Shown: one piece after another, positions 1-64,000 of the stretch
How positions within the stretch are numbered: position 1 is the first letter of the stretch
How the letters are laid out: every line of letters begins with the position of its first letter
Assembly: GCA_023436715.1 (NCBI GenBank)
Contig: JAEZIJ010000204.1
Location: 3,548 to 67,547 of the forward strand
Origin: Acidobacteriota bacterium
Lineage (GTDB): Bacteria; Acidobacteriota; Terriglobia; Bryobacterales; Bryobacteraceae
Direction of reading: 5' to 3'
Length of the DNA stretch: 64,000 bases
Program-made: the position numbers and the translations under genes
The notes under the pieces: generated by a model
What the model was told of the DNA's origin: nothing
The model's database searches: none
What the model saw: only the letters and a program-made list of their open reading frames with translations

Positions 1-685
1 CCAGAAAAGCCACAGCCGTGAATGTGGGCGCCTGGTGATGCCCAGACAGGAACGAAATGCCGAGGAACGCCCCGGAAAGCGCCCCGTTCGCGAGCACGCT
101 TCTTCCCCGCGCCGCGCGTAGCAGAAACAGGAATACCAGCGGAATCCAAACCATTCCGTTGGCCATCTGCGGCCACCCGGTAGTCCCGAGGATACCGGAC
201 AGCGCGAACGCCAGTCCGCCGATGAACGACGCCGCGCGCGAACACCCGAGATCGCGGCACAGCCAATAGCAGAACAGCGCGGCCATGAAGCGGATGACGA
301 CGAAATACCATGCGAGCGCGTCCATCGAGATGTGGCCGCGGTGGAGCGGCATCAGGAACAGCAGCCAGTTGAGCGGATACACCGCCCCCGGCTGAGCCTG
401 TCCCACCAGCGGCTGGCCCGCCCACATCGCCGGATCCCACAGCGGGAACCGGTGCGCGTGCCACTCGCGCGCCTGCACGTCGAACCACGGCAGCACCTGT
501 TCGGCGAGGTCCGGGCCCCAGACCCAATCGAACTGCCTGGTGAGCGTGATTTTCCAGTAGAAGCCCGTTAAGGTGACAAGGAGCAGCGCCGGAATCGCGA
601 GGTGGCCGAGCGCCCTGCGTGCCTGCCGCTTTACCGCCGGCGATAGTTCCGCCCGCCACCGCGACGGCTCATGATGAGCCAGCAT
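1..685 (-). CDS. polytopic membrane protein, N-terminal part (YfhO/glycosyltransferase-like); runs off the window start
   Basis: Own minus-strand translation from the ATG at 685: MLAHHEPSRWRAELSPAVKRQ..LAIPALLLVTLTGFYWKITLTRQFDWVWGPD..PLWDPAMWAGQPLVGQAQPGAVYPLNWLLFLMP.. It stays open to position 1, has strong GC3 and several hydrophobic spans. It is absent from the ORF track, presumably because it is open at the window edge. Confidence 0.7.
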   Translation of the reverse strand, partial: MLAHHEPSRWRAELSPAVKRQARRALGHLAIPALLLVTLTGFYWKITLTRQFDWVWGPDLAEQVLPWFDVQAREWHAHRFPLWDPAMWAGQPLVGQAQPGAVYPLNWLLFLMPLHRGHISMDALAWYFVVIRFMAALFCYWLCRDLGCSRAASFIGGLAFALSGILGTTGWPQMANGMVWIPLVFLFLLRAARGRSVLANGALSGAFLGISFLSGHHQAPTFTAVAFL

Positions 686-844
686 AGAGTCAGTTTCCAT
701 CAGTTTCCATCCCAAAATATCTCTAAGACAGGCGTCCGGCACATCTGACGACGGATGCCGATAATAAAAGCGTCAGGGCCGCGTGACGTTGCGGCGCCAA
801 GCTCGCACCGCCTAAAATGGTCGGTTTCCCCTGAAGGAGTTGTC

Positions 845-2194
845 GTGCCGGAAAAGACAAAGTATCTACTAAATGACGACCAGATCCCCACATCCTGGGT
901 GAACGTGTTGCCGCTTCTCAAAGAGCCGTTGGACCCGCCTCTCGATCCGGTGACGCGCAAGCCCGTCGGCCCGGAAGCGCTGACGCCAATCTTCCCCATG
1001 GCGCTCATCGAGCAGGAGTTCTCTCCCCTGCCCGCCATCGACATCCCGGGAGAGGTGCTCGATATCTACAGGCTCTGGCGTCCCACCCCGCTCTACCGCG
1101 CGCGGCGGCTCGAGAAAGCGCTCGATACTCCGGCTCGCATCTACTACAAGTACGAAGGCACCAGCCCCGCCGGCAGCCACAAGCCGAACACGGCCATCGC
1201 ACAGGCATTCTACAACAAACAGGCGGGCATCAAGCGCCTTTCGACGGAAACCGGCGCGGGACAGTGGGGCAGCGCGCTCGCCCTCGCCTGCCGCATGTTC
1301 GGGCTCGAGTGCACCGTCTACATGGTGAAGGTGAGCTACGAGCAGAAGCCGTACCGCCGCATGATGATGAATACCTGGGGCGCCGAAGTCTTCGCAAGCC
1401 CCAGCAAGCACACCGAGGCGGGCAAGGCGGTGCTGGCGGCGCATCCGGATTCGCCCGGCAGTCTCGGCATCGCGATCAGCGAAGCGGTGGAAGATGCCGC
1501 CACGCACAGCGACACCAACTACGCGCTCGGCAGCGTGCTGAACCACGTGATGCTGCATCAGACCGTCATCGGCCAGGAAGCGAAACAGCAGATGGCGATG
1601 GCAGGCGACGCGCCCGATGTCGTCATAGGCTGCTTCGGCGGAGGCAGCAACTTCGCTGGCCTCGCGCTGCCGTACGTGCCGGACAGGCTGAACGGATCGC
1701 CGGTGCAGCTTGTGGCGGCCGAGCCCTCTGCCTGCCCGAGTCTCACGCGCGGGAGATACGCCTACGATTTCGGCGATATCGCGAAGCTCACCCCGCTGCT
1801 CAAGATGTACACGCTCGGCCACGATTTCATGCCGCCCGGCATCCATGCCGGTGGGCTGCGGTACCACGGCGGCTCGCCGCTGGTCAGCAACCTGGTCAAG
1901 AACGGCGTCATGGAGGCGCGCGCCTACACGCAGCTTCCGGTGTTCGAGGCCGCCGTCACCTTCGCGCAGACCGAAGGGATTCTGCCCGCTCCGGAATCCG
2001 CGCACGCAATTCGTGGCGCCTTCGATGAGGCCATCGCGGCCCGCGAGGAGGACCGGCCGCGAACGATCCTGTTCTGCCTCAGCGGACACGGCCACTTCGA
2101 TCTGGCTTCCTACGACGCGTACCGTTCCGGGCGTCTCCAGGATTTCGAGCACCCCGGCACCGAGATCGCTGAAGCAATGGAAACGCTGCCGTAA
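845..2194 (+). CDS. trpB: TrpB2-type tryptophan synthase beta-like PLP enzyme
   Basis: Track ORF 755..2194. Likely start is the GTG at 845, preceded by GAAGGAG, giving about 449 aa. The N-terminus ([18 protein letters not shown]), [11 protein letters not shown], the GGGSN PLP-phosphate loop and SGHG are typical of TrpB2. No trpA is adjacent. Confidence 0.85.
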
Positions 2195-2540
2195 GGTGCG
2201 TATCAGGGCACGGCTTTAGTCCTGCCGTAGAAGGCGCTCTCTCTTGGGCGCTTTCGAACACCCCGGCGCCGAGATCGCTGAAGCGATGGAAACGCTGCCG
2301 TAAGGGGTGTATCAGGGCACGACTTCAGTCGTGCCGTAGAGGGCCACCATCACCGGGCTTTAGCCCCTGGGCATGCCGCAGATCGGGGGCTAAAGCCCGG
2401 GCCTTGTCATGCCCTCTCTCGAAAATCTCTCCCCCGGATTGGCTCAGGCTGCCCGAGGCTTGAAAGTAAGCGAACCGGGTAAGCGCAGCCTCGTCCCTGG
2501 GTCAGCGGCCGGCACGCCTGAAGCCGTGCCCTGATACACG
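2144..2540. repeat. REP/BIME-like palindromic repeat cluster, including a ~90-bp direct duplication of the trpB2 3' end
   Basis: 2144-2234 is repeated at 2253-2343 (period 109 bp, few mismatches). The unit GTATCAGGGCACGrCTTyAGnCnTGCC occurs twice in direct orientation and once inverted (2505-2540). Extra GGGCT-tt/aa-AGCCC hairpins lie at about 2354-2371 and 2385-2402. The cluster sits between convergent genes. Confidence 0.8.
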
Positions 2541-2572
2541 ACGCGACTGATACGGGTCAGCGAAGACGCCCG

Positions 2573-3454
2573 CTACTGTTGGCCGAGGCGCTTCTTCAGG
2601 TATTCCTGGTATTCCTTCTTAAGTTCCGGGTCCGTCGGACTGCTGTAGATTTCGCTGGATTTGTACTTCCCGGTCCCGAGCTTCATCTTGGTCCACTCGT
2701 CGTGGATCTGGGTCTCTTGGGCGCGCTTTACAACCTCCTCCACGAATTGTGGCGGGATGAAATAGACGCCTTCTCTGTCCCCGAACACGACATCGCCCGG
2801 CATCACCGTAGCCTTGCCGATGCGCACGGGGGTGTTGTAGGCCGTAAGCATCACGTCGCGGATGGCATTCGGATGCGCGCCGCGGAAATAGCCCGCCATA
2901 TCGAGCGGCGAGATGCCTTCGAGATCGCGAATGGCGCCATCGATCACAAAGCCGCCGGTCTTGGTCGCGGTGTAGATGTAGAACGCGAGGTTGTCGCCGA
3001 TGATCCCGCCGGCCGCCATGCTCCCGAACACGTCGAGCACCAGCACGTCTCCCGGCTGCAGAGTGTCGATGACCCGCTGGTGCGGCGAGCGCCCTGCCGT
3101 CCCACGCGCCTTCGCCTCTGCGTCCACCACTTCCGAGACGTCGGGGCGTGCCGGCATGAACTGCGCGGTCACGGCACGGCCGACCAGTTTCTTGCCGGGA
3201 TGCAGAAGCTGGAAGCCGTCCTCGTACTGCATGCGGAATCCCTTGCCGGGCAGAACCGCCCAGACCTCCTCGGCCGACAGCCCCTTTACCTTTTCAAGGA
3301 GCGAATCGGGCACCTTGGGCCGCCCGTCGTCGAATCTATCAAATGGATTCTTGGCCGTGTACTTCACCATCTGGTCTTTGGAGAAGGTGAACACCTGGCC
3401 GGAAGCGCAAGCGCAGAAGAGGGCGGTAGCAGTCCAGAGTGCAATCGGTTTCAT
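2573..3454 (-). CDS. secreted RraA-family (dimethylmenaquinone methyltransferase/aldolase-like) protein
   Basis: Track ORF 2573..3532. Probable start is the internal MKPIALWTATALFCACASG signal peptide at 3454. The core (GDVLVLD..GGIIGDNLA..GGFVIDGAIRD) resembles the RraA fold. Confidence 0.7.
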   Translation of the reverse strand: MKPIALWTATALFCACASGQVFTFSKDQMVKYTAKNPFDRFDDGRPKVPDSLLEKVKGLSAEEVWAVLPGKGFRMQYEDGFQLLHPGKKLVGRAVTAQFMPARPDVSEVVDAEAKARGTAGRSPHQRVIDTLQPGDVLVLDVFGSMAAGGIIGDNLAFYIYTATKTGGFVIDGAIRDLEGISPLDMAGYFRGAHPNAIRDVMLTAYNTPVRIGKATVMPGDVVFGDREGVYFIPPQFVEEVVKRAQETQIHDEWTKMKLGTGKYKSSEIYSSPTDPELKKEYQEYLKKRLGQQ

Positions 3455-3537
3455 CGAAGGAATGTACCACAAAACGGGCGGGCATGTTCCGGCGGCCCGT
3501 TCGTTCCCGGCCGGGCCGCCGGCATGCAACAATCTAC

Positions 3538-4704
3538 CTATTTGCCGGTGAGCGCTGCCACTCCGGGCAGTTCGATGCCGGAGAGGTATTCGAGCGAAGC
3601 TCCGCCGCCGGTCGAGATATGGGAAATCTTTTCGGCCACGCCGGCGGCCTTCACGGCCTTCTCCGAATCGCCGCCGCCCACGACCGAGAGCGCGCCCGAG
3701 GCCGCCACCGCTTTCGCGACGGCCACCGTGCCGTTGTCGAACGGAGGCTTCTCGAAGACACCCATCGGCCCGTTCCAGATCACGCTCTTCGCGGTCGAGA
3801 GCGCCTCCGCGTACAAGGCGATGGTTTTCGGACCGATGTCCACGCCGATCATGCCGTCCGGAATCGTCTCCACAACGTCGTAGTACGCGCCTTCCTTGAT
3901 CTCGGCCGCGACCACGTGATCCACCGGCAGCGTAAGCTTCGAGGTCTTCGAGAGAAGATCCTTCGCCAGATCGATCTTGTCCTCCTCAACCAGAGACTTG
4001 CCCGTCGGCTTGCCTTGCGCCCGCATGAACGTGTACGCCATGGCGCCCCCGATCAGGAGCCGGTCGACGAACTTCAGCAGGTTCTCGATCACCTCGATCT
4101 TGTCGGAGACCTTGGCCCCGCCGAGAATGCCGACGCACGGGTGGGGCGGATTCTCCGTCACGCGGCCGAGGTACTCGAGTTCCTTCTCCATGAGGAGGCC
4201 GGCGGCGGACTTGGGCAGATACTTCGTGATGCCGACGGTGGAGGCGTGCGCGCGGTGCGCCGTTCCGAATGCGTCGTTCACGTAATAGTCGCAACCGGTC
4301 GAAAGCTGGCGGGCGAACTCGGGATCGTTCTTCTCCTCTTCGGCGTGGAAGCGCAGATTCTCGAGCAGCACGACGGCGTTGTCGCTCTTCTTTAATTCAT
4401 CCGCTTCCGGCCCGATGCAGTCCGGAGCCATGGCGACGTGCTGTTTGAGCAGTTCCTGGAGGCGCGCTGCGACGGGCCGCAGACTCATCTCGGGATTCCG
4501 CTTGCCCTTGGGCCGGCCCAGATGACTGGCCAGCACGAGTTTCGCACCCTGCTCCAGCGCGTACTTGATGGTGGGGAGCGAGGCGCGGATGCGCTTATCG
4601 CTGGTGATCTCCTGCCCGCCCGGGGCGAGGGGAACGTTGAAATCGACTCTCATGAAGATCCGCTTGCCGCGCAGATCCAGATCACGTATGGACAGTTTTG
4701 GCAT
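3538..4704 (-). CDS. pgk: phosphoglycerate kinase
   Basis: MPKLSIRDLDLRGKRIFMRVDFNVP.., SHLGRPKG, AFGTAHRAH and STGGGASLE motifs. Start taken at MPKL (4704) rather than the track start at 4722. Confidence 0.95.
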   Translation of the reverse strand: MPKLSIRDLDLRGKRIFMRVDFNVPLAPGGQEITSDKRIRASLPTIKYALEQGAKLVLASHLGRPKGKRNPEMSLRPVAARLQELLKQHVAMAPDCIGPEADELKKSDNAVVLLENLRFHAEEEKNDPEFARQLSTGCDYYVNDAFGTAHRAHASTVGITKYLPKSAAGLLMEKELEYLGRVTENPPHPCVGILGGAKVSDKIEVIENLLKFVDRLLIGGAMAYTFMRAQGKPTGKSLVEEDKIDLAKDLLSKTSKLTLPVDHVVAAEIKEGAYYDVVETIPDGMIGVDIGPKTIALYAEALSTAKSVIWNGPMGVFEKPPFDNGTVAVAKAVAASGALSVVGGGDSEKAVKAAGVAEKISHISTGGGASLEYLSGIELPGVAALTGK

Positions 4705-4933
4705 GTTCACCTCGTAACACAATAAACCTAAATTGTAAGTGATTCAGCTCGGGCACCGCTGAGAAAGGCCGGGAGGCCTGTCTCACGTGAAACCTGAAAC
4801 CGGTCCCTTCCCGCCCCCGTTAAACCATCCAGAGCACCTCGGGTTTCGGGAGCCGGGCTACACTGGGTTGACGGTCCCCACCCGTGAGACTAGAATTAGG
4901 GGGTACTACCGTGTCCCGAAAGCGGAGAGGTGT

Positions 4934-6622
4934 ATGAAGGCGAAGAACTTGTGTATCTGCCTGTGGGCGTTCGGTCTGGCAGCCGCGGTGCCAAGTGTGC
5001 AGGCTGCAGGGCAGAATGATACGAAAAAATCGGAAGTAGCCCAGGCGCAGCGCGAGACCGTCGCCAAGCCGATGAGCGAAAGGGAGCGCCGCAGACGGGA
5101 GCAGAAGCTCAGGAAGGAACTCGAGAGCCCGTTCAAGAAGTGGCTGGACGAGGACGTGGGCTACATCATCACGGATGAGGAGCGCGCCGCGTTCAAGCGC
5201 CTCTCCACCGACGAGGAGCGCGAGCAGTTCATCGAGCAGTTCTGGCTCCGGCGCGATCCCACCCCGGACTCTCTGGAAAACGAGTTCCGTGAAGAGCATT
5301 ACCGCCGCATAGCGTACGCGAACGAGCGCTATGCGTCCGGCATCCCGGGCTGGAAGACAGACCGCGGCAGGATCTACATAACTTTCGGGCCGCCGGACGA
5401 GAACGAGTCCCATCCCTCGGGCGGCACCTACGAACGGCCGATGGAAGAGGGCGGCGGCACGACCTCGACCTATCCCTTTGAGAAGTGGCGCTATCGCTGG
5501 ATTGAGGGCATCGGCACCGACGTCAACATCGAGTTTGTCGACCCGACGATGACCGGCGAGTACCGCATGACCATGGATCCGTCCGAAAAAGACGCCCTGA
5601 TGATGGTGCCCAACGCCGGCCTCACGCTGTATGAGCAGATGGGGCTGACGTCCAAGAACGACCGATTCAACCGCACGGACGGCACGCGCCTGGGCATCGG
5701 CGACATGGCAACCTCCTCGCGCATGAACCAGTTCGAGCGACTGGAACAGTACGCCAAGCTCCAGAAACCGCCGACGGTGAAGTTCAAGGACCTCGAGGCA
5801 GTCGTAAACACCCGGATCACGTACAACCTGCTGCCCGTAAGGGTGCGCACGGATTTTATCCGGATGACGGAGTCCACCGTGCTCACCAGCGTAACGGTGC
5901 AACTAGATAATAAGGACCTCCAGTTCCAGGATAAAGAAGGCGTCAGCAAGGCCATGGTGAATATGTACGCGCGAGTCACCTCCATGGCACGGCGCCCCGT
6001 GAACGTATGGGAAGAACCGGTGGTGATCGAGACCCCGACTGAGATGCTGCAGCAGGCCACGGGCCGCGCCTCCATCTACAACCACTCGGTGTTCCTGGCT
6101 CCCGGCACGTACAGGTTGAACGTGGTGGTAAAAGACGTGGTCGGCGGCACGATGAACAACTACGAGGCTGCGCTGCATGTGCCGCGGTTCGAAGAGGAAA
6201 AGCTGGCATCCAGCAGCGTAATTCTGGCCGACCTGATCGAGAAGGTGCCTACCCGCAACATCGGCACCGGCCAGTTCGTGATTGGCGATTCCAAAGTCCG
6301 CCCGCGCGTGAGCGACGCGTTCAGGCGGGACGAGAAGATGGGCATCTACGTCCAGCTTTATAATTTCCAGCCGGACGAGAAGACGCAGAAACCGAACGGA
6401 ACGATCGATTACGAGGTCGTCCGGAACGGCAACAACCAGAAGGTTTTGGAGTTCAGCGAGGACGTAACCGGCCTGCCCGGCGCTTCAGCCCAGCAGGTAA
6501 CCGTGGAGAAGCTGCTGCCCCTCAAAACTCTCGAACCGGGGCAGTATACTTTGAAGATGAAAGTGACGGACCGGCTGAGGAACCAGGTACTAACGCCGTC
6601 CACCACTTTTACTGTAAACTGA
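4934..6622 (+). CDS. GWxTD domain-containing secreted protein
   Basis: Signal peptide MKAKNLCICLWAFGLAAAVPSVQA from the ATG at 4934, plus the GWKTDRGRIYITFGPPDE motif. Track ORF 4787..6622. Confidence 0.8.
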   Translation: MKAKNLCICLWAFGLAAAVPSVQAAGQNDTKKSEVAQAQRETVAKPMSERERRRREQKLRKELESPFKKWLDEDVGYIITDEERAAFKRLSTDEEREQFIEQFWLRRDPTPDSLENEFREEHYRRIAYANERYASGIPGWKTDRGRIYITFGPPDENESHPSGGTYERPMEEGGGTTSTYPFEKWRYRWIEGIGTDVNIEFVDPTMTGEYRMTMDPSEKDALMMVPNAGLTLYEQMGLTSKNDRFNRTDGTRLGIGDMATSSRMNQFERLEQYAKLQKPPTVKFKDLEAVVNTRITYNLLPVRVRTDFIRMTESTVLTSVTVQLDNKDLQFQDKEGVSKAMVNMYARVTSMARRPVNVWEEPVVIETPTEMLQQATGRASIYNHSVFLAPGTYRLNVVVKDVVGGTMNNYEAALHVPRFEEEKLASSSVILADLIEKVPTRNIGTGQFVIGDSKVRPRVSDAFRRDEKMGIYVQLYNFQPDEKTQKPNGTIDYEVVRNGNNQKVLEFSEDVTGLPGASAQQVTVEKLLPLKTLEPGQYTLKMKVTDRLRNQVLTPSTTFTVN

Positions 6623-6659
6623 GTTCAGGAGTTTTCCGGGCTTAGGCCCCCTTCTGCGC

Positions 6660-8453
6660 ATGAGCGCCAGGATGTCCATCAAGACGGTTGGCGTGCTTGC
6701 TGGCACACTGTACGGGATTTCTCTGTGTAACGGTGCCGCCGCTCCGGCGAAGGTATCTGGCAGCATAGCCGGGATGGTGAGCAACCCGTCGGGTATCCCC
6801 CAAATGGGGGCTACGGTATTTCTTTACAACCGCTTCGACCAGCTTCTGCAACGCTCCCTGACAACCGAGAAGGGCCTGTTTGGATTTGCGGCCCTCGCGC
6901 CGGGAGTCTATGCCATTCAGGTATCCCTGTCCAGCTACCTGCCCGCCCTGAAGCGCAACATCGTGGTGCAGCCGGGCATGCAGAGCCTGCTGAGCGTCAA
7001 CCTGGCGACCGTGTTCAGTTCCATCCAACTGGTCGCTGTTTCACCGGGTGACACGTCGCTGATGAGCGATGAATGGAAGTGGGTGCTGAGAAGTTCGAGT
7101 TCCACGCGGCCCGTCCTGCGGCTTCTGCCGGAACTCGGTCCGCCTCACGCGCCGCGCCGGGCTTCCACATCCGTGTTCTCCTCAACCAGGGGAATGGTGA
7201 AGGTCTCCGGTGGGGACCAGGGCTCGATACTGAGCAATGAACCAGACCTCGGCACCGCCTTCGCTCTGGCCACTTCTTTCCTTGGCGAAAACCAGCTTCG
7301 ATTCAGCGGAAATTTCGGGTACTCTTCAGGCTCGGGGCTCCCCACGGCCGCCTTTCGCACCAGCTTCCGGCGGGAGTTGGCCGGAGGCGAAGCTCCGGAA
7401 GTGAAAGTGACCATGCGCCAGTTGTACATGCCCGCGCGGGCGGGGACTGCGGTGCTCGGCGGCATGTCGGATTCGGCTCCGGTGCTGCGCACGTTGTCGG
7501 CCAGTCTGGCGGACCAGACGCGGCTTACGGACGATGTCCGGTTCGAATACGGGGCCACGTGGGATTCGGTGACCTTCCTCGACCGCTTGAACTACGTGAG
7601 CCCTTACGGGCGGCTGACGTATGATCGTGGCGACGGCGAGGTCTTGCAGATCAGCTACGCATCGGGGGCGCCGCCTCTGGATCTGCTCGCGCAGGAGCCT
7701 GGTAGCCGGATGGAGCTTCAGCAGGACCTCACGGGCCTTGCGGCATTCCCGAGAGTGAGTCTCCGCGGCGGTCGCGTGCAGGTTCAGCGCAACCAGAGTT
7801 GGGAAGTCGGCTACCGGCGCGGTTTTGAGTCTCTGACGTTCAGCGCCGCGCTGTTCAGCGAATCGGTCTCGAATGCCGCGGTCATGTCGACCGGATCACT
7901 CGGGTTCCAGGCTTCGCCGGATCTTCTGCCGGATGTATTCTCCGAAAGCTGGATCGTCAACGCCGGTCACTATCGCAGTTTGGGCTATGTGGTGTCCGTG
8001 ACGCAGAGACTTGCCGAGCACATTGACGCTTCGGTTGCGTTTGGCAGCGGCGGGGCGTTGGCCCCGGTCGGCGAACTCGAAGCCGGTAGTCCCGAGGAGT
8101 TGCGCGCAGCGATCCGCGAGAGGCGCCGCCATACGCTGACGATGCGGGTATCCGGACATCTCCCCCGCACCGGCACGCAGTTCGCAACGAGCTATCAGTG
8201 GGCGGACATGGCCTCTCTGACGCCGCAGCATGTGTACCTGACCCAGTCGATCGCACAGTCGGGTCTTGGCCTGAACGTGCAAGTGCATCAGCCTCTCCCC
8301 TATTTCGGCGGGCTCCCCGGACGGCTCGAAGCGACTGCCGACCTTCGGAACATACTCGAGCAGGGGTACGTGCCGCTCTACGCCGGCGTGCGCACCTCAT
8401 ACCTCATGCATACGCCCCGCAGCCTCCGGGGCGGCCTCAGCTTTATTTTCTGA
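6660..8453 (+). CDS. carboxypeptidase-regulatory-like domain protein with a C-terminal beta-barrel (outer-membrane type)
   Basis: N-terminal signal sequence. GSIAGMVSNPSGIPQMGATVFLYN..GLFGFAALAPGVYAIQV is CarboxypepD_reg-like. The protein ends in ..GGLSFIF, a typical OMP C-terminal aromatic. Confidence 0.7.
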   Translation: MSARMSIKTVGVLAGTLYGISLCNGAAAPAKVSGSIAGMVSNPSGIPQMGATVFLYNRFDQLLQRSLTTEKGLFGFAALAPGVYAIQVSLSSYLPALKRNIVVQPGMQSLLSVNLATVFSSIQLVAVSPGDTSLMSDEWKWVLRSSSSTRPVLRLLPELGPPHAPRRASTSVFSSTRGMVKVSGGDQGSILSNEPDLGTAFALATSFLGENQLRFSGNFGYSSGSGLPTAAFRTSFRRELAGGEAPEVKVTMRQLYMPARAGTAVLGGMSDSAPVLRTLSASLADQTRLTDDVRFEYGATWDSVTFLDRLNYVSPYGRLTYDRGDGEVLQISYASGAPPLDLLAQEPGSRMELQQDLTGLAAFPRVSLRGGRVQVQRNQSWEVGYRRGFESLTFSAALFSESVSNAAVMSTGSLGFQASPDLLPDVFSESWIVNAGHYRSLGYVVSVTQRLAEHIDASVAFGSGGALAPVGELEAGSPEELRAAIRERRRHTLTMRVSGHLPRTGTQFATSYQWADMASLTPQHVYLTQSIAQSGLGLNVQVHQPLPYFGGLPGRLEATADLRNILEQGYVPLYAGVRTSYLMHTPRSLRGGLSFIF

Positions 8454-8710
8454 GCCGGGCGCGCCGGACAAAGCCCGGCGGCAGCCCAGAAGGACTGACC
8501 CCACCTTGCGGGCAGGATCACGCCGAATCTTTCTTTTTTTCTTCTGCGATTTGATACACTTCGAGCCCGGATGCCGGGGCAAGCCGGGCTGCGTGCATTA
8601 AGGTGGGTTCGTGAATCGGTCCGGTCCTCTCAGTTCTTTCCCGCCAGCAGACCCTAACGGCCTACCCAATTCCCTTCATAGGAGTACCGATAACGCCGGA
8701 CCGATTCGCT

Positions 8711-8842
8711 TTACTTGCGGGCGCCCCGCTGCGGGCTTTTCACGCGGGACTGGCGCAGCTTCATGCGCCGCCGCTTCGGCTTGCTGATGATGAAAGTGCC
8801 GCTGCCCACATAAGTGGCCGTATAGAGTTTTTCGTCCGCCAA
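8711..8842 (-). CDS. small basic protein, 43 aa (unannotated frame)
   Basis: TTG start preceded by GGAGAA. Translation: (M)ADEKLYTATYVGSGTFIISKPKRRRMKLRQSRVKSPQRGARK. GC3 is very high in this frame and poor in the overlapping 149-aa track ORF 8676..9125. Confidence 0.45.
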   Translation of the reverse strand: MADEKLYTATYVGSGTFIISKPKRRRMKLRQSRVKSPQRGARK

Positions 8843-8865
8843 AGAATTCTCCTTCAAATCGTAAT

Positions 8866-10245
8866 TTGCCGATAGCTTTACTCGATTTTACCGCATGTGC
8901 ATTATCCTGTAGATTGAACTCTCGCAAGTCCCTCCCCGAACCCGGCGACACGCTGCGCGCCTCGGCGGTTTCCTCGGAGCTGACAGCGGAACCCGAAGCC
9001 CTTCCATCAATACCCGAACCCGAAATCGATCGCCCCGGCTGGTCCCAGGTTTTTCGCGCGCTGCGCCACCGTAACTTCAAGCTGTTCGTGGCCGGACAAA
9101 CCATCTCGCTGACGGGAACGTTCATGCAGACGGTGGCACAAAGTTGGCTGGTCTACCGCCTGACGCATTCGGAATTGCTGCTGGGCACCGCATGGTTCTG
9201 CACGCAGATTCCCGTCTTTATCCTTGGCCCCCTCGGCGGACTGGCGGCGGACCGGCACTCGCGGCATCGAATCGTCATCGCGACGCAAGTGTTTTCGATG
9301 ATCCAGGCGCTTCTGCTGGCCATCCTGACCCTCACGGGAACCGTGCAAGTGTGGCATATCCTCGCGCTGGCGGTCATGCTGGGCGTCGTCAATGCGTTCG
9401 ACATGCCGGGACGCCAGTCGCTTCTGATCCAGATGACCGGCAAGGACGACCTCCTTAGCGCCATCTCCCTGAACTCCACAATCTTTAACGCCGCGCGCGT
9501 TGTGGGCCCGGCCGCAGCCGGCCTGGCCGTTGCAGCGGTCGGCGAGGGCCTCTGCTTCCTTTTGAACGCGATCAGCTTCCTGGCGGTGATCGCTTCCCTG
9601 CTCGCGATGCGGCTGCCAAAGTTTGTCCCACAGAAGCGGGAATCGGCGTGGACGCATTTGGTTGGCGGTTTCCGCTACGCATACGGCCAGCCCATGATCC
9701 GCGCGCTGCTGATGATGGTGGCGGCCGCGACTATCTCGGGCATGCCCGCGCTTGTTCTGCTGCCGTTTTTTGCGGACGGCATCTTTCATCGCGGCTCGCA
9801 GGGGCTCGGATTTCTGAGCGGCGCAATGGGGATCGGAGCGGTGATCGGCACGCTGGTTCTGGCGCGCCGGGCGCGAACGTCGGGCCTGATCAAGGTCGTT
9901 TTCCTGGGCGCTATGACTTTTGGCGCGAGCTACCTCGTCTTGGCGGGCTCTCCCTCGTTCTACCTTGCGCTGGCCATTATGCCGGTGATCGGCTTCAGCG
10001 TCATGCGGCACAACGCGTCGGCAAACACGCTCATACAGGTACTCATCCCGGATGAGTATCGCGGCCGTATCATGGCGCTATACTCGATGACCGTGGTGGG
10101 AATCGGGCCGTTCGGCAGCCTCGCCGCGGGGGCACTGGCGGGCCGCTACGGAGCGCGGGTAACTGTGATGTGCGGGGGCGTCCTCTGCCTCATCGCCGCG
10201 ACCCTTTTCCGCTTGAACGTACGTAAACTGCCGGAGTTGAAATAG
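8866..10245 (+). CDS. MFS transporter (EntS/MFS_3-like)
   Basis: About 12 hydrophobic spans. FRALRHRNFKLFVAGQTISLTGTFMQTVAQSWLVYRLT is a typical N-terminus for this family. The true start may lie downstream of 8866. Confidence 0.8.
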   Translation: MPIALLDFTACALSCRLNSRKSLPEPGDTLRASAVSSELTAEPEALPSIPEPEIDRPGWSQVFRALRHRNFKLFVAGQTISLTGTFMQTVAQSWLVYRLTHSELLLGTAWFCTQIPVFILGPLGGLAADRHSRHRIVIATQVFSMIQALLLAILTLTGTVQVWHILALAVMLGVVNAFDMPGRQSLLIQMTGKDDLLSAISLNSTIFNAARVVGPAAAGLAVAAVGEGLCFLLNAISFLAVIASLLAMRLPKFVPQKRESAWTHLVGGFRYAYGQPMIRALLMMVAAATISGMPALVLLPFFADGIFHRGSQGLGFLSGAMGIGAVIGTLVLARRARTSGLIKVVFLGAMTFGASYLVLAGSPSFYLALAIMPVIGFSVMRHNASANTLIQVLIPDEYRGRIMALYSMTVVGIGPFGSLAAGALAGRYGARVTVMCGGVLCLIAATLFRLNVRKLPELK

Positions 10246-10249
10246 GCCG

Positions 10250-11503
10250 ATGAAAAGAATCGTCGCACTCATCGCCGCGATTTACATCGCAATCGGGGCG
10301 GCCTGGTATCGCGCGCGGGCGGAATCGCCATTCGCCGAAATCGACGAGATCATGGCCGAACTGAGCAAGATCACCGGTCTGGCCCAGTTGAAGAAGGTGG
10401 AGTACGCGCGCATCGATAAGGACGGCGTCAGGCAGTTTCTCGAAGAACGGGTGAAAGAAGCGGTGAAGCCGGAAGAGATCCGCGCCGAGGAACTCGTACT
10501 CAAGAAGTTCGGATTCGTTCCCGCGGATTTCGATCTGAAGAAGACCATGATCGAACTGCTCTCCGAGCAGGCGGCCGCGTTTTACGACTACCGGAAGAAG
10601 AAGCTGTTTCTGATCGATTCCTCTTCGGATGCCGTGCAGCATTCCGCTCTCGTTCATGAACTGGCCCACGCTCTCGCCGACCAGCACTTCCATCTGGATA
10701 AATACGTGGACCGCGCAGCCAAGGAGGACGACAGTTCGTTTGCGCGCCTGGCTGTCATGGAAGGCCAGGCCACGTGGCTGATGTCGGAGTATCTCACCGA
10801 GCGGACCGGGCAATCGCTCAAGGATTCGCCGGTGCTCGTGAAACTGATGAGCAGCGCGACCGAGGTTTCGAGCGGCCAGTATCCGGTGTTCGACCGCGCG
10901 CCGCTGTACCTGCGCGAGACGCTGCTGTTTCCGTACGCCCAGGGGCTGCTGTTCCAGCATGCCGTCATCGAGAAGATGGACAAGGCCGGGTTTACGGAAG
11001 TATTCCGGCGCCCGCCGGTCAGTACGCAGCAGATCCTGCATCCCGAAAAATACTTCGCCGGCGTCAAGCCCGTCCGTCCCCCGCTGCCCAAGGTTGAGAA
11101 CGGGCGCCAGTGGCGGACGTTTACGGATGGCGATCTCGGCGAACTCGACCATGCCATTCTGCTGAAGCAGTACGCAGGCCAGAAGGAGTCCGCCGAGCTG
11201 TCGCCGGCCTGGAGAGGCGGGTATTACCGGCTGCTCGAGAACAAGCAGGACGGGCGGATGGCGCTCGTATACGCTTCCGAGTGGGCCGATGAAGCTTCCG
11301 CCCGCAACTTCTTCGATCTCTACAGGAAAGTATTGAAGGGCAAGTGGAAGACGTTCGCGGTCGAGAGCGAATCCGTGGACGCGATTGCCGGTCGTGGCGA
11401 TGACGGGTACTTCCTCGTGACGCTCGATGGGAATCGAGTTTCGAGTCTCGAAGGCATGACCGCGCCGGTGCGCGCACAGACCGCGGTGAAAGCGATACAC
11501 TGA
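10250..11503 (+). CDS. membrane-anchored/secreted putative zinc metalloprotease (HExxH)
   Basis: N-terminal hydrophobic anchor. HELAHALADQH (HExxH) motif, followed by MEGQATW. Confidence 0.6.
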   Translation: MKRIVALIAAIYIAIGAAWYRARAESPFAEIDEIMAELSKITGLAQLKKVEYARIDKDGVRQFLEERVKEAVKPEEIRAEELVLKKFGFVPADFDLKKTMIELLSEQAAAFYDYRKKKLFLIDSSSDAVQHSALVHELAHALADQHFHLDKYVDRAAKEDDSSFARLAVMEGQATWLMSEYLTERTGQSLKDSPVLVKLMSSATEVSSGQYPVFDRAPLYLRETLLFPYAQGLLFQHAVIEKMDKAGFTEVFRRPPVSTQQILHPEKYFAGVKPVRPPLPKVENGRQWRTFTDGDLGELDHAILLKQYAGQKESAELSPAWRGGYYRLLENKQDGRMALVYASEWADEASARNFFDLYRKVLKGKWKTFAVESESVDAIAGRGDDGYFLVTLDGNRVSSLEGMTAPVRAQTAVKAIH

Positions 11504-11525
11504 AAATTCAAGGAGGAAAGGGAGC

Positions 11526-12110
11526 TTGACCCGTCGTCTCTTCGCCCTTGCAGTGGGAATCGGACTGAGTTTTCCGGCGCTTTTTGCCGCCGAGGTCCCC
11601 CGCCCCGCTCCGGAACTCGTTATCCGGCAGGTAAACAAACCGCAGCTTCTGCTCAGCCAGTTTCGCGGCAAAGTGGTTGCGGTTGAATTCCTGCAGACGA
11701 CCTGCCCGCATTGCCAGAACGCCTCGGCGCTGCTGAACAAGATGGGGGAGGAGTACGGGCCGCGCGGCTTTCAGCCCATCGGGATTGCGTTCAACGACAT
11801 GGCGACAATGCTGGTGCCGGATTACGTCAACCAGCTCGGACTCAAGTTCCCGGTTGGCGTGGGTACCCGCGAAGAGGTCATCAGCTACCTCCAGCACCCG
11901 GTGGTCGAGATGATGTACGTGCCGCAGTTGATCTTCATTGACCGGAAAGGCATCATCCGGGCGCAGTACGCCGGCCAGAGCGATTTTTTCAAGGACGAAG
12001 AGAAGAACATGCGCAAGCAAATCGAAGCGCTGCTGAACGAGCCGGCCGGCGGCGCCAAGGCGGCTCCGTCCAAGACGAAGGCCAAGCCGGCTTCGAAGAC
12101 TTCGAAATAG
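11526..12110 (+). CDS. TlpA/redoxin-family thiol-disulfide oxidoreductase
   Basis: Signal/anchor sequence followed by FLQTTCPHCQ (CxxC thioredoxin-fold motif). TTG start as given in the track. Confidence 0.75.
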   Translation: MTRRLFALAVGIGLSFPALFAAEVPRPAPELVIRQVNKPQLLLSQFRGKVVAVEFLQTTCPHCQNASALLNKMGEEYGPRGFQPIGIAFNDMATMLVPDYVNQLGLKFPVGVGTREEVISYLQHPVVEMMYVPQLIFIDRKGIIRAQYAGQSDFFKDEEKNMRKQIEALLNEPAGGAKAAPSKTKAKPASKTSK

Positions 12111-12152
12111 ACTTTCCCGTCCGCAGGCTTTAGAATGGTTTAAGTTCGTTGT

Positions 12153-12229
12153 GCGCCCGTAGCTCAGCTGGATAGAGCGCTTGCCTCCGGAGCAAGAGGT
12201 CGGCCGTTCGAATCGGCCCGGGCGTACCA
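12153..12229 (+). tRNA. tRNA-Arg (anticodon CCG), CCA encoded
   Basis: Hand-folded cloverleaf. Acceptor GCGCCCG/CGGGCGT; D arm GCTC-AGCTGGATA-GAGC; anticodon arm CTTGC-CTCCGGA-GCAAG; T arm GGCCG-TTCGAAT-CGGCC; then A-CCA. Confidence 0.9.
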
Positions 12230-12502
12230 CCCTTCCTAAAGAATCCAACGACTTACAGGAGGAGTCCGAGCCTCCTGGCCCACCCAGAACCCTTGCCGAG
12301 CCCGCCTTTTCTGACGATTCTGACAAGCAATTGACCAGTAGCGCGCCCGTGGCGCAAGAGGTCGATCCTCTCTGCGACTACGCCCGCCCCCGCTTCAACG
12401 CCCGCCGGCACAAGCATGTTCTTCCCCAGGAAGGAGTGAACGTTTGCATGGCCTGTGGGCGGGCATGGGAACGCGGGAGCGTCGGCTTCGTGGAGGCACC
12501 CG

Positions 12503-12895
12503 ATGCCTAAACCCCTCGACGTCGTAGGCACGCTCGGAAGCTGCGGCTACCAGATCGTGGACCTGTCATCCGACGCCGCCCGCTGCCACTACTACTTCGC
12601 CCGCCTGATCGACCCCCTCCGCGCCATCGCCCGCAGCCACGGTTACGCCCTGGCCACACACGGCAGCCTGGCGCGCGACATCGACCTGATCGCGGCGCCG
12701 TGGGTCGAGAACGTGTCCGAGCCGCAGATGTTGGCTGAGGCCATCCGCGCCGAGGTTGAGCGGATCATCGGGCACGCCTTCCTGGACGCATACGTGTTTC
12801 CTCTCCGCAAGCCGCACGGCCGGCTGTGCTGGTCGTTTCATCTGGGCGGCGGGCCGTACATCGATCTGTCGGTGATGGTGGGGAGGTGCGCGTAA
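12503..12895 (+). CDS. phage hypothetical protein
   Basis: ATG at 12503 (MPKPLDVVG..) within track ORF 12455..12895. High GC3. Contains THGSLARDIDLIAAPW, which only loosely resembles a nucleotidyltransferase GS..DxD motif. Confidence 0.6.
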   Translation: MPKPLDVVGTLGSCGYQIVDLSSDAARCHYYFARLIDPLRAIARSHGYALATHGSLARDIDLIAAPWVENVSEPQMLAEAIRAEVERIIGHAFLDAYVFPLRKPHGRLCWSFHLGGGPYIDLSVMVGRCA

Positions 12896-13278
12896 TGCTG
12901 GTCAAATACTTCCACCCACCCAAAGACTCCGACGGCGAGTATATGGCTCACGCCAACATCATCTGGGCGGACCGCGACCGCGGAAGCGGCTACTATTCCG
13001 TCAGCCGATTCGCGATGCGGAACGGAAGGTTCCCGGCTTCCCACCCATGCGCACCTTTCGACGATGCTGATCCCGGCAATTCCCAAATGGGCGGATCGAA
13101 GCGATTGGCTGCCTTCAGGGCACGCGGATATTGGGCGTCATGCTTCCCAGAGGGGGATGGGATCACCCTCAAGTGGTGGTCCGATGTGCCAAATCCTACC
13201 GAGAAAACGGCGGAGGACGTCACGCGCGACATCAGGGAGTGTTTCGGCTGGGAGGTACAGGCCGGGAGGTGCGCGTGA
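12895..13278 (+). CDS. phage hypothetical protein
   Basis: TAATG overlap with the upstream gene; GGGAGGTG RBS. MLVKYFHPPKDSDGEY.. Confidence 0.6.
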   Translation: MLVKYFHPPKDSDGEYMAHANIIWADRDRGSGYYSVSRFAMRNGRFPASHPCAPFDDADPGNSQMGGSKRLAAFRARGYWASCFPEGDGITLKWWSDVPNPTEKTAEDVTRDIRECFGWEVQAGRCA

Positions 13279-13580
13279 CCAATATTGCCGCCCTGGACGC
13301 CGAAGGTCGAAGCCTGATCTGGAGGGCAGCAGACCTCCGCGCAAGGTTCATACTGCTGCATCGCGCCGAGGTGCTTTTCGAACAGGGAGAGAACCGGGCC
13401 GCCTGCACGCTGATTCACGCCCTGGAGTACCTCAAGGACCGCCTGGCGTATGAGCTTTATCCGTGGCCGAAAAACTGCGTACCGGCAGACTTCGGTACGG
13501 ACTGGCGAGAAACGGTTGAACTTCCTCCAGGCAGCGCGGCCACCACGCACGCCCATCCCACGGAGGACACCAATGCCTGA
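13275..13580 (+). CDS. phage hypothetical protein
   Basis: GTG at 13275 overlaps the upstream TGA; same GGGAGGTGCGCG junction as the previous gene. VTNIAALDAEGRSLIW.. Confidence 0.55.
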   Translation: MTNIAALDAEGRSLIWRAADLRARFILLHRAEVLFEQGENRAACTLIHALEYLKDRLAYELYPWPKNCVPADFGTDWRETVELPPGSAATTHAHPTEDTNA

Positions 13581-13926
13581 GATGCGAGACGAAGAGATCA
13601 TCTGCCAGTTCATGGAACCGCGGCCGGAGCACCCTCCGTACAGTTGGCAGTCGCAGATCGAGTGGGGCAGGCCGACGCCGGGCGGATGGTGGTACGCGGA
13701 CTCGACCGTAGGGGTTCACGGGCATTGGAGACCGTGCGAACTAACCCTCGACCGCCTGCGGCTCGTCGAAGCGCGGCTGACGGATGAGCAGTGGGATCTG
13801 TACCGGGCCATCCTGACCATCCACAGTATATGGACCGACAGGCATCTCATCCATCTCGCTCCGGACCAAAAAGTCAAGGCACTGGCGGAAGTGCTGCGAT
13901 CTTCCAAGGAGCAGGCCGATGCCTGA
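13573..13926 (+). CDS. phage hypothetical protein
   Basis: ATGCCTGA start/stop overlap. MPEMRDEEIICQFMEPRPEHPPYSW.. Confidence 0.6.
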   Translation: MPEMRDEEIICQFMEPRPEHPPYSWQSQIEWGRPTPGGWWYADSTVGVHGHWRPCELTLDRLRLVEARLTDEQWDLYRAILTIHSIWTDRHLIHLAPDQKVKALAEVLRSSKEQADA

Positions 13927-14182
13927 AGAACTCTACTACATCCAGAACAAAGGCTACTGTGGCAACTGCCTGATCTGGTGGCGCGAAGGCGGCCACGGCT
14001 ACACCTGTAACCTCAACGAAGCCTGGAAGCTTCCCAAGGAGGAGGCCGAACGGATCTGCAAAGACCGGCCAGCCGAAGACATCCCGTGGCCTGCGGGCCT
14101 GATCGACGGCGCCGCGGATCGGCACGTAACCCAAGGCGGTCTGAGTAGAGCGACAGGCGCCGCGGAGGATGCTAATGCGTGA
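13919..14182 (+). CDS. phage hypothetical protein (Cys-containing)
   Basis: ATGCCTGA overlap. MPEELYYIQNKGYCGNCLIWWREGGHGYTCNLNEAW.. Confidence 0.6.
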   Translation: MPEELYYIQNKGYCGNCLIWWREGGHGYTCNLNEAWKLPKEEAERICKDRPAEDIPWPAGLIDGAADRHVTQGGLSRATGAAEDANA

Positions 14183-14654
14183 GGCGACCCACGAAGACCT
14201 CCGCAAGCGAGCCGTTAAGTGGCTGACGAACACATGCCGTTGCGGGGTCGTACTCTCCGAAATGGTCAGCGTGGCCGGGGAGACTCCCGACGCTATCGGC
14301 TGGAATGGCGGCCGATCGATCCTCGTGGAGCGCAAGGTCAGTCGCGCTGACTTCCACGCGAACAAGACGAAGCTGTTTAGCCGCGTCGGCGGCGGGGTTG
14401 GCAGACAGAGGTACTTCCTTTGCCCCGAGAGGCTCCTCACGGAAGCGGACGTGGCGGGCAGCGATTACGGACTGCTCTGGGATCGCGGTTCCCACATCAC
14501 CAAGGTAGTCCAGGCGCCGCCGCGTGAGAGCGACCTGCAAAACGAGGTCTACATGCTCACGTCAGCCCTACGGAGAGTAAAGGTGCGGGAATTCCTGATC
14601 GTGGTTTCGGAATCCACCCTTCCTATCGCTACCCAGGAGCAGGCCGGTGCCTGA
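14169..14654 (+). CDS. PD-(D/E)xK nuclease-fold protein (MmcB-like)
   Basis: ETPDAIGW..SILVERKVSRADF fits a D..ExK catalytic core. Size and context resemble MmcB-type phage nucleases. Confidence 0.5.
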   Translation: MLMREATHEDLRKRAVKWLTNTCRCGVVLSEMVSVAGETPDAIGWNGGRSILVERKVSRADFHANKTKLFSRVGGGVGRQRYFLCPERLLTEADVAGSDYGLLWDRGSHITKVVQAPPRESDLQNEVYMLTSALRRVKVREFLIVVSESTLPIATQEQAGA

Positions 14655-14795
14655 TCCCAACCGTTTCTTTATCCACCCCGGCCGCCGTGTGAGTTTCCAG
14701 GCCCGTGCGGCAGCCGAGGTGCAGCAGCAAGGAGCTACCGTGCAAATCTCACCACGGCAGGGTGGCTCCCGTCAAATGACAGAACAGGAGAAACC

Positions 14796-15425
14796 ATGCC
14801 ATCTATTCTTTTCCGCGGCGCGTTTTTGAGGCACGCCGTCCTTCAGGACGACGAGGAAGCCGGAGCCTTCCGCCGCATCCATTTCACCGCCGACTTCAGC
14901 GACCCGGTGCGCCAGCACATGGGATGGGACGATCTTCCGGACGGGCTGACCTCCGGCAAGCTGAGCGGAGAGCTTAACGGAACCCATCTGGTCCTCACGC
15001 CAAACGGCAAGGACCTGAAGAGACACGAACTCCAAATCTCGTGCTCCCAGGTGAACGACTTCCAGGTCTTCCGAGTGAAGAACGACGACGGCGAGACCAC
15101 GCGTACTGAACTGCGGTTCATCGTGCGCAGCAACCAGCCGGGTGCCATGGCGCTGATCGAAGCGTACAAGGAGGCGATCGGTCGCGGAGTCGGAGTGCTC
15201 AAGATCGCGCACGAGAAGCAGGAGGATCTGCCGTTCGAGAGCGAGGAATCCAAAGACGACCAGCCCGTCCTGAAGGACGAGGAAACCGGCGAGCCGATCC
15301 TGAGCGGCGAGGCGGCCGAACAGCATGCGGTGCTGGCCAGCAAGCGGCAAGTCGAGATCGCCGAGAACGGTGGCAAGCCTCCGGCGAAGCCGAAAGCTCC
15401 GCGCGGTCCGGTGGCGGTGAACTGA
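14796..15425 (+). CDS. phage hypothetical protein with an acidic C-terminal half
   Basis: Track ORF, preceded by a CAGGAGAAACC RBS. No recognisable motif. Confidence 0.6.
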   Translation: MPSILFRGAFLRHAVLQDDEEAGAFRRIHFTADFSDPVRQHMGWDDLPDGLTSGKLSGELNGTHLVLTPNGKDLKRHELQISCSQVNDFQVFRVKNDDGETTRTELRFIVRSNQPGAMALIEAYKEAIGRGVGVLKIAHEKQEDLPFESEESKDDQPVLKDEETGEPILSGEAAEQHAVLASKRQVEIAENGGKPPAKPKAPRGPVAVN

Positions 15426-15435
15426 GGGGAAACCG

Positions 15436-15696
15436 ATGGAACGGACCACCCCAGATCTACGGAGCGACCGCTGCTGTGAGTGCGGTCGCTCCAAGGCCGC
15501 CCATGGCGCGGAACTCAAGTGCCCCGGCGCGCGTACGTCGTTCGCCACGATGAACCTGCATGACGGGAAGCAGTGCAACGACTGTGTGTATGTCTCGCGG
15601 TGCTGCGCGATGTTCGGGCACATCCCGTCAGACGAGCGGTGTGACTTCTACCCGATCCGTTTTCGGGAGCGGAAGCAGGAGGCAAGCCGTGGGTGA
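15436..15696 (+). CDS. small cysteine-rich protein
   Basis: Eight Cys, including CCEC, CNDC and RCC. Its stop overlaps the start of the next gene (GTGGGTGA). Confidence 0.55.
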   Translation: MERTTPDLRSDRCCECGRSKAAHGAELKCPGARTSFATMNLHDGKQCNDCVYVSRCCAMFGHIPSDERCDFYPIRFRERKQEASRG

Positions 15697-16495
15697 AGTG
15701 ACGAAGATTTCCTGGACGAACCACACCTTTTCGCCGTGGATCGGTTGTTCGAAGATCTCCCCGGGCTGCAAGTTCTGTTACGCCGAGGCCGAGAATAAGC
15801 GTTACGGCCGCCGCAATCTCTGGGGCCCGGACTCCACGCGCCAGCAGACCTCTGAGGCCTACTGGCGGCAACCGCTCAAATGGAACGCCGCAGCGGAGAA
15901 GGACGGCGAACGGCGGCGCGTGTTCTGCGGCTCGTGGTGCGACGTGATGGAAGCCGGCTCCTACCTGGACGGCATCCGCAAGGACCTGTACGAGCTGATC
16001 CCGCGCACGCCCTGGCTGGATTGGCTGATGCTTACGAAGCGGCCAGAGAATTTCGGCCCGCTCCTGCCGTCGACGTGGATGGACAACCCGCCCGCGAACG
16101 TCTGGCTGATGACCACCGTTGAGAGTTCAGATTTCCTCTTCCGGACCGACTTCCTCAAGGCGTTCCCGGCCGTTGTGCACGGACTCAGCATCGAGCCGCT
16201 ACTGGGGCCGATGCCGACCCTCGGGGAACACCTGGACGGCATCGACCTCGTAATTGTGGGCGGCGAATCTGGCCCGAACGCCCGCCCCTGTGACGTCGCC
16301 TGGATCCGCTCCATCGTCCAGCAGTGCGCCGCAGCGAAGGTGGCCTGCTGGGTGAAACAGCTCGGTGAAATGGCGGTGGACCAACTGGGACCGATGCGCG
16401 GCGCCATGTTCCCGGCAACGGACCGCAAGGGCTCGCTGCTCGAAAGCCTTCCGTCGGATTTGAGGGTGCGGCAGATGCCCGAGGTGCGCCCGTGA
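15689..16495 (+). CDS. phage Gp37/Gp68 family protein (DUF5131, three-Cys motif)
   Basis: GTG at 15689. KISWTNHTFSPWIGCSKISPGCKFCYAE is the family-defining N-terminus. GGESG lies near the C-terminus. Confidence 0.8.
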   Translation: MGEVTKISWTNHTFSPWIGCSKISPGCKFCYAEAENKRYGRRNLWGPDSTRQQTSEAYWRQPLKWNAAAEKDGERRRVFCGSWCDVMEAGSYLDGIRKDLYELIPRTPWLDWLMLTKRPENFGPLLPSTWMDNPPANVWLMTTVESSDFLFRTDFLKAFPAVVHGLSIEPLLGPMPTLGEHLDGIDLVIVGGESGPNARPCDVAWIRSIVQQCAAAKVACWVKQLGEMAVDQLGPMRGAMFPATDRKGSLLESLPSDLRVRQMPEVRP

Positions 16496-16574
16496 CCGGC
16501 CTCGGGTTTCCCCGAATGGAGACCATCCTGCCGGCCGGGCGCCGCGGGATGGCTGAAGTGCTGAGCGCATCGCG

Positions 16575-16952
16575 ATGATGTCGGACCTGCGGTTCGAGCG
16601 CGAAAGCTGCGCGGAGTTGATCGAGCGCGCCCGCGGCCGCGTGCTCATCGCAGGCCTCGGTCTCGGCATGATTTTGCACCCGCTGTGCATAAAACCGGGC
16701 GTCGAGCGCATAACCGTGGTCGAGAAGTACCGCGACGTGATCGACCTGGTTGGCCCGAGCGTGGCGGGGCATTCGAACCTTCAGGTGATCCACGCGGACG
16801 CCTTCGAATGGCGGCCGGAGTCCGGCGCGCGCTACGACACCATCTGGTTCGACATCTGGCCCGGGTGGGGCGCGGCCATTCTGCCTGAGATCGCCAAACT
16901 GCATGAGCGCTTCCGGCCATTCCTGGCCGCCGGCGGCTGGATGGAGTCCTAG
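16575..16952 (+). CDS. short class-I SAM-methyltransferase-like protein
   Basis: VLIAGLGLGM (GxGxG-like), VERITVVEKYRDVIDL, IHADAFEW and YDTIWFDIW resemble a spermidine-synthase/MTase fold. At 125 aa it is short for that fold. Confidence 0.5.
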   Translation: MMSDLRFERESCAELIERARGRVLIAGLGLGMILHPLCIKPGVERITVVEKYRDVIDLVGPSVAGHSNLQVIHADAFEWRPESGARYDTIWFDIWPGWGAAILPEIAKLHERFRPFLAAGGWMES

Positions 16953-17108
16953 ATGCGGCGCGAGAGCGCGCGGAAACTGCGGCAGGCGCCAGAGCCGGCG
17001 ATACGGGCCGGGCGTAGCGTGATCGCGCGGTACCTGCACAGGCTCGGGATTCCGGTGACGGCCGGCGCGAAAGTCAGCGTCGGGTATGTAAGCGAGGAGG
17101 GTTTGTGA
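16953..17108 (+). CDS. small phage ORF, 51 aa
   Basis: Own translation: MRRESARKLRQAPEPAIRAGRSVIARYLHRLGIPVTAGAKVSVGYVSEEGL. It fills the gap between neighbours; its stop overlaps the next gene's GTG. Confidence 0.4.
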   Translation: MRRESARKLRQAPEPAIRAGRSVIARYLHRLGIPVTAGAKVSVGYVSEEGL

Positions 17109-17749
17109 GAGAAGAAACAGCCTACCCCGAATGGCGCCGGCGAAGCTGTCAGCACTGCGCGGCCGGCATGCCCATGTCGGTCGATCCGAAGCGGCACTGG
17201 GACGGCAACAGCAACCCGGTCGAGTGCACGGCGCCCACGGCCGAGGAATACATCGAGCACCTACTCTACGCGATGAAGCGCATCCTGTGGGAATCGCTGC
17301 CGATAGGCTCGGACTACGGGCACGGCGGAATCGCCAAGATCGCGCTGGAGTTCGTCACACGGCCCGACGGTAGCAGCCCGCACGAGGATGAGAAGTCCAA
17401 ATTGGCCGGCGACCAACCGACCAGCGAGCATGTGGCGTGGCTCCGCTACATACGAAGCGCGGAACGAACACAGATAGCCGCATGCGATTCGGATGCCCCT
17501 GGGGCATTCAAGGTTTATCGACACGCCGATTCAGAACTTGACCGTCTCCGCTCGCGCGTGGCGGAGCTGGAAGCCGAGAACCGAAAGCTGACCGAGTACC
17601 GGGACCAGATCGACATACTGCGCGACAGCGAATATATCTCCGCGCTCAAGTTTGGCTGGAATCTCGGCCAGGCAGACAACAGCGCGGTGTTCCATCAGGC
17701 TATCGCGTCACGGCGGCGCGAAATCGTCCAGGCCCGGAGGCCCGCATGA
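17105..17749 (+). CDS. phage hypothetical protein with a C-terminal coiled coil
   Basis: Track ORF. ELDRLRSRVAELEAENRKLTEYRDQIDILR segment. Confidence 0.6.
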   Translation: MREETAYPEWRRRSCQHCAAGMPMSVDPKRHWDGNSNPVECTAPTAEEYIEHLLYAMKRILWESLPIGSDYGHGGIAKIALEFVTRPDGSSPHEDEKSKLAGDQPTSEHVAWLRYIRSAERTQIAACDSDAPGAFKVYRHADSELDRLRSRVAELEAENRKLTEYRDQIDILRDSEYISALKFGWNLGQADNSAVFHQAIASRRREIVQARRPA

Positions 17750-17904
17750 CTCCATCCACCGACATTCGCCGCACCTGTGCAAAGTGCGGTGCCCTGACTT
17801 ATTGCTGCATCGTGCGCAAGGTTCACCTGGACAAGAAGTACCAAGTGCAGGTTGAGCGGGCCGAAGCCGTTTGCCCGAAGTGCATGGAGGTTGCCCATGC
17901 GTGA
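17746..17904 (+). CDS. small zinc-ribbon protein, 52 aa
   Basis: Own translation: MTPSTDIRRTCAKCGALTYCC..AVCPKCMEVAHA (CxxC...CxxC). ATGA overlap upstream. Confidence 0.5.
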   Translation: MTPSTDIRRTCAKCGALTYCCIVRKVHLDKKYQVQVERAEAVCPKCMEVAHA

Positions 17905-18325
17905 ACTCTACGCCCTCTCGGTTCTCCAGCCGTGGGCGTGGCTGCTCTTCCACAGAAAGGATGTCGAGAACCGCTCCTGGCCACTGCCCCGCTGGATCGT
18001 CGGCAAGATGGTCGCCATCCACGCGAGCGCGCGGTTTGACCGGAAGGAGTACGAGTCGGCGCACTGGTTGATCCAGGAATCCTGCCCGAGTGTCGTACTG
18101 CCATCGCCCAACGATCTCGCTTACGGTTTCATCATCGGCACTCTGCGTTTCGTTGAGGACGTGACCGAGCACCCGTCGCCGTTCTTCTTTGGCCCGCACG
18201 GGTGGCTGCACGCTGACGCGCATCTGCTTGAGGCACCCATTCGATGCCGCGGGGCCCTCGGGTTTTGGCGCGTTCCGGATGAGATCACGGACGCGGTGCG
18301 CCGACAGATGGAGGCCACCCGCTAA
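17897..18325 (+). CDS. ASCH domain protein
   Basis: MRELYALSVLQPWAWLLFHRKDVENRSW.. resembles the ASCH N-terminus (S.xQPWA..i..G.K..E.R). Confidence 0.6.
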   Translation: MRELYALSVLQPWAWLLFHRKDVENRSWPLPRWIVGKMVAIHASARFDRKEYESAHWLIQESCPSVVLPSPNDLAYGFIIGTLRFVEDVTEHPSPFFFGPHGWLHADAHLLEAPIRCRGALGFWRVPDEITDAVRRQMEATR

Positions 18326-18392
18326 TGACCCGCATCCGAATCACCGAATCCCAGTTCGCGATGTTTAGGCAGCCGGAAAGGAGCATGCCCCG

Positions 18393-18872
18393 ATGACAAA
18401 CCCACAACCACAACCAGCACCGCAGCGCGTTTCCTTCTTCGTTCCAGGCTTACCGCGGCCGGGCGGGAGCAAGCGTGGATTCTACATTCAGAAAATCAAG
18501 CGCGTCGTGCTCACTGAAGACAACAAGCATTCGAAAGACTGGCGCGCGTCGGTCGCGCACGAGGCGACTTTTACAATCGCGGCGCCGTTCTCCGGGCCCC
18601 TGCTCGTGACGTTCACGTTCTACATGCCGCGGCCAAAGGGTCATCTGAACAGCAAAGGCACGGTGCGGCCGGCGGCGCCGCGCTTCCCGGCGTGCAAGCC
18701 CGATGTGACGAAGCTCATCCGGAGCACCGAGGATGCGCTGAAGGCTATCGCATGGCTCGATGATTCACAGATCGTGGCTCAGATCGGGATGAAGTATTAC
18801 GCCGATGAGCAGCAGAAGCCGGGTTGCCAGATCACGGTTGAGCCGGCCAAGGGTGAGAGGAGGATGTCTTGA
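18393..18872 (+). CDS. rusA: RusA-family Holliday junction resolvase
   Basis: FFVPGLPRPGGSKR.., FYMPRPKGH, KPDVTKLIRSTEDAL and WLDDSQIV motifs. Confidence 0.8.
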   Translation: MTNPQPQPAPQRVSFFVPGLPRPGGSKRGFYIQKIKRVVLTEDNKHSKDWRASVAHEATFTIAAPFSGPLLVTFTFYMPRPKGHLNSKGTVRPAAPRFPACKPDVTKLIRSTEDALKAIAWLDDSQIVAQIGMKYYADEQQKPGCQITVEPAKGERRMS

Positions 18873-19261
18873 CCCAACTTCCGATTTCCCGACCACAAAT
18901 GAGGGAGGAAAACAGGAAGTCCTTGGCTGAGATCTACGCCCGCATCCCGCGTGTGTCGCCTTGCAAGCCGGGCTGCCACGATTGCTGCGGACCGATCGCG
19001 ATGAGCCGCGTGGAGTACGGGCGCCTGACCGGAAAGCGCCTGAGCACAAGCCAGCCGCCCATCGTGGCGAGCAGCACAGGCGACTGCCCCTACGTGAGTC
19101 CGGTTGACGGCTGCTGCACGAAGTACGAACAGCGCCCGGCTATCTGCCGGCTGTACGGCACGGTTGAAGGAATGCGCTGTCCGCGCGGATGCGTGCCGGA
19201 GCGCTGGCTTACGGATGCCGAGGCGCGGCAGATATTGGCGGAGGTCGAGGAAGCGAGATGA
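18869..19261 (+). CDS. YkgJ-type cysteine-cluster (CxxCxxCC) protein
   Basis: CKPGCHDCCGP followed by CPYVS..GCCTKYEQRPAICRLYG. Confidence 0.65.
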   Translation: MTQLPISRPQMREENRKSLAEIYARIPRVSPCKPGCHDCCGPIAMSRVEYGRLTGKRLSTSQPPIVASSTGDCPYVSPVDGCCTKYEQRPAICRLYGTVEGMRCPRGCVPERWLTDAEARQILAEVEEAR

Positions 19262-19800
19262 CTGAATACCACATTCTGAACCTTGGCGCAGGCGTCCAGT
19301 CCACGACCCTGTACCTGATGTTCATGCGTGGCGAACTCCCGGTGAAGCTGGACTGCGCCATCTTCGCGGACACCCAAGAGGAGCCAGGTGCGGTTTACGA
19401 GCACCTGGAGTGGCTGAAGTCGCTCAAGGGTCCGGAAATACTTGTGCGGACGTGCGGCAAGCTGGGCGATGACCTGACCCACGGCAGGAACACCACGGGC
19501 CAGCGGTTCGCTGCAATCCCGGCCTTCACGACGGCCAACGGGGGGGGCGACGTGGGTAGAACGCGGCGCCAGTGCTCGAAGGAGTACAAGACCGAGGTAA
19601 TCCAGCGCACCATCCGGCGCGAGGTGCTGGGGTTGGCTCCAGGCCGCCGGGTTCCGCGCACCACCAAGGTTCACCAGTCCGAGGGCGCGGGATCTTCAAC
19701 TAAGCATGAGCTTCGCTGGTGTGTGCGAGGGGGTGTGTGGAGTATGACCCACCCCGACCGTGCCCGCATCATTTCCGACACGGAGGCAGCATCAGCATGA
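19258..19800 (+). pseudogene. PAPS-reductase/PP-loop-like protein, apparently 3'-truncated
   Basis: HILNLGAGVQSTTL PP-loop-like N-terminus and RRQCSKEYK are typical of phage PAPS-reductase-like proteins. After ..TTKVHQ the sequence loses family character, and the usual C-terminal Cys motif is absent. Confidence 0.45.
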
Positions 19801-20003
19801 ATTACCGCCCACCAGTAGATAGCGTTTGCGTGGCCGCGCCCAAGACATACACCTGCCCCTACTGCAAACAGGAGTTCCGGACCACCCTCCGTTTCCCTGG
19901 AGGCGCTCCGGGATGCAGATCGCAGGAGTGCAAGGCAGCGCAGCGGGCGAAGTGGCGTGAAAACGAGAAGAAGCGGAAGACGCGGAGAAAAGGACAATCG
20001 TGA
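19797..20003 (+). CDS. small basic zinc-ribbon-like protein
   Basis: MNYRPPVDSVCVAAPKTYTCPYCKQEF..GCRSQECKAAQRAKWRENEKKRKTRRK. Confidence 0.5.
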   Translation: MNYRPPVDSVCVAAPKTYTCPYCKQEFRTTLRFPGGAPGCRSQECKAAQRAKWRENEKKRKTRRKGQS

Positions 20004-21493
20004 AGACTATCTCAGCAGCAGACTTATTCTGTGGCGCCGGCGGCACCTCAACCGGTTTAGTGCGCGCATGTGAGCGGATCGGAGTGCAGCCGTCTCTGAT
20101 CGCGGTGAACCACTGGGACATCGCAGTCGAGACGCACGCGGCGAACCACCCGTGGGCGAACCACCTGTGCGCGGCGCTCGACAACATCGACCCGGCGAAG
20201 GCAGTCCCGAGCGGACGGCTGAACCTGCTCGTAGCCTCGCCCGAGTGCACACACCACAGCCTGGCTCGCGGCGGAAAGCCGTGTTCCGACCAGTCGCGCG
20301 CCTCGGCGTGGCTCGTCCTGAAGTGGCTCCAGGAACTATACGTCGAGAACGCGCTCATCGAGAACGTCCAGGAGTTCACCTCCTGGGGTCCACTGGGGGC
20401 GGACGGACGCCCGATGAAGCGCGGCCGCGGCCAGACGTTCCAAGCGTTCGTCGGAGCGCTGCGATCGCTCGGCTACCACGTAGATTGGCGGGTGCTGTGC
20501 GCCGCGGACTACGGCGACGCGACGACGCGCGAGCGGCTGTTTATCATCGCGCGCCGCGGCCGACGGAAGGCCGCTTGGCCAGAGGCGAGCCACACGCGGA
20601 CACCGGAACAGGCCGAGATGTTTGGCGCGCGGCAGCCGTGGCGTCCGGCCCGGGAAATCATCGACTGGTCGATTCCTTCACAGTCGATCTTCTCGAGAAA
20701 GAAGCCGTTGGCGCCCGCGACAATCGAGCGTATCGCGGCGGGCCTGCGCAAGTTCGGAGGGAAGTATGCCGAACCATTCCTGGTGGTGCTGCGGCGCCAT
20801 GCGGACGCGCGATCTGTGAATGAGCCGCTCCCGACCCTGACCGCGGGCGGCCAACATATCGGGCTTTGCGAGCCTTTTGTGCTGCCGATGAATCGGCGCA
20901 AAGATTGCCCGATCCCAGTCGACCACCCCATGAACACGATCACGGCAACGAGCGCGGATTACGGCCTCGTGCAGCCGTTCATTGCCGAGCTTCGCTCCGG
21001 CAAGGACGCACGATCGATCGATGATCCGCTTTCCACTGTGACCACAAAGGGTGCGCATCACGCGCTCGTGCAGCCGTTCGTGATGAGCATGGAGCACGGG
21101 CGTCCGCGGACGTTCGTTCTTCCCGTACATCACGGAATCCGGGACAGCCGCACGTACGACATGGACCGCCCCATGCCTACGATCACCACTGTCGATGCGT
21201 GGGGCCTCGTTGAGCCGCTGGTCGTCCAGTACAACGGAACGGCCGACGCGCGGCCGGCTTCGGAGCCTCTCGGCTCGATCACCACACGCGACCGCTTCGG
21301 GCTCGTGACCTGTGACGGCTATGCGCTCGATATCCACTTCCGGATGCTGCATTGGCGCGAGCTGGCGGCGGCGCACACCTTCCCCGCGGATTACAGGTTC
21401 TCCGGGAACCGCGAGCAGATCGTGAAGCAGATCGGCAACAGCGTCCCGACGGAACTGGCCGCGGCGCTTTGCGCGGAGGTGCTGGCCGCATGA
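20000..21493 (+). CDS. dcm: DNA (cytosine-5)-methyltransferase
   Basis: Motif I FCGAGGTSTG, motif IV ASPECTHHS, motif VI ENVQEF, motif X QIGNSVP. Confidence 0.9.
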   Translation: MKTISAADLFCGAGGTSTGLVRACERIGVQPSLIAVNHWDIAVETHAANHPWANHLCAALDNIDPAKAVPSGRLNLLVASPECTHHSLARGGKPCSDQSRASAWLVLKWLQELYVENALIENVQEFTSWGPLGADGRPMKRGRGQTFQAFVGALRSLGYHVDWRVLCAADYGDATTRERLFIIARRGRRKAAWPEASHTRTPEQAEMFGARQPWRPAREIIDWSIPSQSIFSRKKPLAPATIERIAAGLRKFGGKYAEPFLVVLRRHADARSVNEPLPTLTAGGQHIGLCEPFVLPMNRRKDCPIPVDHPMNTITATSADYGLVQPFIAELRSGKDARSIDDPLSTVTTKGAHHALVQPFVMSMEHGRPRTFVLPVHHGIRDSRTYDMDRPMPTITTVDAWGLVEPLVVQYNGTADARPASEPLGSITTRDRFGLVTCDGYALDIHFRMLHWRELAAAHTFPADYRFSGNREQIVKQIGNSVPTELAAALCAEVLAA

Positions 21494-21587
21494 TTTGGGT
21501 TTGGGGTTTTTTACCTTCATCTAGAACATTTTCAGAATGTTATGGTTTAGAACCTCGTGTGCCACTTGAAATGGAGGTCGCTAAGTG

Positions 21588-21737
21588 ATGACCGAATGGC
21601 GCGATGACAGGTTCGCGGAGTTGGACCGGGTGATCGACTTGCCCCGCTGCGCCTGCGGAGAACTGTGCGATGAGCCAGGCCGGCGCCTGTGCCAACAATG
21701 CCGCATCATCCACCGCGCCGCCTCTCGGAAGCGCTGA
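21588..21737 (+). CDS. small Cys-rich protein, 49 aa
   Basis: Own translation: MTEWRDDRFAELDRVIDLPRCACGELCDEPGRRLCQQCRIIHRAASRKR. GGAGG lies 11 nt upstream. High GC3. The overlapping minus-strand track ORFs have poor coding character. Confidence 0.5.
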   Translation: MTEWRDDRFAELDRVIDLPRCACGELCDEPGRRLCQQCRIIHRAASRKR

Positions 21738-21838
21738 CAGAGGGCTAATCCCAAGGTGGCGTACAGGCACACGAAGGCATGGCGGAGGCGTAACAAGGTG
21801 CGGATGTTGGTCAGGAGGAAATCTTGGAGGGATAACAA

Positions 21839-22237
21839 GTGAGCCCACGTCTGCGAATCCGAATTCTCGAGCGCGACAACTACACCTGCCAGTATTGCGG
21901 AGCGCAGGCACCGCACGTAAGGCTGCACGTCGATCACGTACTTCCGCGCTCCCGGGGCGGTGACGACAGTCCAGGGAACCTTCTCACGGCTTGCCAAGCG
22001 TGCAACCTCGGCAAAGGTGCGGTACGCATCAGGCGGCCAATTCCGACCCTGTCAGGGCAGCAGCAGCGCACATTGCGCGCTCTTGAAGCGGCGCATGAGG
22101 TTGCCTTCGACGACTGGATGGAACAGTTGGCGGTTGACGAGGCGCTATCCGACGCGCAGCCGGATGACCCGGAAGAGGAAGTGGAACCCGATTACGACGA
22201 CTACGAGGAGGAGCCCTTGTATGGCGCGAACCCGTGA
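21839..22237 (+). CDS. HNH endonuclease
   Basis: ILERDNYTCQYCG..HVDHVLPRSRGGDDSPGNLLTACQACNLGKG. Confidence 0.85.
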   Translation: MSPRLRIRILERDNYTCQYCGAQAPHVRLHVDHVLPRSRGGDDSPGNLLTACQACNLGKGAVRIRRPIPTLSGQQQRTLRALEAAHEVAFDDWMEQLAVDEALSDAQPDDPEEEVEPDYDDYEEEPLYGANP

Positions 22238-23045
22238 TCTCAGGCCTGGATTCTTCAAAAACGAGCAGCTCTGCGAGCTTCCGTTTGCGAACCGGCTGTT
22301 GTTCGCCGGCCTCTGGGTAATCGCTGATCGTTCCGGACGTCTGGAGGATCGTCCCAAGCGAATTCATGCGGAACTCTTCCCTTACGATCCGGACCTGAAC
22401 GTCGATGTGATGCTCGAAGAACTCGATAAACGGGACTTCATCTACCGCTATATTCTGAACGAAAATTCATACATACAGATCGCGAAGTGGCACATCCACC
22501 AGCACCCTCACCCGAAGGAACCAGAAAGTTGCATCCCCCCAATTCCTTTCGATCTTTCTGATTCTAAAGCCTGCCGTGACTTTTCCGGAACGAGCCGTGT
22601 AATTTCCGGAACCGACCGGGTATTTCCCTCTATTCCCTCTTGTACTTCTGATACACCCCCTATAGTCCCCCTGAAGGGGGACGGAGATTTTTCTCTTCAG
22701 GAACCTCCAACCGGGAAGCCGAAGCGACCGCGCAAGAACAAACGGAAGATGGCCCAGTGGCAGCGGGAGAAGTTTGTGGAGTTCATGCGGCTTCACCCGA
22801 AAAGCGAGTACCAGGTCGCGACCGCCAATAAAGTCTGGGCCGAGAAGGTGACCAACGAGGGAGTCCTGAAGTTTGTCATGGACCGCCTGGAACACGAGAT
22901 GAAGGGCGATACGACGTACATGCTTGGCTCCGGCAAATGGCTCCAGGCTGCAATCACCCTGTACGAACTTGGGTTGACCAAAAAGCCCGAACCAGTCCGC
23001 GACCCAGGCGACCTCCCTGAGTGGAAGCCGAACTATCACGCATGA
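22221..23045 (+). CDS. phage replication organizer / helicase-loader-like protein
   Basis: ATG at 22221. MARTRDLRPGFFKNEQLCELPFANRLLFAGLWVIADRSGRLEDRP is a recurrent N-terminus of phage replication proteins. It lies immediately upstream of dnaB. Confidence 0.5.
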   Translation: MARTRDLRPGFFKNEQLCELPFANRLLFAGLWVIADRSGRLEDRPKRIHAELFPYDPDLNVDVMLEELDKRDFIYRYILNENSYIQIAKWHIHQHPHPKEPESCIPPIPFDLSDSKACRDFSGTSRVISGTDRVFPSIPSCTSDTPPIVPLKGDGDFSLQEPPTGKPKRPRKNKRKMAQWQREKFVEFMRLHPKSEYQVATANKVWAEKVTNEGVLKFVMDRLEHEMKGDTTYMLGSGKWLQAAITLYELGLTKKPEPVRDPGDLPEWKPNYHA

Positions 23046-24427
23046 CGACCACCGAACCCATCACCGAACGCGGCCTGCCGGTCAACATCGACGCTGAGCG
23101 CTTCGTGCTCGGATCGATACTGATCGACGACCATCTCTACCCAGGCGTGGCCGCGATGCTGTGCGACGCCGATTTCGCACTTCACAAGCACCGTCTGATC
23201 TGGCGCCGCATGGTCGAACTGTACGAGTCCGGCGAGCGGATCGACCGGGTTACAGTGGCGAACGCGCTGAAAGATCACGGGCAACTTGAGTCGGTGGACG
23301 GGTTGAGTTATCTCGCCTCGCTCGACGACGGCCTGCCGCGCACCTCGAACATCGACGGCTACGTCCGAATCGTCCGCGATAAGTCGCGTCTGCGCCAGAT
23401 CATCCACGCCTCACACGCCACAATCAACCGATGCATGGACGCGGACGGCGACGTGCGCGACATTCTGGCCGACGCCTCCGAGCGGCTGCTCACGATGGAC
23501 GCCGGCCCGGACGAGCGCGTAGGAATGCAGACGCTCTCCGAGGTGCTCTCGGTATTCGACGGCGGAATCAACACGTTCCTTGACCCGAGCAAGCGCGCTC
23601 CGGGGCTTCAGACGGGGTTCCTGAAGTTCGACGAGATGACCGGAGGATTGCATCCCGGCGAACTCATCATCCTAGCCGCGCGCCCCGCGATGGGAAAGAC
23701 GGCGCTCGCCTGCAATATCGCCCACCACGTGTCGAGCCGCGGCGGTACGGTCGCGGTGTTCTCGCTCGAGATGTCGAAGGAGGATCTATTCACGCGCATA
23801 TGCTGCGCGGCCGCGCGGGTGGACTCGCAACATTTCCGCGCCGGCAGACTGCCCCGAACCGACAAAACGCGAATGCTGACGGCCGCCGGGCAGATCGCCT
23901 CATCGCCGCTGTTTATCGATGACGCCAGTAGCCCTGACTTGATGGCCATTCGGAACAAACTGCGGAAGCTCAAGGCGAAGTACGGATTGGCGCTCGTGAT
24001 CGTGGACTATCTGCAACTCATGGGCGTGCGCGGCAAAGAGAACCGCACACAGGAAGTGAGCGCGCTTTCGCGCGGGCTGAAGATCATGGCCAAGGATTTC
24101 GGAGTGCCATTCCTGGCGCTCTCGCAGTTGAGTCGGGCACTGGAACAGCGCACGGGTGGAGAGCGGCGCCCGCAGCTGAGCGACCTGCGTGAAAGCGGCA
24201 GTTTAGAGCAAGACGCAGACCTCGTGGCCTTCATTTTCCGCGAGGAAGTCTACAAACCTGAGCGTCAAGACTTGCGCGGAATGGCCGAGCTGATCCTGGC
24301 GAAGCAGCGCAACGGCCCGACGGGGAGAACCAACTTGGTGTTTCTGAAGCAGTACACAAAATTCGAGAACGCAGCGGCAGATTCGGAGCCGCCAGAGGGA
24401 GGGATGTTCGATGGCGACGGTGAGTGA
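23042..24427 (+). CDS. dnaB: replicative DNA helicase DnaB
   Basis: N-terminal ERFVLGSILID; Walker A ARPAMGKTALA; DYLQLM; LSQLSRALEQR; SDLRESGSLEQDAD. Confidence 0.92.
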   Translation: MTTTEPITERGLPVNIDAERFVLGSILIDDHLYPGVAAMLCDADFALHKHRLIWRRMVELYESGERIDRVTVANALKDHGQLESVDGLSYLASLDDGLPRTSNIDGYVRIVRDKSRLRQIIHASHATINRCMDADGDVRDILADASERLLTMDAGPDERVGMQTLSEVLSVFDGGINTFLDPSKRAPGLQTGFLKFDEMTGGLHPGELIILAARPAMGKTALACNIAHHVSSRGGTVAVFSLEMSKEDLFTRICCAAARVDSQHFRAGRLPRTDKTRMLTAAGQIASSPLFIDDASSPDLMAIRNKLRKLKAKYGLALVIVDYLQLMGVRGKENRTQEVSALSRGLKIMAKDFGVPFLALSQLSRALEQRTGGERRPQLSDLRESGSLEQDADLVAFIFREEVYKPERQDLRGMAELILAKQRNGPTGRTNLVFLKQYTKFENAAADSEPPEGGMFDGDGE

Positions 24428-24785
24428 TCTGGTGTACGAAGCCAAGCGCGAAGCCGGCGCGCTCGTGGCCGAACTCGAACTACAACTGGGGCCGGGCGGG
24501 ACGGCGATGAAAGCCTTGAAGCTCTACGAGCGCATCGGAGCCGTCGAGCGGGCGCTACAGGAGTCGGAGAATCCGGGAGACGGTCCGATACCGCCCGGCT
24601 GCGATCGCTGCGAGCGCGGAGCATTCGGTTTCGTACCAGCCCGCGATGGCCGTGGCGTGGAGCGGTGCGATTGCGCCCGCGGGGAGTGGTTAAGAGAGCA
24701 CGAGAGGGTGCGCAACGAGCGCAGGATGCGCCGCCGCAAACGGGCATCGGTGGACGTGAAACGGTTGGCGGCGGGGGAGAGATGA
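24411..24785 (+). CDS. phage hypothetical protein
   Basis: Track ORF. Helical N-terminus, Cys pairs (CDRCERG, CDCARG), basic tail. Confidence 0.55.
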   Translation: MATVSDLVYEAKREAGALVAELELQLGPGGTAMKALKLYERIGAVERALQESENPGDGPIPPGCDRCERGAFGFVPARDGRGVERCDCARGEWLREHERVRNERRMRRRKRASVDVKRLAAGER

Positions 24786-25384
24786 AAACACTTCAGACGG
24801 AGAATGTTTTGGTGACCAATAAGACAACACTCTTGACAGATGTTTCGGCATGCGATTATCCTGAATCCAGTTCAAGCGTGGCCGGGACGCAGCCACTCGG
24901 CGGCAGTAGCCGACCCGGTGCCCCCTCGACAATACCCCTCTATCCAATGGCCGACAAGGTGCGTCTACTCGATGCCTTTGGTGAGTTTATTCACGAGATC
25001 GGCTCTGACGAAGCCCACAGGCTCATCCGTGAGCGCAAGGCGACGGGGATGGGGACGCGCAAGAGAATCCGAGCCGTGCAACTCACCGTTGAGCGGAAAG
25101 CAGCCGAAGACAACGGCGTTCCGGGCCGCGAACCGCTCCCGAACGGACTGGTGGGTCAGCGGTATTCGCACAACCACGAGTCCGACGACAACGTGGAGCA
25201 GAACTGGACGCTGCGGAAACTGACCGCCGCAAGCGTGAACGCAAACGTGTTCATCCACGAATGTTTCGTCGCGAGCGTAATCTCCTGCCTGCCTGAAGGC
25301 GAGAAGCGGGCGGAGTTTCGAGCGTACCTGCGGAGCTTGCACGCGAAGAAAATCAGCGGACGCGTTGTTTCGGATCTGTCATGA
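24782..25384 (+). CDS. phage hypothetical protein
   Basis: ATG at 24782 (ATGA overlap). No recognisable motif. Confidence 0.5.
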   Translation: MKTLQTENVLVTNKTTLLTDVSACDYPESSSSVAGTQPLGGSSRPGAPSTIPLYPMADKVRLLDAFGEFIHEIGSDEAHRLIRERKATGMGTRKRIRAVQLTVERKAAEDNGVPGREPLPNGLVGQRYSHNHESDDNVEQNWTLRKLTAASVNANVFIHECFVASVISCLPEGEKRAEFRAYLRSLHAKKISGRVVSDLS

Positions 25385-25623
25385 GCCACGCCCACCAGTC
25401 CGGAGCTCGCCACTGTGCCGACCTCGCCGGCATGTTTTCCGGCGAGGAATGGGCGCCGAAGATCCCGGAGGCACGCCCCGAGGGAGCAGGCGCGCACGAG
25501 ACGGTCTCGGCGGCCGCGAACGAGAACCCACTGATCCGCCGCCTGGACGTGAACTCGCTGGCGTCGCTGGCAGAGTTCATGGGGCTGACGGTTCAGCAGT
25601 TGATCGAACGGTATTCGAGGTAG
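25381..25623 (+). CDS. phage hypothetical protein
   Basis: Track ORF with ATGA overlap to the upstream gene. Confidence 0.5.
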   Translation: MSHAHQSGARHCADLAGMFSGEEWAPKIPEARPEGAGAHETVSAAANENPLIRRLDVNSLASLAEFMGLTVQQLIERYSR

Positions 25624-25720
25624 GAGCAGGGGCGGCCGGCGCGTTGGCGCGCGCCAGGTCAGCGTAGCAGGTTGGGCTGCCACACCGGGCCGCTCCCGGG
25701 GGCAGGATATCACACACGGA

Positions 25721-25954
25721 GTGGACCGGATGGGCAAGCTCGAACTCAGCGGAATGGGAGACCACGATCTGTTGGTGAGGATCGCCACAAAGGTCGAGGA
25801 ATTGACCGGCAATGGCCAGCCAGGTCGAATGACGCGAGCCGAAGAGGACATCCAAGGCCTGAAGTTGTGGCGCTCTTATCTGGCCGGAGCAATCGCGGTG
25901 ATCCTGTTGGCGTTGACGATCGGGACGCCGATTCTGCTGGCGAAGTTGAAATGA
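25721..25954 (+). CDS. small protein with a C-terminal transmembrane helix
   Basis: Track ORF. LAGAIAVILLALTIGTPILLA hydrophobic tail. Confidence 0.5.
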   Translation: MDRMGKLELSGMGDHDLLVRIATKVEELTGNGQPGRMTRAEEDIQGLKLWRSYLAGAIAVILLALTIGTPILLAKLK

Positions 25955-26113
25955 CGCACGAAGCGACAACAGGGCCGTTGGAGCGGCGGCGAACGATGCT
26001 ACGGAGCCGGAGTAAAAGACTAACTTCTCTGGTAGTACTACCGCCTGCCCCGCGCTTCGCGCTCCAGCATAGCGGGAAAGAACGTTTTCGTCAAGAAGTG
26101 TTCGGCGAGTGAT

Positions 26114-26689
26114 GTGGCAAAACGCGGCGGGCAACGGAAGTATTCGGAGAAAATCGGGCGCGAAATCTGCATCCGGCTCGCGGCCGGCAAGACTCTTCGC
26201 TCAATCTGCCGGAGCCTCAAAATCGCCGAGAGCACGGTTCGCTTGTGGGTTGTTGACGATGCAGGCCCAGGATTCGCTGCGCAGTACGCACGCTCCCGTG
26301 ATTGCGGCCTCGACGTCATGGCCGATGAAATCATTGAGATCGCGGACAAATCCCGCAAGGGCGTCAAGGTCGAACAGAAACAGATCGGCCGACAGTGCTC
26401 GGCGTGCAGCAAGGAATTGCGGTGGCGCAGCCGCTGGGAGCACAGCGCGGACGGTTCAGAGTTGTGCGATGGCGCGAAAGCAGAGAAGCTCGTCGAGGAC
26501 AAGGTAGTAACCAGCGACATGATCGAGCGGTCGCGGCTCCAGGTGGACGCCCGCAAGTGGTACCTGTCCAAGCTCGCTCCGAAACGGTATGGCGACAAGC
26601 CTCTTCCCGACTCTGGAGACGACCGGCTCAACGAAGTTCTCGATTTAGCGAAGAATGGTCCTGCAAAGCCCAGCAACCCGGCCGCGTAA
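26114..26689 (+). CDS. terminase small subunit
   Basis: HTH-like IGREICIRLAAGKTLRSICRSLKIAESTVRLW, and the C-terminal SRLQVDARKWYLSKLAPKRYGDK typical of TerS. Confidence 0.75.
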   Translation: MAKRGGQRKYSEKIGREICIRLAAGKTLRSICRSLKIAESTVRLWVVDDAGPGFAAQYARSRDCGLDVMADEIIEIADKSRKGVKVEQKQIGRQCSACSKELRWRSRWEHSADGSELCDGAKAEKLVEDKVVTSDMIERSRLQVDARKWYLSKLAPKRYGDKPLPDSGDDRLNEVLDLAKNGPAKPSNPAA

Positions 26690-27941
26690 ACTCCTGCCCT
26701 TCGGAGAGAAAGCGCACCGCTTCGCCTTCCGGCACCCGCGCGAGGACCGCCGCATCACGATCCTCGAGGGCTCGGTCCGCAGCTCGAAGACCTGGGCGAG
26801 CATCGTCAAGATCGTGCTGCTCTCAAAGTACGACGTGGCGGGCCAGCGGCTCATCACCGGGCAGTCCAAGGCGACCATCAAGTCGAACGTGCTCGCTGAC
26901 CTGTTCGAGATCGTCGGCAATCGGAACCACGACTACAACCAGCAGTCGGGCGAACTTCGGCTGTTCGATTCCTGGTGGCGCGTGCTGGGCGCGAAGGACG
27001 AGGGCTCTGAACGCGCGCTGCGCGGCGCCACTGTGGGCGTGGCGGTATCGGACGAGCTGACCTTGACGCCGAAGTCGTTCGCGATGATGCTCCAGAGCCG
27101 GCTCAGCCCGGAAGGCGCTCGGTGGTATGCCACCACTAACCCAGACAGCCCATACCACTACGTCAAGACGGACCTGCTCGACAACCCCGACCTGGCGCCG
27201 TACCTCGAAGTGATTCACCTCGGGCTCGACGACAACCCGAACCTGAGCGAAGAGTACAAGCAGTTCATCAAGCGGTCGTACACCGGGGTCTGGTTTCAGC
27301 GTTTCGTCGAGGGCTTGTGGGTGCTGGCCGAAGGTGCCATCTATCGCGACGTCCTGACCGGGGATGTGTTCTACGACGACGCGACGCGGCCGGAAGGACT
27401 GCTTGGCCAGGGCGGTCACGTCGAGCATTGGATCGCGGTCGATTATGGCACCACGAACCCATGCGTGTTCCTGGACATCTACGACGACGGCCGCACGGTT
27501 TGGTGGGACCGGGAATACTACTGGGATTCAAAGTCGCAGGGCCGGCAGAAAACGGATTCCGAGTACGCGGATGATCTCATCGAGTTTGTTGCACCAGGCA
27601 CCCTTGGCGGCGGCGACCAGCGCAATTGGCCGGGCGTCATCATTGACCCGAGCGCGGCCAGCTTCAAGGCCGAACTGCTGAGCCGAGGCTTCTACGTCAC
27701 GGACGCTGAGAACGAGGTCGAGGACGGCATTCGGCGCGTGAGCACGATGCTCGCGCAAAAGAAGATCCGCATCAACCGCCAGCGCTGCCCGAACGGCGTG
27801 CGCGAGATGCAGAGCTATTCGTGGGACGAGAAGAAGAGCGATAAAGGCCGCGAGCAGCCGATCAAGGCGCACGATCATGTTCCCGACGCCGGCCGGTATC
27901 ACTGCAATACGCGCATCAACGATTGGCGATTAGCCGCCTGA
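26655..27941 (+). CDS. terminase large subunit
   Basis: Walker-A-like EGSVRSSKTW; ATPase followed by a nuclease domain with HVPDAGRY near the C-terminus; overlaps TerS. Confidence 0.85.
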   Translation: MVLQSPATRPRKLLPFGEKAHRFAFRHPREDRRITILEGSVRSSKTWASIVKIVLLSKYDVAGQRLITGQSKATIKSNVLADLFEIVGNRNHDYNQQSGELRLFDSWWRVLGAKDEGSERALRGATVGVAVSDELTLTPKSFAMMLQSRLSPEGARWYATTNPDSPYHYVKTDLLDNPDLAPYLEVIHLGLDDNPNLSEEYKQFIKRSYTGVWFQRFVEGLWVLAEGAIYRDVLTGDVFYDDATRPEGLLGQGGHVEHWIAVDYGTTNPCVFLDIYDDGRTVWWDREYYWDSKSQGRQKTDSEYADDLIEFVAPGTLGGGDQRNWPGVIIDPSAASFKAELLSRGFYVTDAENEVEDGIRRVSTMLAQKKIRINRQRCPNGVREMQSYSWDEKKSDKGREQPIKAHDHVPDAGRYHCNTRINDWRLAA

Positions 27942-27944
27942 CCC

Positions 27945-28748
27945 ATGACCAACCCCGCCTGGCTGCGCCTCGTGGAACTCTACCAGAACGGCCTGCTGCG
28001 CCTCCTCCCGGCAGCCGCCCTGGAGCGTCCCGAACTACTCGAGACGCCGGAGTTCCGCGAGGCCGCCTGGAGGGTGGCGAGCAACATGGTGCAGGGCGTC
28101 GCCAAGGCGAACGCGACCTCCTGGCGGCAGGCGGCCATGAAATCGACCAACGCGCGGCGGATCTACCTCGGGCTCCAGCGGGAGATCGCCGAGGGAAAGC
28201 TCGGGCCGGAACTGCACCAGTTGGCCGTGCGGAACGCGCAACTGATCTCGATCCTGCCCGGGGACATCGCCCGGCGCATCACGGCCCACGCCGAGGTGCT
28301 GACGCAGCGCGGGGCTCGACCGGAGGAGATCGCGCGCGAGCTTCGCAGGGTGGTGCCCACGATGGCGAAAAGCCGGATGCGGCTGATCGCTCGGACGGAA
28401 GTGAGCCGGGCGGAAACCGATCTGACCCGCCTGCGTTCCCAGCGGATCGGGATCGAATGGTACCAGTGGAGCAGTTCTCGGGATCAGCGCGTGCGCCCCT
28501 CGCATCGCAACATGGATCAGGTGCTTGTGGCCTGGGATGACGCACCGCAGCCGGAAGAACTCATTGGGCAGCGCAGCACGCTCGGGTATGGCCACGCCGG
28601 GCAGTTCCCGAATTGCCGGTGCGATTGCCTGCCAGTTGCCGACCTGGATGAGATCCGCTGGCCCGCGCGGGCCTACAGCAACGGAAGGATCGTGCGCATG
28701 TCGCGTGCGCAATTCATGCGCTTGTCCGGCCTGGAGATGGCGGCTTAG
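27945..28748 (+). CDS. head morphogenesis protein (SPP1 gp7 / Mu F-like)
   Basis: RTEVSRAETD..W..S..DQRVRPSHRNMDQV.. and CRCDCLPV motifs. Confidence 0.75.
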   Translation: MTNPAWLRLVELYQNGLLRLLPAAALERPELLETPEFREAAWRVASNMVQGVAKANATSWRQAAMKSTNARRIYLGLQREIAEGKLGPELHQLAVRNAQLISILPGDIARRITAHAEVLTQRGARPEEIARELRRVVPTMAKSRMRLIARTEVSRAETDLTRLRSQRIGIEWYQWSSSRDQRVRPSHRNMDQVLVAWDDAPQPEELIGQRSTLGYGHAGQFPNCRCDCLPVADLDEIRWPARAYSNGRIVRMSRAQFMRLSGLEMAA

Positions 28749-28875
28749 GCTTCTTCCCGCGCCTAATGAGCGCGAGCTTGTTCCCCTTGAGCATGGACAC
28801 GGTGATTAACGGCTCCTCCGAGCAGGCCGCGGTGAGTCGAACCTCGACTTTGTCCGGCGATTTCCGTTTCCCCAT
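28714..28875 (-). CDS. small antisense-oriented ORF, 53 aa (possibly leaderless)
   Basis: Own translation: MGKRKSPDKVEVRLTAACSEEPLITVSMLKGNKLALIRRGKKPKPPSPGRTSA. Good GC3. A perfect TATAAT lies 8 nt upstream of the ATG on the minus strand. It fills the otherwise empty MuF-portal gap. Confidence 0.3.
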   Translation of the reverse strand: MGKRKSPDKVEVRLTAACSEEPLITVSMLKGNKLALIRRGKKPKPPSPGRTSA

Positions 28876-28926
28876 GCCTGTGGATTATATCCGGATCGGG
28901 CAGTAGTTCACCAGCGACACTCCAAT

Positions 28927-30744
28927 ATGTCCTACTCCAACGTCCGCGCCCGCCTCGGGAAAGGCACGAACAATCTGGCCGAAGCCGGCGAATACCCGCT
29001 GACTCGGATCACCAACAGTTACATGCTGCTGGTGTCCCTCTACCGGGGGAGCTGGATCTGCCGGAAGGTGGTCGACGTGCTCGCCGAGGACATGTTGAAG
29101 CACATGCCGCGAGTCAAAAGCCAGGTCAGCCCCGACGCGCTCGACAAGTTCGACCGAGCCATTACGCGCACGGCTACGCAGGCGAAGCTGATGGAGGCGC
29201 TGAAGTGGGGCCGGCTGTTCGGCGGCTCCGTGGCGCTCATCTGTATCGACGGAGTCAAGGATCTCTCCGAGCCGCTCGACCCGGCCGAGGTGTTGCCCGG
29301 GAAGTATCGCGGCCTGATCGTGCTTGACCGCTGGACCGGGGTCTATCCCGATCTGGAGTTGATCGAAGATCTGAGCAGCCCGGCCGATTTTGGGCTGCCA
29401 AAGTTCTACCGGTGCGACTTGGGGGCCAACGGCTCGAGCATCAGAATCCACCATTCGCGACTTCTCCGGTTCGTCGGCCGCGACCTGCCTTTAGTCGAAA
29501 AGCAGTTCCAGAACTATTGGGGGATGAGCGAACTGGAGCTCGTCTTCGACGAGCTAAAGAAGCGCGATTACACCAGTTGGAACATCGTCAGCCTCCTGAG
29601 TCGCGCGCAGATCATGGCCATCAAAGAGCCGCAGCTTGCGCAGGCTCTCTCCGGCCTCGGGATGAAACCCAAAGCGCTGGAGATGTACCTCGCGCGCATG
29701 CAGGCGATCAGCGATTCCATGAACAACCAGGGCTTGCTGGCGCTGCCCGCGGATGGCGGAGTCGAGTCCACCTCGTACAGTTTCTCCGGCCTCGGGGATG
29801 TCTATAACACCTTCATGCTGGACGTGGCCGGCGCCTGCGAGATCCCCGTTTCGCGGTTGTATGGGCGCACCATCACCGGACTCGGGCAGAGCGGCGAAGG
29901 AGACCTCCAGGTCTACTACGACACCGCCGACCAGAAGCGTCAACGCGAGGTTGGGCCCCGGATCGAGAAGCTCTACCGGGTAATCGCAGCGAGCGAGTGG
30001 GGAGAGATTCCCGACGACATGGACTACGAGTGGCCGCCGATCCGCACCATGAGCGACAAGGACCGCGCGGACCTCGCCGAGGCGAACACCAAGCCGATCT
30101 TCGACGCGTTCAACGCTGGAATCATCGGCCGCAAGACCACCCTGAAAGAGCTTCGGCAGCAGTCTGAAATAACCGGAATGTTCACGAACATCACGGACGA
30201 GATGATCGAGGCGGCCGAAGACGACACCGGTCCGGACGAGATCGGACCCGTACCGCCTGAATTGATGGGCGATGTTCCGAAAGACCCGGCCGGCACCGCG
30301 GTTTCCAAGGGAGAGCTTCTCGCCGGGAAGTCCACGCGAGACGCGAAGCCGGAGCCCAAGCCCGCCATGTTCTCCGGGATTCCGGTCGCGATCGAGTATG
30401 AGAAAGGCTCGCGCCGCACGCTGCGCAATGACATTGGCCGAGTGGTGTACGACGTCCTGATGCAGCACGACTACGGCTTCATCCGCGACACGATCGGGCG
30501 CGACGGAGACGAGGTGGACGTGATTCTTGGGCCGCACGAAGGCTCGGAGCGCGTATTCATCGCCGACATGATCGACCTCGGGCCGGACGTGGACCAGCGG
30601 CAGGACGAAGACAAGGTGTTGCTCGGGTTCCGGTCTGAAGATGAGGCGCGCGCGGCATTCCTCTCGATGTACCCGGCCAATTTCCTGGGAGGGATGGCGT
30701 CGATGCCGCTGGCGGACTTCCGCCGTAACTGGCTTGGAGAGTAA
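28927..30744 (+). CDS. portal protein (DUF1073/HI1409-like) with a C-terminal pyrophosphatase-like extension
   Basis: Size, position after the terminase, and a portal-like body. The last ~127 aa carry HDYGFIRDTIGRDGDEVDVIL (see findings). Confidence 0.7.
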   Translation: MSYSNVRARLGKGTNNLAEAGEYPLTRITNSYMLLVSLYRGSWICRKVVDVLAEDMLKHMPRVKSQVSPDALDKFDRAITRTATQAKLMEALKWGRLFGGSVALICIDGVKDLSEPLDPAEVLPGKYRGLIVLDRWTGVYPDLELIEDLSSPADFGLPKFYRCDLGANGSSIRIHHSRLLRFVGRDLPLVEKQFQNYWGMSELELVFDELKKRDYTSWNIVSLLSRAQIMAIKEPQLAQALSGLGMKPKALEMYLARMQAISDSMNNQGLLALPADGGVESTSYSFSGLGDVYNTFMLDVAGACEIPVSRLYGRTITGLGQSGEGDLQVYYDTADQKRQREVGPRIEKLYRVIAASEWGEIPDDMDYEWPPIRTMSDKDRADLAEANTKPIFDAFNAGIIGRKTTLKELRQQSEITGMFTNITDEMIEAAEDDTGPDEIGPVPPELMGDVPKDPAGTAVSKGELLAGKSTRDAKPEPKPAMFSGIPVAIEYEKGSRRTLRNDIGRVVYDVLMQHDYGFIRDTIGRDGDEVDVILGPHEGSERVFIADMIDLGPDVDQRQDEDKVLLGFRSEDEARAAFLSMYPANFLGGMASMPLADFRRNWLGE

Positions 30745-30747
30745 CGC

Positions 30748-32109
30748 ATGTCCAAACTCGCCTACTACGCCTCCCGCATCGCGCCCGACAAGCCGCACCA
30801 GTTCGAAACCGCGGAAGGCTATCGAATCTACACGTCAGTCCCGATCTGCCGGTCTGGGTTCCAGGATTATCTCGGCAAGGAACTGAAGTCCCATCCCGAC
30901 TACGATCCAGCCTGGGATATCGGCGACGACGATGTAGTCAAGGTTTACCGGCCGCGCGAGGTCGTGACGGCGCCAGAGACCATCGCCTCGTTCGAAGGAA
31001 AGAGCGTCACCGACGGGCACCCGCCTGACGATGTTGCCCTCGTGATGGTCGAGACCGAGGGCGAATATGGCCGCGGCCACGTTCAGAACGTTCGCGTCGG
31101 CCAACTGCTCGAAGACAACGAGACGCCGCTGCTTGCCGACCTGTTCGTCAAGAACCAGCCGCTGAACGACAAGATCGACGGAGGCGTGCGCGATGTCTCG
31201 TGCGGGTATGTCTACAACCTGAAGCGGCTCGACGATGGGACGTTTGCAATGACCAGGATCTGCGGGAATCACGTCGCCGTGGTTCCCAAGGGACGCGCGG
31301 GTGCGGAAGTTTCCATCCGCGACGAGAAGCCGGCTGCGCTCGCAGCCGAAACCACAACCACGAAAACCAAAGAGAAGGAGCCTACGAGTATGAAAAACAA
31401 TTCACTCTTCGGGCGAATGCTCAAGGCGTTTGCGAAGGACGCAGAGCCCGAAGAGGTAGCAGAAGCGGCGAAGCTTTCCCACGATTCCGAGGAGCCCACG
31501 CTCAAGAAGAAAGAGGGCGTCAACTACGACACCGATTTCTACTGGGATGCCGCCAACCAGAAGGCCGTGCCGATCCGCGGCAGCAAGGGGTACAGCAAGC
31601 GGAAGGCGGGCGACGGCGCCGAAGAGATGGTCGAGGAAATGCACCCCGACCTGAAGCAGTTCGCCGCAGACGTCAAAACCGCTCTCGACGCCATCGCGAA
31701 GAAGCTCGGCATCGGCGGGGACAGCGAACCGGGAGAGGAAAAGGTCGTCGATCCGGCCGCGGAAGATGCGACCGTGCTCGAAATGACCGGCGAGGAACAG
31801 GGCAAAGGCGAGTTGCCGAAGCAGATCGCCGCGGCGGACAGCACCGAATCGCTCACCGCGATCCGTCCGAAGGTCGTGGCGGCCAAGGACGCGGCAATCA
31901 CCAAGGCGTTCAATGAGCGGGTGCGCGAGGTCAGGAAAGCCGCGGTAGCGCGGGATTCCGCCTACGCGGACCTGGTGAACGCTTCCGGCACAGTCTCGAC
32001 CGAGGTCGATGTGGACCCGGCCACGTTCTTCAACGGAGTCAGCTTCTCCGAAGGGCAGCGCCGGTACAGCGAATACATGGCCAATAAGGCCAAGAAGGGG
32101 GGCAAATAA
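30748..32109 (+). CDS. DUF2213-type prohead scaffold/protease-like protein
   Basis: FEGKSVTDGHPPDD, GHVQNVR and VSCGYVY motifs in the N-terminal half. The C-terminal half is charged and low-complexity, like a scaffold. Confidence 0.6.
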   Translation: MSKLAYYASRIAPDKPHQFETAEGYRIYTSVPICRSGFQDYLGKELKSHPDYDPAWDIGDDDVVKVYRPREVVTAPETIASFEGKSVTDGHPPDDVALVMVETEGEYGRGHVQNVRVGQLLEDNETPLLADLFVKNQPLNDKIDGGVRDVSCGYVYNLKRLDDGTFAMTRICGNHVAVVPKGRAGAEVSIRDEKPAALAAETTTTKTKEKEPTSMKNNSLFGRMLKAFAKDAEPEEVAEAAKLSHDSEEPTLKKKEGVNYDTDFYWDAANQKAVPIRGSKGYSKRKAGDGAEEMVEEMHPDLKQFAADVKTALDAIAKKLGIGGDSEPGEEKVVDPAAEDATVLEMTGEEQGKGELPKQIAAADSTESLTAIRPKVVAAKDAAITKAFNERVREVRKAAVARDSAYADLVNASGTVSTEVDVDPATFFNGVSFSEGQRRYSEYMANKAKKGGK

Positions 32110-32112
32110 CCA

Positions 32113-32673
32113 ATGCCTGCAACCGTAATCCCGGTGACCGGACTCAACCTTGGGCCGGTCGGTTCCGTTTCCCAGTCGGACTTCCCGCTGCGCACGCCGC
32201 GGCAGGTCAGGCCGGCCGACACGAAAAACATCGCTTTCGGTGAGCCGGTCGTGCTGAACGACGACAACACCTACTCCAGCGTGGCGCAGTTCATCGCCGG
32301 AGGCGGAACGCTCGCGGCCACGACCCCGCTCGGACTGGCAGCCGCCAACACTCGCACCAACCCGTCGTTCAGCATGGCTGGAAACTCCGGCGTGATGACC
32401 CCGGCCGGATTCTACGCGCCCGGCAACATCGCCGACGTGATGTCGAAGGGCACCATGAACGTGCAGGTTAACAACGGCACACCGAAGGCCGGCGGAACCG
32501 TGTACATCCGCGTGGCTGCGAATGGAGCCATTCCGGCCGGCGTCGTCGGCGGGATCGAGGCAGTTGCGGACGGCGCAAACAGCATCGCCGTCAACTGCAT
32601 GAAGTTCAAGACGGGCGTAATGGGCGCCGACGGCACGGCCCAGGTCACCATCCTTACGAGGGTACTGCCGTAA
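32113..32673 (+). CDS. head decoration/cement-like structural protein
   Basis: Track ORF between the scaffold and capsid genes. Gly/Ala-rich with a beta-rich character. Confidence 0.45.
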   Translation: MPATVIPVTGLNLGPVGSVSQSDFPLRTPRQVRPADTKNIAFGEPVVLNDDNTYSSVAQFIAGGGTLAATTPLGLAAANTRTNPSFSMAGNSGVMTPAGFYAPGNIADVMSKGTMNVQVNNGTPKAGGTVYIRVAANGAIPAGVVGGIEAVADGANSIAVNCMKFKTGVMGADGTAQVTILTRVLP

Positions 32674-32699
32674 CCCGGCAACAGGAGGATCACACGATC

Positions 32700-33695
32700 A
32701 TGAACCGCGAATACTTGCAGAACCTAGCTCGGTTGCGCGCGGGCATCGCACTCGACGCGGCGGCGCAGGCGGCCACCGGGCAGATCTTCCTCCAGTCCGA
32801 GCTGACCAGGATCGACCCGATCCTGCGCATGCCGCTGGAGAATTACACCCACTACCGCGACATCCCGATGCCCAGCGGCGGCGGATGGATGGACTACGAG
32901 ATCGCGCGCAACATCGACTTCCGCGGCCCGCAGGACGGAAGCACCGGAACGGACTCGAACGACATCCGGGTCCTGGAATACAACACCAACCAGGATGTCT
33001 GGCCGACCCTGCCTTACCAGGTCAACGTCCGCATCCCGCTGATCGAGTCCCTCAAGATGGCGGCGACGAACCGCTCTCCGCAGGATCTGCTCGACAAGGC
33101 CGTGCGCGTGGACTGGCAGAAGGCGCTCGACAAGCGCGTCTATACGGGAATCCTCGGCAACACCGGTCTCATCAACAGCACTGGCGTGGCCGCGCAGAGT
33201 GCGCCGGCGAACGCTTCCGCAAAGACCGCCTGGAAAGACAAAACCCCGCTCGAAATCTACAACGATTTCAACACGTTCGCCTACACCGCGTGGCAGAACG
33301 CGGGCGGATCGCCCCTGGCCATCCCGAACCGGTATCTCGTTCCCGGCTCGCTCTGGTCTTACCTGACGCAGCCGATGGTGGTCAGCACCACTCCGCTCGC
33401 GGTCAGCGTGGCGCAGTACATCAAAGAGAACGGCTTCGCGGCGACCTTCGGCATTACCCCGGAGATCTACCCGCTCCCCGTGTGGCTCGAAACGGCCGGC
33501 GCGGGAGGCAAAACCCGGCTGGTCGCCTACCGCTTCGACGAGGATTGCCTCTCGTTCACGGTCCTGCAAAACATCCAGCGCCATGGCGGCCCGCTCTCGA
33601 TTCAGGCCGGCGCCTTCCTCATCACCTACGTCGGCAACACCGGCGTGGTGAAGATCAACCGCCCCCAGACGATCAACTACTGGGACGCGATATAA
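32700..33695 (+). CDS. major capsid protein (DUF2184/encapsulin-like HK97 fold)
   Basis: 331 aa, positioned after the scaffold. The N-terminus (LQSELTRIDPILRMPLENYTHYRDIP) is typical of the DUF2184 family. Confidence 0.65.
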   Translation: MNREYLQNLARLRAGIALDAAAQAATGQIFLQSELTRIDPILRMPLENYTHYRDIPMPSGGGWMDYEIARNIDFRGPQDGSTGTDSNDIRVLEYNTNQDVWPTLPYQVNVRIPLIESLKMAATNRSPQDLLDKAVRVDWQKALDKRVYTGILGNTGLINSTGVAAQSAPANASAKTAWKDKTPLEIYNDFNTFAYTAWQNAGGSPLAIPNRYLVPGSLWSYLTQPMVVSTTPLAVSVAQYIKENGFAATFGITPEIYPLPVWLETAGAGGKTRLVAYRFDEDCLSFTVLQNIQRHGGPLSIQAGAFLITYVGNTGVVKINRPQTINYWDAI

Positions 33696-33704
33696 GGAGA
33701 CGCT

Positions 33705-33956
33705 GTGCAGGCAATCTCGAAGCAGACCTACCGATTCACGGGGGGCGTGGTAATCACGCCCTCCCCGCTCCCGCAGAACGTTCCGGATGAGCTGAAGAAC
33801 GATCCGTATTTCCAACTCGCCGTGAAAGACGGATCGATCACGCTGGTGGAGTTGGCGCACGCTGCGGAGCCGGACGCGCAGCCCGCCACGCGGAGAAGGA
33901 AGAAGAGCTCCGAGGCTGCGGATACGCAACCCTCTGAAACGGAGCCGGCCGAGTAG
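33705..33956 (+). CDS. phage hypothetical protein
   Basis: GTG start after an AGGAGA RBS. Track ORF. Confidence 0.5.
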   Translation: MQAISKQTYRFTGGVVITPSPLPQNVPDELKNDPYFQLAVKDGSITLVELAHAAEPDAQPATRRRKKSSEAADTQPSETEPAE

Positions 33957-33971
33957 CCGCAGGGGAACCGC

Positions 33972-34694
33972 ATGTCTCAACCCGATCTGGACGCATTCTA
34001 CGACCAACTGTGCAGCCGCTATGCGTGGGATTTTGGCGCGCTGTCAGCCGGCGCCGGGATTGCGTCCGGACTCGTGCACGGCACGAACCCGCCGTACTCC
34101 GCCAATGATCTTTTCGCTATGCACCCGAAGTTCGGCGGCGCGCCGGTTACGCTCACAGCAACACTCGCTGCCGGCTCCACCGTTGTTGCGGTCGAGTCAA
34201 CCGCAGGCCTCTCCGCTGGTCAACTGATCGCCGGAGCTGGCGTGTCCCCGGGCACGCTCATCAGTTCGGTCGATTCGGCCTCCCAGATCACTCTTTCGGC
34301 TGCCGCCACGGTCACTGGAACGGCAGCGCTGGCAGTATACGCCGCGCCGCTCGTGCCGCTCGCCGTCATCAACGCCTACATCGCGCTGGCCTCCGCTTCT
34401 CTCGTTCAGGCTCGCTGGCTGGATACATGGCCAGTGGCGATGGGGCTTTATGTCTCCCACTTTCTGACCCTGTGGATGAAGTCGGATGGCGATGTGTACT
34501 CCACGCCCGGGCAGGCGGCCGCGGCGGGGCTGGCGCGCGGAATAGCGGTCTCAAATAGCGCGGGATCGGTGAGTGTGGGTTACCAGGTCACCCCGGGCCT
34601 GGAGGCGTGGGGCTCGTGGAACGAGACGCAGTACGGAAAGCAACTCGCCACGTTCGCGAAGTGCGTGGGCGCCGGTCCGATCTGGATTTACTGA
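33972..34694 (+). CDS. head-tail connector protein (DUF4054-like)
   Basis: Position after the capsid gene. DLFAMHPKFGG and VSHFLTLWMKSDGD features. Confidence 0.5.
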   Translation: MSQPDLDAFYDQLCSRYAWDFGALSAGAGIASGLVHGTNPPYSANDLFAMHPKFGGAPVTLTATLAAGSTVVAVESTAGLSAGQLIAGAGVSPGTLISSVDSASQITLSAAATVTGTAALAVYAAPLVPLAVINAYIALASASLVQARWLDTWPVAMGLYVSHFLTLWMKSDGDVYSTPGQAAAAGLARGIAVSNSAGSVSVGYQVTPGLEAWGSWNETQYGKQLATFAKCVGAGPIWIY

Positions 34695-35167
34695 TGCCAG
34701 TCACCGTCTCCAAATCCGGCCCTGGCTTCGCCAAGGTCGCGCAGCGGCTCCGGAAGCTGAAGTCCTCTGAAGTTCTGGTGGGGATTCCGGCCGATCGGGC
34801 GCAGCGCGAAGGCGAGACGATCAACAATGCGGGCCTGCTCTTTATTCACACTCACGGGAGCGAACTCCAGAACATCCCGGCCCGCCCCGTGCTCGAGCCC
34901 GCGATCGAGAATAACCGAGCACTCATCAGTACGCATCTCGGGGAGGCGGCCCGGCAGATGACGGCGGGCTTCCCCGATAAAGCTGAGCGGGAGTTGGCGC
35001 GGGCCGGAACCATTGGGGCGAACGCAGCGAAGCGGTTCTTCACCGAAGAGAATGGGTGGCCTCCGAACGCCCCGAGCACGATCAAGCGCAAGGGCAGCGA
35101 CAGGCCCTTGATCGACACCGGGGCGCTCAGAAGGTCAATAACTCATATCGTTCGCGTGGACAAGTAG
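34694..35167 (+). CDS. virion morphogenesis / tail completion protein (Mu gpG / HK97 gp10-like)
   Basis: ATG at 34694 (TGATG overlap). RPLIDTGALRRSITHIV motif. Confidence 0.55.
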   Translation: MPVTVSKSGPGFAKVAQRLRKLKSSEVLVGIPADRAQREGETINNAGLLFIHTHGSELQNIPARPVLEPAIENNRALISTHLGEAARQMTAGFPDKAERELARAGTIGANAAKRFFTEENGWPPNAPSTIKRKGSDRPLIDTGALRRSITHIVRVDK

Positions 35168-35173
35168 CCGATG

Positions 35174-35377
35174 TTATTCCGGAAGTTTCATGCCCTCGTT
35201 TGCGATGCGCAGTATCTCGTCTTTTGGAACCAGGACCCGCTTTGCGTATCTGGTGACTCGAACTGCACCGCGGCGAATGTCGCGGATGAGCGTGTGCTTG
35301 CTGATTCCGAGAAGTGCAGCGGCTTCCTCGATGGGGTATTGCAGCCGATTCGGTATCTGAATTGTGAGTGTGCTCAT
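35174..35377 (-). CDS. excisionase-family (MerR-like HTH_17) DNA-binding protein, reverse-oriented inside the structural module
   Basis: IEEAAALLGISKHTLIRDIRRGAVRVTRYAKRVLVPKDEILRI. It sits in an AT-richer island (35168-35467). Confidence 0.7.
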   Translation of the reverse strand: MSTLTIQIPNRLQYPIEEAAALLGISKHTLIRDIRRGAVRVTRYAKRVLVPKDEILRIANEGMKLPE

Positions 35378-35467
35378 GCAGTGAGCATAACACTAGGTAT
35401 TGCGAGAACAAACACAGTCAGCGTAAGTATTTTACAGTCGTAATTTAATTTCCGAATCGTTTGTTAC

Positions 35468-35827
35468 ATGTTCGACCTCTCGGCAGTCGTCAACAATCCC
35501 GACCTCGGCAGCCCGGTGACGATCCTCCGCTTTACCGGATCGTTCGCAGCCGGCGGGTGGCAGCAGGGCGCCCCGCAGCGCATCCCGGCATTCGGAGTGG
35601 TCTGCATCGCCGATGCCGAAGCTCTCGCGCAGGTTCCCGAGGGCGACCGGGTGACCGGCGCCCTGCAATTTCTCACCGGTCAGCCTGTGTACCGGACCTC
35701 GGCAGACCGCGGCGGCACGAGCGATCAGATCGAATGGCGGGGCGAGTTGTACCGCGTCGTCAGCGTCGAGCCGTGGGGACACGCGGGGTACTGGTCGGCG
35801 ATTCTGGCGCGGATGGAGGGGGCGTAG
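35468..35827 (+). CDS. phage structural hypothetical protein (head-tail joining region)
   Basis: Track ORF. Call rests on position. Confidence 0.55.
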   Translation: MFDLSAVVNNPDLGSPVTILRFTGSFAAGGWQQGAPQRIPAFGVVCIADAEALAQVPEGDRVTGALQFLTGQPVYRTSADRGGTSDQIEWRGELYRVVSVEPWGHAGYWSAILARMEGA

Positions 35828-35828
35828 A

Positions 35829-36530
35829 TTGAGCACCGCTACTTTTCCCAACGGAACGGTGCTCGTCTCTTCCGCCCTCACGCCGGAAGCCATGGCAAGC
35901 CTCATGCAGCCGCTCGTGGCCCAGATCCTCGGCTTCGATCCGGAAACGCAGCCCGAGGCATTCCGTGCCGTGCGCGTCTCCTGGCAGCAGCAGGGGCAGC
36001 CGGGCCCAAGGATCAGTGAGAATGTGTGCATCCTGCGCGCGACACTTCAGAACGCCCCATACAGCCGCGTGCGTGATGGGCTGTTCCGCTCCGCCGTACC
36101 GGAGAACTCTACCGCTCAGCTTCCGGGAGCCGGCGAGGCGCACGCGGGAGAGCAGTACGCAGGATTTCGCGCAGACCTTTTCGTGGGGCTGTCCAGCCAA
36201 ATGAGCTTCACCCAGGTCTGGAACCTCCACCTGACGCTATACGGGCCAAACTGCGCCGACCGAGCCCGGCTGATCTCTTCCGCTATGGCCCTCGACTGGG
36301 CGCGCGAGGCGCTGGCTGCCAGCAACCTATATGCGATTCCAGACTGGCATCGTCCGGTCTACGCTCCGGAACTTTTCCAGGGCCAGTGGTGGCCGCGCGC
36401 CGACCTCGACCTGGAGTTCAACGAACTGGTGAACGAATCCATCACCGTGCCGTCCGCGGCCGGGGTGGACATCACGCTCATCAAAGAAACTGGCTTGACG
36501 GCGGAGATTCACATCCGCGCCGCCGAATAA
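35829..36530 (+). CDS. neck/tail terminator-like protein
   Basis: TTG start. Lies immediately upstream of the sheath gene. Confidence 0.45.
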   Translation: MSTATFPNGTVLVSSALTPEAMASLMQPLVAQILGFDPETQPEAFRAVRVSWQQQGQPGPRISENVCILRATLQNAPYSRVRDGLFRSAVPENSTAQLPGAGEAHAGEQYAGFRADLFVGLSSQMSFTQVWNLHLTLYGPNCADRARLISSAMALDWAREALAASNLYAIPDWHRPVYAPELFQGQWWPRADLDLEFNELVNESITVPSAAGVDITLIKETGLTAEIHIRAAE

Positions 36531-36562
36531 CTTCTCTCCACTCAACTTAGAAAGGAAACCAG

Positions 36563-37987
36563 ATGGGAGCTTACTCTCTACCCCTCTCTCAGATTTTGAA
36601 TGTTGCGGTTGTCGTGTCGCCGGCGGCAGTTCCGGGGCCGAGCTTCAACCAGGCTCTCATCGTAGGGCCGAGCAACGTGATCCCGTCGAGCGAACGGCTG
36701 CGCCTGTATTCTTCGGTCGCGGCCATGCTCGCCGACAACTTCACCGACGACGATCCGGAGTACAAAGCCGCCACGTTGTACTTCGGCCAGACTCCTCAGC
36801 CGACTTACCTCTGGGTGGGCCGGCAGGATCTGACCGCCATCGCCGCCGTCGAGGCGGGCACCTACGCGGGGACAGGATATAAGGCCGGAGACGTCGTGAC
36901 GGTCGTGCAGGCCGGGGCCTCGGGCGGAAAGCTCAAGGTGACGGCTATTGGTACGGGCGGCGCGGTGACCGGATTTGAGATCGTTCCCGGCTCGCGTGGC
37001 ACGCTCTACAGTGTGGCGAGCGGACTCAGCACCACGGGCGGCAGCGGCACGGGACTCTCGGTCAACATTACCGCCATCGGAGAAACTCCGCTCCAGGCGA
37101 TGCAGGCCTGCCGGGTGGCGCAGACCGACTGGTACGCCTGCATGTTCGTCGGGACTGCCACGGACGCCGACTGCTTGGAGATCGCGGCCTTCATCGAGAG
37201 CGCCTCGCCCGCGAGCGTATATTTCGTCACAACCGGCGAAGCGGACGTGCTGAACACTCCGGCCGACAACCTACTGGCCGACCTGAAGTCGGCCAAATAC
37301 CGCCGCACCTTCGCGATGTACGCCACCACTCAGGGCGGCACGTTCCCGAACAACGCCTACGCCTCGGCCGCGCCGATGGGCTACGCGATGGGGGCGAACA
37401 CCGGGGCGGCCGGCAGCTACTTCGATGTGATGTTCAAGGCGATCTATGGAGTCGCTCCCGAGCCGCTTACCCAGTCGCAGGCGAACGCGATCTGCGGACC
37501 GATCGATCGTTCCTCGCCGGGCCTGAACGCGAACGTCATGCTGAGCTACCAGAACGGCTCCTACTCGTGGATCCAGCCTGCGATCATGGCATCCGGCGAC
37601 TTCTTCGACGAGGTGCTGAACCTCGACATGCTGGCGAGCGACATGCAGTTCAGCGGAGTCAACCTGTTGACCTCCGTTCCGGCGCTGCCGATCACCGACG
37701 GTGGCGTAACGATGATGAAGAACGTGCTGGCCGGAGCCTGCGAGCGCGCCAAGGCCCGCGGCTTCATCGCCCCGTCTGGAATCTGGCAGGGAGTCGGGGT
37801 GGGAACCGGTTCCGCCGCCATCGAGCCAGGAGACGCTCTGCCCCAAGGCTACTACCTCTACGCGCCCCCGGTGAGCAGTATGTCCGCTGCCCGGCGCGCG
37901 GCGCGAATCATGCCTCCAATCACCGCGCTGGTCATCGAGGCGCAGTCCGGCCACTCGCTCGCGGTGACTCTGGATGTGCAGCGGTAA
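36563..37987 (+). CDS. tail sheath protein (DUF3383-like)
   Basis: 474 aa. N-terminus (FNQALIVGPS..ERLRLYSS..ATLYFGQTPQPTYLWVGRQD) is typical of DUF3383. Followed by tube and chaperone genes. Confidence 0.65.
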   Translation: MGAYSLPLSQILNVAVVVSPAAVPGPSFNQALIVGPSNVIPSSERLRLYSSVAAMLADNFTDDDPEYKAATLYFGQTPQPTYLWVGRQDLTAIAAVEAGTYAGTGYKAGDVVTVVQAGASGGKLKVTAIGTGGAVTGFEIVPGSRGTLYSVASGLSTTGGSGTGLSVNITAIGETPLQAMQACRVAQTDWYACMFVGTATDADCLEIAAFIESASPASVYFVTTGEADVLNTPADNLLADLKSAKYRRTFAMYATTQGGTFPNNAYASAAPMGYAMGANTGAAGSYFDVMFKAIYGVAPEPLTQSQANAICGPIDRSSPGLNANVMLSYQNGSYSWIQPAIMASGDFFDEVLNLDMLASDMQFSGVNLLTSVPALPITDGGVTMMKNVLAGACERAKARGFIAPSGIWQGVGVGTGSAAIEPGDALPQGYYLYAPPVSSMSAARRAARIMPPITALVIEAQSGHSLAVTLDVQR

Positions 37988-38014
37988 GCGGGCCAACGAA
38001 AGGAGAACAGAACC

Positions 38015-38473
38015 ATGTCTAGAATCCTCACGACCTACAGCGGCCGCGACACCAATTTTTCGTTCACCCACCCGCTCATCGGCGTCATCCAGTGCGCCGG
38101 CATCGCCGAGATGGGCCTGGCGCAGTTGACCATCCGCATGACCACCGACCAGTCGAGCGTACAGGTTGGCATGGACGGCGCCGTGGTCCCGAGCGTCATC
38201 CCGGGCGACCAGGGCGAGATCGAGCTCCAGGTGTGGCAGACCAGCACACTGCACCAGGATCTGCTGGCCTGGTACAACGCGCTCCGGGCCGCGCGCGACG
38301 CTGGCGACGTGTCCCAGTGGTTTGGCGGCACATTCCTCGCCCAGAGCATCGTGGACGGCTCGTCGCATCTGGCGACCGGAGTGGCGCCCGTCAAAGTGCC
38401 GGACAAGACCTACGCCGAGCAGGCCCAGCGAGTGACCTGGGTGCTGCGGGCCTGCAACATCGTTTCGCAGTAA
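38015..38473 (+). CDS. tail tube protein (DUF3277-like)
   Basis: 152 aa, directly after the sheath gene. Confidence 0.6.
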   Translation: MSRILTTYSGRDTNFSFTHPLIGVIQCAGIAEMGLAQLTIRMTTDQSSVQVGMDGAVVPSVIPGDQGEIELQVWQTSTLHQDLLAWYNALRAARDAGDVSQWFGGTFLAQSIVDGSSHLATGVAPVKVPDKTYAEQAQRVTWVLRACNIVSQ

Positions 38474-38485
38474 GTGGAGTAACTC

Positions 38486-38866
38486 GTGGCGATACAAAAA
38501 TCCAAAGATGTTCAGATCAACGGAATAACCTTCCGCGTCGGCCTGCTTTCCGCGCTCGTGGGCGACTGGCTCATCACCCAGTTGCTCACGAAGCGGTTCA
38601 CGGACGCGGAAGTCTACCGCAAATCTCAGGATCACCTGCTTGGCGTGTGCTCGGTCTACGTCGAGAAGGAAGAAGCCCGCGTGCCGATGCGGATCTACGA
38701 CAACGGCCGCTGGCTCGTGGCCGCGCAGTATCCGGACCTCGAATACGACGTGGACACCGTGCACCAACTGTGCCAGGAGGCTCTGGATTTCAACATCGGC
38801 CCTTTTTTCGAGAAGCTGAAAGCCCGCGCTTCAGCTCTGGAGCAGACCTCGGCTACGCTCCAGTAG
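38486..38866 (+). CDS. tail assembly chaperone (short, in-frame product)
   Basis: GTG start. Lies between the tube and tape-measure genes. Contains the slippery T_TTT_TTC at 38803-38809. Confidence 0.65.
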   Translation: MAIQKSKDVQINGITFRVGLLSALVGDWLITQLLTKRFTDAEVYRKSQDHLLGVCSVYVEKEEARVPMRIYDNGRWLVAAQYPDLEYDVDTVHQLCQEALDFNIGPFFEKLKARASALEQTSATLQ

Positions 38867-39045
38867 CGTTCCCGGAGGACATCAGCGGGCAGCTCTGGCG
38901 CCCGGTCCTCGCGGGATTGTGGCGCCAGCACGAGATGGGCGACGGGACATATGACGTCTGGGATCTCGTCGAAGCAAACCGGGTGCTCGACATCCGCGAC
39001 GAGAACCAGAGGCGCGCGGAGGAAGCGGCGAGGAGCCGCAGGTAA
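38486..39045 (+). CDS. tail assembly chaperone, -1 programmed-frameshift product
   Basis: The -1 frame is open from the slip site to 39045 (..FFREAESPRFSSGADLGYAPVAFPEDISGQLWRPVLAGLWRQHEMGDGTYDVWDLVEANRVLDIRDENQRRAEE..). It ends 14 nt before the TMP start. Confidence 0.55.
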
Positions 39046-39058
39046 GTAGCAACTCCCT

Positions 39059-40870
39059 ATGGGCAACGTCCTCGACGAATACCTCGTAAAACTCGGCTTC
39101 ACAACCGACGACAAAAGCTTCGAGCACCTCTCTGGCGTACTTGCCGCGGCCGAGCGAACCACCACCCTGCACGCTTCTGGCATGGCCAAGCGCCTGCTCG
39201 AAGCCCAGGGCGCCATTGTGGGCGCCTTCACTGCCGTTTCGGCGGCCATCGTGGGGACGATGGACAAGGTAGCCATGGCCGATCAGGGCTACCGGCTGAT
39301 GGGATTGCGGATGCTGATGACCACCGACAGCGCCCGCAAGATGGACCTCATCACCAAGGCGCTCGGGGCTGACATCAACCAGATCGTCTGGGACCCTGAA
39401 CTGCACAGCCGGGCGGTCCTGATGGCTCAGGACATCGACAAGATGTCCGAGGCTCTCGGCGGAGACTTCGCCGGAAAAATGAAGGGAATTCGGGATATCC
39501 GCTTCGAGTTCTCGCGCCTCGAGGTGGCCACGAAGTTCCTCGGGATGTCGTTCGCCTCGAAGCTCTTCGAAAAGCTCGTCCCCGGCGAGGCGGGCGACAA
39601 GATCAAGAATTTCGTCACCTGGTTCGAAGAGCACATCCCCGAGATTGCGGACAAGCTGTCCGATTACGCGGTGCCGATTCTCAAGCAGACCTGGGCCATA
39701 ATCCAAGAGGTTGGCGAGGTACTGAAGGCCGCTGGCCTTGCGTTCACTAACTTCGTCGGGCTGCTCTCTGGCGATAGCTCCATCCAAGGTACTGCGTTCA
39801 GTTTCGACAAGATGGCCAAAGCCATCGGGCACGTCGGCGAGTGGATGACGAAATTCTTTAGCTGGATCGCGCATGCGGAAGAACTGCTGGCGCATTTCGC
39901 ATCCGCTACCAGCCTCATGCTTTCAGGGAAGTGGTCCGAGGCCGGCAAGGAATTCAAAGCCGGGCTGATGGACCTCGGAGGCGGCAGCGGAGCCATCTTA
40001 GGGGCATTGACGGGCAGCCTTACTGCGGGCGGGGTGGGAAGTGTTGTTGGCGGTTTCCTTGGATCCGCCGGAGGGCCACTTGGAACCGCAGCCGGGGCCA
40101 CGCTTGGGGGGACTATCGGAAGCACCCTCGGGGTGCCGATAGGCGCCCTTCTGGGCTACGGATCAGGCAAGGCCCGGGAATGGCTAATGCCGAACGAGGA
40201 GCACGAGACGGAACGGGTGCCAGCCGCCCGTGGGCAAGCCCCCGCCGCCGTGTCCGCGCAGCCCCTCCAGGGCCACGCCGACGTGATCGCGGCCATCACG
40301 GCCGCCGCGGACAAATACCACGTTCCGCAGTCGCTGGCGCTCGCTGTCGCGCAGCAGGAATCGCGCTTCCACCAGGAGGCCCGGTCCAGGGTCGGCGCGA
40401 TCGGCGTGATGCAGTTGATGCCGAAAACGGCAGAGTGGCTGAAGGTGAACGCCTACGATGCGATGGAGAATATCGAAGGAGGCGTGAAGTATCTCTCTTA
40501 CCTGCTCAAGCGCTATGCAGGCGACAGCCAAAAGGCGGTGGCCGCGTACAACGCCGGGCAGGGCCGGGTGGATCGCGCGGGCGGTATTGATAACCTTCCG
40601 GCTGAGACTCGAGCCTACGTGCCTTCGGTGCTGCACTATCAGCGCGACTGGAGCGAGAAGCTCGCCGCCATGCAGACGCCCGCGCTGCCCGCAGCGCAAC
40701 CCACGGCAAGCAACCAGACCACCAGCGTTGACGTTGGCGGCGTCTTTATTACGCAACCGAATGCCGACGCCTACGAGATTCGGCGCGCCGTGGCCGACGG
40801 CGTGCGTAAGGGGCTCGAAAAACAGACGAGGATGGACCTCGCGCAGCTTTCGCCCGCTTACTCCGGATAG
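39059..40870 (+). CDS. tape measure protein with a C-terminal lytic transglycosylase (SLT) domain
   Basis: Helical/Gly-rich body. QQESRFHQEARSRVGAIGVMQLMPKTAEWL..AAYNAGQGRV is the SLT catalytic motif. Confidence 0.8.
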   Translation: MGNVLDEYLVKLGFTTDDKSFEHLSGVLAAAERTTTLHASGMAKRLLEAQGAIVGAFTAVSAAIVGTMDKVAMADQGYRLMGLRMLMTTDSARKMDLITKALGADINQIVWDPELHSRAVLMAQDIDKMSEALGGDFAGKMKGIRDIRFEFSRLEVATKFLGMSFASKLFEKLVPGEAGDKIKNFVTWFEEHIPEIADKLSDYAVPILKQTWAIIQEVGEVLKAAGLAFTNFVGLLSGDSSIQGTAFSFDKMAKAIGHVGEWMTKFFSWIAHAEELLAHFASATSLMLSGKWSEAGKEFKAGLMDLGGGSGAILGALTGSLTAGGVGSVVGGFLGSAGGPLGTAAGATLGGTIGSTLGVPIGALLGYGSGKAREWLMPNEEHETERVPAARGQAPAAVSAQPLQGHADVIAAITAAADKYHVPQSLALAVAQQESRFHQEARSRVGAIGVMQLMPKTAEWLKVNAYDAMENIEGGVKYLSYLLKRYAGDSQKAVAAYNAGQGRVDRAGGIDNLPAETRAYVPSVLHYQRDWSEKLAAMQTPALPAAQPTASNQTTSVDVGGVFITQPNADAYEIRRAVADGVRKGLEKQTRMDLAQLSPAYSG

Positions 40871-40872
40871 CC

Positions 40873-41733
40873 ATGGGATCTTTAGTTTCAGCAGGTCTCG
40901 GCGCCGCGGCGCTGGCCAAACGCTTCGGGAGCGTCTCTGGAACCGCGCGCGCGCTCACATTGACCACGGGCGCGGCCTCGCTCATCAGTCAGATCTATTA
41001 CTCGGTCTCGAGCGGAGCGCCCCTCCTGCCGGGCGTGATGGGCCCCTGGCGCCCGCCGCAATGGGCCGGCGGTCCGGCTCTTACGGTCTCCGTCGAAGAC
41101 CCTAACACCCGGGTCAAAACCGTCTACGTCTTCGACGGCATCATCCGCGCCCACCACGAGCAGCGCTCAGTCATCACGCTCAACCCGGTACAGACCGGGG
41201 CGGCGATCTCCGATCACGCCTACGCCATCCCGGCCAGGCTTGACGTCGAGATCGCGATGAGCGATGCCATGCAGTCGTTCGACGTGAGCCAGTGGAACGA
41301 CGGACCATCCCGCAGTGTGTCGGCGTACCAGACTCTGGTGGCATTACAGAAGAACCGGACCGTGGTCCAGGTCGCCACCCGTTTGCGGCAGTACGATCAG
41401 ATGCTCGTCTCGGACGTACGGGCGGAGGAAACAAAAGAGACCGCCTTCGCGCTAAAGGCGCGCGTCTGCTTCACGGAAATCATCCGGGCGTCCGTCGAGG
41501 TTACCTCGTCGTCGATCAAGTGGGATGTGGCGGATTCGGCGTTACCTCAGGTGACCGGGCAGACGGTCGGCGGCCAGGCGCAAGTATCTCCCGTGCCGGC
41601 GAGCGTTCAGGGACAGAACGCGACAGCCAAGCTGACCGGCTCGGGCCCGCTGGCCGCGGTCAAGCGCTCGATCTCCGGAGCCGGAAACTGGAGCAGCGTC
41701 AGCGCTGGAATCCTCGGGTCGGTGCTCAGATAA
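40873..41733 (+). CDS. tail/baseplate hypothetical protein
   Basis: Track ORF directly after the TMP. Confidence 0.5.
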   Translation: MGSLVSAGLGAAALAKRFGSVSGTARALTLTTGAASLISQIYYSVSSGAPLLPGVMGPWRPPQWAGGPALTVSVEDPNTRVKTVYVFDGIIRAHHEQRSVITLNPVQTGAAISDHAYAIPARLDVEIAMSDAMQSFDVSQWNDGPSRSVSAYQTLVALQKNRTVVQVATRLRQYDQMLVSDVRAEETKETAFALKARVCFTEIIRASVEVTSSSIKWDVADSALPQVTGQTVGGQAQVSPVPASVQGQNATAKLTGSGPLAAVKRSISGAGNWSSVSAGILGSVLR

Positions 41734-41734
41734 C

Positions 41735-42064
41735 ATGGCGCAGGTCGTCTCGCTCAATCCGTCACCAAATCATACCCTCCGTGCCGCGCTCACGGTCAAC
41801 GGAGCCGCGCTGACGCTGAACCTCGCGCTACGGTGGAACGCGCAGTCTGGCTTCTGGGCGCTTGACATCGCGGACCAGGCGGGCAACCCGCTGGTGTCCT
41901 CGGTGCCGCTCCTGACGGGAATCTGGCCGGCGGCGAATATCCTAGCTCCGTACGATTATCTGAAAATCGGCTCGGCGTACATCGTCAACCAGTCTGGCGC
42001 GGACGGCGAGCCGGACGAGACGAACCTCGGAGCGTCGTATCTCCTGCTCTGGGACGACAACTAA
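41735..42064 (+). CDS. tail/baseplate hypothetical protein
   Basis: Track ORF, tightly packed with its neighbours. Confidence 0.5.
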   Translation: MAQVVSLNPSPNHTLRAALTVNGAALTLNLALRWNAQSGFWALDIADQAGNPLVSSVPLLTGIWPAANILAPYDYLKIGSAYIVNQSGADGEPDETNLGASYLLLWDDN

Positions 42065-42067
42065 AGC

Positions 42068-43153
42068 ATGGCTTCGCAGGCTCCCCTACCCTTCTTCGGC
42101 CGCGCGTGGAACATCGCGGTCGATACCGCTGACGGCCAGCATCTCGTTGTCGCCAGCAGCCGCGCCGACGAATCACTCCGGGCCACATTCGCGATCGACA
42201 TGTACATGCTCCTGGCCTACTGGCAGGCCGAGGTGAGCATCTTCAATATGTCCTCGCAGACGGCGGGAACGATCTGGAAGGGCAGCCCGAAGCTCGGCGA
42301 CCTGTGGCAGTTCCAGAAGCCGCTTGTCGCCGGAGACACGGTGACCGTGAGCGCCGGGTACGAATCGAGCGAGGCTGGCGGCTTCAACCCCGACGCGAAC
42401 GTGCTCTACCAGGGAAAGGTGCTGCAGCCGGTGTGGCTGCGCGAGAACGTGGTGGATTACCGGCTCATCCTGCGTTGCGTGACAGGCCTCATTGAAGACG
42501 CGGTGAACTTCACGAGCTTTCCAATCGCCGGCGGGGTGAGCGCCCACGATGCGCTGGCGCAGATCTGCTCGCAGGCGAATCCACCGATCCCGATTGACCG
42601 TATCGACGAAGGGGCCCGGACGCGACTCAGCCAGCAGAGCTATCCGCGCGCGCAGGCCATCCATGGGCGTCCCTGGAACGCCATCCGCAGCATCACCGCG
42701 GAGAACAACCTGTTCGCCTGGGTGAACCCTCGCGGGCTCAACGTCCGCTCGTTCGGCTCCGGCGGCACGCCGCAGACTCCGGACTACGCTTACGGGCCGC
42801 CTGAGCCAGCGGGAAACAGCGGCTCCCGGCAAACCGCGCAGGGGCTAGTGAAAAGAACCCTGATCGGCACTCCCGAGCAGACCCAGGACGGAGTTGTGTT
42901 CCGCGTGCTCCTTGACCCCCAAGTGCGCATCGGCGATATCGTGCTCCTCGAGCCCGGCACGCTCATCAACCCGGTCCCGATTCAAGTCGGCCAGCTTCCA
43001 GCCGCGCCGAGCCAGAACGGCATCTATGTGGTGGCTGGCTTGCGCCATTTCGGCGACACGCGCGGCCGCGGCGACGACTGGTTCACCGAGATCCACGGTG
43101 TGGTGATGGACTTCTTCGCCAATTTCCTCACCGCTCGGCAGGCAGGACAGTAA
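42068..43153 (+). CDS. baseplate hub-like protein (late control D / gp27-like position)
   Basis: 361 aa, upstream of the spike gene. Call rests on position only. Confidence 0.45.
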   Translation: MASQAPLPFFGRAWNIAVDTADGQHLVVASSRADESLRATFAIDMYMLLAYWQAEVSIFNMSSQTAGTIWKGSPKLGDLWQFQKPLVAGDTVTVSAGYESSEAGGFNPDANVLYQGKVLQPVWLRENVVDYRLILRCVTGLIEDAVNFTSFPIAGGVSAHDALAQICSQANPPIPIDRIDEGARTRLSQQSYPRAQAIHGRPWNAIRSITAENNLFAWVNPRGLNVRSFGSGGTPQTPDYAYGPPEPAGNSGSRQTAQGLVKRTLIGTPEQTQDGVVFRVLLDPQVRIGDIVLLEPGTLINPVPIQVGQLPAAPSQNGIYVVAGLRHFGDTRGRGDDWFTEIHGVVMDFFANFLTARQAGQ

Positions 43154-43935
43154 TGGCCAACTACGGACTCCCCATCGAGCAGCGCCTTGCGGGCCTGCTG
43201 CCGCCGGTCGAGCGCGAACGCGCCCTGTTGCGCCTGCTTTCGCAATCGCTGCGCGTGGCCCTCCCGGCGGTCGTGCAGAGCTTCCAGCCTGGCCCGCCGG
43301 CGACAGTCTCTGTGCTGGTGGCAACGAAAGAACTGGTCGAGGCCAACCAGGGCGAAACGGCGCTATCTCTCGCTACCCAGGCCGTGCAGCTTCCACTGCT
43401 CCAGGACGTTCCGGTAGCCTTCCCCTCGGCCGGCGGGTGGAGCATGACGTTTCCGATCCAGCCGGGAGACGAGTGCCTGCTGGTGTTCGCCGACACGCCG
43501 CTCGATGTCTGGTGGCAGAACGGCGGCACGGAGAACAACCCCATCAGCCAGCGGCGCCACAGCCTCTCGGACGCCATCGCCATCTTCGGACTGCGCTCGA
43601 GGCCGCGCGGGCTGGCAGGATACTCGACAACCTCGACGCAGATCCGCAACGATGACCAGTCCGTGGTGATAGACCTCGCGCCCGGCCAGATCACCGTGAC
43701 CGCGCCCAACGTGGCCGTGCAGTGCTCCGGCGCGGCTAGCGTGCAGGCGCAGACGGCAACGGTGACGGCCGATCAGGACGTGACCGTGCAGGGCGGGCAA
43801 AAAGTGACCGTGAAGGGCAATCAGTCCGTGACCATCGACGGCAACAGCCAGACGAAGGTGGACGGCAAGGACTTCTTGACGCACAAGCATTCCGGAGTTC
43901 AGGGCGGACTCGCAACTTCCGGTCCGGTCGCGTAA
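43153..43935 (+). CDS. Gp138-family baseplate spike protein
   Basis: PAVVQSF.., FPIQPGDECLLVFADTPLDVWW and RRHSLSDAIAIFGLRS, plus a C-terminal beta-helix-like repeat (VTV..VTV). Confidence 0.65.
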   Translation: MANYGLPIEQRLAGLLPPVERERALLRLLSQSLRVALPAVVQSFQPGPPATVSVLVATKELVEANQGETALSLATQAVQLPLLQDVPVAFPSAGGWSMTFPIQPGDECLLVFADTPLDVWWQNGGTENNPISQRRHSLSDAIAIFGLRSRPRGLAGYSTTSTQIRNDDQSVVIDLAPGQITVTAPNVAVQCSGAASVQAQTATVTADQDVTVQGGQKVTVKGNQSVTIDGNSQTKVDGKDFLTHKHSGVQGGLATSGPVA

Positions 43936-43938
43936 CCC

Positions 43939-44310
43939 ATGCCCACGATAACGACGCGGCGCTTGGATGAGAACGGAGACCCCATGCGTGGGTCCGGGCT
44001 GGCGAACTTCGTCTCGGACATCGACGCCGTGGCAATCATTATCAGCACCCGCCTGCGGCTTCTCCAATCCGAGTGGTTCGAGAGTCGCAACGAAGGCACG
44101 CCACTGTTCCAGTCACTCCTTGGGCACCCAATTACCAGCCAGGGAGTCGCACTCATCCTCAGGCAGCGGATCCTCGGCTCGCCGTACGTCACTGGCATCC
44201 AATCGCTGAACGTGAGCTACCAGCGGGCGGCCAGGAGTTTTGTTTTTGCCGCGGTCGTGAACACCCAGTTCGGGCAGGTCGCTGTCTCAAACGCGCAGCA
44301 GCAGAGCTAA
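43939..44310 (+). CDS. baseplate wedge small protein (XkdS/gp25-position)
   Basis: 123 aa, between the spike and baseplate J genes. Confidence 0.45.
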   Translation: MPTITTRRLDENGDPMRGSGLANFVSDIDAVAIIISTRLRLLQSEWFESRNEGTPLFQSLLGHPITSQGVALILRQRILGSPYVTGIQSLNVSYQRAARSFVFAAVVNTQFGQVAVSNAQQQS

Positions 44311-44316
44311 AACACC

Positions 44317-45684
44317 ATGAGCTACAATCCACCCTCCATCGGGTCTTCTGGACTCATCATCCCGACTTATAACGACATCCTGGAGTGGCTGATCGGACAG
44401 TACCGAGGCATCTACGGGAACTCGGTTTATCTCGGGCCAGATTCCTCCGACTACCAGGACATCGCCGTGCGCGCGCTCCAGGCGAACGATTTCGCGCAGG
44501 CGCTCCAGGCTGTTTACTTGTCGTTCAACCCGCAGACCGCGCTCGGAGCGAGCCTTGATCTGCAAGGGAAGCTGATCGGCACTCCACGCAAGGCAGCGTC
44601 CCAGTCGTTCGCTGTCGTGACTCTCACGGGAACTCCCGGAACCACGATCATCAACGGCGCAGTGCGCGATGTGAACGGAAACTACTGGAATCTGGCCTCG
44701 CCGTCGATCATCGGCACGGCCGGCACGGTTTCGGTAATCGCCACCGCGCAGAAGTACGGCAACATCACGGCCAACCCGGGCGACATCTCTTCCATTACCA
44801 CGCCCACGGCGGGCTGGACCTCGGTCACCAACCCCGCGGCGGCCACGCCCGGAGAGGCGGTCGAGCCCGATTCGGTATTTCGTGCGCGCCTGATGGTAGC
44901 CCAGGTCAAGCCGTCCGTTTCGCTGGTAGCTGGCACGGCGGCGGCGGTCGCGGCCGTGGCCGGAGTCACGCGCTCGCGGGTCTATGAAAACCCGACCAGC
45001 AGCGTGGACTCTTACGGCAACCCACCGCACTCAATCACCTGTGTGGTCGAGGGCGGATCGGCCGAAGAGATCGCCTGGGCGATCTACGAGAACCGCGGCA
45101 TTGGCTGCCACACCAACGGCACGACGACAGTAAATTTGCAGGACCCTAACAACGGCTCAATCAACATCCCGATCGCTTTCGAAGTGCTCAGGCACGTCCC
45201 GGTCCATGTCGCCGTCGGCGTGCACGCGCTCTCTGGCTTCACGACGGCGACCCGCGCCTCCATAGCAGCCGCCATAGCCGAATACCTGAACAGCCTGGGC
45301 ATCGGCGAAAGCGTCGTGTTCTCCGAACTCTACGGTGCCGCGCTGACGGCGCGCCCCGATCCTGACCAGCCGCTATTCTCGATCCGCTCGATGGCATCCG
45401 GGAAGCAGGCTGCCTCGACGACCGGCAGCACTACTGCCGGAAGCCCCACGGTTACGGTTACAAGCGCTGCCGGCATCGCCGCTGGGCAGGGGATCACCGG
45501 ACCGGGCGTACCCGACAACACCACCGTGTCGGGCATCTCGGGCACGACTGTAACGCTTTCGGCGAACGCAACCGCTACCGCCTCCGGCGTCGCGCTGGCC
45601 TTCTTTGTGACTGGAACGTCGGATATTGCAGTCGCATTCAATGAGGCGGCGCAGTCCGGAGGCGTGGTGGTGAACCTGGTCTAG
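44317..45684 (+). CDS. baseplate J-like protein
   Basis: EPDSVFRARLM..GTAAAVAAVAGVTRSRVYEN..ITCVVEGG pattern. Confidence 0.6.
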   Translation: MSYNPPSIGSSGLIIPTYNDILEWLIGQYRGIYGNSVYLGPDSSDYQDIAVRALQANDFAQALQAVYLSFNPQTALGASLDLQGKLIGTPRKAASQSFAVVTLTGTPGTTIINGAVRDVNGNYWNLASPSIIGTAGTVSVIATAQKYGNITANPGDISSITTPTAGWTSVTNPAAATPGEAVEPDSVFRARLMVAQVKPSVSLVAGTAAAVAAVAGVTRSRVYENPTSSVDSYGNPPHSITCVVEGGSAEEIAWAIYENRGIGCHTNGTTTVNLQDPNNGSINIPIAFEVLRHVPVHVAVGVHALSGFTTATRASIAAAIAEYLNSLGIGESVVFSELYGAALTARPDPDQPLFSIRSMASGKQAASTTGSTTAGSPTVTVTSAAGIAAGQGITGPGVPDNTTVSGISGTTVTLSANATATASGVALAFFVTGTSDIAVAFNEAAQSGGVVVNLV

Positions 45685-45697
45685 AAGGATTCCAACA

Positions 45698-47068
45698 ATG
45701 AAACGACTCGCAATTCTCGCTCTCCTGTTCTCTGCCTGTGTGCTTGCGCAGAACCCGGCCACCGCGGTCTTCCCCGGCGCCGTGGCCACAGATACGACGC
45801 TCGGGGTGCTCTGCAACAGCGCCCACACGAAGCTGACCGCCAGCGTGGGCGCATCCGACCTCACCTTCCAGGTGGCCGATGGCTCCAAGCTCTGCGCCCC
45901 CGGATGGGTGACAATCGACTCCAACACGCCAGCGGCCGAGGTGGTGAAGGTCTGCTCTAAATCGGACAATACCGTAGGCGTGTGCGCGGGCGGCCGGGCG
46001 GCGCACGGTTCGGCGGTCCCGCACGGCTACGGCGCGCTCGTCGATGGCTTCATAGACTCGAACTACCACAACCAGACGGCGGCGGAAGTGAAGGCGGTCC
46101 AGGCTGCGCTCGGGACAAATCTCGCCAACGTCGTCAAGCGGGACGCGAACGGAAACGCGACGCTGGCCAACGTGATTCTCGGGCCGAAGACCATCGGGGG
46201 CGGAGTCAATCAGTTGCCGGCGGCTTTGGCTGGCAATGCCGGCTGGATCACAGTCGTAACCGACGCCGCGAGCAACTCGGATTGCACGGTTGGCGGAGGA
46301 TCGTATGCGTCCCTCTGTCGTTCAAACGGAGCCACTTGGCAGCCCATTGGGGGCGGAGGCGGATCTGGTCTCGGGTTTACGCCGCTCAACCCGGCCAACA
46401 ATCTATCCGACGTGCAGAATCGCACGACGGCTTTGAGCAATCTCGGTGGAGTGCCAAATACGGACGTGCGCCTGAGCGATGCGCGCATGCCGCTGGCGCA
46501 CACGCATACAGGCTCCGATGTCACCACGGCGGTGGCCACCGCGACGGCGCTGGCGGCGAACGGGTTAAACTGCCCGGCCGGACAGGTGGCTGCGGGCGTG
46601 GACTCTTCCGGCAATGCTGAAGGCTGCACCACAACTATAAACGGAACTGCGATTCCTGCGAGTAAGACGCTGATGGCGACGGACGCCGCAGTGTCCGACA
46701 TCCAGATCCCCGCCAAGTACAAGAGGCGAACCTGCGAGATTCACATCTGGGGCAGCGGCGCAAGCCAGGTGCTCCAAGATACGGACGATGAACCGGCGAG
46801 CTGCTTCAATGATTCCGGCGTGCAGGAGACCATCACGGCGGTTCGTTGCTGGGCTAACTCTGGCAGCCCGACGGTGACTCCGATTATCACCGGAGGGGCG
46901 ACGAACTCAATCCTGACTGGCGCGCTCACATGTGGCACCGCGGTGTGGCAGTCCGGCGCGCTGAATGGAACACCCACGCTGGATAACGGTGGAACCATCG
47001 ACGCCAACACCAGTGCTGCTGGAGGCGTGGCGACGAACATTCGGCTGGTTATCACGCTGACGAGGTAG
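45698..47068 (+). CDS. tail-fibre-like protein with an N-terminal Sec-type signal sequence
   Basis: MKRLAILALLFSACVLAQ followed by FPGAVATDTTL..; NLSDVQNRTTALSNLGG fibre-type motif. Confidence 0.55.
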   Translation: MKRLAILALLFSACVLAQNPATAVFPGAVATDTTLGVLCNSAHTKLTASVGASDLTFQVADGSKLCAPGWVTIDSNTPAAEVVKVCSKSDNTVGVCAGGRAAHGSAVPHGYGALVDGFIDSNYHNQTAAEVKAVQAALGTNLANVVKRDANGNATLANVILGPKTIGGGVNQLPAALAGNAGWITVVTDAASNSDCTVGGGSYASLCRSNGATWQPIGGGGGSGLGFTPLNPANNLSDVQNRTTALSNLGGVPNTDVRLSDARMPLAHTHTGSDVTTAVATATALAANGLNCPAGQVAAGVDSSGNAEGCTTTINGTAIPASKTLMATDAAVSDIQIPAKYKRRTCEIHIWGSGASQVLQDTDDEPASCFNDSGVQETITAVRCWANSGSPTVTPIITGGATNSILTGALTCGTAVWQSGALNGTPTLDNGGTIDANTSAAGGVATNIRLVITLTR

Positions 47069-47071
47069 ACC

Positions 47072-49453
47072 ATGCGCATATTTCTAACAGCACTTTTCGC
47101 GGCGGCTCTCGCCGGGCAGGTGATCGTGGTTCGGCACCGGGTGGCACCGTCTCCTTCCGAAGCCTGGCTGGAGGGATATGGCTACCGCAAGGAGTTGACC
47201 ATTCCGGCCGGCGCAGTGAGCGCGGACCTGAGCAACTTCCCCGTTTATGTGCCTCTATCGGGCGACACGGACCTGTCAGCGCATGCGCTGGCAGACGGAT
47301 CGGATATAGCGTTCACGGCGGCCGATGGTGTCACGGTGCTTCCCTTTGAGATCGTGAACGGCAACCCTGGCACGGCGGCGGCGAGCGGCGCCTGGAACTG
47401 GATCACTGGGCCTTCGGCGTTGCGGGTACTGGGGGCTAAAGACCAAACCTGGTTTGGTTACGTGTCGCAGCAGGGGTATGTTTATGCTGCCAGTTACGAC
47501 AACGCGAACAAAACGACGGCTTCGTTCGACCTGTTCCAGATGCAGTTCCAGCAGGACGATCACAACCAGCCAGCGTTTCTGGAGTTGAGGAGCGGAACTG
47601 GGGGGACGACTAAGCACATCGCGGCGTTCTACCAGCAGCACAACGGTCAGGCCCTCTACCGCGTGACCGCAACCCCAGAGGATCTCATGTCTCTCGGAGC
47701 GCAGCAGGATTGGACTTCGATCCATCTCTCCGGAGATACGGGCCACGCATATGCCGCCCCGTTCCAAATGGCAGACGGTTCCATCTGGGTTTTCTTCCGT
47801 TCCTCGCTCGGACAGAAGTGGGCGGCGGCAAAGTGCAACTCGGAAGCGAACCTTCGCTCGAACACTTGGAACGCCGCAGTCGAGGTGGCAAACGCCGGAA
47901 GTGGCTACACGTACAACTACGTGAAAGCCACCCAGAGCGCAGACCGTCAATGGATCTACCTTGCGATGGTCACGACGCATCCGGACACGTCGCGCCAGAA
48001 TTCCCTGTATGCAGCAAAGTTCGACGGCGCGAACCTCTACGACCTCTCTGGAACCCTGATCGGCCCGATGGGTGGAGCGCAGGACCTTGCATCGTGGACG
48101 CGAGTGTGGACCTACACCGATGGAATGGCAGCTTATGGCCAGGACGCCTCGTGTTGGATCTGGGATATTGCCCTGAACAGCAGCGGAAACCCAGTCGTCG
48201 CATACACCGTGTTCCCGGGCGCTACCGAGACTTCCGACCCGGACCATCGCTATCGATTAGCGGTGTGGAACGGATCAGGCTGGATCGACAACGAGATTTC
48301 TCCGGGCGGAACACACCCGAACACGGTCGGCCCGGGATTCTATTCCGGAGGTATAGCCCTGGATCAGGCTGACCCAAATGTGGTGTACCTGAGCCGCAAC
48401 AACGGTCTGCCGAACTACGTTCTGGAGAAGAAGGTCACGGCGAACAGCGGAGCAACGTGGACCACCACGACGATCAGTGCCGACGGCAACAACTATCGCC
48501 CGCTCGTGGCCTGGGGCCCTGCGGGAAACGTCCTCCGCCTGTTCTGGCTGCGCGGAACCTACACGAGCTATACGAACTACGCGATGAGCGTGCAGGCGTA
48601 CCCCTCACCGGCTCGGTTGAGTTGGCTGACGGAGGCGCATGCACGGCTACCGCACGTGAGTGCAGCGGCGCCCACGCAATTCTACCTGTACTACGGCAAT
48701 GCGAGCCCTACGGCGCAGCAGGACAAGGCTACACTGTGGTCCGGATATTCGGTAGTCGAGCATTTCACGGAGACGGACCTGGGCTTGTATGCGAAGGACT
48801 CCACGGAGACTTCGTGGATGGATCGACGCGGGGTGAAAGGCCGGCCGTCGCAACTGGAAGGCGCGGGGCAGGTCGGACGGGCTCTGGTTTACGCGAACAG
48901 CAGCTTCTTGCAGTTCCCAGCAGCGACTCTGAATATCGCTGGCGATACGGCAATGACACAGATGGGCTGGATCAAGACGGCCTCGGCGAACGGGAGCGGA
49001 ATGATCGCGTCGAATTGGCCGGGCAGCGGAACGCAGTCGAGGTTCTACTCGCGCATCCATGCGACCAGCAAGCTGCTGGAATGTTGGGTTACCCTGAGCG
49101 ACGGAACTACTTTCGGTGGATCGTTCGCGAACCCTGCGGGAGTGAATATCGCAGACGGGAACTGGCACTTATACGCCTGCCAGTACACCAATGCCGGAGG
49201 AGTCGGAATGACGGCGCTTATTGACGCACAGGCGAGCCTGACGACGTATCCTGGCTCGCTCGCCTTCCACGTGTCGGCAAGCCAACCGCTGTATCTCGGA
49301 TTCTCAGCGCACAGCGGCGCGAGTTGGAGCGGGATGCTGGACGAGTGGCGCTACGCGCGATCCATCCTGTCGCCAGCTTACTTGCGGGCGACGTACGACA
49401 ACCATGCTTCGGCAGGCACGTTCCTGTCTAAGGGCTCGCAGGAGATTCGTTGA
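47072..49453 (+). CDS. DUF2341 / BNR(Asp-box) / LamG-like multidomain protein with a signal sequence
   Basis: MRIFLTALFAAALAG; WLEGYGYRKELTIPAGAVSADLSNFPVYVPL (DUF2341); SGATWTT Asp-box; C-terminal GNWHLYACQY..GMLDEWRYARSILSPAYLRATYDN (LamG-type). Confidence 0.65.
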   Translation: MRIFLTALFAAALAGQVIVVRHRVAPSPSEAWLEGYGYRKELTIPAGAVSADLSNFPVYVPLSGDTDLSAHALADGSDIAFTAADGVTVLPFEIVNGNPGTAAASGAWNWITGPSALRVLGAKDQTWFGYVSQQGYVYAASYDNANKTTASFDLFQMQFQQDDHNQPAFLELRSGTGGTTKHIAAFYQQHNGQALYRVTATPEDLMSLGAQQDWTSIHLSGDTGHAYAAPFQMADGSIWVFFRSSLGQKWAAAKCNSEANLRSNTWNAAVEVANAGSGYTYNYVKATQSADRQWIYLAMVTTHPDTSRQNSLYAAKFDGANLYDLSGTLIGPMGGAQDLASWTRVWTYTDGMAAYGQDASCWIWDIALNSSGNPVVAYTVFPGATETSDPDHRYRLAVWNGSGWIDNEISPGGTHPNTVGPGFYSGGIALDQADPNVVYLSRNNGLPNYVLEKKVTANSGATWTTTTISADGNNYRPLVAWGPAGNVLRLFWLRGTYTSYTNYAMSVQAYPSPARLSWLTEAHARLPHVSAAAPTQFYLYYGNASPTAQQDKATLWSGYSVVEHFTETDLGLYAKDSTETSWMDRRGVKGRPSQLEGAGQVGRALVYANSSFLQFPAATLNIAGDTAMTQMGWIKTASANGSGMIASNWPGSGTQSRFYSRIHATSKLLECWVTLSDGTTFGGSFANPAGVNIADGNWHLYACQYTNAGGVGMTALIDAQASLTTYPGSLAFHVSASQPLYLGFSAHSGASWSGMLDEWRYARSILSPAYLRATYDNHASAGTFLSKGSQEIR

Positions 49454-50382
49454 TATATAAGCCCTTGTATTACGGCGGGAACTAACACGGGCAGAATCGC
49501 CATCCAGTAGCGTATTTCCCACCAGTAGCCGATCACGGAGAGAACGCAGACGTAGGGAATTGCTGCGAGCGCCATTCCTCGGACTACCGGAGCACTGCGG
49601 AGGACACCGCGCGCAGCCAGCATTAGCAGCGGGCCGGCCATCAGAAAGTTCAGAATCAGGGCCAGGCGCAGGTCTTGTAGGTTTCCGGCGATCGCGGTCT
49701 GGATGGAGAACGTAGCCGGACGGTATCCAACGACGGCGTGAACCGCAGCGAGCGTTGCGGCCCACGCGAAAATGCTTCCGAGCGCGACTCGCACTTCTCT
49801 TCTTCTGAGTTCGGCGGACCTCCAGTGTCTCGGGTTCAGCGGAAGGACTGCCAGCAAGAAGCCGAGCGGCAGTAATGCAGTCGTTTCGCGAATCATCGCA
49901 GCGGCGATGCTGAGGGGTACGAGGCGGGACCAGTGCTTTCTGCTTATCCAGAGCATCGCAAGGGCGCAGAGGCTGGCCTCCCAGAATGACCACGGGTGAA
50001 AGGAGTGGTGGCGAAAGGTAAAGTCGATAATCACCGCCGAGAGCGCCAAGCCGAAATATGCAAGTCCGGGACCGAACCACTGGTGTAGCAATCCCAGAAG
50101 CGATCCGAAGAAGATGGCCAGAGCGGCGAAATTAAGAACCATGTAAGTGAGCCGAAAGGATCTCTCCGGAGGCAATATCTGTCCGGCCACTTTCATGATT
50201 CCCTCGGCAACGTAAGGGACGAGCACTCGGTAACGCAGTTGGTAGGGCGCGGTCCCGTCCACCACGGAGCGGTGGAAACTCACGCGAATGTCGTGCCGCG
50301 GGACCTCGATGCGGTCGTAATAGTCGTAAGTCAGCAAGGCCGACAGATAGAACACCAACAACAACACAGAGGTTCTATGCAC
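49378..50382 (-). CDS. polytopic inner-membrane protein (no family recognised), reverse-oriented within the tail module
   Basis: Track ORF of 334 aa with about 9 hydrophobic spans. AT-richer than its neighbours. Its 3' end overlaps the convergent 793-aa gene by 76 nt. Confidence 0.65.
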   Translation of the reverse strand: MHRTSVLLLVFYLSALLTYDYYDRIEVPRHDIRVSFHRSVVDGTAPYQLRYRVLVPYVAEGIMKVAGQILPPERSFRLTYMVLNFAALAIFFGSLLGLLHQWFGPGLAYFGLALSAVIIDFTFRHHSFHPWSFWEASLCALAMLWISRKHWSRLVPLSIAAAMIRETTALLPLGFLLAVLPLNPRHWRSAELRRREVRVALGSIFAWAATLAAVHAVVGYRPATFSIQTAIAGNLQDLRLALILNFLMAGPLLMLAARGVLRSAPVVRGMALAAIPYVCVLSVIGYWWEIRYWMAILPVLVPAVIQGLIYQRISCEPLDRNVPAEAWLSYVARK

Positions 50383-50414
50383 ATGCCAGAGTCTATCAAA
50401 AGCGAGATCAGGGT

Positions 50415-51053
50415 ATGAATCTGCCCGCAGCCGGTGAAGCGGCGGCCGGAGAAGTCTACGCCGGAACCCCGCCGGGGGAATCCGCAGGCGAAACCACCTT
50501 CGCCTACTACCGCGGCCTCGTCACCTCCGAGTACCAGACCGCCGCGAAGATGCTGGCCTGGCTCACCGCCAGCATCACGCCGTTTCAAGACGGCCTGATC
50601 TGCCTCATGACGTTCGCCCCGGCCTTCGACATCAACCAGGCGGTCGGTCCGCAACTGGACGTGCTCGGAAACATCATCGGCCAGCGGCGCACGGTGGACT
50701 TCCAGCCGTCGAACGGCGTGAGCCCAATCCTGGACGATGACGGCTACCGCTTCCTGCTCAAGGCCCGCATCATGCAAAACCACTGGGATGGGCGAATTGG
50801 AACCCTGCTCGCCATGTGGCGGCGGATCTTCCCCGGCGGCACGCTGCTGGTCACCGACCACCAGGACATGACCGTGACGCTGGTGATCTCCGGCGCCTTC
50901 ACCTCGATCATGCAGGACCTGATCTCGCACGGCTATATCGTGCCACGGCCCCAGGGAGTGCTCTACAACTACAGTTTCCCGACACTGCCGATCCTGGGTC
51001 TGGACCGCAGTGACGACTACGTCGCCGGGCTTGACCTCGGACATTTTGTGTAA
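50415..51053 (+). CDS. DUF2612-like baseplate/tail protein
   Basis: YYRGLVTSEYQTAAKMLAWL..; LDVLGNIIGQRR; DDDGYRFLLKARI. Confidence 0.55.
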   Translation: MNLPAAGEAAAGEVYAGTPPGESAGETTFAYYRGLVTSEYQTAAKMLAWLTASITPFQDGLICLMTFAPAFDINQAVGPQLDVLGNIIGQRRTVDFQPSNGVSPILDDDGYRFLLKARIMQNHWDGRIGTLLAMWRRIFPGGTLLVTDHQDMTVTLVISGAFTSIMQDLISHGYIVPRPQGVLYNYSFPTLPILGLDRSDDYVAGLDLGHFV

Positions 51054-51061
51054 GGAGCAAT

Positions 51062-51946
51062 ATGCCGGCTACCAGCAATTTCAAAACCTTCAACCCCGAT
51101 CTCCAGAACTCCGAGACGGACTCGCAGTACGCCTCCGACGTCATGCGCACGGGCGGCGCCGTGCTCGACGCACTGCTGCCCTCGCCGCTCTTTAACAAGT
51201 TCGCGCACCAGGTCTCCATGTTCCCGGCGGCCTTCTGCCAGATGCTGGCGAACAAGGGATTCTCGACCTCGGACGCGGATTTCAACAACCTTGTGTCGGT
51301 GCTGTCGAACGTCAAGACGGGGGCGGATTTCACATCGCCCATCGTGGTGGTTCCGTATGCAACGGCGGTCACCTTCGACGCCTCGGTAGCGGCCGAGTTC
51401 GATCTCACCCTTTCGGGCAACGTTTCTGCCTCCTCTCTGGTCAAGGTCTCCATCGGCCAGATGCTGACGTTCATCATCACCCAGGACGCCATAGGCGGGC
51501 GCACGCTCTCCTGGCCGGCGAACATGACCTATCCGGGGCCGATCTGCGCGCTGCCGAACAGCACCAGCATTCAGATGTTCGTCGTGCGTCCGAACGGCAT
51601 GATCGCGCCCGTCACGCCCATGATCCAGATCTCGGGAGGACTCATTGTCCCGCCGCTGCCCTCAGTGGTGAGCGTGAGCGCGAGCGGAGACATCTCGAGC
51701 GCCAACAAGGAGGTGTTCGAAAAGGTCAACGCCTCGGCCGGAGCGGTGTCGCGGAACATCTTCACGGCGGCCGGCTTCTCGGGCTTCAAGGTCCACGTCA
51801 AGAAAACCGACACGAGCGCCAATGCGGTGACCGTGCAGCCGAAGGTTGCCGGGCAGACCATCGACGGCTTCCCGAGCGTGTCGATCGCCAAGTACAACGA
51901 TTCCCTGTCCATGATGTCGGACGGGGCGAACTGGTTCATCTTCTGA
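51062..51946 (+). CDS. tail fibre protein
   Basis: N-terminus (FNPDLQNSETDSQYASDVMRTGGAVLDALLPSPLFNKFAHQVS) is typical of fibre/collar proteins. Confidence 0.55.
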   Translation: MPATSNFKTFNPDLQNSETDSQYASDVMRTGGAVLDALLPSPLFNKFAHQVSMFPAAFCQMLANKGFSTSDADFNNLVSVLSNVKTGADFTSPIVVVPYATAVTFDASVAAEFDLTLSGNVSASSLVKVSIGQMLTFIITQDAIGGRTLSWPANMTYPGPICALPNSTSIQMFVVRPNGMIAPVTPMIQISGGLIVPPLPSVVSVSASGDISSANKEVFEKVNASAGAVSRNIFTAAGFSGFKVHVKKTDTSANAVTVQPKVAGQTIDGFPSVSIAKYNDSLSMMSDGANWFIF

Positions 51947-51955
51947 GGTATCCAC

Positions 51956-52636
51956 ATGGCATACATCCAGGGCAGGATTCAGAAACAGCAGACCTTCACT
52001 TCGAGCGGCACGTTCGCACCGTCGGCCGCGCTGTTGCAAGCGGGCGGATGGGTCGAGGTGCTGCTCGTTGCGGGCGGAGGCGGAGGTGGAGCGGGTAGCA
52101 GTGGAAGCAATGCCAGGTCCGGCGGCGGTGGAGGAGGAGGCCAAGTCGTCAGGCGCATGGTTCAAGTCTCCGGGGCGCTCACTGTGACTATTGGGGCTGG
52201 CGGCGCCCCAGGCGGAAACGGAGGCAGTTCGTACTTCGGGCCTCTCTTGGCGGCAAACGGTGGGTACGGGACTTCCGGGGCGTTCGGCGGAAACTGCGGA
52301 GACGGCAGCGGAGGGACAGGGGCGTCCGACCTTTACGGACTTGTCGGAGGTGGCGGCGGGGCTGGCGGCGCGGGCGGAGGGATCAGTGGCTCTGCGGGTG
52401 GCGGGATAGGCGGGCCTGGGCTCTACGGGTATGGCGGTGGCGGTGGATCTGGAGGGGCCCATGGCGGCAGTTGCGGAGGCGGCAAGGGTGGATTTGCCAA
52501 TCCCGGCACAGGCGTGGGCGGCAATGCGGTACCGAACAGCGGGAGCGGAGGCGGGGGTGGCGCTACCGGAGCGGAAGCCGGATACAGCGGCGGCTCCGGC
52601 GGCTCGGGCATAGCGATTGTGACCTGGTGGGAGTGA
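51956..52636 (+). CDS. glycine-rich domain protein (fibre-associated)
   Basis: VLLVAGGGGGG.. with long GGxGG tracts, ending in GIAIVTWWE. Confidence 0.6.
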   Translation: MAYIQGRIQKQQTFTSSGTFAPSAALLQAGGWVEVLLVAGGGGGGAGSSGSNARSGGGGGGGQVVRRMVQVSGALTVTIGAGGAPGGNGGSSYFGPLLAANGGYGTSGAFGGNCGDGSGGTGASDLYGLVGGGGGAGGAGGGISGSAGGGIGGPGLYGYGGGGGSGGAHGGSCGGGKGGFANPGTGVGGNAVPNSGSGGGGGATGAEAGYSGGSGGSGIAIVTWWE

Positions 52637-52639
52637 TCC

Positions 52640-52828
52640 ATGCCGATTCCAACGAACATCTACGCCCTGATCGAAAACCGCACGGTGGTCAACATCATCG
52701 TGGCCGACCCGAACTTCGTCCTCCTGCACTTCCCGCAGGCGGTCCGCATCGACAACCTTATGCCGGTGCCGTGCATCGGCTGGAGCTACATAGGCGGGGC
52801 ATTCAAGGCCCCGGGAGAAAATCAGTGA
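52640..52828 (+). CDS. small phage hypothetical protein
   Basis: Track ORF of 62 aa. Confidence 0.45.
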   Translation: MPIPTNIYALIENRTVVNIIVADPNFVLLHFPQAVRIDNLMPVPCIGWSYIGGAFKAPGENQ

Positions 52829-53325
52829 AACATCTACTCGCAGTTCTGATTCTGCTCGCGCTCGCGGTACCGTCCGTGGCGCAAACCGCAACCGACCAGC
52901 CGGCCTACTTCATCGGTGCGAACGTAGGCTTCTCGCGGGCCGCCTCCGTAAATCCCACGCTCGGTATCGGCTTCGGCATGCGCGCGGCCAACACCGACGG
53001 CACTTGGGCGACACTGGAGTTCGCAAACGCCACCGCCGTAACCTCCACCATACAGGTTGGCCTGCGTCAGGTGCTCGCCAAGCGGGGCGGCTGGAGCCTG
53101 ATCGCGCTCGGCTCAGCCGGTGGCGCCGTCACCCAATCGGACGACTCCGGACAGGGCAGCGCCATCACGGCCATGTTCGGCGGCGGCGGCGGACTCGCCT
53201 ATGACCTGACAAGGATCTGGTCCAAGCTCGACACGCTGAGCCTGGAGGCCCAAGTTAAGGCGGTCAAGATCAACGGAACCGATGTCCAGCTCGGCTTCGC
53301 CGGGTGGATCACGAAGAGTTTCTGA
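52825..53325 (+). CDS. small outer-membrane beta-barrel protein (Lom/Ail/OmpX-size)
   Basis: GTG at 52825. Signal peptide VKHLLAVLILLALAVPSVAQ. Alternating-polarity strands. C-terminus ..GFAGWITKSF ends in Phe. 166 aa. Confidence 0.6.
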   Translation: MKHLLAVLILLALAVPSVAQTATDQPAYFIGANVGFSRAASVNPTLGIGFGMRAANTDGTWATLEFANATAVTSTIQVGLRQVLAKRGGWSLIALGSAGGAVTQSDDSGQGSAITAMFGGGGGLAYDLTRIWSKLDTLSLEAQVKAVKINGTDVQLGFAGWITKSF

Positions 53326-53327
53326 CC

Positions 53328-53993
53328 ATGAAGCCCGCTTCCATCGCCCTCCGTATCGCGGCTGCGCTCTGCCTGCTCGCCTTGGGCGTGGCCGCGTTTT
53401 GGTCCGCTCACAGCCTCGCCGCAGCGCGGGCGGACCTCCGCGCCACCGGGGACGCGCTGGCGGGTTCCGTAGCCGCGGCGCGCGCGGATCTGGCCGCCAC
53501 CCAAGCCGCGCTCGTCCACGAGGTCCAGGCCGCACGTGAATCCGCCGATGCGCGGCTGGCAGAAGCGCTCAGGGAGGTTCGCTCCGCTCGGGTGAACCTG
53601 AGAGACCAGCTTGCCTCGGCGAACGCCACGGCGGCCGGTCTCCGCGCGGACGTGCGTCCAATTCTCGAGAATGCCACCGTTGCGGTCTTGCCCTACGGTT
53701 CCCTCGGGGCCGAAGCGACGCGATTGGCGCGCAACGCGAACGACTCCTGGGATGACCTGTATCTCGACGTTTCGGCTGCGGTCCAGTCCGCAACGGTCGC
53801 CAGCCGCGGCGTTGCTGAGGCATCCGAGGCCGTCGGCAAGGCGGCGCCAGCCGTGGCTCAGGCGGCCGAACTAAATGTTCCCGTGATGCTCGACGACAGC
53901 AGGCAGATCGTCAAGAACGTGAGACGCGGGACGAGCCTGCCGATGGTGATTCTCAAGTTCGCGTGGGACAAGACGCTGGGGAGGTTATTCTGA
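53328..53993 (+). CDS. N-terminally membrane-anchored Ala-rich coiled-coil protein (i-spanin-like topology)
   Basis: MKPASIALRIAAALCLLALGVAAFW is followed by about 190 aa of helical ARADL/AAL repeats. The start lies 3 nt after the OMP gene's stop. Confidence 0.55.
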   Translation: MKPASIALRIAAALCLLALGVAAFWSAHSLAAARADLRATGDALAGSVAAARADLAATQAALVHEVQAARESADARLAEALREVRSARVNLRDQLASANATAAGLRADVRPILENATVAVLPYGSLGAEATRLARNANDSWDDLYLDVSAAVQSATVASRGVAEASEAVGKAAPAVAQAAELNVPVMLDDSRQIVKNVRRGTSLPMVILKFAWDKTLGRLF

Positions 53994-54199
53994 TGTCCAC
54001 TGAAGAAGTTCAGACAGCATTGCTGAGAATCATCCTGGTGTGCCTCGCCGGGATGCTGCTCATGGGGCTCCTGTCTTTCTGGATGACTCCATCTTACGTG
54101 GCTGGCGCGCAGGTGACCTTCGACACCTTCAAGGAAATCTTGTTGGTCAGCCTGGGCGTGAAGGGAGGCATGGCGGTTCCGGGAGCGGCTAAGCCGTGA
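53993..54199 (+). CDS. putative holin
   Basis: 68 aa with one or two TM helices (LLRIILVCLAGMLLMGLLSFW). TGATG coupling upstream; overlaps the endolysin start. Confidence 0.45.
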   Translation: MSTEEVQTALLRIILVCLAGMLLMGLLSFWMTPSYVAGAQVTFDTFKEILLVSLGVKGGMAVPGAAKP

Positions 54200-54636
54200 A
54201 ACTCAAAGCGCAGTCACAACCGCCCGCGCAGCGCGAGAGGATGACCGAGCATTTCGCGCGGGAAGAGTTCGCGTGTCCATGCTGCGGTCAGGCGCCGATC
54301 GCCCAAACCCTCGCCTCGGCCCTGGAGGGTCTACGCGGCATCGTCGGAGTAGCTATCCGGATCAATTCCGGATACCGCTGCGAGGCGCACAACAAGGCCA
54401 TCGGCGGAGAGCCGCACAGCAAGCATTGCCAGGGCATCGCGGCCGACATCTCGGCCGAGTGCGGGTGGCGCAAACTCTACGAGGCAGCCCTCCGCATTCC
54501 CGCCATCTCCGACGGCGGGATTGGGTTGTACCCCGATTCGGGCCTCGGCTTCATCCATGTCGATGTGCGACCGCAGAAGGCCCGCTGGGCGCGAATCAAG
54601 GGCAGGTACGTCGGGATCGAGCAGGCGCTCGTGTGA
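54196..54636 (+). CDS. endolysin, peptidase M15 (D-Ala-D-Ala carboxypeptidase/VanY-like) family
   Basis: FACPCCG; INSGYRCEAHNKAIGG..SKHCQGIAADI; FIHVDVRP (H..D..H zinc ligands). Confidence 0.8.
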   Translation: MKLKAQSQPPAQRERMTEHFAREEFACPCCGQAPIAQTLASALEGLRGIVGVAIRINSGYRCEAHNKAIGGEPHSKHCQGIAADISAECGWRKLYEAALRIPAISDGGIGLYPDSGLGFIHVDVRPQKARWARIKGRYVGIEQALV

Positions 54637-54637
54637 C

Positions 54638-55066
54638 CTACGCGGCATCCCGAACGTCAATGGCAACGCGCTTGCCGAGCACGCTGAATGCCGCCTCGAT
54701 CTGATCGAGACGAGTATGGTTCTTGAAGTCAAAGAGGCGGTCTATCGTGGTCTTGGGGATGTCCAGCCGCCGGGCCAGTTCGGCCTTGCGCATGCCCGAG
54801 GCAAGAAATGCCATGTAAAGCTCGACCTTCAACGATATCATTGCGGGCAACTCGATCATGCGATACTTCTTGCCCTTCGGCCTGCTGGGATGAGGCACTG
54901 GCAATCCGCGGCGGATGTAGTACGCAAACATGGTGACCAGGGCGTCTTCGGCCATTTCCAGGGCATCCTGTTCGTTATCGCCTTGCGAGAGAGCTTCGTC
55001 CACGTCAGGGAAGGTCACGAGGATCTTTCCGCCGTCAACGGGCTCAAACACTGCCGGATACTTCAT
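54638..55066 (-). CDS. hicB: HicB-family antitoxin with a C-terminal HTH
   Basis: MKYPAVFEPVDGGKILVTFPDVDEALSQGDNEQDALEMAEDAL.. plus GMRKAELARRLDIPKTTIDRL. Confidence 0.85.
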   Translation of the reverse strand: MKYPAVFEPVDGGKILVTFPDVDEALSQGDNEQDALEMAEDALVTMFAYYIRRGLPVPHPSRPKGKKYRMIELPAMISLKVELYMAFLASGMRKAELARRLDIPKTTIDRLFDFKNHTRLDQIEAAFSVLGKRVAIDVRDAA

Positions 55067-55069
55067 GTG

Positions 55070-55249
55070 TCACTCTCCTATCCCGAGTTTCTTCAGAATC
55101 GCATAGTACGTGCCCGTCGCAATTTCTTTGGACGGGTGGCGCGGCATTTCAGTCCGCTTGCCGTTGTACTCGACGACGAGATGGCGCGTGCCCTGCTCGA
55201 ACGTGCATCCCAGCTTCGTCAGTTTCCGCTTAAGTTCGCTCGCCGTCAT
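55070..55249 (-). CDS. hicA: HicA-family mRNA interferase toxin
   Basis: Own translation: MTASELKRKLTKLGCTFEQGTRHLVVEYNGKRTEMPRHPSKEIATGTYYAILKKLGIGE (59 aa, below the track cutoff). It ends 3 nt upstream of hicB. Confidence 0.85.
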   Translation of the reverse strand: MTASELKRKLTKLGCTFEQGTRHLVVEYNGKRTEMPRHPSKEIATGTYYAILKKLGIGE

Positions 55250-55291
55250 GTTTTAATGATACGCAACTTTGCTTACTGAGTCAAGCGAAAA

Positions 55292-55609
55292 GTGAGCAAA
55301 AATGCTAACTTTTTTTGCCTGGAGTCGAGGCTTTCCGAGGGGTCACTTTTGCGGAGAACGGCTGAAAGCGCGGCGCTGAGTGGGGTGGGCCGTGTTCCTC
55401 GCGTGGCCCTCTGCACGCGGATCGAGCGCGGGATCACGATATGGGATGACGGCGAGCGCCGGCGGTGGAAATGCCCCGAGTGCGGATGGTGGAACGACTG
55501 GGGCGCGGCGTGCCGCTGCGGGCGGGCGGACGGCCACACCGAGGAGCCCTCCTCGCTCGATTCGTGTCAACCCCAGTTGCCACGGCGCTCGTTGCGTAAA
55601 GCGGGCTAA
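55292..55609 (+). CDS. possible small zinc-ribbon protein (true start probably internal)
   Basis: WKCPECGWWNDWGAACRCG. GC3 is high only from about 55400 onward; the first ~35 codons look non-coding. Confidence 0.35.
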   Translation: MSKNANFFCLESRLSEGSLLRRTAESAALSGVGRVPRVALCTRIERGITIWDDGERRRWKCPECGWWNDWGAACRCGRADGHTEEPSSLDSCQPQLPRRSLRKAG

Positions 55610-55650
55610 GCCGTGGCCTGCGCTGGCTCCAGGGAGCCGGCACAGAAAGC

Positions 55651-56394
55651 CTACTCTCCCACCCGCCAATGAAAGTTGAACGTGACGTCGGCGGCCTTCT
55701 TCACCGGCTGCCCATTGCAGCTCGCGGGCCGCATCTTCCACCGCGCCAGGTTCTCGCGTATCAGCCGTTCGTACTCCGCTTGCCAGTCGAGCCCGCGCAC
55801 CACTGGGCCGGGCTGCACCTCGGCAGGATGGAACGAAACGGGCGTGACGCGGCCGGAATCGTCCACCACGATGCCCACCGTGATCCGCGCCGGTGGTCCG
55901 CGGCGGTCATCGGGTGAGGGCGGCTTGTATATCACAACCGGGTCTGAGCATCCGGGCGCCGGGCCTGGCTCCTGCCTGCCCTCCACGTCGAAGCGGAATC
56001 GCACCGCAGCCGCGACCGCCGTACGCTGGCCTCCGCACACGGCCGGCTCGAAGCGCGAATTCTCAAGCACGGCGCGGGCGATGGCCTTGTACACGTCGCC
56101 GTAGACCCCTTCCTCTGTGTTCCCGCTGATCCCTTGCGCCCGCAGCGCGCGCCAGCGGCCGAACGGCAGATGCGTGTTGAGTGTGCCCGTGATGCGCGGG
56201 ATTCCGGAATCGCCGATGACCACCTCGAAGTCCACGTAGTACGAGGCGTCCGTGAAATGCGGCGCGAGGGCCAGCGTGCGGACCACCGGCGGCTCGCAGT
56301 TCGGGCCGGGATACGTGACTCCGCGGATGTCCAGGGCTGTCGAATCGGCCTGAAGGATGGCCGCCGAGAACACGATCAAGGTCAATGCGCGCAT
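55651..56394 (-). CDS. secreted protein with two TonB-C-terminal-like modules
   Basis: Signal peptide MRALTLIVFSAAILQA. Two segments end in ..AAAVRFRFDV and ..AADVTFNFHW, similar to TonB_C beta-strand endings. Confidence 0.55.
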   Translation of the reverse strand: MRALTLIVFSAAILQADSTALDIRGVTYPGPNCEPPVVRTLALAPHFTDASYYVDFEVVIGDSGIPRITGTLNTHLPFGRWRALRAQGISGNTEEGVYGDVYKAIARAVLENSRFEPAVCGGQRTAVAAAVRFRFDVEGRQEPGPAPGCSDPVVIYKPPSPDDRRGPPARITVGIVVDDSGRVTPVSFHPAEVQPGPVVRGLDWQAEYERLIRENLARWKMRPASCNGQPVKKAADVTFNFHWRVGE

Positions 56395-56837
56395 TGCTCC
56401 CCTTGTTGAGATATCGCCGCCCGCGCAACCGTGCGGATGCCAGCCACGGACCGCACCAGCGCCCCGGTACGCACCGGACTCACGCCGATTGCATTGAGCG
56501 CCATCTGGATCCGCATGCCCGCCATGGCCAGTTCGAACTTCATCCGCGAGCGCACGAGCGCGCGGGTGAGGTCGGGACGGTCAACCGGCGACGTCAGCAT
56601 GAGCGCCTTGGCCGCACTCTCCAGGGAACCGTAGTCGCTCCGGACGCGCCGCAGAAGCGCCCGCAATTCTCGCCGGCACTCGCATGGCGTCAGCAATTCC
56701 AGCTTTGAAAGATCCCCGCCCAGTTCGGCCGGAAGCTCCTGTTGCCCTGGTACCGGACTGGACACAACCGCCCGCAACAGAAAGGCGAAGGCCCCGCCGA
56801 TTAGCGCGGCCCCGCCAAGCACCAGTAAGACCATCAT
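56382..56837 (-). CDS. N-terminally membrane-anchored hypothetical protein
   Basis: MMVLLVLGGAALIGGAFAFLL anchor. 13-nt overlap with the downstream gene. Confidence 0.5.
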   Translation of the reverse strand: MMVLLVLGGAALIGGAFAFLLRAVVSSPVPGQQELPAELGGDLSKLELLTPCECRRELRALLRRVRSDYGSLESAAKALMLTSPVDRPDLTRALVRSRMKFELAMAGMRIQMALNAIGVSPVRTGALVRSVAGIRTVARAAISQQGEQCAH

Positions 56838-56864
56838 GGGGTGATGCCCTTGAAAGGAGTTGTC

Positions 56865-56987
56865 ATGAGGATTCTGCTTGCTGCTATCACGTTTGCCCTG
56901 CTCGGCATCGGAACTTGGAGCGGCATGGTTGCCACCGGCGATAACCCGCCGCCGCGCTGCCCCCCGGTGTGCGAACGCGCCAACTAA
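56865..56987 (+). CDS. possible 40-aa signal-peptide-bearing Cys peptide
   Basis: Own translation: MRILLAAITFALLGIGTWSGMVATGDNPPPRCPPVCERAN. GAAAGGAG RBS 6 nt upstream. Confidence 0.3.
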   Translation: MRILLAAITFALLGIGTWSGMVATGDNPPPRCPPVCERAN

Positions 56988-57775
56988 CCCATAAACCCCA
57001 CCAGGAAGGCGTTCCTCTTATCGCTGCGGGGCGCCTTCCTGACTTCTGCCAGATTCCTCGAGAGTCGCCTCCCCGACTCCAGCATCCGATCGCACTCCTC
57101 TTCCGTGATGAGCGGCTCCTCCTCGTATCGCTCCCCCTCGGGCACGATTCCTAAGCACCAGAACACATAGCAGACCATCGTCAGGCCCACCAGTGGGAAC
57201 GAGGCCGCTACGGGCATGTCGAGGTTGAGCAGCACGAGCCCCGCCAACTGCGACAGGAAGTACAGTTTGAGGATGCGTATGTGCCGAATCACGTTGGCTG
57301 GCACGTTCATCTGGAATGACCGCAGGAACCCTGCTCCCAGAAGCAGAAACAAGAATACGATCCCAACGAACTGGCGGGCAAGGAAGACGATCCGCGGGGC
57401 ACCGTCCCATCCAATTACCCCGACGCTCTGCGTGGAGAGGACGGCCGCTACAGCGAGCACCACGAAGACGGCCGCCATCACTACTCCCCCACGTCCCACC
57501 CGGTAGAACTTCCCGAGCCTACCGAACGCAGCCAAGGCCACTACGGAGTAGACCGCAATCAAGAACGGCTCCGAGTCGAACCATTGGTGATTGTACTCTC
57601 CTGCCCCTCCGCGCCAGAGCGCTATCCGCTGCCATGCCGCGCTCGCCAGATTCACGGTTACCAGGAGGACTAACTCCCAGTACCGACCGGCGAGCCGGCG
57701 CCTGAACAGCAGCACTAGACACAGCAGTTTTACAGCGATGTTTGCGTACCAAAGGTCGAAGATGAATGCGTTCAT
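56984..57775 (-). CDS. polytopic membrane protein (263 aa, ~6-7 TM), third gene of the repressor operon
   Basis: Start at MNAFIFDLWYANIAVKLLCLVLLF (57775), sharing one base with the upstream stop. Hydrophobic spans throughout, with an acidic cytoplasmic tail. Confidence 0.65.
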   Translation of the reverse strand: MNAFIFDLWYANIAVKLLCLVLLFRRRLAGRYWELVLLVTVNLASAAWQRIALWRGGAGEYNHQWFDSEPFLIAVYSVVALAAFGRLGKFYRVGRGGVVMAAVFVVLAVAAVLSTQSVGVIGWDGAPRIVFLARQFVGIVFLFLLLGAGFLRSFQMNVPANVIRHIRILKLYFLSQLAGLVLLNLDMPVAASFPLVGLTMVCYVFWCLGIVPEGERYEEEPLITEEECDRMLESGRRLSRNLAEVRKAPRSDKRNAFLVGFMG

Positions 57776-58242
57776 CAGGCCGCCATTGGCTCCATCAGGT
57801 TGAGCAACTGGTTGATGTGACGGGCCTCTGAGTGCCCAGCGTTTCGGAGGGCCGCCGCGGGCAGTAGGGCCGCCCAGTGGTACCACATAGAGATCCCTTG
57901 CGCGGCCACTTTTCCCACACGGGACCATTGCCCAGAGAGCGGTACACTTCGCATCCCGCAGGCTATGCAGGATCGAATGTCACGGGCCTGCTCGGTCAAA
58001 AAAGCGCCCGGTGCCCGGTGGAAGTACGCGATGTGCAGGTCCAGGCGCGACGGTTCGCGCCTGTCGATTGAAATTACCCTGCCCGCCGACAAGCGTTCAG
58101 CGAGCGCCACTGTGCCCTCAAGCGCCTCGCTTGCGGCGAGGTATAGCTCGCAGAGCGCGATGATGTTCTGACGCAGATCCTTCTGTTCCGGGGCTTCCGC
58201 CACCGCCCGAAGGCTCCTCAGTCTTTCTAGCACTAGCCTCAT
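57775..58242 (-). CDS. soluble hypothetical protein (155 aa), second gene of the repressor operon
   Basis: Track ORF. GC3 favours this frame over the overlapping tail of the RHH ORF. Confidence 0.6.
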   Translation of the reverse strand: MRLVLERLRSLRAVAEAPEQKDLRQNIIALCELYLAASEALEGTVALAERLSAGRVISIDRREPSRLDLHIAYFHRAPGAFLTEQARDIRSCIACGMRSVPLSGQWSRVGKVAAQGISMWYHWAALLPAAALRNAGHSEARHINQLLNLMEPMAA

Positions 58243-58558
58243 CTGTCATTCTCTTTTTTCGGAGTCGCACTACCCCCAGAATGCTCCGGACACTCCCCCG
58301 AGCGATTTCGATCGCCTCATTGTCCTCCAGGGCTGCAAGCTCATCAATGAGCCGATGCAGCTCTTGGACCTTAGGGTCTCCTTTGCGGTCCTGTGCGATA
58401 GTACTGGCTTCCCCTGCTGGTACTGGTCGTGACAGATAAGCGTTCCACATTTCCCGAACCAGGTCGCGGATCGTAATGTCGCGGTCCACTGCTGCCCGCT
58501 TGATCGCTCTTTTGTCCTCTTCATAGACGGTCAGTGAGAGGCTACCCGGTTCTGGCAT
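58118..58558 (-). CDS. ribbon-helix-helix (CopG/Arc-like) putative prophage repressor
   Basis: LSLTVYEEDKRAIKRAAVDRDITIRDLVREMWNAYL is a beta-strand/helix/helix RHH pattern. It diverges from the operator array. The last ~40 codons have poor GC3. Confidence 0.65.
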   Translation of the reverse strand: MPEPGSLSLTVYEEDKRAIKRAAVDRDITIRDLVREMWNAYLSRPVPAGEASTIAQDRKGDPKVQELHRLIDELAALEDNEAIEIARGSVRSILGVVRLRKKRMTDEASARKTEEPSGGGGSPGTEGSASEHHRALRAIPRRKRGA

Positions 58559-58581
58559 GAATTTATTTTTCCTTTCGTTTC

Positions 58582-58651
58582 AGACGAATACGCGTCTTTT
58601 GCGAGACGAATATGCGTCTTTCTCAAAATTCGTCTTGACGAGTATTCGTCT
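58582..58651. promoter_or_regulatory. three-site operator array, consensus AGACG-N6-CGTCT, in the divergent immunity region
   Basis: AGACGAATACGCGTCT (58582-58597), AGACGAATATGCGTCT (58604-58619) and TGACGAGTATTCGTCT (58636-58651). TTGACG (58635-58640), 17 nt, then TACCAT (58658-58663) could be the rightward promoter. Confidence 0.65.
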
Positions 58652-58689
58652 TTCCGTTACCATTCCAACTGTGAACTGGTTAACGGAAC

Positions 58690-58947
58690 ATGCAAGCCGA
58701 TAATAGCAAAACCGAAATCAAGGCAGCGCAGAAAATCTTCGCAGCCAACCCCGGTTCGGCATATCAGCTCGCCAAGGAACTTGAGGACGCCCTCGGCTTC
58801 TGGCCGCTGCCGCTCATCTCCATGATTCTCTCGGGGGCGCGGCGCGGACGTTCCGGCAAGTCCAAGACGGTCCTGGAGGCGATCCTGAAGCGCGCCTCTG
58901 AAATCAAAGACCGCAAACCACGCTCTCCAAAAGCCAGCAGGAGTTGA
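58690..58947 (+). CDS. first gene of the rightward early operon (Cro-position), hypothetical
   Basis: Track ORF of 85 aa, starting 39 nt after the third operator. Confidence 0.55.
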   Translation: MQADNSKTEIKAAQKIFAANPGSAYQLAKELEDALGFWPLPLISMILSGARRGRSGKSKTVLEAILKRASEIKDRKPRSPKASRS

Positions 58948-59288
58948 TTCACATGAATGAGATTAATCGCAAGCCGCCTGGACGGGAAGAAGGAATTTTC
59001 AAAGCCTCTCAAAACACAAATGAAAGAGGGGCTGTAATCGACCGTCTGGCGGTGAGTCCGGAACTGAAACGTTCCATTGTCCGGTCCATTCTGAAGCTCA
59101 GAAAGAGCCTGAAGGCCACACAGTTCGCCACCCGTGCCAACGGACGCGCGCTGCCGCAAGACCTCATTCTCAAAGTTCTTATCGAGTACATGCAGGACGA
59201 CAAACAGGCCGAACTGAAGCGCGCGCAGATTCAGGCAGAGTACGAAAAAGCTAACCTGCGCCGGGCGCTATCGAAGAGGACAGCATGA
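58944..59288 (+). CDS. phage hypothetical protein
   Basis: Track ORF. AT-richer than neighbours, basic and helical. Confidence 0.5.
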   Translation: MIHMNEINRKPPGREEGIFKASQNTNERGAVIDRLAVSPELKRSIVRSILKLRKSLKATQFATRANGRALPQDLILKVLIEYMQDDKQAELKRAQIQAEYEKANLRRALSKRTA

Positions 59289-59509
59289 CGAGCGCATCTG
59301 CCGTTTCCCTGTTGGTCCTGCTGACAATGGTGGCCGCAAACAGCGGCACTCGCGGCCACCATTTTGTGACGCCCGAGGCGGCACTGCCGTTCATCTTCGT
59401 CGCCGCTGCCTGGGCGCTGCTCAGCATCGCGCTCGGCGCACTCAAAGGAAAGCGCGGCCCCAGGCCGCAGGGCCGCCCAGACCCGCGGACGGATCGGAAG
59501 GCAATATGA
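59285..59509 (+). CDS. small two-TM membrane protein
   Basis: SAVSLLVLLTMVAA and LPFIFVAAAWALLSIALGAL hydrophobic spans. Confidence 0.5.
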   Translation: MTSASAVSLLVLLTMVAANSGTRGHHFVTPEAALPFIFVAAAWALLSIALGALKGKRGPRPQGRPDPRTDRKAI

Positions 59510-59637
59510 CACCCATCGGGCAAGGCTTGATTCTCACGCTGCTGATTCTTTTCTTCGCAGCCGGCATCGTGTCTGCCGTGCGCAGTGGAGTGCGGCGGCG
59601 CGCGATTGGCGAGCGCGGGTACTGGGGGCGCATATGA
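59506..59637 (+). CDS. small single-TM protein, 43 aa
   Basis: Own translation: MTPIGQGLILTLLILFFAAGIVSAVRSGVRRRAIGERGYWGRI. ATGA overlap upstream. Confidence 0.4.
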   Translation: MTPIGQGLILTLLILFFAAGIVSAVRSGVRRRAIGERGYWGRI

Positions 59638-60014
59638 GCGGACATACACCGGGACCGTGGAGCGCGTGGTTCCACGAGGACGATGGGCGCAATTCCATGT
59701 CTTCATGCTTCGCGGTAGTCGCCTCCGGTGACCTAGAGATCGCACTCCTTGATGTGCGTGAGTACGAGGAATCGGACGATTGGGATGCTCTACACGCACG
59801 GCATCCGATTGCTGAGGCCAACGCCAACTTGATGGCGGCGGCCCCCGACCTTTACTCCCTCCTCAGCGGCATTCGCCAGATGTTCCGCACCGACCGGGAC
59901 GCGATGACCGCGGAAGAGAAGGCCACGGCTGGTCGGATGGCAAGCATGGAAGACGGCCAAATGGCTGCACTGATTGCGAAGGTGCTTGCCAAGGCCGAAG
60001 GAGTGAACCAATGA
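59634..60014 (+). CDS. phage hypothetical protein
   Basis: Track ORF. MSGHTPGPW..ANANLMAAAPDLY pattern, recurrent in phage early proteins. Confidence 0.55.
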   Translation: MSGHTPGPWSAWFHEDDGRNSMSSCFAVVASGDLEIALLDVREYEESDDWDALHARHPIAEANANLMAAAPDLYSLLSGIRQMFRTDRDAMTAEEKATAGRMASMEDGQMAALIAKVLAKAEGVNQ

Positions 60015-60823
60015 CCCTCTCCGCCTCGGCGCGAAAGGCAGCGGAGAAGCTCCATGAACTAATTGGCGTATACAACCTTGGGCGCCCAATCATGCTCCCG
60101 GCGGTCGAGCGTAGTGCCGAAGTCATCCAGTCCGCAATCTCTGAGAGTGAGGCGGAACAAGCGAGGAATAGAGCTATGACAACCGAACAGATTCACACCG
60201 TCTGCTCCGCCCTTGAGAACGCGGCCAGGTTACTCAATATAGCGGCCCAGGCGATGGATCCGAAGGACGACACGCCTCCGGTTCCCCAGATCCCCGAGAA
60301 GTATGCCGGCGAGTTTGCGCATGAGGAGAAGCCGCGGTACTCCGAGCCGAGGGAAGGCGAGTGGTTTCTTTGCCAGAACTCCAAAGGTAAGCCTATCGAT
60401 GAAGTGCTCCAGGGGGGCGCGTGGACGTGGAGCTTTGGCAAGCGCTGGATTCTCCGTCGTCTCCCCGCCCGCCCACCGATGCCCGCGCCGGCCAATGAGT
60501 GCTGGTGGTCGGAGAGCGAGAAGCGGTGGATCACGGTGGAGGACGTGTACCGCAAGCCTCTGGCGGAACTAAGTCCGCCTGATGGATGGGGGTTCGCGGA
60601 ATTCCTCCCGCCTCGCTACCACGAACGCTTTTTTCACTACTGCAACGGTGAGGCGAGGCTAGTTATCTGTGTATGGAACCACCTACACCCTCGCCTCATC
60701 CTCCGCCCCGCGCCGAAACGGAAGCGGCTGGTGGTTGAGCCATGCGCGCCTGGAGAGGTCGGACACATGGTGTCGCTCGGCGGCTCGGTCAGCAGCGTGT
60801 ATCGCATCGTGGAGGAACTGTGA
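60011..60823 (+). CDS. phage hypothetical protein
   Basis: Track ORF with ATGA overlap. Confidence 0.55.
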   Translation: MTLSASARKAAEKLHELIGVYNLGRPIMLPAVERSAEVIQSAISESEAEQARNRAMTTEQIHTVCSALENAARLLNIAAQAMDPKDDTPPVPQIPEKYAGEFAHEEKPRYSEPREGEWFLCQNSKGKPIDEVLQGGAWTWSFGKRWILRRLPARPPMPAPANECWWSESEKRWITVEDVYRKPLAELSPPDGWGFAEFLPPRYHERFFHYCNGEARLVICVWNHLHPRLILRPAPKRKRLVVEPCAPGEVGHMVSLGGSVSSVYRIVEEL

Positions 60824-61302
60824 AGCTAACCACGGAAGATTGCATCCGGATGCACGCGCTCGGCATAGCCGTGGACGAACAGGACGCTGCCGCCGAACCC
60901 ACCACGCGCGAGATCATCGACCGAGCGGAAGAGGCCTGCCGGGAGGCGCGGGAGCGGACGCGGCGGCGCTTCTCGCTGGAGAACGGCGAAAGGGATTGCC
61001 GCATGCTCCGGCCCCGCATCTCGGCCGATTCGCTGGCCGAGGTGATCGAGCATGACGGCATGACCTGGGTTCCTGAGAAGGAATACCGCCGCGCCCTCAA
61101 CGATAACCGCGTGGCCCTGACGCACAACTCCTATCTCGCCTCGGAGCGGGACCGCTACCGGAGCGAATTGGACCGGGTGCTGGAATTAACGCCAAGCGAC
61201 GAGTTGCGGCGAGCGAAGAAGGACCGCCGATTCTGGCGCGTCACGGCGCTGGTCTGCATCGGGCTTTTCATGCTCGTCGTGATGATGGGGTGCCGGGGAT
61301 GA
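60820..61302 (+). CDS. phage hypothetical protein with a C-terminal TM helix
   Basis: GTG at 60820. WRVTALVCIGLFMLVVMMG tail. Confidence 0.5.
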   Translation: MKLTTEDCIRMHALGIAVDEQDAAAEPTTREIIDRAEEACREARERTRRRFSLENGERDCRMLRPRISADSLAEVIEHDGMTWVPEKEYRRALNDNRVALTHNSYLASERDRYRSELDRVLELTPSDELRRAKKDRRFWRVTALVCIGLFMLVVMMGCRG

Positions 61303-61487
61303 AGCACCTCACCAAAATCGGATCGCGATTCGTGGACCTGTCGGCAATCACGCGCATTCAGCAGGACGGCGAAAGCCTGACGGTGTTCTTCCGCGATGGG
61401 CAGGCGCCGTGGGGATTCACAGGCAAGGAGGCACACGCTCTCGGGGCGGCGGTTCTCGATGCGATGGCGGGAGGGCGGGAGAGATGA
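61299..61487 (+). CDS. small phage hypothetical protein
   Basis: ATG at 61299 (ATGA overlap). MKHLTKIGSRFVDLSAITRIQQDG.. Confidence 0.5.
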   Translation: MKHLTKIGSRFVDLSAITRIQQDGESLTVFFRDGQAPWGFTGKEAHALGAAVLDAMAGGRER

Positions 61488-62230
61488 GCGGAAACCTTGA
61501 GAATTCCATGGTCCTGCCGGAGCGCAAGTATGACGCCGGCACCTGCGTCAATTGCGGAACGCAGTTCCAGAGCAGTTTCCGACCCCAACGCGACGAGGAC
61601 GGCCATCCGGATTGCCACATCTACACCGGCTCCTGCGCCGATTGCAGCGAGAGCCTGTGCGACTACTGCCGGGAGAACGGCGCGGCCCATATCTGCGCCG
61701 ACGGCAAGACGCGCTGCGCGAAGTGCGCGGCGAAATGCGACCTGTGCGGGGAATGGCACGCGCGGGCCGAAGTCAAGGATTACACGGACCACGCGACCGG
61801 GGCGAAGATCCTGGCGTGCGTGGGGTGTATTGAGAGTCAGCGGGAGGAAAAGATGGAAAAGGAACGCGAGAAGCGCATTCAGGCATTGCGCGAGACGGCA
61901 GACTTTCTGGAGGCGCATCCGGAGATCCCGGCACCTTCGGTGGTGGAGCACTTCGTGTGGGGAGAGAAGGAGTTCCGTACTTTCTTGGGGCTCATCGACG
62001 GAATTCCGCATACACGAAAATCCGACAGCAATTACCTCAAGCTGGAGTTCACGCTCCCCGGCGGCGGGGTGTACGGCATCAGCTACGGCCCGCCGCTGGC
62101 GAAAGCGCCCGAGCCGCAGTGGCCGGAGCCGATCCACAAGCAGAACGATATCAGGTCCGCAGTGCAGAACGATATCAGATCCGCAGTGCCTCTGCCGGGT
62201 ATGTATCCGGCGCCCTCGGGGGTCAGGTAA
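61484..62230 (+). CDS. Cys-rich phage protein (multiple CxxC pairs)
   Basis: CVNCG, CADCSESLCDYC, CAKCAAKCDLCG and CVGC. Contains the 24-bp tandem duplication (QNDIRSAV x2). Confidence 0.55.
   Translation: MSGNLENSMVLPERKYDAGTCVNCGTQFQSSFRPQRDEDGHPDCHIYTGSCADCSESLCDYCRENGAAHICADGKTRCAKCAAKCDLCGEWHARAEVKDYTDHATGAKILACVGCIESQREEKMEKEREKRIQALRETADFLEAHPEIPAPSVVEHFVWGEKEFRTFLGLIDGIPHTRKSDSNYLKLEFTLPGGGVYGISYGPPLAKAPEPQWPEPIHKQNDIRSAVQNDIRSAVPLPGMYPAPSGVR
62141..62188 (+). repeat. 24-bp tandem duplication (2 copies, 1 mismatch)
   Basis: CAGAACGATATCAGGTCCGCAGTG / CAGAACGATATCAGATCCGCAGTG. Confidence 0.95.
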
Positions 62231-62701
62231 ATGGAACCTTTCGCCCTGAATCCTGGAACTGCGAACGTGCTTCACGAGGCCGCGCTCGCAGCGCAAACGG
62301 CCGAAATGGAGCGGCTCCGGCCCTCCATGCAGTTGCGCCCGCGGTTGTTCATCGACGGTAACCAGTGGTGCGCGCTGTACGGAGAGAACCTTCAGGACGG
62401 CGTGGCCGGGTTTGGCAACAGCCCGCACGAGGCCATGCTGGACTTCGACAAAGAGTGGCACCAGGCCTTGGCGAAGCGGAGTGCTGGCGTTCCGCAAGTG
62501 CCGCCCCAGCAGGACGATGGCGAGCCGTCGAGCCCGCAGGAGCGCATCACCAAGCTCGAGACCGCGCTCAAGGACGTGTTCGACATCCTGGGGCGCCGGG
62601 AGTTGAACCCGAGCAACTACACGCACGATGAAGCCTGCGAGTTGAACGCCGACTGTATCGAGGCGTACATGCTCGTCAAGGGCGTGCTGGAGGGCAACTA
62701 G
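62231..62701 (+). CDS. phage hypothetical protein
   Basis: Track ORF. Confidence 0.55.
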   Translation: MEPFALNPGTANVLHEAALAAQTAEMERLRPSMQLRPRLFIDGNQWCALYGENLQDGVAGFGNSPHEAMLDFDKEWHQALAKRSAGVPQVPPQQDDGEPSSPQERITKLETALKDVFDILGRRELNPSNYTHDEACELNADCIEAYMLVKGVLEGN

Positions 62702-62703
62702 CC

Positions 62704-63369
62704 ATGTACGCCGCCATCAACTACCAGAACGTCACTCCAGAGGTCGTTTGGTTCACCGAGGAACCGAAGGCCGCCGAGTGGCTGAAGACTCGCGCCGAGG
62801 ACGTCTTGGGCGATGGCGAGCGCCCGCGCAACCTGGACGACTGGTGCGTTGCCGAAGTCATCCAAGAGATCACGGTCGTCGATATCCCGTTTGAAAACTC
62901 CATCGTCGTGGTCACGCCGGTAAAGGATGGAACGCGCGCCGCGCTGGAGCGGGAGGTCGCCGAGCTTCGGGCGCTGCTCAGCCGGATCGCGCAACTGCAC
63001 GTTTCCGATCGGTCCGAAAAAGAGGACCGGGACGGATACGCAGAAGCGTTCGGTAAGGCGGTGGGCATGGCGCTAACGGCCGGCCACATTGCGACGCACG
63101 TTCGCAAGCCGGACGCGAAAGAGCAGAAGCAGGCTCCGTTCGAAGTCGTCACGAGCGGTCATGTGGCCAGATCCTGTGTCCCCTTCTTCGGCGCTGGCTG
63201 GAGGGCGCAACTGGCATTCGGACGCGTGCTTGCGAACGAGGACGTCGGAAAGCGCGTGTACCTGCGCAACAGTGTCCCGCAGCTGGAGTCCGACGACGAA
63301 TACGCTGCGCGGCGCGTGGCCGAGACCCAGGAAGAGACCCGGACCGTCATGGCGGAGGTGGCACGCTAA
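62704..63369 (+). CDS. phage hypothetical protein
   Basis: Track ORF. Confidence 0.55.
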   Translation: MYAAINYQNVTPEVVWFTEEPKAAEWLKTRAEDVLGDGERPRNLDDWCVAEVIQEITVVDIPFENSIVVVTPVKDGTRAALEREVAELRALLSRIAQLHVSDRSEKEDRDGYAEAFGKAVGMALTAGHIATHVRKPDAKEQKQAPFEVVTSGHVARSCVPFFGAGWRAQLAFGRVLANEDVGKRVYLRNSVPQLESDDEYAARRVAETQEETRTVMAEVAR

Positions 63370-64000
63370 TGGGACAGAAATTCCAACTCCACGCGACCGG
63401 CCTTGAGTCACTCGCGCGCTGCGGAATCGCCTTCGAGCGGCGCCACATCTTCGGCGAGCGCATCCCGCCCTCGGCCCGCATGCTGATCGGTACGGCCGTA
63501 GACCGGGCCGTCCGCGCCGACATGGAATGCAAGAAGGAGACCGGCAAGCTCCGCCCTGCGGACGAGATCCAGGACGCCGCCCGTGACACGCTAGTCGCCG
63601 AGTGGGAGAAGGGCGTTCGGCTGATCGAAGACGACCAGGAAGAGGGTGTCGACACCCGCGACAGGGCGCTCGACACGAGCGTATCCCTGGCGGCGCTCCA
63701 TCACGGCGAGGCGGCGCCGAGTATCCAGCCGGTGCATGTCGCGCGCAAGTGGGTGCTCGACGTGGACGGCCTCCCGATCCAAGTGGTTGGGGAGATCGAC
63801 ATCCAGGAAGCCGACTGCATCAGGGATACCAAGACGAGCGGCAAGAGCCCCGTAAAGACCGCCGCCGACACATCGCTCCAACTGACCACTTACGCCCTGG
63901 CAGTGCGGCAGATCGACGGCGCGATCCCGCCGAAAGTGGCGCTTGATTTTTGCGTGCGGACCCCGAAGAAGGGCGAGACGAAACTGGTCGTGCTCAACTC
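63369..64000 (+). CDS. PD-(D/E)xK RecB/Cas4-like exonuclease (partial, runs off the window end)
   Basis: Own translation from the ATG at 63369, with no stop to 64000. GEIDIQEADCIRDTKTS (D..D/ExK) and SLQLTTYALA (QxxxY) motifs. Confidence 0.6.
   Translation, partial: MGQKFQLHATGLESLARCGIAFERRHIFGERIPPSARMLIGTAVDRAVRADMECKKETGKLRPADEIQDAARDTLVAEWEKGVRLIEDDQEEGVDTRDRALDTSVSLAALHHGEAAPSIQPVHVARKWVLDVDGLPIQVVGEIDIQEADCIRDTKTSGKSPVKTAADTSLQLTTYALAVRQIDGAIPPKVALDFCVRTPKKGETKLVVLN

Follow-up and report, generated by a model that had tools for sequence, protein, structure and literature searches.

The 4.7-kb block between the baseplate genes J and DUF2612 of this prophage is a genuine insertion into a junction of variable content, as judged against the canonical J-DUF2612 adjacency, and it is a composite of three parts of different origin rather than a single unit (Table 1). 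The three genes encode a fibre-like protein (A), a chimeric protein that is probably a polysaccharide lyase (B) and, on the opposite strand, a polytopic membrane protein (C). All three parts most likely point at the host surface polysaccharide. We propose, with a confidence that we put at about even, that the block is accessory cargo carried at a recombination-prone junction of wedge genes, that A and B are exported to bind and cut a surface glycan of the host, and that C is expressed separately and modifies that same glycan. The prophage, which adjoins a tRNA-Arg gene, is a myovirus with a tail of the E217/phiTE type, and its host is probably an Acidobacteriota-like diderm. The window referred to below is the whole stretch of DNA that was analysed (64,000 nucleotides).

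Table 1. Coordinates of the insertion, of its bordering genes and of the domains of the encoded proteins (positions in the window)
Feature	Position	Strand	Remarks
J, wedge gene of the Baseplate J type (flanks the insertion upstream)	44317-45684	+	Pfam Baseplate_J E=2.2e-14; PHROG 6 baseplate wedge E=1.7e-44
Gene A, mosaic fibre-like protein with Sec-type signal peptide, 456 aa	45698-47068	+	Starts MKRLAILALLFSACVLAQ
Predicted signal peptide of A, residues 1-17	45698-45748	+	n-region MKR, h-region LAILALLFSAC, predicted cleavage VLA/QNP
Gene B, chimeric predicted-export protein, probable polysaccharide lyase, 793 aa	47072-49453	+	Starts MRIFLTALFAAALAG
Predicted signal peptide of B, about residues 1-15	47072-47116	+	MR, then IFLTALFAAALAG; AF2 helix at residues 2-14
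DUF2341 N-terminal half, B residues 31-93	47162-47350	+	52-54% identity to P0024 residues 2-64 and P0020 residues 719-780
BNR_4 / PL25-like seven-bladed beta-propeller, B residues about 94-520, inside DUF2341	47351-48631	+	Pfam BNR_4, Foldseek, 5UAM profile
DUF2341 C-terminal half and LamG_3 lectin-like domain, B residues 526-791	48647-49444	+	LamG_3 E=1.7e-9, above cut-off when the C-terminal part of B is scanned alone
Gene C, membrane protein with about 10 TM segments, family without Pfam model, GT-C-like fold, 334 aa, GTG start	49378-50382	-	
Convergent overlap of the B and C 3' ends, 76 nt	49378-49453	.	
Gap between the divergent C and DUF2612 starts, 32 bp	50383-50414	.	
DUF2612 / Phage_Wedge1 baseplate gene (flanks the insertion downstream)	50415-51053	+	Pfam PF11041 E=7e-30

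A composite insertion at the J/DUF2612 junction

The coordinates given in a preliminary description of this DNA, including the 3' overlap and the divergent gap, were all confirmed. The same description took for granted that J is normally followed directly by DUF2612, and the synteny comparison bears this out: the two genes are directly adjacent in the cultured phages Magia and vB_EpM_ZHS, as well as in four related contigs (L009, L010, L013 and L014), so that the segment was rightly regarded as an insertion. The J relatives encoded by viral contigs are 39-76% identical to J. In six other relatives the content of the junction differs, with a different signal-peptide protein in L008, L011 and L015, two other genes in L006 and L007, and an AT-rich stretch with reverse ORFs in L012. 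Because of the adjacency in cultured phages, the variable content in relatives and the lower GC3 of A, B and C (0.755, 0.729 and 0.696, respectively, versus 0.78-0.89 in the flanking phage and host genes), we regard the J/DUF2612 junction as an insertion hot spot. As in morons, the A-B-C block is missing from the same junction in related phages and has a base composition that differs, modestly, from that of its flanks; C, initially presented as visibly AT-richer, is indeed so (58.1% GC, GC3 of 0.70), but by a modest difference.

The idea that the three genes form a single cassette is not supported by the comparison, since the A family recurs at this and other junctions, and in none of the 37 other contexts that harbour a C homologue does it lie beside homologues of the tail proteins of the window. 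For a reverse-oriented gene in a tail module, Magia gp21 and L012 provide precedents. A consensus scan for sigma-70-type promoters and intrinsic terminators detected none near A, B, C, the borders of the block or the C-DUF2612 gap, and we found at the block no flanking direct or inverted repeats marking a mobile element. Rfam gave no match in positions 44000-54500, and no repeat of the tRNA-Arg end (att site) occurs inside the window. J and A resemble each other over 18 nt at their 3' ends, which may be fortuitous.

Signal peptides and domain structure of A and B

Gene A starts 13 nt past the J stop codon, behind an AAGGA ribosome-binding site, and gene B starts 3 nt past the A stop codon, behind a GAGG site. 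The signal peptides were called by an in-house rule rather than by SignalP. Both A and B fit this rule, with a positive n-region, a hydrophobic h-region of 10-15 residues and small residues at positions -3/-1 (MR, IFLTALFAAAL and ALA/G in the case of B), and they are the only proteins with a signal-peptide-like N-terminus among the 35 prophage ORFs of at least 150 aa. Neither has a paralogue elsewhere in the window.

As expected of a fibre or receptor-binding protein, A is a modular mosaic, with three separately shared modules (residues 1-145, 122-220 and 340-456), and its relatives were found within phage structural modules. It contains an H-x-H motif (LAHTH) and shares homology, through its N-domain, with the N-terminus of P0074, a beta-helix tailspike-like protein from a P22-like module (L023). 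A had no match to a curated fibre family or a solved fibre structure in Pfam, PHROG, NCBIfam and the PDB sequences, and tblastn against 50,697 GenBank phage records returned no match. On sequence grounds, we place A in a phage-borne family of mosaic fibres in which a signal peptide appears to be the norm, and we predict that it is a trimeric-fibre-like protein.

This proposal about the signal peptide is based on the following lines of evidence. First, a canonical Sec signal peptide, according to the same rule, starts at least 42 of the 53 A relatives. Second, the junction LA/QNPATA.FPGAVATD is common to P0033, P0034, P0038 and P0041, and the signal-less homologue P0074 begins at the mature N-terminus of A. 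Third, the signal-peptide proteins are cysteine-rich (median of 1.86% versus 0.68%, p=6e-7); A itself has 13 cysteines, 12 of which are in the mature part. Fourth, the cysteines 39, 66, 86 and 96 of the A N-domain are largely kept in the signal-bearing homologues (P0037 loses two of the four as a pair, and P0038 has one of them shifted), and none of the four occurs in P0074 or P0078, which lack a signal. Nearly all 35 aligned relatives share the C-terminal cysteines of A, whatever their N-terminal module, so that these residues show no signal-specific pattern; cysteine content is by itself no proof of A export. A signal peptide is usual in this family and its signal-less members have lost cysteine pairs, which is clear sequence evidence that the fibre-like phage proteins of this group are made for export. 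Signal sequences had been called unexpected here, but that of A is no peculiarity of this locus, such sequences being the rule in its family. Their recurrence on fibre-like phage proteins is the most surprising part of our finding.

Two apparent signal-less relatives of A were discarded: for P0029, a GTG start further upstream in L058 restores a signal peptide, so that its gene call is a probable truncation, and P0028, which starts at the matching internal methionine, is likely to have been shortened likewise. We also rejected A as a lipoprotein, Cys14 being not conserved among its relatives.

B is best described as a propeller inserted into a DUF2341-LamG_3 scaffold. The BNR_4 domain (PF15892) is well above its cut-off (E=3.8e-17, 63 bits versus 27.3), and DUF2341, which is below the Pfam threshold in B, was confirmed by BLAST to a DUF2341-annotated protein. 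Residues 526-791 of B align with residues 789-1040 of P0020, annotated as DUF2341 and LamG_3, directly after the DUF2341 N-terminal half of that protein. The DUF2341 N-terminus also opens the Sipho_tail-domain proteins P0023 and P0024, which begin at the position of B residue 31 and have no signal peptide, so that DUF2341 is not the purely secreted cellular module that it had been supposed to be.

The AF2 model of B is of moderate quality (pLDDT of 70-90 in the propeller and below 50 elsewhere). Its best Foldseek match is the PL25 ulvan lyase 5UAS (E=8e-18, TM of 0.66 on the target), followed by GH145, PL42 and PL24, and the B-family profile matches 5UAM with E=1.1e-8. The residues H164, Y227 and R243, invariant in the B family, align with His123, Tyr188 and Arg204 of PL25, which have been named as catalytic (PMC13193363). 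The BNR_4 family includes characterised lyases, and the cellular propeller homologues of B bear signal or lipoprotein signals and have glycosyltransferases alongside. Like the PL25 enzyme PLSV_3936 (5UAM/5UAS) and the BNR_4 group (PL24, PL42 and GH145), B thus combines the propeller fold, the BNR_4 match and the His/Tyr/Arg positions. Unlike PLSV_3936, with which it shares about 15% identity, B has its propeller inside the lectin scaffold and is encoded in a phage tail module, and the column of His208, a member of the PL25 zinc site (His208, His264, Cys266 and His278), is not His in the B family. No match to A, B or C was obtained in PHROGs or NCBIfam, single-sequence searches of the PDB sequences gave nothing for A or B, and an IMG/VR pattern scan, which finds close relatives only, gave no relative of B. 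The sequence and the model support B as a glycan-active protein of the export type, and make it a probable uronic-acid polysaccharide lyase that keeps the candidate His/Tyr/Arg triad. We predict that it cleaves a uronic-acid-containing exopolysaccharide or capsule; ulvan is an unlikely substrate in soil bacteria.

A and B could instead be true virion proteins, serving as receptor-binding protein and depolymerase, in which case either the signal peptide would take them to the periplasm to fold oxidatively, and they would join fibre-less particles only once lysis has mixed the compartments, or their N-terminal helix would be unused for export. A virion role fits the fibre-type features of A (its mosaicism and H-x-H motif) and its homology to P0074 equally well. 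It also agrees with the orientation of A and B, which is that of the baseplate genes to which they are translationally coupled, and with the compact phage contigs L003, L004, L022 and L058, where most or all of the fibre-like or beta-helix candidates are signal-bearing and sit inside the structural modules. Against it, the particles of tailed phages are assembled in the cytoplasm and we know of no precedent for Sec-exported tail fibres. We found in the literature no description of signal peptides on the tail fibres of tailed phages, nor are they mentioned in a paper that describes isolated acidobacterial viruses. Furthermore, the signal-peptide proteins found at the homologous junctions of related baseplates have no common N-terminal attachment domain, a conserved signal-less set present in all relatives (p294 and a Gly-rich protein) could be the core fibre, and relatives of B are absent from the viral-contig scan, within its reach of close relatives. 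For these reasons, we consider it rather unlikely that A and B belong to the particle.

The reverse-strand membrane protein C

From its sequence, C appears to be an intact, conserved, host-derived polytopic membrane protein of cellular type. About nine transmembrane segments had been announced and 9-10 hydrophobic helices were found; the database gene call for C (325 aa from V10) would truncate the first of them. C was likewise expected to have conserved homologues if real, and these exist: 12 close homologues are 28-49% identical to it (E down to 5e-85), and the C-family profile finds 1,667 cluster representatives. A spurious antisense ORF was thus rejected, there being strong conserved homologues and no plus-strand ORF of more than 75 aa in this region. 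The tail of C that overlaps B is not conserved in the C family; comparable convergent overlaps occur in the cellular loci L001, L033, L041 and L046.

The predicted fold of C appears to resemble that of GT-C enzymes, according to an AF2 model with a pLDDT of 86 and about 10 helices. Its best PDB matches are STT3 and EmbB, and they are weak (E of 0.1-1, TM of about 0.5). Sub-threshold matches to PMT_2 and GT87 were observed in 3 of 89 C relatives and in one fused relative. C had no match in Pfam or NCBIfam, its family profile found nothing among the PDB sequences, and no homology to GtrA/B/C, Oac or Wzy was detected in Pfam, PHROG and NCBIfam. A BFVD fold search gave weak uncharacterised matches only, and an IMG/VR pattern scan, which catches pattern-matching relatives only, gave no member of the C family. 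D20 and E26 are at least 90% conserved in the 13 close members; in the 89 wider members it is E135, E166 and E289 that are conserved, not D20 and E26, and no conserved acidic residue remains in the first outer loop. The conserved motifs lie on the predicted periplasmic face. Elsewhere, C-family genes are often found beside genes for glycan synthesis, and their neighbours include GT2, GT4, methyltransferases, heparinase II/III, MBOAT, PMT_2 and a flippase; in many C-family neighbourhoods glycan genes are lacking.

The likeness of C to the GT-C enzymes (STT3/PglB, EmbB, PMT_2 and GT87) consists in a predicted polytopic helical core, to which its best structural matches are due, in conserved polar motifs on the predicted outer face, and in relatives that lie in glycan loci and match PMT_2 and GT87 weakly. 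Unlike these enzymes, C is only 334 aa long, with no soluble outer domain, no Pfam match and no family-wide Asp in the first loop, and its Foldseek E-values exceed 0.1. Since B is of a glycan-active type and C is GT-C-like with glycan neighbours, both of the roles first envisaged for the block, surface modification and a depolymerase or receptor-binding set, have a basis.

The neighbourhood of C in cellular genomes raises another possibility, namely that the whole block is a surface-conversion unit expressed in the lysogen, in which B and C would cooperate as a periplasmic lyase and its membrane partner do in cellular exopolysaccharide loci, and A would be an exported adhesin. In the cellular locus L001, a C homologue lies between heparinase II/III-type lyases, one of which is convergent and overlaps the 3' end of the C homologue as B does that of C; homologues of the B propeller are exported proteins of cellular origin, and GC3 is reduced in all three genes. 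(The convergent neighbour in L001 was considered as a B homologue and rejected, BLAST showing no similarity.) On the other hand, A is phage-borne, not cellular, and a BNR_4 neighbour occurs in no C-family locus. Moreover, late expression is predicted for A and B, which are coupled to J and show no separate spacing or promoter. We therefore find such a unit decidedly unlikely. Finally, C might have nothing to do with glycans and be a captured membrane protein for exclusion of incoming DNA, transport or lipid modification, as its lack of family assignment, its weak fold matches and its many glycan-unrelated neighbourhoods (amidohydrolase, protease, FAA hydrolase) would allow, but this is highly unlikely, knowing that GT-C enzymes are its only consistent structural matches, that the sub-threshold matches are all to PMT_2 and GT87, that glycan-synthesis neighbours recur in the family, and that the conserved motifs are on the predicted periplasmic face.

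Proposed working of the block and comparison with known systems

In the accessory-cargo proposal that we prefer, A and B would be read from the late transcript, in translational coupling to J as their layout indicates. They would be exported by the Sec system, fold with disulfides outside the cytoplasm, and bind and cut the polysaccharide around the infected cell, thereby helping the release of the progeny and destroying receptors. C would be transcribed independently from the opposite strand, plausibly in the lysogen, and would act at the periplasmic face, modifying this same glycan while it is attached to its lipid carrier, which would lead to lysogenic conversion or exclusion. More speculatively, Sec export of receptor-binding or depolymerase-type proteins might be a general strategy of this group of soil phages, probably phages of Acidobacteriota: arrays of fibres, beta-helix proteins and lyases would be sent to the periplasm, stabilised by disulfides and then either fitted to particles only at lysis or left to act freely by clearing or masking surface polysaccharide, and in this prophage they would be paired with a new GT-C-like family of glycan-modifying proteins. 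We consider this generalisation unlikely; should it hold, the machinery by which tailed phages recognise their hosts would include a second arm, outside the cytoplasm.

Phages are already known to carry, close to their tail fibres, accessory genes whose products alter or cut the surface sugars of the host. What this locus adds is a phage-encoded, predicted PL25-type propeller lyase built into a lectin scaffold, the sequence evidence for export of fibre-like phage proteins given above, and a large unnamed family of membrane proteins with an apparently GT-C-like fold and about 1,700 cluster representatives, the capture of one member of which by a phage offers a handle on the function of the family. 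Should the exported A and B prove to be virion parts or secreted receptor-destroying agents, the picture of host recognition and release in soil phages would change, and the prediction of receptor-binding proteins from metagenomes would be affected.

Virion-borne depolymerases include beta-helix tailspikes and the propeller of the K1F endosialidase. As in these, a predicted glycan-degrading domain and a lectin-like module are combined in B among tail genes; unlike these, B has a predicted Sec signal peptide, a PL25-type propeller instead of a beta-helix and no recognisable particle-attachment domain.

The morons of lambda include lom, which encodes an outer-membrane protein between tail genes, and bor, a reverse-oriented lipoprotein gene. 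Like them, the block adds genes for proteins predicted to be exported or in the envelope between conserved late genes, is missing in relatives and has a different composition, and C, like bor, is antisense to the late operon. It differs from them in that the consensus scan revealed neither a promoter nor a terminator belonging to it, in that it splits two wedge genes, and in that A and B are large proteins of fibre or enzyme type whose genes are in translational coupling with a baseplate gene.

Seroconversion modules lie by tail-fibre or tailspike genes, as do gtrABC in P22, the O-polymerase genes after the tailspike in epsilon15, and oac in Sf6; their logic is that altering the receptor excludes superinfection. 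C differs from them in its lack of detectable homology to GtrC, Oac or Wzy, and its role in conversion is conjectural. The likeness is that a temperate phage encodes a polytopic membrane protein, predicted to modify a glycan, near a protein that would recognise or cleave that glycan. In the Burkholderia phage Magia, an acyltransferase and an SGNH esterase are encoded after the tail fibre.

Probable accessory cargo at the junction of two baseplate genes

The ORF map agreed exactly with the preliminary description in the gene positions (Table), the 76-nt overlap of the 3' ends of B and C and the 32 bp separating the starts of C and DUF2612. The insert is surrounded by a module of contractile-tail genes of the E217/phiTE type, in this order: sheath, tube, tape measure (SLT domain), Dit-like protein, hub, spike, sheath initiator, J, the insert, wedge 1 (PF11041, named Phage_Wedge1 in the newer Pfam release), a 294-aa structural protein and a Gly-rich fibre-like protein. 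Further upstream are portal and DnaB genes, and lysis genes lie on the 3' side. Gene C had been described as AT-richer, and its GC3 is indeed 0.696, versus 0.78-0.89 in the neighbours; A (0.755) and B (0.729) are also lowered.

Table. Features of the tail module and its surroundings in the window
Feature	Positions	Strand	Product	Basis or assignment
tRNA-Arg	12153-12229			likely prophage border
J	44317-45684	+		ORF map; Baseplate_J match
A	45698-47068	+	456 aa	ORF map
B	47072-49453	+	793 aa	ORF map
C	49378-50382	-	334 aa	ORF map
DUF2612	50415-51053	+		PF11041 match
166-aa protein	52825-53325	+	166 aa	signal peptide
221-aa and 78-aa proteins	53328-54199		221 and 78 aa	likely spanin-like and holin-like
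M15 endolysin	54196-54636			lysis gene

The adjacency of J and DUF2612, described earlier for related tail modules, was observed in the cultured Burkholderia phage Magia and Edwardsiella phage vB_EpM_ZHS, and in four of the 10 related viral contigs compared (J identity 39-76%), namely L009, L010, L013 and L014. The other contigs carry at this place a 318-aa protein with a signal-peptide-like start (L008), a signal-peptide protein of 238 or 228 aa (L011 and L015), a 136-aa protein together with a Gly-rich one of 391 aa (L006 and L007), or 660 bp of AT-rich sequence holding small reverse ORFs (L012). Signal-peptide proteins also occur between the sheath-initiator gene and J (L011, L013) and after the fibre genes (L007). 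Since its contents vary among the two phages and the 10 contigs, the junction is a hot spot with signal-peptide proteins as recurrent cargo, and the insert in the window is the largest among the contigs compared. No flanking repeats marking a mobile element were found around the insert. The 3' ends of J and A share an 18-nt similarity (83%; 45658-45675 and 47021-47038; GGVVVNLV-stop versus GGVATNIRLV at the protein level), which could be a recombination scar or chance.

From the sequence comparisons below, the best-supported reading is that the segment is a composite accessory cargo aimed at the host surface polysaccharide. A would be an exported fibre-like binder and B an exported lyase, both made late, whereas C would be a host-derived GT-C-like membrane enzyme, transcribed separately, whose proposed glycan modification resembles classical seroconversion. 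What the preliminary description observed is confirmed, and its interpretation is supported in part: the insertion holds and glycan-directed roles of B and C are likely, with composite origins in place of a single three-gene cassette. The locus is of a known kind, that of accessory genes in the tail region and of genes for depolymerases and surface conversion; the recurrence of signal peptides on fibre-like phage proteins deserves the closest attention.

Gene A and signal-peptide fibre-like proteins

Gene A has no match in Pfam, PHROG, NCBIfam, the PDB sequences or the GenBank phage collection, and 53 relatives in a large protein collection. Similarity to these relatives is modular, covering residues 1-145, 122-220 and 340-456 separately (up to 80% identity in the last module), which is the mosaic pattern typical of fibre proteins, and those looked up sit in phage structural regions (L003, L004, L022, L023, L058). 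A rule-based call found an n/h/c-type signal peptide start in at least 42 of the 53; of the seemingly signal-less exceptions, at least P0029 probably has a truncated gene call, and P0028 likely does too. Runs of two to six consecutive genes for Cys-rich signal-peptide proteins, including beta-helix, Pel9A-like and Phage_depo_C proteins, occur in L003 (10001-18323), L004 (6350-18937), L022 (464-8000) and L058 (7755-10155), phage contigs that differ in GC content and tail type. No such N-termini were found in the control stretches of Magia and ZHS.

The signal-bearing proteins have a median Cys content of 1.86%, versus 0.68% in signal-less virion proteins (Mann-Whitney p=6e-7). The most informative pattern is in the N-domain of A: its cysteines 39, 66, 86 and 96 are largely retained in signal-bearing homologues (P0037 loses two as a pair and P0038 has one shifted), and all four are missing in the signal-less P0074 and P0078, the former beginning exactly at the predicted mature N-terminus of A, with no upstream extension. 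This covariation is consistent with real export and oxidative folding. The cysteines of the C-terminal domain show no signal-specific pattern, because they are conserved in nearly all 35 aligned relatives.

The main rival explanation makes A and B genuine parts of the virion that would mature in the periplasm before attaching at lysis. It is favoured by signal-bearing fibre genes lying within compact structural modules, but the signal-peptide proteins of homologous baseplates share no attachment domain. To our knowledge there is no precedent for such a route among tailed phages, and none was found in the literature searched.

Putative glycan-directed functions of B and C

Returning to the exported cargo reading, B residues 31-93 correspond by BLAST to the N-terminal half of DUF2341 and share 52% identity with the beginning of P0023 and P0024, Sipho_tail-domain proteins lacking a signal peptide. 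Residues 526-791 match the segment of P0020, a DUF2341-LamG_3 protein, that directly follows this half. Because these segments are contiguous in P0020 and split in B (47162-49444), the PL25-like propeller (~94-520) is an insertion inside DUF2341. Scanned on its own, LamG_3 reaches significance. The propeller matches BNR_4, a family whose members include characterised PL42 and PL25 lyases, and it is the only part in which the AF2 model of B has moderate confidence; among PDB folds the model comes closest to PL25 ulvan lyase (E=8e-18), ahead of GH145, PL42 and PL24. A profile of B and five propeller homologues detects 5UAM by sequence (E=1.1e-8), aligning the invariant H164, Y227 and R243 to the catalytic His123, Tyr188 and Arg204 (PMC13193363). 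In the 5UAS mutant, the H-to-N substitution maps to the same column. The zinc-site His208 is not conserved. The propeller homologues are cellular, carry signal or lipoprotein signals and adjoin glycosyltransferases or an amylase; no relatives of B were found in viral contigs by a pattern scan that detects close relatives. From this domain mapping, these lyase matches and these contexts, B is probably an exported enzyme, assembled from cellular and phage-type parts, that acts as a lyase on a polysaccharide containing uronic acid.

Conserved homologues of C do exist: 12 close ones (28-49% identity) have strongly conserved motifs, and a family profile detects 1,667 cluster representatives (217 score below 1e-30), with no Pfam model. 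Taken together, hydropathy, the positive-inside rule and the helices of the model suggest an N-in topology of about 10 TM segments, close to the nine or so described earlier. By this topology, the motifs D20/Y21/E26, APYQxRYR, R124..P130-S132-E135, R165-E166-T167, G219-Y220-P222 and W287-E289-R291 would lie on the outer face. The only consistent PDB fold matches of the AF2 model, which is of good quality (pLDDT 86), are the GT-C enzymes STT3 and EmbB, at weak scores (E 0.1-1, TM ~0.5). Sub-threshold PMT_2 or GT87 matches occur in 3 of 89 relatives and in a longer fused relative (P0091), and one relative is fused to a methyltransferase. Among 37 other loci of the family, neighbours include methyltransferases, GT2, GT4, heparinase II/III, MBOAT, PMT_2, GDSL esterases and a flippase, and likewise unrelated genes. 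A glycan-related role is most likely. None of the 37 holds homologues of the window's tail proteins, and a pattern scan of IMG/VR found no family members; the closest genome matches come from MAGs of Acidobacteriota and Gemmatimonadota. C is therefore of host origin, a gene that the phage has captured.

At the start of C (50355-50382), the 325-aa gene call in the public record begins at V10 and would shorten TM1, and the upstream GTG at 50382 gives the full first helix, as in homologues; neither start is preceded by a clear ribosome-binding site. In the cellular loci L001 (10963-11925, minus strand), L033, L041 and L046, the C homologue often meets a convergent downstream gene that overlaps it at the 3' end, resembling the B/C arrangement; in L001 this neighbour encodes a heparinase II/III-type lyase with no sequence kinship to B.

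Expression layout and downstream genes

The J stop and the start of A are 13 nt apart, and 3 nt separate the A stop from the start of B; the ribosome-binding sites are AAGGA for A and GAGG for B. From this spacing and these sites, A and B should be made with the late genes. If the same late promoter serves DUF2612 and the downstream genes, its transcript must cross ~960 nt antisense to C, a stretch with no plus-strand ORF above 75 aa, no terminator-like site and no match to a known RNA family. A sigma-70-type consensus scan detected no promoter for C. Reverse genes occur inside tail modules elsewhere (gp21 of Magia; L012). Magia, a cultured DUF2612-type phage, carries gp21 inside its baseplate module, and a membrane acyltransferase plus a reverse-oriented SGNH esterase directly after its tail-fibre gene (7892-9856); these provide annotated precedents for the layout seen in the window.

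Between the fibre and lysis genes, where lom is found in lambda, lies a gene whose 166-aa product has a canonical signal peptide (MKHLLAVLILLALAVPSVAQ), no Pfam match and the end GWITKSF; a C-terminal Phe is typical of outer-membrane beta-barrels. It is followed by a 221-aa protein, which combines an N-terminal membrane helix with a long Ala/Arg-rich region resembling a coiled coil, and a 78-aa hydrophobic protein just before the endolysin; these likely spanin-like and holin-like genes point to a diderm host.

Follow-up and report, generated by a model that had tools for sequence, protein, structure and literature searches.

The window, i.e. the whole stretch of 64,000 nucleotides of Acidobacteriota DNA that was analyzed, contains a myovirus-type prophage whose late operon is closed by four coupled genes on the + strand (52825–54636, Table 1). 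All four reading frames proposed in the preliminary description were recovered at the same positions. We refer to the 166-aa protein as OMP and to the 221-aa protein as CC. The late operon ends behind the endolysin gene, at a convergent hicB-hicA pair.

Table 1. Genes of the cassette and of its surroundings (positions in the window).
Feature	Position	Strand	Properties
226-aa glycine-rich tail-fibre gene			5' of the 62-aa gene; Gly_rich_2 (PF21722), E=1.7e-12
62-aa gene	52640..52828	+	final gene of the tail module; phrog_14370 (unknown function), E=7.6e-6
OMP, 166 aa	52825..53325	+	GTG start, TGA stop; signal-peptide protein with C-terminal Phe
CC, 221 aa	53328..53993	+	ATG start, TGA stop; N-terminal TM helix, remainder all-helical
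68-aa one-TM protein	53993..54199	+	ATG start; holin candidate from size and position
Peptidase_M15_3 endolysin	54196..54636	+	GTG start; PF08291 and phrog_894
hicB-hicA toxin-antitoxin pair	54638..55249	-	HicB_lk_antitox, E=4.5e-6; HicA_toxin, E=5.9e-10

All junctions of the cassette are either overlapping or 2 nt long, and GC3 is uniform. The stop codon of the 62-aa gene overlaps the OMP start in a GTGA, with GGGAGA located 7 nt 5' of this start, and the OMP stop is separated from the CC start by 2 nt. CC and the 68-aa gene overlap in a TGATG preceded by a strong GGGGAGG 8 nt upstream, and a second GTGA joins the 68-aa gene to the endolysin gene. From 51.1 to 54.6 kb, the + strand shows no promoter- or terminator-like site. 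The sole sigma-70-like promoter within 50–56 kb lies 5' of hicA, the search not covering the promoter consensus of this phylum.

The product of the last gene matched Peptidase_M15_3 (PF08291; E=1.1e-15, 58.1 bits at a cut-off of 23.2) as well as PHROG 894, annotated as endolysin (E=6.5e-31). It is predicted to be cytoplasmic, having neither a signal nor a SAR segment. The 68-aa protein shows a single clear TM segment and is likely the holin of the cassette. It has no significant family, the best match being the TM region of Wzz at E=7e-4, which is under the cut-off, and none of the small TM proteins encoded at related loci is homologous to it. The four genes are best explained as a single late lysis cassette of the prophage.

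Search for canonical spanins
We scanned the six frames of the cassette region (52400–55300) and the whole window for reading frames with a lipobox and found no o- or u-spanin candidate in either. Within the prophage, a lipobox-like sequence occurs only once, in the signal peptide of a 456-aa fibre-like protein at 45698. Lipobox reading frames were also sought beside the relatives of CC and OMP described below, and none was present at any locus. With all of these scans negative, canonical spanins were rejected; judged on the window, the prophage has none, and the earlier statement that no lipobox reading frame is embedded in or adjacent to the cassette is upheld.

CC is a probable lysis protein
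CC contains a hydrophobic stretch at residues ~7–27 after K2 and R9, for which a type-II (N-in) topology is predicted. In its relatives the N-terminal hydrophobic segment spans 23–25 residues, which is too long for a cleaved signal. The N-terminal AALC is not a lipobox. Alanine makes up 26% of the protein, and the single cysteine (C15) lies within the TM segment, leaving the periplasmic part free of cysteine. An AF2 model based on a 10-sequence alignment consists of helices at residues 3–123, 125–203 and 205–220 (mean pLDDT 71). Of the "membrane-anchored coiled-coil protein" assigned previously, the N-terminal TM segment and an all-helical prediction therefore stand, the coiled coil itself being a helix prediction. 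Residues 140–174 hold an invariant motif, SWDDLY.DV.A.V.S.T.A.RG.AE.SEA.G.AAP. A C-terminal KP..W followed by a hydrophobic amphipathic tail is conserved across the CC superfamily with or without OMP, and the type of tail did not correlate with the presence of OMP. Since the tail is 13–18 residues long and amphipathic, it is not a TMD.

One N-terminal TMD and a helical periplasmic domain are the features by which i-spanins are called, and both are predicted for CC. No spanin or holin family was matched in Pfam, PHROG or NCBIfam, and comparison of CC relatives with Rz-like profiles gave non-significant values (E=0.03–0.06). A PDB profile search with CC returned chance helical proteins only, and when the CC model was compared with viral structures by Foldseek, no match fell under E=3.

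At about 20 sequence-distinct loci, relatives of CC are located immediately 3' of the endolysin gene, which is the position of Rz relative to R. The endolysins concerned are unrelated and comprise a Glucosaminidase, two Phage_lysozyme groups and, in the window, M15. Because CC relatives lie directly 3' of endolysins of four unrelated types at ~20 loci, we conclude that CC is probably a lysis protein. As in the window, the endolysins of the related loci have no signal or SAR segment. Directly 5' of the endolysin, a small TM protein is encoded in the window and in several relatives. At five loci (L040, L047, L050, L051 and L016) CC is the only membrane protein beside the endolysin and the operon stops there.

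OMP is a putative outer-membrane protein of a sporadic phage family
The signal peptide and the terminal ITKSF reported previously for the 166-aa protein were confirmed. Its N-terminus MKHLLAVLILLALAVPSVAQ/TA represents a Sec-type signal peptide ending in AQ, the same end as found on the host's own OMP_b-brl proteins, and its C-terminus reads ...GWITKSF. OMP is Gly/Ala/Thr-rich, and the mature part of ~146 aa is without cysteine. In an alignment of 44 family members, Q20 and F166 are nearly invariant, with a C-terminal Phe in at least 90%, and a few remote members carry 2–5 extra residues beyond the aromatic C-terminus. The beta-signal is atypical in having Lys instead of an aromatic residue at -3 from the C-terminus. 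By inspection, eight segments of 10–14 residues each alternate between hydrophobic and polar residues and are putative beta-strands; the beta-moment is weakly above that of shuffled sequences (z-score 1.5). An AF2 model from a 4-sequence alignment contains strands at a mean pLDDT of 38.8. Since this model is poor, a Foldseek search with it against the PDB, which gave no match, is uninformative.

No Pfam, PDB or NCBIfam family matched OMP, nor did any Pfam family match the 44 members at E<=0.01. The sole Pfam match at E<1 was PF13505 OMP_b-brl with E=0.07 and 13.7 bits, below the cut-off of 28.7, and hhalign aligned OMP with two OMP_b-brl proteins of the host in the signal peptide region only. 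An integral outer-membrane beta-barrel is plausible from these features.

The preliminary description had called this protein OmpX/Ail/Lom-like, which fits its size and not its family. PF06316 (Ail/Lom/OmpX) did not match OMP at E<=1 or any of the 44 members at E<=0.01, and a comparison of the family profile with lambda Lom by hhalign returned a probability of 0.3%, so that membership in Lom/Ail was rejected. OMP shares with lambda Lom and its Ail/OmpX relatives the small size, the outer-membrane type and a position after tail-fibre genes. It differs in showing no sequence or profile similarity to them and in not forming a transcription unit by itself: around the gene there is neither a sigma-70-like promoter nor an intrinsic terminator, within a consensus that does not cover the phylum's own promoters, the gene is coupled on both sides, and its GC3 of 0.80 equals that of its neighbours. 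A Lom-type conversion gene, as proposed earlier, is therefore not supported. Moreover, OMP recurs beside lysis genes and CC-like proteins, unlike Lom, which lies between tail genes.

We found 73 relatives of OMP among 1.84 billion representatives searched. Searches of 400 other genomes from the phylum, made with a narrow as well as a broad profile, gave only 2 weak matches. The family is thus unannotated, sporadic and phage-restricted. With these 2 weak matches and the hhalign agreement confined to the signal peptide region, an origin of OMP from the host was rejected. Neither OMP nor CC matched any of 50,697 deposited phage genomes, OMP queries that were not too divergent for such a search returned no related loci from viral, metagenome or genome collections, and no viral contig was matched by the CC2 alignment. 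The relatives originate from MAGs of Solibacteraceae, Bryobacteraceae and Terriglobia, in agreement with the assignment of the DNA to the Acidobacteria. One further match, G256 (L023; E=7e-5), was dismissed as chance, since it falls within a 443-aa frame and its surroundings are not those of a phage.

OMP-family genes recur next to lysis genes and CC-like genes
We compared 13 distinct contexts of OMP-family genes. Twelve of them lie among lysis-type genes, and in seven (the window, L005, L024, L052, L060, L066 and L015) a CC-superfamily gene is at most one gene away from OMP, although the OMPs involved share only 25–60% identity. The direct OMP-CC adjacency of the window recurs in L005, L024, L052, L060 and L066. 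The CC-like partners fall into two remotely related sub-families (hhalign E=2e-4; hmmsearch E=2e-8). In L033 and L034 the gene after OMP encodes another, short TM-plus-helical protein, and a CC-superfamily gene is present in the same region at a distance of 3 kb. OMP occurs without CC in L001, L006 and L022. In L026 it lies within a head module, flanked by capsid and head-tail genes and away from any lysis gene. As all loci derive from related Acidobacteriota phages, the contexts are not fully independent.

Seen from the side of CC the situation is different: most of the ~20 CC loci have no detectable OMP-family gene within 4–5 kb, which rules out OMP as an obligate partner of the CC family. 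The co-occurrence of the pair, suggested earlier as a check, is accordingly found from the side of OMP (7 of 13 contexts) and is missing at most CC loci.

A possible lipoprotein-free analogue of a two-component spanin
Based on gene context, we tentatively read OMP and CC as a lipoprotein-free analogue of a two-component spanin in which CC would correspond to the i-spanin and OMP would be the component of the outer membrane, a reading to which we give slightly less than an even chance. It is more doubtful that an integral outer-membrane protein other than a lipoprotein serves as the outer-membrane subunit of a two-component spanin together with a helical inner-membrane CC. A non-canonical spanin pair had already been considered in the preliminary description. 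The lack of a lipoprotein reading frame and the co-conservation of both families in 7/13 contexts speak in its favor, whereas the predominance of CC loci without OMP and the single OMP in a head module speak against it.

In the proposed mechanism the 68-aa protein, as the likely holin, would give the cytoplasmic M15 endolysin access to the wall. CC would keep its N-terminal helix in the inner membrane and extend a helical rod of ~190 residues across the periplasm, as would suit an i-spanin. OMP would be exported by Sec and then insert into the outer membrane or bind tightly to it, where it would replace the usual lipoprotein o-spanin as the outer-membrane partner. After degradation of the wall, the CC-OMP bridge would disrupt or fuse the outer membrane; alternatively, this could be done by the amphipathic C-terminal tail of CC, held at the outer membrane by OMP.

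This arrangement resembles lambda Rz/Rz1 and T4 PseT.3/PseT.2 in that two adjacent genes are found within a holin-endolysin cassette. As for Rz/Rz1, one protein is predicted to sit in the inner membrane with type-II topology and to have a helical domain in the periplasm, its partner is putatively exported to the outer membrane, and the phage contains no other candidate for outer-membrane disruption. In contrast to an o-spanin, a lipoprotein of 40–130 aa, OMP has a signal of the signal-peptidase-I type, no lipobox, no cysteine and ~146 aa of predicted beta structure. OMP also precedes CC, whereas in the Rz/Rz1 type the outer-membrane gene is embedded, overlapped or following. CC is longer than most i-spanins and carries the conserved amphipathic tail, and neither protein is similar to any spanin family.

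Most two-component spanins form intermolecular disulfides; the absence of cysteine from both the periplasmic part of CC and mature OMP argues against a pair. So do the loci at which the operon ends with endolysin and CC and no small TM protein is near, which would also fit CC as a membrane-lesion protein. Further points against the pair are the different neighbour of OMP in L033 and L034 and, as regards the barrel, the low pLDDT, the missing Foldseek match, the small beta-moment and the Lys at -3. Kongari et al. 2018 noted that systems of this kind would escape their own criteria, adding that "an OMP could act as an o-spanin" (PMC6139136). In the literature we found no paper describing an OMP in this role; the design was foreseen in 2018 and has never been identified or demonstrated.

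Alternative readings
According to the strongest rival, CC alone would be a single-chain, lipoprotein-free disruptor, anchored in the inner membrane by its N-terminus and reaching the outer membrane with its conserved C-terminal tail. OMP would then be an accessory or cargo protein (superinfection exclusion, receptor masking or lysogenic conversion) parked at the junction of tail-fibre and lysis genes, a known hot spot for such cargo. We consider this unlikely overall. That the coiled-coil protein acts alone, as had been put forward previously, is nevertheless a live rival because CC mostly occurs without OMP and one OMP lies in a head module; the loci at which OMP occurs without CC and the retention of KP..W and the hydrophobic helix across the superfamily regardless of OMP point in the same direction. 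Receptor-blocking and outer-membrane cargo genes typically adjoin tail-fibre genes, as do lambda lom, phi80/N15 cor and T5 llp. However, the OMP gene is coupled to the genes on either side and lacks separate transcription signals; it also matches the late operon in composition and shows no similarity to Lom/Ail. Its lysis-type contexts and CC neighbours, retained despite deep divergence, are hard to obtain via independent insertion of cargo.

Two known systems are comparable to CC acting alone. The u-spanin gp11 of T1 is likewise a single chain bridging both membranes, and like u-spanins, CC relatives are often the sole extra gene beside the endolysin. T1 gp11 has an N-terminal lipoprotein anchor in the outer membrane, a C-terminal TMD in the inner membrane and beta-rich periplasmic content, whereas CC is oriented the other way round, is without a lipobox and has a predicted all-helical fold. 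The phiKT gp28 "disruptin" and membrane-active endolysin tails disrupt the outer membrane independently of spanins by an amphipathic helix, and the tail of CC is amphipathic as well. Gp28 is a small soluble cationic peptide, in contrast to the long, membrane-anchored CC, whose tail is not strongly cationic.

Rather improbable, in our estimate, is a role of CC as a class-III-like holin, holin regulator or antiholin, with the 68-aa protein as a second holin-level factor and the outer membrane broken some other way or not at all. T4 holin T has ~218 aa with one N-terminal TMD and a large globular periplasmic domain. CC matches it in size and topology, with one N-terminal TMD and a periplasmic part of ~190 aa, and in its probable lysis function. 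The lack of signal or SAR segments in the related endolysins would fit a holin, as would the five loci at which CC is the only adjacent membrane protein, and small extra TM lysis factors at the holin level are known, e.g. Lcc6 of LambdaSo. Yet no holin family was matched and no similarity to T was detected, the predicted Ala-rich, extended helical rod with its amphipathic tail is unlike the globular domain of T, and a typical small TM protein directly 5' of the endolysin is available as a separate holin candidate in the window and in several relatives. The recurrent OMP neighbour would also be left unexplained.

It is very improbable that "OMP" is a soluble, beta-rich protein of the periplasm with an accessory role in lysis, e.g. 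a factor that binds the wall or the outer membrane or one that regulates CC: the low-confidence model without a recovered barrel, the weak beta-amphipathicity, the absence of any OMP HMM at threshold and the residues past the aromatic C-terminus in some members would fit, whereas the host-like ...AQ signal, the conserved C-terminal Phe, the eight alternating segments, a Cys-poor composition typical of small barrels and OMP_b-brl as the only Pfam match at E<1 argue against it.

Significance of the locus
No spanin can be recognized in about 13% of the phages that infect Gram-negative hosts (PMC6139136), and the question how spanin-less phages open the outer membrane has so far been answered for phiKT only. 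The locus offers two unannotated families in a defined gene order, of which CC is tied to several endolysin types and OMP recurrently to CC-like genes. Cloning of these conserved gene pairs makes the idea of a non-lipoprotein spanin testable. If the pair should be a cargo or exclusion system, OMP would still represent a new family of phage outer-membrane proteins. Current spanin finders miss such cassettes because their search starts from the lipobox. A signature for annotating lysis cassettes of Acidobacteriota phages is given by a type-II helical protein of 220–270 aa with the motif SWDDLY...ESATVAARGVAEASEA encoded directly beside an endolysin.

The OMP-CC cassette closes the late operon of a myovirus-type prophage

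PHROG matches identify a myovirus-type prophage in the window. The genes for the 166-aa candidate outer-membrane protein (OMP), the 221-aa protein with one N-terminal transmembrane (TM) helix (CC), a 68-aa protein and an endolysin form the end of its late operon, and a convergent hicBA pair follows directly after the endolysin. The cassette junctions read, in order, GTGA, 2-nt gap, TGATG and GTGA. From 51.1 to 54.6 kb on the + strand neither an intrinsic terminator nor a sigma-70-like promoter was detected, the promoter scan using an E. coli-type consensus, from which that of the phylum may differ. GC3 of the four genes (0.80, 0.79, 0.74 and 0.80) matches that of the structural genes (0.83–0.88). 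Given these junctions, operon signals and GC3 values, the four-gene arrangement put forward in the preliminary description is confirmed as written, coordinates included, and as judged from sequence OMP and CC form part of the late transcript rather than standing free. Past hicAB, in a cargo block outside the late operon, the gene of a 151-aa helical protein with an N-terminal anchor overlaps that of a 247-aa signal-peptide protein, a pairing of inner-membrane anchor and secreted protein.

Features of the prophage and its surroundings in the window
Feature	Position	Strand	Match or remark
Terminase	26655		PHROG
Portal	28927		PHROG
Major head protein	32700		PHROG
Sheath	36563		PHROG
Tape measure with transglycosylase domain	39059		PHROG
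Baseplate hub and wedge			PHROG
Fibre-like protein, 456 aa	45698-47068	+	FSAC then VLAQ in signal peptide
Tail-fibre-like gene	51062-51946	+	late operon
Gly_rich_2 protein	51956-52636	+	late operon
62-aa gene	after Gly_rich_2 gene	+	phrog_14370
OMP, 166 aa	52825-53325	+	
CC, 221 aa	53328-53993	+	
One-TM protein, 68 aa	53993-54199	+	
Peptidase_M15_3 endolysin	54196-54636	+	PF08291, E=1.1e-15; phrog_894 'endolysin', E=6.5e-31
151-aa and 247-aa overlapping pair	55651-56837	-	cargo block

Search for a canonical spanin

Six-frame ORFs were scanned for a lipobox, with relaxed forms such as AWAC-like boxes accepted, preceded by a charged n-region and hydrophobic h-region. No credible lipobox ORF was found in any frame of 52400-55300. 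Across the 64-kb window the sole lipobox-like match within the prophage was the FSAC of the 456-aa fibre-like protein, which is too large and too distant from the cassette to be an o-spanin, the outer-membrane lipoprotein of two-component spanins. The N-terminus of CC carries AALC, which is not a lipobox. Among the related loci, no lipobox ORF was embedded in, overlapping or adjoining a CC relative in any CC locus, and no lipoprotein ORF was present in any OMP-family locus. The earlier statement that no lipobox ORF is embedded or adjacent holds for the cassette region. Judged by the Kongari et al. 2018 criteria (PMC6139136), the prophage is, on its sequence, a spanin-less phage. These criteria ignored other topologies, and the same authors stated that 'an OMP could act as an o-spanin'; our full-text literature search returned no report of an OMP serving in that role.

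The CC family and its linkage to endolysins

A first homologue search for CC gave about ten sequences of 36-41% identity, and about 40 further loci came from scanning contigs of viral, genome and metagenome origin; those with names belong to Solibacteraceae, Bryobacteraceae and Terriglobia MAGs. Every member begins with a short basic segment, followed by a hydrophobic anchor of 20-25 residues and about 190 mostly helical residues. They share the invariant block SWDDLY.DV.A.V.S.T.A.RG.AE.SEA.G.AAP and a C-terminal element, (T/V)(K/R)P..W, followed by an amphipathic or hydrophobic tail of 13-18 residues. An AF2 model from ten sequences showed three helices (3-123, 125-203 and 205-220; pLDDT 71), and no match was found among curated families, PDB sequences or viral structures. 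The 243-aa protein of locus L005 and the 237-aa protein of L024 (BLASTP E=5e-16 to each other) form a sub-family, CC2, with the same architecture and C-terminal element; its kinship to CC is remote (hhalign E=2e-4; CC profile versus L024 by local hmmsearch E=2e-8).

Gene maps of the related loci, made by GC3-based ORF calling, local hmmsearch and phmmer, place CC immediately 3' of an endolysin gene in about 20 loci of distinct sequence, often with the two genes overlapping. The endolysin is of the Glucosaminidase type in L004, L016, L017, L019, L033, L034, L039, L049, L051 and L063, belongs to one Phage_lysozyme group in L040, L041, L043, L044, L047 and L050, and is another Phage_lysozyme in L014; CC comes first in the window, L007 and L015, the endolysin lying two or three genes or fewer downstream of it. 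The position of CC after the endolysin corresponds to that of Rz after R in lambda-type cassettes. That the linkage is kept with non-homologous endolysins is the strongest evidence in this analysis, and it leads us to regard CC as a lysis protein. A place in the lysis cassette combined with a topology like that of an i-spanin, the inner-membrane partner of the o-spanin, is likely.

A 114-125-aa protein absent from the window's cassette follows CC in L004:6770-7114, L007:3001-3372, L017:4596-4940, L030:8863-9222 and L058:6471-6815. In L030 (genome G279) both genes lie in an apparent chromosomal remnant near ftsA/ftsZ-like genes, and in L058 a 136-aa protein upstream of CC looks like a cell-wall hydrolase by eye. 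Some copies are damaged: CC is split into ORFs of 114 and 72 aa at about 4600-5255 of L036/L055/L056 (from a Terriglobia MAG and the metagenome contigs that match it), and in L045:943-1950 CC is fused to the C-terminus of an endolysin within one 335-aa frame. Such copies have the look of prophage remnants in decay.

The OMP family

The N-terminus of OMP is a Sec-type signal (MKHLLAVLILLALAVPSVAQ/TA), whose ...AQ ending also occurs on two host proteins matching OMP_b-brl. The mature protein of 146 residues (15% Gly, 14% Ala, 10% Thr, Cys absent) shows by inspection eight stretches, each 10-14 residues long, in which hydrophobic and polar positions alternate, and it ends in ...GWITKSF. A first search returned three homologues (49-60% identity), and the OMP profile gave 73 matches at E<=1e-3 among 1.84 billion representatives, nearly all of 150-180 aa. 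An alignment of 44 sequences, whose period-2 hydrophobic moment lies above shuffles by z=1.5 only, shows almost no variation at the C-terminal Phe or at the Gln where the signal is cleaved. AlphaFold2 with an early 4-sequence alignment predicted strands at pLDDT 38.8, and Foldseek with this low-confidence model gave no informative match.

The preliminary description had also considered a Lom-like conversion gene. OMP itself has a single Pfam match below E=1 (OMP_b-brl, E=0.07, under threshold), no family member matches a Pfam family, the family profile matches no PDB sequence or NCBIfam model, and hhalign to lambda Lom gives a probability of 0.3%; the family is therefore not Ail/Lom. A host OMP family is ruled out as well, since apart from G000 narrow and broad profiles found just two weak matches in 400 other genomes of the phylum, one of which (G256) is probably chance. 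Among 50,697 deposited phage genomes OMP had no match. In one distant member (L024:5001-5489) residues 11-14 of the signal peptide read LLAC, ahead of the usual ...TAQ cleavage site, and going by this motif the protein could undergo lipidation; Cys is absent from this position in all other members examined.

OMP and CC in related lysis modules

Reading of 13 distinct OMP-family contexts showed that OMP and CC are co-conserved, a point on which the spanin proposal of the preliminary description had been made to depend: in 7 of the 13, OMP has a CC-superfamily gene nearby with at most one gene between them. The 13 contexts belong to phages of Acidobacteriota that are related to each other, and they lack statistical independence. 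The neighbourhood persists despite divergent OMPs, identity among these groups being 25-60% or less, and at least four families are represented among the neighbouring endolysins. Four contexts are without a CC-superfamily gene, and one of these (L026/L027) is the only context without a lysis-type neighbour. In another, the Mu-like prophage L022, the OMP-like protein (246 aa, signal peptide, remote OMP-profile match at E=1e-7 locally) and its hydrolase neighbour are encoded between the Mu-type transposase region and the terminase.

Gene order around OMP-family members
Locus	Gene order	CC-superfamily gene
Window	OMP, CC	within one gene
L005 (OMP 53% identical)	2-TM 65 aa, OMP, CC2	within one gene
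L024/L025 (29%)	OMP, 1-nt gap, CC2, 61-aa TM	within one gene
L052/L053	CC, OMP, TM protein	within one gene
L060	45-aa TM, CC, OMP (partial; hhalign 94%)	within one gene
L066 (25%)	CC (hhalign 97%), 52 aa, OMP	within one gene
L015	CC, 76 aa, remote OMP-like (hhalign E=4e-5), 74-aa TM, lysozyme, 98-aa TM-helical protein	within one gene
L033/L037, L034/L038	OMP 3-4 kb downstream of endolysin-CC; different short N-terminal-TM and helical protein directly 3'	distant
L001	OMP, 92 aa, 81-aa TM protein, Phage_lysozyme	absent
L006 (2-kb contig)	OMP flanked on both sides by small TM proteins	absent
L022:8067-9343 (G352)	TIGR02594-family putative hydrolase (E=8e-28), overlapping OMP-like gene start by 4 nt	absent
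L026/L027	OMP between capsid-size gene and head-tail genes	absent

The OMP family appears somewhat more probably tied in function to the lysis module than carried as free cargo. We tentatively read OMP and CC as a spanin-like pair in place of Rz/Rz1, the two-component spanin of lambda, with the putative OMP barrel standing in for the lipoprotein o-spanin. That OMP would physically pair across the periplasm with CC, or with a different type-II helical protein in contexts where CC lies far off, and so replace Rz/Rz1 is doubtful. The main competing explanation, also rather unlikely in our estimate, is that CC is a stand-alone disruptor acting through its conserved amphipathic tail, with OMP in an accessory or exclusion role; it fits the large number of CC loci that lack OMP. 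CC itself may also produce the lesion in the inner membrane, since in L040, L047, L050, L051 and L016 the operon stops past endolysin-CC with no small TM protein near. CC as a large holin resembling T4 T is improbable.

Apart from the OMP-CC pair, a second pair recurs in L033:8900-9969 and L034:5616-6637, in which an OMP-family gene precedes a short TM-helical protein (about 100-140 aa) with a conserved 'NGKYVSEKL / VNG.Y.K..C' block. This protein resembles i-spanins in size but has no family match and no lipoprotein partner; homologues lie near the endolysin in L013, L015 and L019. In L005:152-502, two genes upstream of OMP and just before the 2-TM holin-like gene, a 116-aa protein with no Pfam match carries an HExxH-like HELVH motif.

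Follow-up and report, generated by a model that had tools for sequence, protein, structure and literature searches.

A prophage copy of a conserved gene cassette that combines a seven-helix membrane protein, a partner protein and a convergent secreted-peptide gene

Beside the candidate lysogeny switch of a prophage, we found what we read as one copy of a conserved, previously unannotated four-gene cassette. Its genes encode a small DNA-binding regulator, a 155-aa protein (ORF155), a membrane protein with about seven transmembrane (TM) helices (the 7TM protein) and, on the opposite strand, a small peptide with a predicted signal sequence. It lies in a 64-kb stretch of DNA, called the window here; the host, a soil-type bacterium, is likely diderm and probably belongs to the Acidobacteriota. 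ORF155, the 7TM protein and the peptide are a co-inherited unit, and because they recur together in virus-free chromosomes we regard them as a new gene cassette and not as a copy of the lambda rex genes. The 7TM family, the convergent secreted-peptide gene and the mostly chromosomal contexts of the cassette behind an HTH regulator are new here. Our preference, a tentative one, is that the cassette works like SdpR/SdpI/SdpC, which puts this reading only slightly ahead of a role in superinfection exclusion.

Gene layout and prophage setting

Three minus-strand genes read away from a cluster of palindromes at 58582..58653. The first (58118..58558, 146 aa) encodes the putative switch repressor, which we call RHH-like. 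ORF155 (57775..58242), the presumed partner of the 7TM protein, starts 125 nt inside the RHH-like reading frame, and the 7TM gene (56984..57775, 263 aa) begins with an ATG that shares one base with the ORF155 TGA in a TGATG junction. An earlier note on this DNA had placed the three ORFs and the junction exactly there, and all are confirmed. Facing the three genes, the small peptide gene (56865..56987, plus strand, 40 aa) overlaps the 7TM stop codon by 4 nt; it was missed at first reading. On the far side of the operators, the divergent Cro-like gene (58690..58947, plus strand, 85 aa) is the first gene of an early operon, and its homologues in two other loci (L001 and L007) gave weak matches to HTH_3, P22_Cro and YdaS. 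Downstream of the cassette, at 56382..56837 on the minus strand, lies the gene for a 151-aa protein with an N-terminal TM helix, which is kept only in the phage lineage (L001, 144 aa) and is a neighbour outside the cassette. We considered this protein and a TonB_C-like gene as cassette members and rejected both, because their conservation is confined to the phage relatives or they are missing there.

The gene order is the same in two related phage contigs (L001 and L003), as are the TGATG junction and the ATG of ORF155 inside the RHH-like frame, which argues that the ORFs in the window are genes and not chance ORFs. The layout described in the earlier note, a translationally coupled series of repressor-like gene, partner and membrane protein, is real and conserved. 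Its proposed location within a prophage is likewise borne out by terminase, portal, baseplate and endolysin genes in the window, and the cassette itself sits in a minus-strand cargo block that also holds HicAB. A search for attR found no repeat of the tRNA-Arg region within the window.

In phage lambda, the rex genes lie downstream of the repressor gene in the order cI-rexA-rexB. The hex gene of 434 is described as overlapping the reading frame of the repressor gene and as lying on the same mRNA (PMC3564112). With these precedents, a second reading, to which we give only slightly less weight than to the preferred one, is that ORF155 and the 7TM protein would be co-transcribed with the repressor in the lysogen and would keep superinfecting phages out or abort their infection, for example through a block to DNA entry or depolarisation of the membrane. 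The regulator would then merely drive expression, and the periplasmic peptide would either assist exclusion or have no part in it. Such a role is favoured by the position of the two genes directly downstream of the candidate repressor, on the same strand and in one cargo block with HicAB, and by the overlapping start and stop codons of the three genes, between which no terminator is predicted.

The RHH-like regulator and its operators

Each of the three 18-nt copies of AGACGAATAYGCGTCTTT (58582-58599, 58604-58621 and 58636-58653) is a GACG-N6-CGTC palindrome, and an extra half-site occupies 58628-58635. The pattern GACGNNTANNCGTC has three matches in the 64 kb, all within 70 bp of the RHH/Cro-like intergenic region. 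With three such palindromes clustered upstream of the RHH-like gene, the three-site operator array reported earlier is real. A sigma-70-like promoter on the plus strand (TTGACG-17-TACCAT, 58635-58663) overlaps the third copy, and the arrangement of three operators facing a Cro-like gene looks like a lysogeny switch.

The RHH-like protein consists of an N-terminal part of ~35 aa, a conserved helical segment (residues ~33-100) and a tail formed by the last ~42 aa. The tail, which overlaps ORF155, is poorly conserved and has a different end point in each sequence. Compared with L001/L003, the window differs in both the N-terminal ~35 aa and the operators, while the rest of the protein is conserved, a joint change that fits a real operator-binding repressor. 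The N-terminus also follows a SLSLTVY-helix-helix pattern that fits a ribbon-helix-helix (RHH) protein by sequence; Pfam and NCBIfam gave no match and a PDB profile search gave only chance matches. The earlier designation as an RHH repressor thus keeps its sequence pattern and its co-variation with the operators but gains no profile support, and we treat the protein as a candidate lysogeny repressor of the prophage. A programmed frameshift that would join the RHH-like frame to ORF155 was rejected: downstream of the in-frame heptamer A_AAA_AAG (58259-58253) the -1 frame stops after 4 codons, ORF155 lies in the +1 frame, and the heptamer is missing in L001 and L003.

A DNA-binding gene stands directly upstream of the ORF155/7TM pair in every case, RHH-like in the phage copies and with an HTH_23 match (29.6 bits, cutoff 24.6) in the chromosomal copies. 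The two groups of regulators gave weak pairwise signals only (E=0.002; hhalign E=0.003, probability 9.8%; and a MAFFT alignment). A C-terminal helix that they seemed to share was downgraded, since reciprocal non-circular profiles link neither group to the other. With homology between phage and chromosomal regulators thus not established, the regulator may be an interchangeable autoregulator and not a signalling target.

A small DNA-binding gene that is directly upstream and translationally coupled, and whose domain type varies between lineages while the downstream genes stay homologous, is also what type II toxin-antitoxin operons would lead one to expect. The DNA-binding protein would then be an antitoxin-type autoregulator, and ORF155 and/or the 7TM protein a membrane-acting toxin or partner pair that stabilises the element or acts in stress. 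We consider this the least probable of the readings discussed here, given that no toxin-antitoxin family was matched, that the module has three to four genes and not two, that the large 7TM family shows intact copies throughout, and that the three operators of the phage face a Cro-like gene in the manner of a lysogeny switch.

ORF155

Within the overlap with the RHH-like gene, 19-26 substitutions fall at ORF155 third codon positions and 6-13 at each other position. This concentration is a further argument that the ORFs of the window are genes, and the distribution of substitutions shows that the frame under selection there is that of ORF155. At its N-terminus, ORF155 has a motif (MR..LE.L) that is kept even in the chromosomal homologues, and we therefore place its start at the ATG at 58242; one source's gene call (P0010) is 13 codons shorter. 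The protein is predicted to be all-helical, and across the family it ends in a Trp-rich, hydrophobic helix (Kyte-Doolittle 1.1-1.8). The length of 155 aa given in the earlier note stands, but with its hydrophobic C-terminal helix the protein may be other than purely soluble. At E<=0.1, ORF155 matched nothing in Pfam, PADLOC or PHROG, and a PDB profile search with its alignment returned chance matches only. Its AF2 model (pLDDT 42) is unreliable and unusable for a fold search.

The seven-helix membrane protein

For the 263-aa protein, hydropathy, the positive-inside rule and a confident AF2 model (pLDDT 90.5, pTM 0.83) agree on about 7 TM helices, in keeping with the 6-7 segments proposed earlier. 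The positive-inside rule predicts an N-out/C-in topology, with a helical cytoplasmic tail of ~50 aa. In a Foldseek search of the model against the PDB, the top matches were nearly all GPCR 7TM domains, at weak scores (E 0.08-1, TM 0.4-0.5), and one family member has a weak 7TMR-DISM_7TM match (E=0.004). An N-out/C-in bundle of seven helices, as predicted here, is also the form of bacterial 7TM receptor modules (7TMR-DISM and relatives) and of GPCR-type folds. The fold scores are below significance (E>=0.08, TM<=0.5), and the protein has neither an extracellular sensor nor a fused cytoplasmic output domain. None of the 150 family members listed exceeds 299 aa, which argues against a fused output domain, and any output of the 7TM protein would then depend on partner proteins to relay it.

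Scans of the three proteins and their neighbours against Pfam, PHROGs, PADLOC and NCBIfam were empty, in keeping with the earlier note, which could place neither downstream protein in a family. This includes the 263-aa protein itself in all four libraries. The family has at least 175 representatives at E<=1e-3 (clusters at 50% identity), and the 50 members that were aligned gave no significant or recurrent match to a transporter, enzyme, PHROG or PADLOC family; single chance-level matches included those to PADLOC Cas10_Id (E=0.0066) and to one PHROG (E=0.009). Profile searches of the 7TM family and of the regulator against the PDB again gave chance matches only. A confident match to a housekeeping transporter or enzyme, which the earlier note had named as evidence against its proposal, was found neither for the 7TM protein nor for the 50 members. 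On the basis of these searches, the 7TM proteins are a previously unannotated family.

RexA has about 279 aa, and RexB about 144 aa with 4 TM helices. Models of both are included in the Pfam and PADLOC libraries, and one of RexA also in PHROG; scans of these libraries found no RexA or RexB homology for ORF155 or the 263-aa protein. As in lambda, the accessory genes lie downstream of a repressor gene on the same strand, with a divergent operator region, and a soluble-type partner precedes a membrane protein. The comparison with cI-rexA-rexB drawn in the earlier note therefore stands for position, strand and order but fails for homology, sizes and topology: the partner here has 155 aa, and the 263-aa 7TM protein has a receptor-like fold, unlike the 4-TM RexB. 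Judged by sequence, the resemblance to Rex is positional only. This, and the fact that no PADLOC, Pfam or PHROG family is matched, counts against a Rex-like exclusion function.

Other exclusion proteins also invite comparison. Lactococcal Sie2009 is a prophage-expressed inner-membrane exclusion protein, and T4 Imm/Sp, which also blocks superinfection, combines a membrane protein with a small protein of the envelope. P22 SieA is described as an inner-membrane superinfection-exclusion protein expressed from the prophage (PMC10883804). The predicted 7TM protein resembles all of these in being a membrane protein encoded in phage DNA; it differs in its much larger size, its receptor-like 7TM fold, its chromosomal distribution and its lack of homology (50 members without a significant PHROG match).

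The secreted-peptide gene

An AAAGGAG motif lies 5 nt upstream of the ATG of the peptide gene in the window. The 40-aa product, MRILLAAITFALLGIGTWSGMVATGDNPPPRCPPVCERAN, is predicted to consist of a signal peptide followed by a Pro-rich part with a C-x3-C motif. A convergent small ORF is present 0-107 nt past the 7TM stop in 7/7 loci for which downstream sequence is available. Each of the seven has a strong SD sequence (AAAGGAG or GAGGAGG), a predicted signal peptide and a fast-evolving, Pro/Gly-rich tail, which is short and usually carries a C-x(2-5)-C motif. A Cys motif is present in six of the seven: four have a C-x(3-5)-C pair, and L004 and L015 have four Cys each; the L007 peptide has no Cys. 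The mature peptides are hydrophilic and neither cationic nor amphipathic. This strictly conserved convergent gene is not predicted by a Rex-like model, which leaves it unexplained.

The peptide might instead be a toxin against non-lysogens, with the 7TM protein (together with ORF155) as the immunity protein, in a bacteriocin-like lysogenic conversion without any signalling to the regulator. A small, signal-peptide-bearing Cys peptide with a fast-evolving mature region next to a polytopic membrane protein would suit this, as would the presence in one metagenome sample (3300041955) of several paralogous cassettes whose peptides have diverged (L004, L015, L019). We nevertheless think it very unlikely: the mature peptides are hydrophilic, Pro/Gly-rich and neither cationic nor amphipathic, Sec export in a diderm reaches the periplasm only and no exporter gene is linked, the 7TM protein matches neither CPBP/Abi nor any other known immunity family, and ORF155 is left unexplained.

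Distribution of the cassette

Adjacent ORF155-like and 7TM genes with 1-4-nt overlaps occur in six separate lineages (the window, L001, L004-6, L007, L015-18 and L019-22), with L023 as a probable seventh. Of the homologues found, the majority sit in non-phage, housekeeping surroundings, where the genes always accompany one another and follow an HTH regulator. The check for co-occurrence suggested in the earlier note thus had a mixed outcome, in that the pair always occurs together but mostly away from phages. Homologues occurring apart in non-phage contexts, which the note had listed as evidence against the module, were not found; the chromosomal ORF155 and 7TM genes stay together. In the chromosomes with an intact cassette, the only phage genes are Cro-like or RHH remnants beside it. 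One phage lineage (L012-L014) keeps an intact repressor gene, while an IS605 element splits its ORF155 and its 7TM gene is truncated; the pair is therefore accessory to the phage, like rexAB, and is not needed for repression. Homologues were absent from 50,697 sequenced phages and from three IMG/VR scans, neither blastn nor tblastn gave a match among INPHARED phages or PLSDB plasmids, and two scans of GTDB representative genomes found no relatives.

These data bear on exclusion in both directions. A pair that is dispensable to the phage would be in line with it, and intact chromosomal cassettes beside Cro-like or RHH remnants would fit a domesticated prophage defence. Against it stand the absence of homologues from the sequenced phages and IMG/VR and the finding that most copies sit in housekeeping neighbourhoods and not in defence islands. 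Unlike lambda rex, the pair is mainly found outside phages, behind its own regulator and with a secreted-peptide gene.

Comparison with the Sdp system

In Bacillus subtilis, sdpRI and sdpC encode an autorepressor, a polytopic membrane protein with immunity and signalling functions and, convergently, a secreted peptide, with a demonstrated mechanism (PMC2910880). As summarised there, citing Ellermeier et al. 2006, the membrane protein sequesters the repressor once it has been bound by the peptide. The cassette resembles this system in having a DNA-binding gene, for a putative autoregulator, ahead of a polytopic membrane protein, with a convergent secreted-peptide gene in 7/7 loci. The analogy is one of layout only. 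Pfam SdpI and ArsR are matched neither by the proteins of the window nor by 50 members of the 7TM family, and there is no confident fold homology to SdpI, SdpR or SdpC. The membrane protein has about 7 TM helices where SdpI has 6, the regulator is RHH-like or HTH_23 and not ArsR/SdpR-like, the peptide is a short, hydrophilic one, a diderm host is likely, and one copy of the cassette lies at a prophage switch. By these comparisons, the cassette is not a member of the Sdp family. Two differences count against an Sdp-like mechanism itself: ORF155, an extra partner of ~150 aa, has no counterpart in the Sdp system, and the mature peptides are hydrophilic, unlike known membrane-active toxins. Also weighing against it are the weak link between phage and chromosomal regulators, the lack of Cys in the L007 peptide, the probable confinement of the exported peptide to the periplasm, and the phage variants that keep the repressor although ORF155 and the 7TM gene are disrupted.

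Under the Sdp-like reading that we tentatively prefer, a small DNA-binding autoregulator, RHH-like in the prophage, would face the Cro-like early operon across the three operators. The Pro-rich peptide would be exported by Sec and reach the 7TM protein from the periplasmic side, as a ligand or toxin; a Sec-exported peptide of 2-3 kDa probably stays in the periplasm of a diderm. The 7TM protein would be a receptor and/or immunity protein with ORF155 at its cytoplasmic side, and the two would link peptide occupancy to the regulator and thereby to the expression of their own operon. In the prophage, the regulator of the cassette would double as the candidate lysogeny repressor. We infer every functional step in this scheme, namely peptide binding, the ORF155-7TM complex and the effect on the regulator.

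A more specific version, which we consider unlikely, would have the prophage export its own small disulfide-loop peptide, to be read in the periplasm by the 7TM protein, which, with ORF155 as adaptor, would titrate or release the RHH repressor at the membrane. If so, repressor activity, and hence induction or immunity, would hang on a peptide signal that the prophage itself makes. The logic would be arbitrium-like but assembled from wholly different parts, in a host that is diderm and probably belongs to the Acidobacteriota, and the chromosomal copies would represent host or domesticated forms of the same peptide-receptor-regulator circuit.

Implications

The cassette consists of four small genes and one operator region and is directly testable. 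Either of two main outcomes would be useful: a new system of exclusion or abortive infection carried by prophages of little-studied soil or peat bacteria, or a membrane switch that responds to a peptide and is connected to a phage repressor. Provided that it acts as a unit, the cassette would define a new and fairly widespread 7TM family of at least 175 clusters (at 50% identity), accompanied by a fixed partner and a cognate peptide for export, none of which any database annotates, and one branch of it sits where a temperate phage chooses between lysogeny and lysis.

Gene order at the prophage switch

The cassette at the prophage switch is real, conserved and unannotated. Its leading gene encodes an RHH-like (ribbon-helix-helix) regulator of 146 aa (58558-58118, minus strand), followed on the same strand by ORF155 (155 aa, 58242-57775). 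The third gene (57775-56984) encodes a membrane protein of 263 aa, and its ATG overlaps the ORF155 stop as TGATG. The regulator gene had been described in an earlier note as reading away from a three-site operator, and this arrangement is confirmed: upstream, the GACG-N6-CGTC palindrome AGACGAATAYGCGTCTTT occurs three times, at 58582, 58604 and 58636, and a pattern scan found all matches in the 64-kb window to be these three, inside 70 bp. The third copy is overlapped by a sigma-70-like promoter on the plus strand, which faces the Cro-like gene (85 aa, 58690-58947, plus strand) that heads the early operon.

The surroundings are those of a prophage, with genes for a terminase, a portal, a tape-measure/lytic tail protein, a baseplate hub and wedge, and an M15 endolysin (54196-54636). 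In the host flank (1-12 kb) lie a tRNA-Arg and genes for GWxTD, CarboxypepD_reg/TonB-receptor and MFS proteins, a set that we take to suggest an Acidobacteriota-like diderm host; a PALP enzyme gene is also among the host genes. Since tRNA-Arg(CCG) (12153-12229, plus strand) marks the boundary between host genes and the first phage-like plus-strand genes, it is likely the integration site. The window yielded neither an integrase nor an attR repeat matching this tRNA, which makes it probable that the prophage continues past 64 kb.

Several neighbours are recorded here in their own right. In the portal protein (28927-30744, plus strand), Phage_portal_3 (E=1.8e-94) is followed at the C-terminus by an inorganic pyrophosphatase-like domain (InPase, E=9e-24), an unusual fusion. 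The prophage also carries a cargo pair at 54638-55249, separating the endolysin from the repressor block and encoded on the same strand as the repressor: a toxin, HicA (59 aa, 39.5 bits in Pfam), and a HicB-like antitoxin (142 aa, C-terminal HTH), preceded by a sigma-70-like promoter (TTGACT-17-TATCAT, 55284-55256). A gene for a 247-aa secreted protein (55651-56394, minus strand; weak TonB_C match, 23.5 bits, just below cutoff) shares 13 nt with the end of a second gene (56382-56837, minus strand), whose product of 151 aa has a TM helix at its N-terminus; the related phage L001 keeps the second of these genes (144 aa) but not the TonB_C-like one. Downstream of the tail-fibre genes, related phages carry giant ORFs, of which the window has no equivalent of such size: L001 12259-17373 (minus strand, >3400 aa) and L012 7466-16534 (minus strand, >5000 aa), the latter with SLT, 2'-5' RNA ligase and DNA polymerase III beta-clamp-like domains.

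Coding evidence and the regulator

Among 5.8 billion clusters, the membrane protein and ORF155 have three close homologues each. Two related phage contigs, L001 and L003, preserve the gene order, the TGATG junction and the internal ORF155 ATG. Within the 125-nt overlap of the RHH and ORF155 frames, 19-26 substitutions fall at ORF155 third codon positions vs 6-13 at each of the others, and the RHH tail is weakly conserved with a variable stop position; selection therefore acts on the ORF155 frame, and the RHH protein ends in an unconstrained extension of ~42 aa. The operators of L001 and L003 are unlike those of the window (TAGGTATT-N6-AATACCTA), and the N-terminal ~35 aa of the repressor differ as well, the remainder of the protein being kept; judged by sequence comparison, such joint change is the pattern that would be expected of an operator-specific repressor. 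Profile searches of the regulator against Pfam, NCBIfam and PDB gave no match supporting the 'RHH' label. An in-frame slippery heptamer, A_AAA_AAG (58253-58259, minus strand), sits just before the ORF155 ATG; as a frameshift site it was rejected, because the -1 frame meets a stop 4 codons on and neither L001 nor L003 has the heptamer, and it is probably coincidental.

The 7TM membrane protein family

An exhaustive profile search yielded 175 representatives at E<=0.001; among the matches listed (150 of 175) all are <300 aa and most are 220-300 aa, with the alignment spanning most of their length. Scans with 50 aligned members found nothing meaningful in Pfam, PDB sequences, PHROGs or PADLOC. 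From hydropathy and the positive-inside rule the protein has ~7 TM helices, N-out/C-in, and ends in a helical tail of ~50 aa on the cytoplasmic side, although the count is somewhat uncertain because DSSP fuses TM2 and TM3 into a single long helix. An AF2 model built from the alignment of 50 sequences is confident (pLDDT 90.5, pTM 0.83), and its top Foldseek matches are almost all weak ones to GPCR 7TM domains (E 0.08-1, TM 0.4-0.5); among viral models, the best two are actinophage membrane proteins (E 0.03-0.1). Family scans and Foldseek returned no recognisable transporter or enzyme match, and the earlier view of a polytopic protein (about 6-7 TM segments) of no known family stands.

A convergent secreted-peptide gene

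In every locus with sequence there (n=7), a small ORF lies convergent with the 7TM gene, 0-107 nt past its stop. Each has a canonical SD (Shine-Dalgarno) a few bases 5' of its ATG and encodes a signal peptide followed by a short Pro/Gly-rich tail that evolves fast. Cys occurs in six of these tails, the exception being L007: they include ...PPPRCPPVCERAN (window), ...PPPQCKPPDICFPAR (L001), ...GPFCPPFCSKGSR (L023) and ...GCNGPVCPE (L019), and those of L004 and L015 have four Cys. In the window the gene (56865-56987, plus strand) overlaps the 7TM stop by 4 nt and therefore bounds the predicted RHH-ORF155-7TM transcription unit; convergence this tight leaves little room for terminators. At L007 6843-7440, the 7TM 3' end and peptide gene are tandemly duplicated, the second peptide ORF being slightly diverged.

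The cassette outside phages

At each locus of the more distant family members (L004-6, L007, L011, L015-18, L019-22, L023), an ORF155 homologue lies directly upstream of the 7TM gene, overlapping it by 1-4 nt. The ORF155 family HMM detects these homologues at all such loci (window ORF155 against L004, pairwise E-value 1e-7). Directly upstream again is an HTH regulator of 167-176 aa, with HTH_23 scoring above the Pfam cutoff. The neighbourhoods are housekeeping (serA/serC, TsaE, ilvD, Obg, TruB, GlmU, TonB receptors), with no prophage. Co-occurrence beside repressors in other prophages had been proposed as a check: in the intact copies found, the pair is always together with a DNA-binding gene upstream, and most of these loci are not prophage. 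Searches of sequenced phages, plasmids, IMG/VR and GTDB representative genomes turned up no copies. A divergent Cro-like gene is retained at L007 and a small RHH-like gene at L019, with a degenerate form in L004 and L011; immunity regions of mobile elements may therefore be the source of the chromosomal cassettes. At L011 6886-7240 and L015 ~6900-7450, ~66-nt repeats (translated RPRDALLPLPYGRGSATGETGF) that look like REP-type intergenic repeats occupy the gap upstream of the regulator gene.

The conserved core is ORF155, the 7TM protein and the peptide, and the position of the upstream DNA-binding gene is conserved. Homology between phage RHH-like and chromosomal HTH regulators was considered and is not established: pairwise similarity is weak (E=0.002; hhalign E=0.003, probability 9.8%), the HMM match is circular, and in reciprocal profiles neither group finds the other. 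In L012-14, a phage lineage with an intact repressor, ORF155 is interrupted by an IS605 TnpB and the 7TM gene is reduced to 84 aa, which marks the pair as accessory to the phage. This TnpB (OrfB_IS605/Cas12f-like; L012 4914-6092, minus strand) also lies inside ORF155 in L013, L014 and L009. The arrangement occurs on five contigs (the three retrieved are from three different samples), and the disrupted variant therefore persists. Contig L002 (620-735) is ~100% identical to L001 as far as the operator region, past which it joins the Cro-like side to a divergent 7TM gene (~70% identical to L001). Missing from it are the RHH gene, ORF155 and the initial ~37 codons of the 7TM gene, and a C-terminal remnant of the peptide gene is kept. 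The contig is either a true mosaic, produced by recombination or deletion, or a chimera of metagenome assembly.

Candidate functions

The earlier note had likened the cassette to lambda cI-rexA-rexB and proposed prophage defence or superinfection exclusion. What it describes is borne out and added to here, and the function that it proposes is supported only in part. A Rex/Sie-like role in exclusion or abortive infection would fit the position at a prophage repressor, as in Rex. That likeness is positional alone: no Rex homology of the cassette proteins was found, they differ from Rex in size and topology, most copies lie outside phages, and the conserved peptide gene is left unexplained. The nearest known layout is B. 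subtilis sdpRI/sdpC, in which an autorepressor and a polytopic membrane immunity and signalling protein accompany a convergently transcribed secreted peptide, whose binding leads to sequestration of the repressor by the membrane protein (PMC2910880). The cassette falls outside that family, with no Pfam SdpI match and no ArsR-type regulator, and has one additional partner. We therefore rank an Sdp-like, peptide-linked membrane module first, as a tentative reading by analogy that falls short of an even chance, and the Rex/Sie-like role a close second, as possible and only slightly less probable. That the 7TM protein is a receptor which, with the peptide, gates the phage repressor seems improbable; a pure toxin-immunity pair, ranked third, is slightly less credible still, and a TA-like module, fourth, is the least likely. 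Every functional step in these readings is one that we infer. In kind, the cassette is a new form of either a prophage accessory module linked to a repressor or a circuit of regulator, membrane protein and peptide; it is worth attention as a compact and testable system that is wholly uncharacterised.
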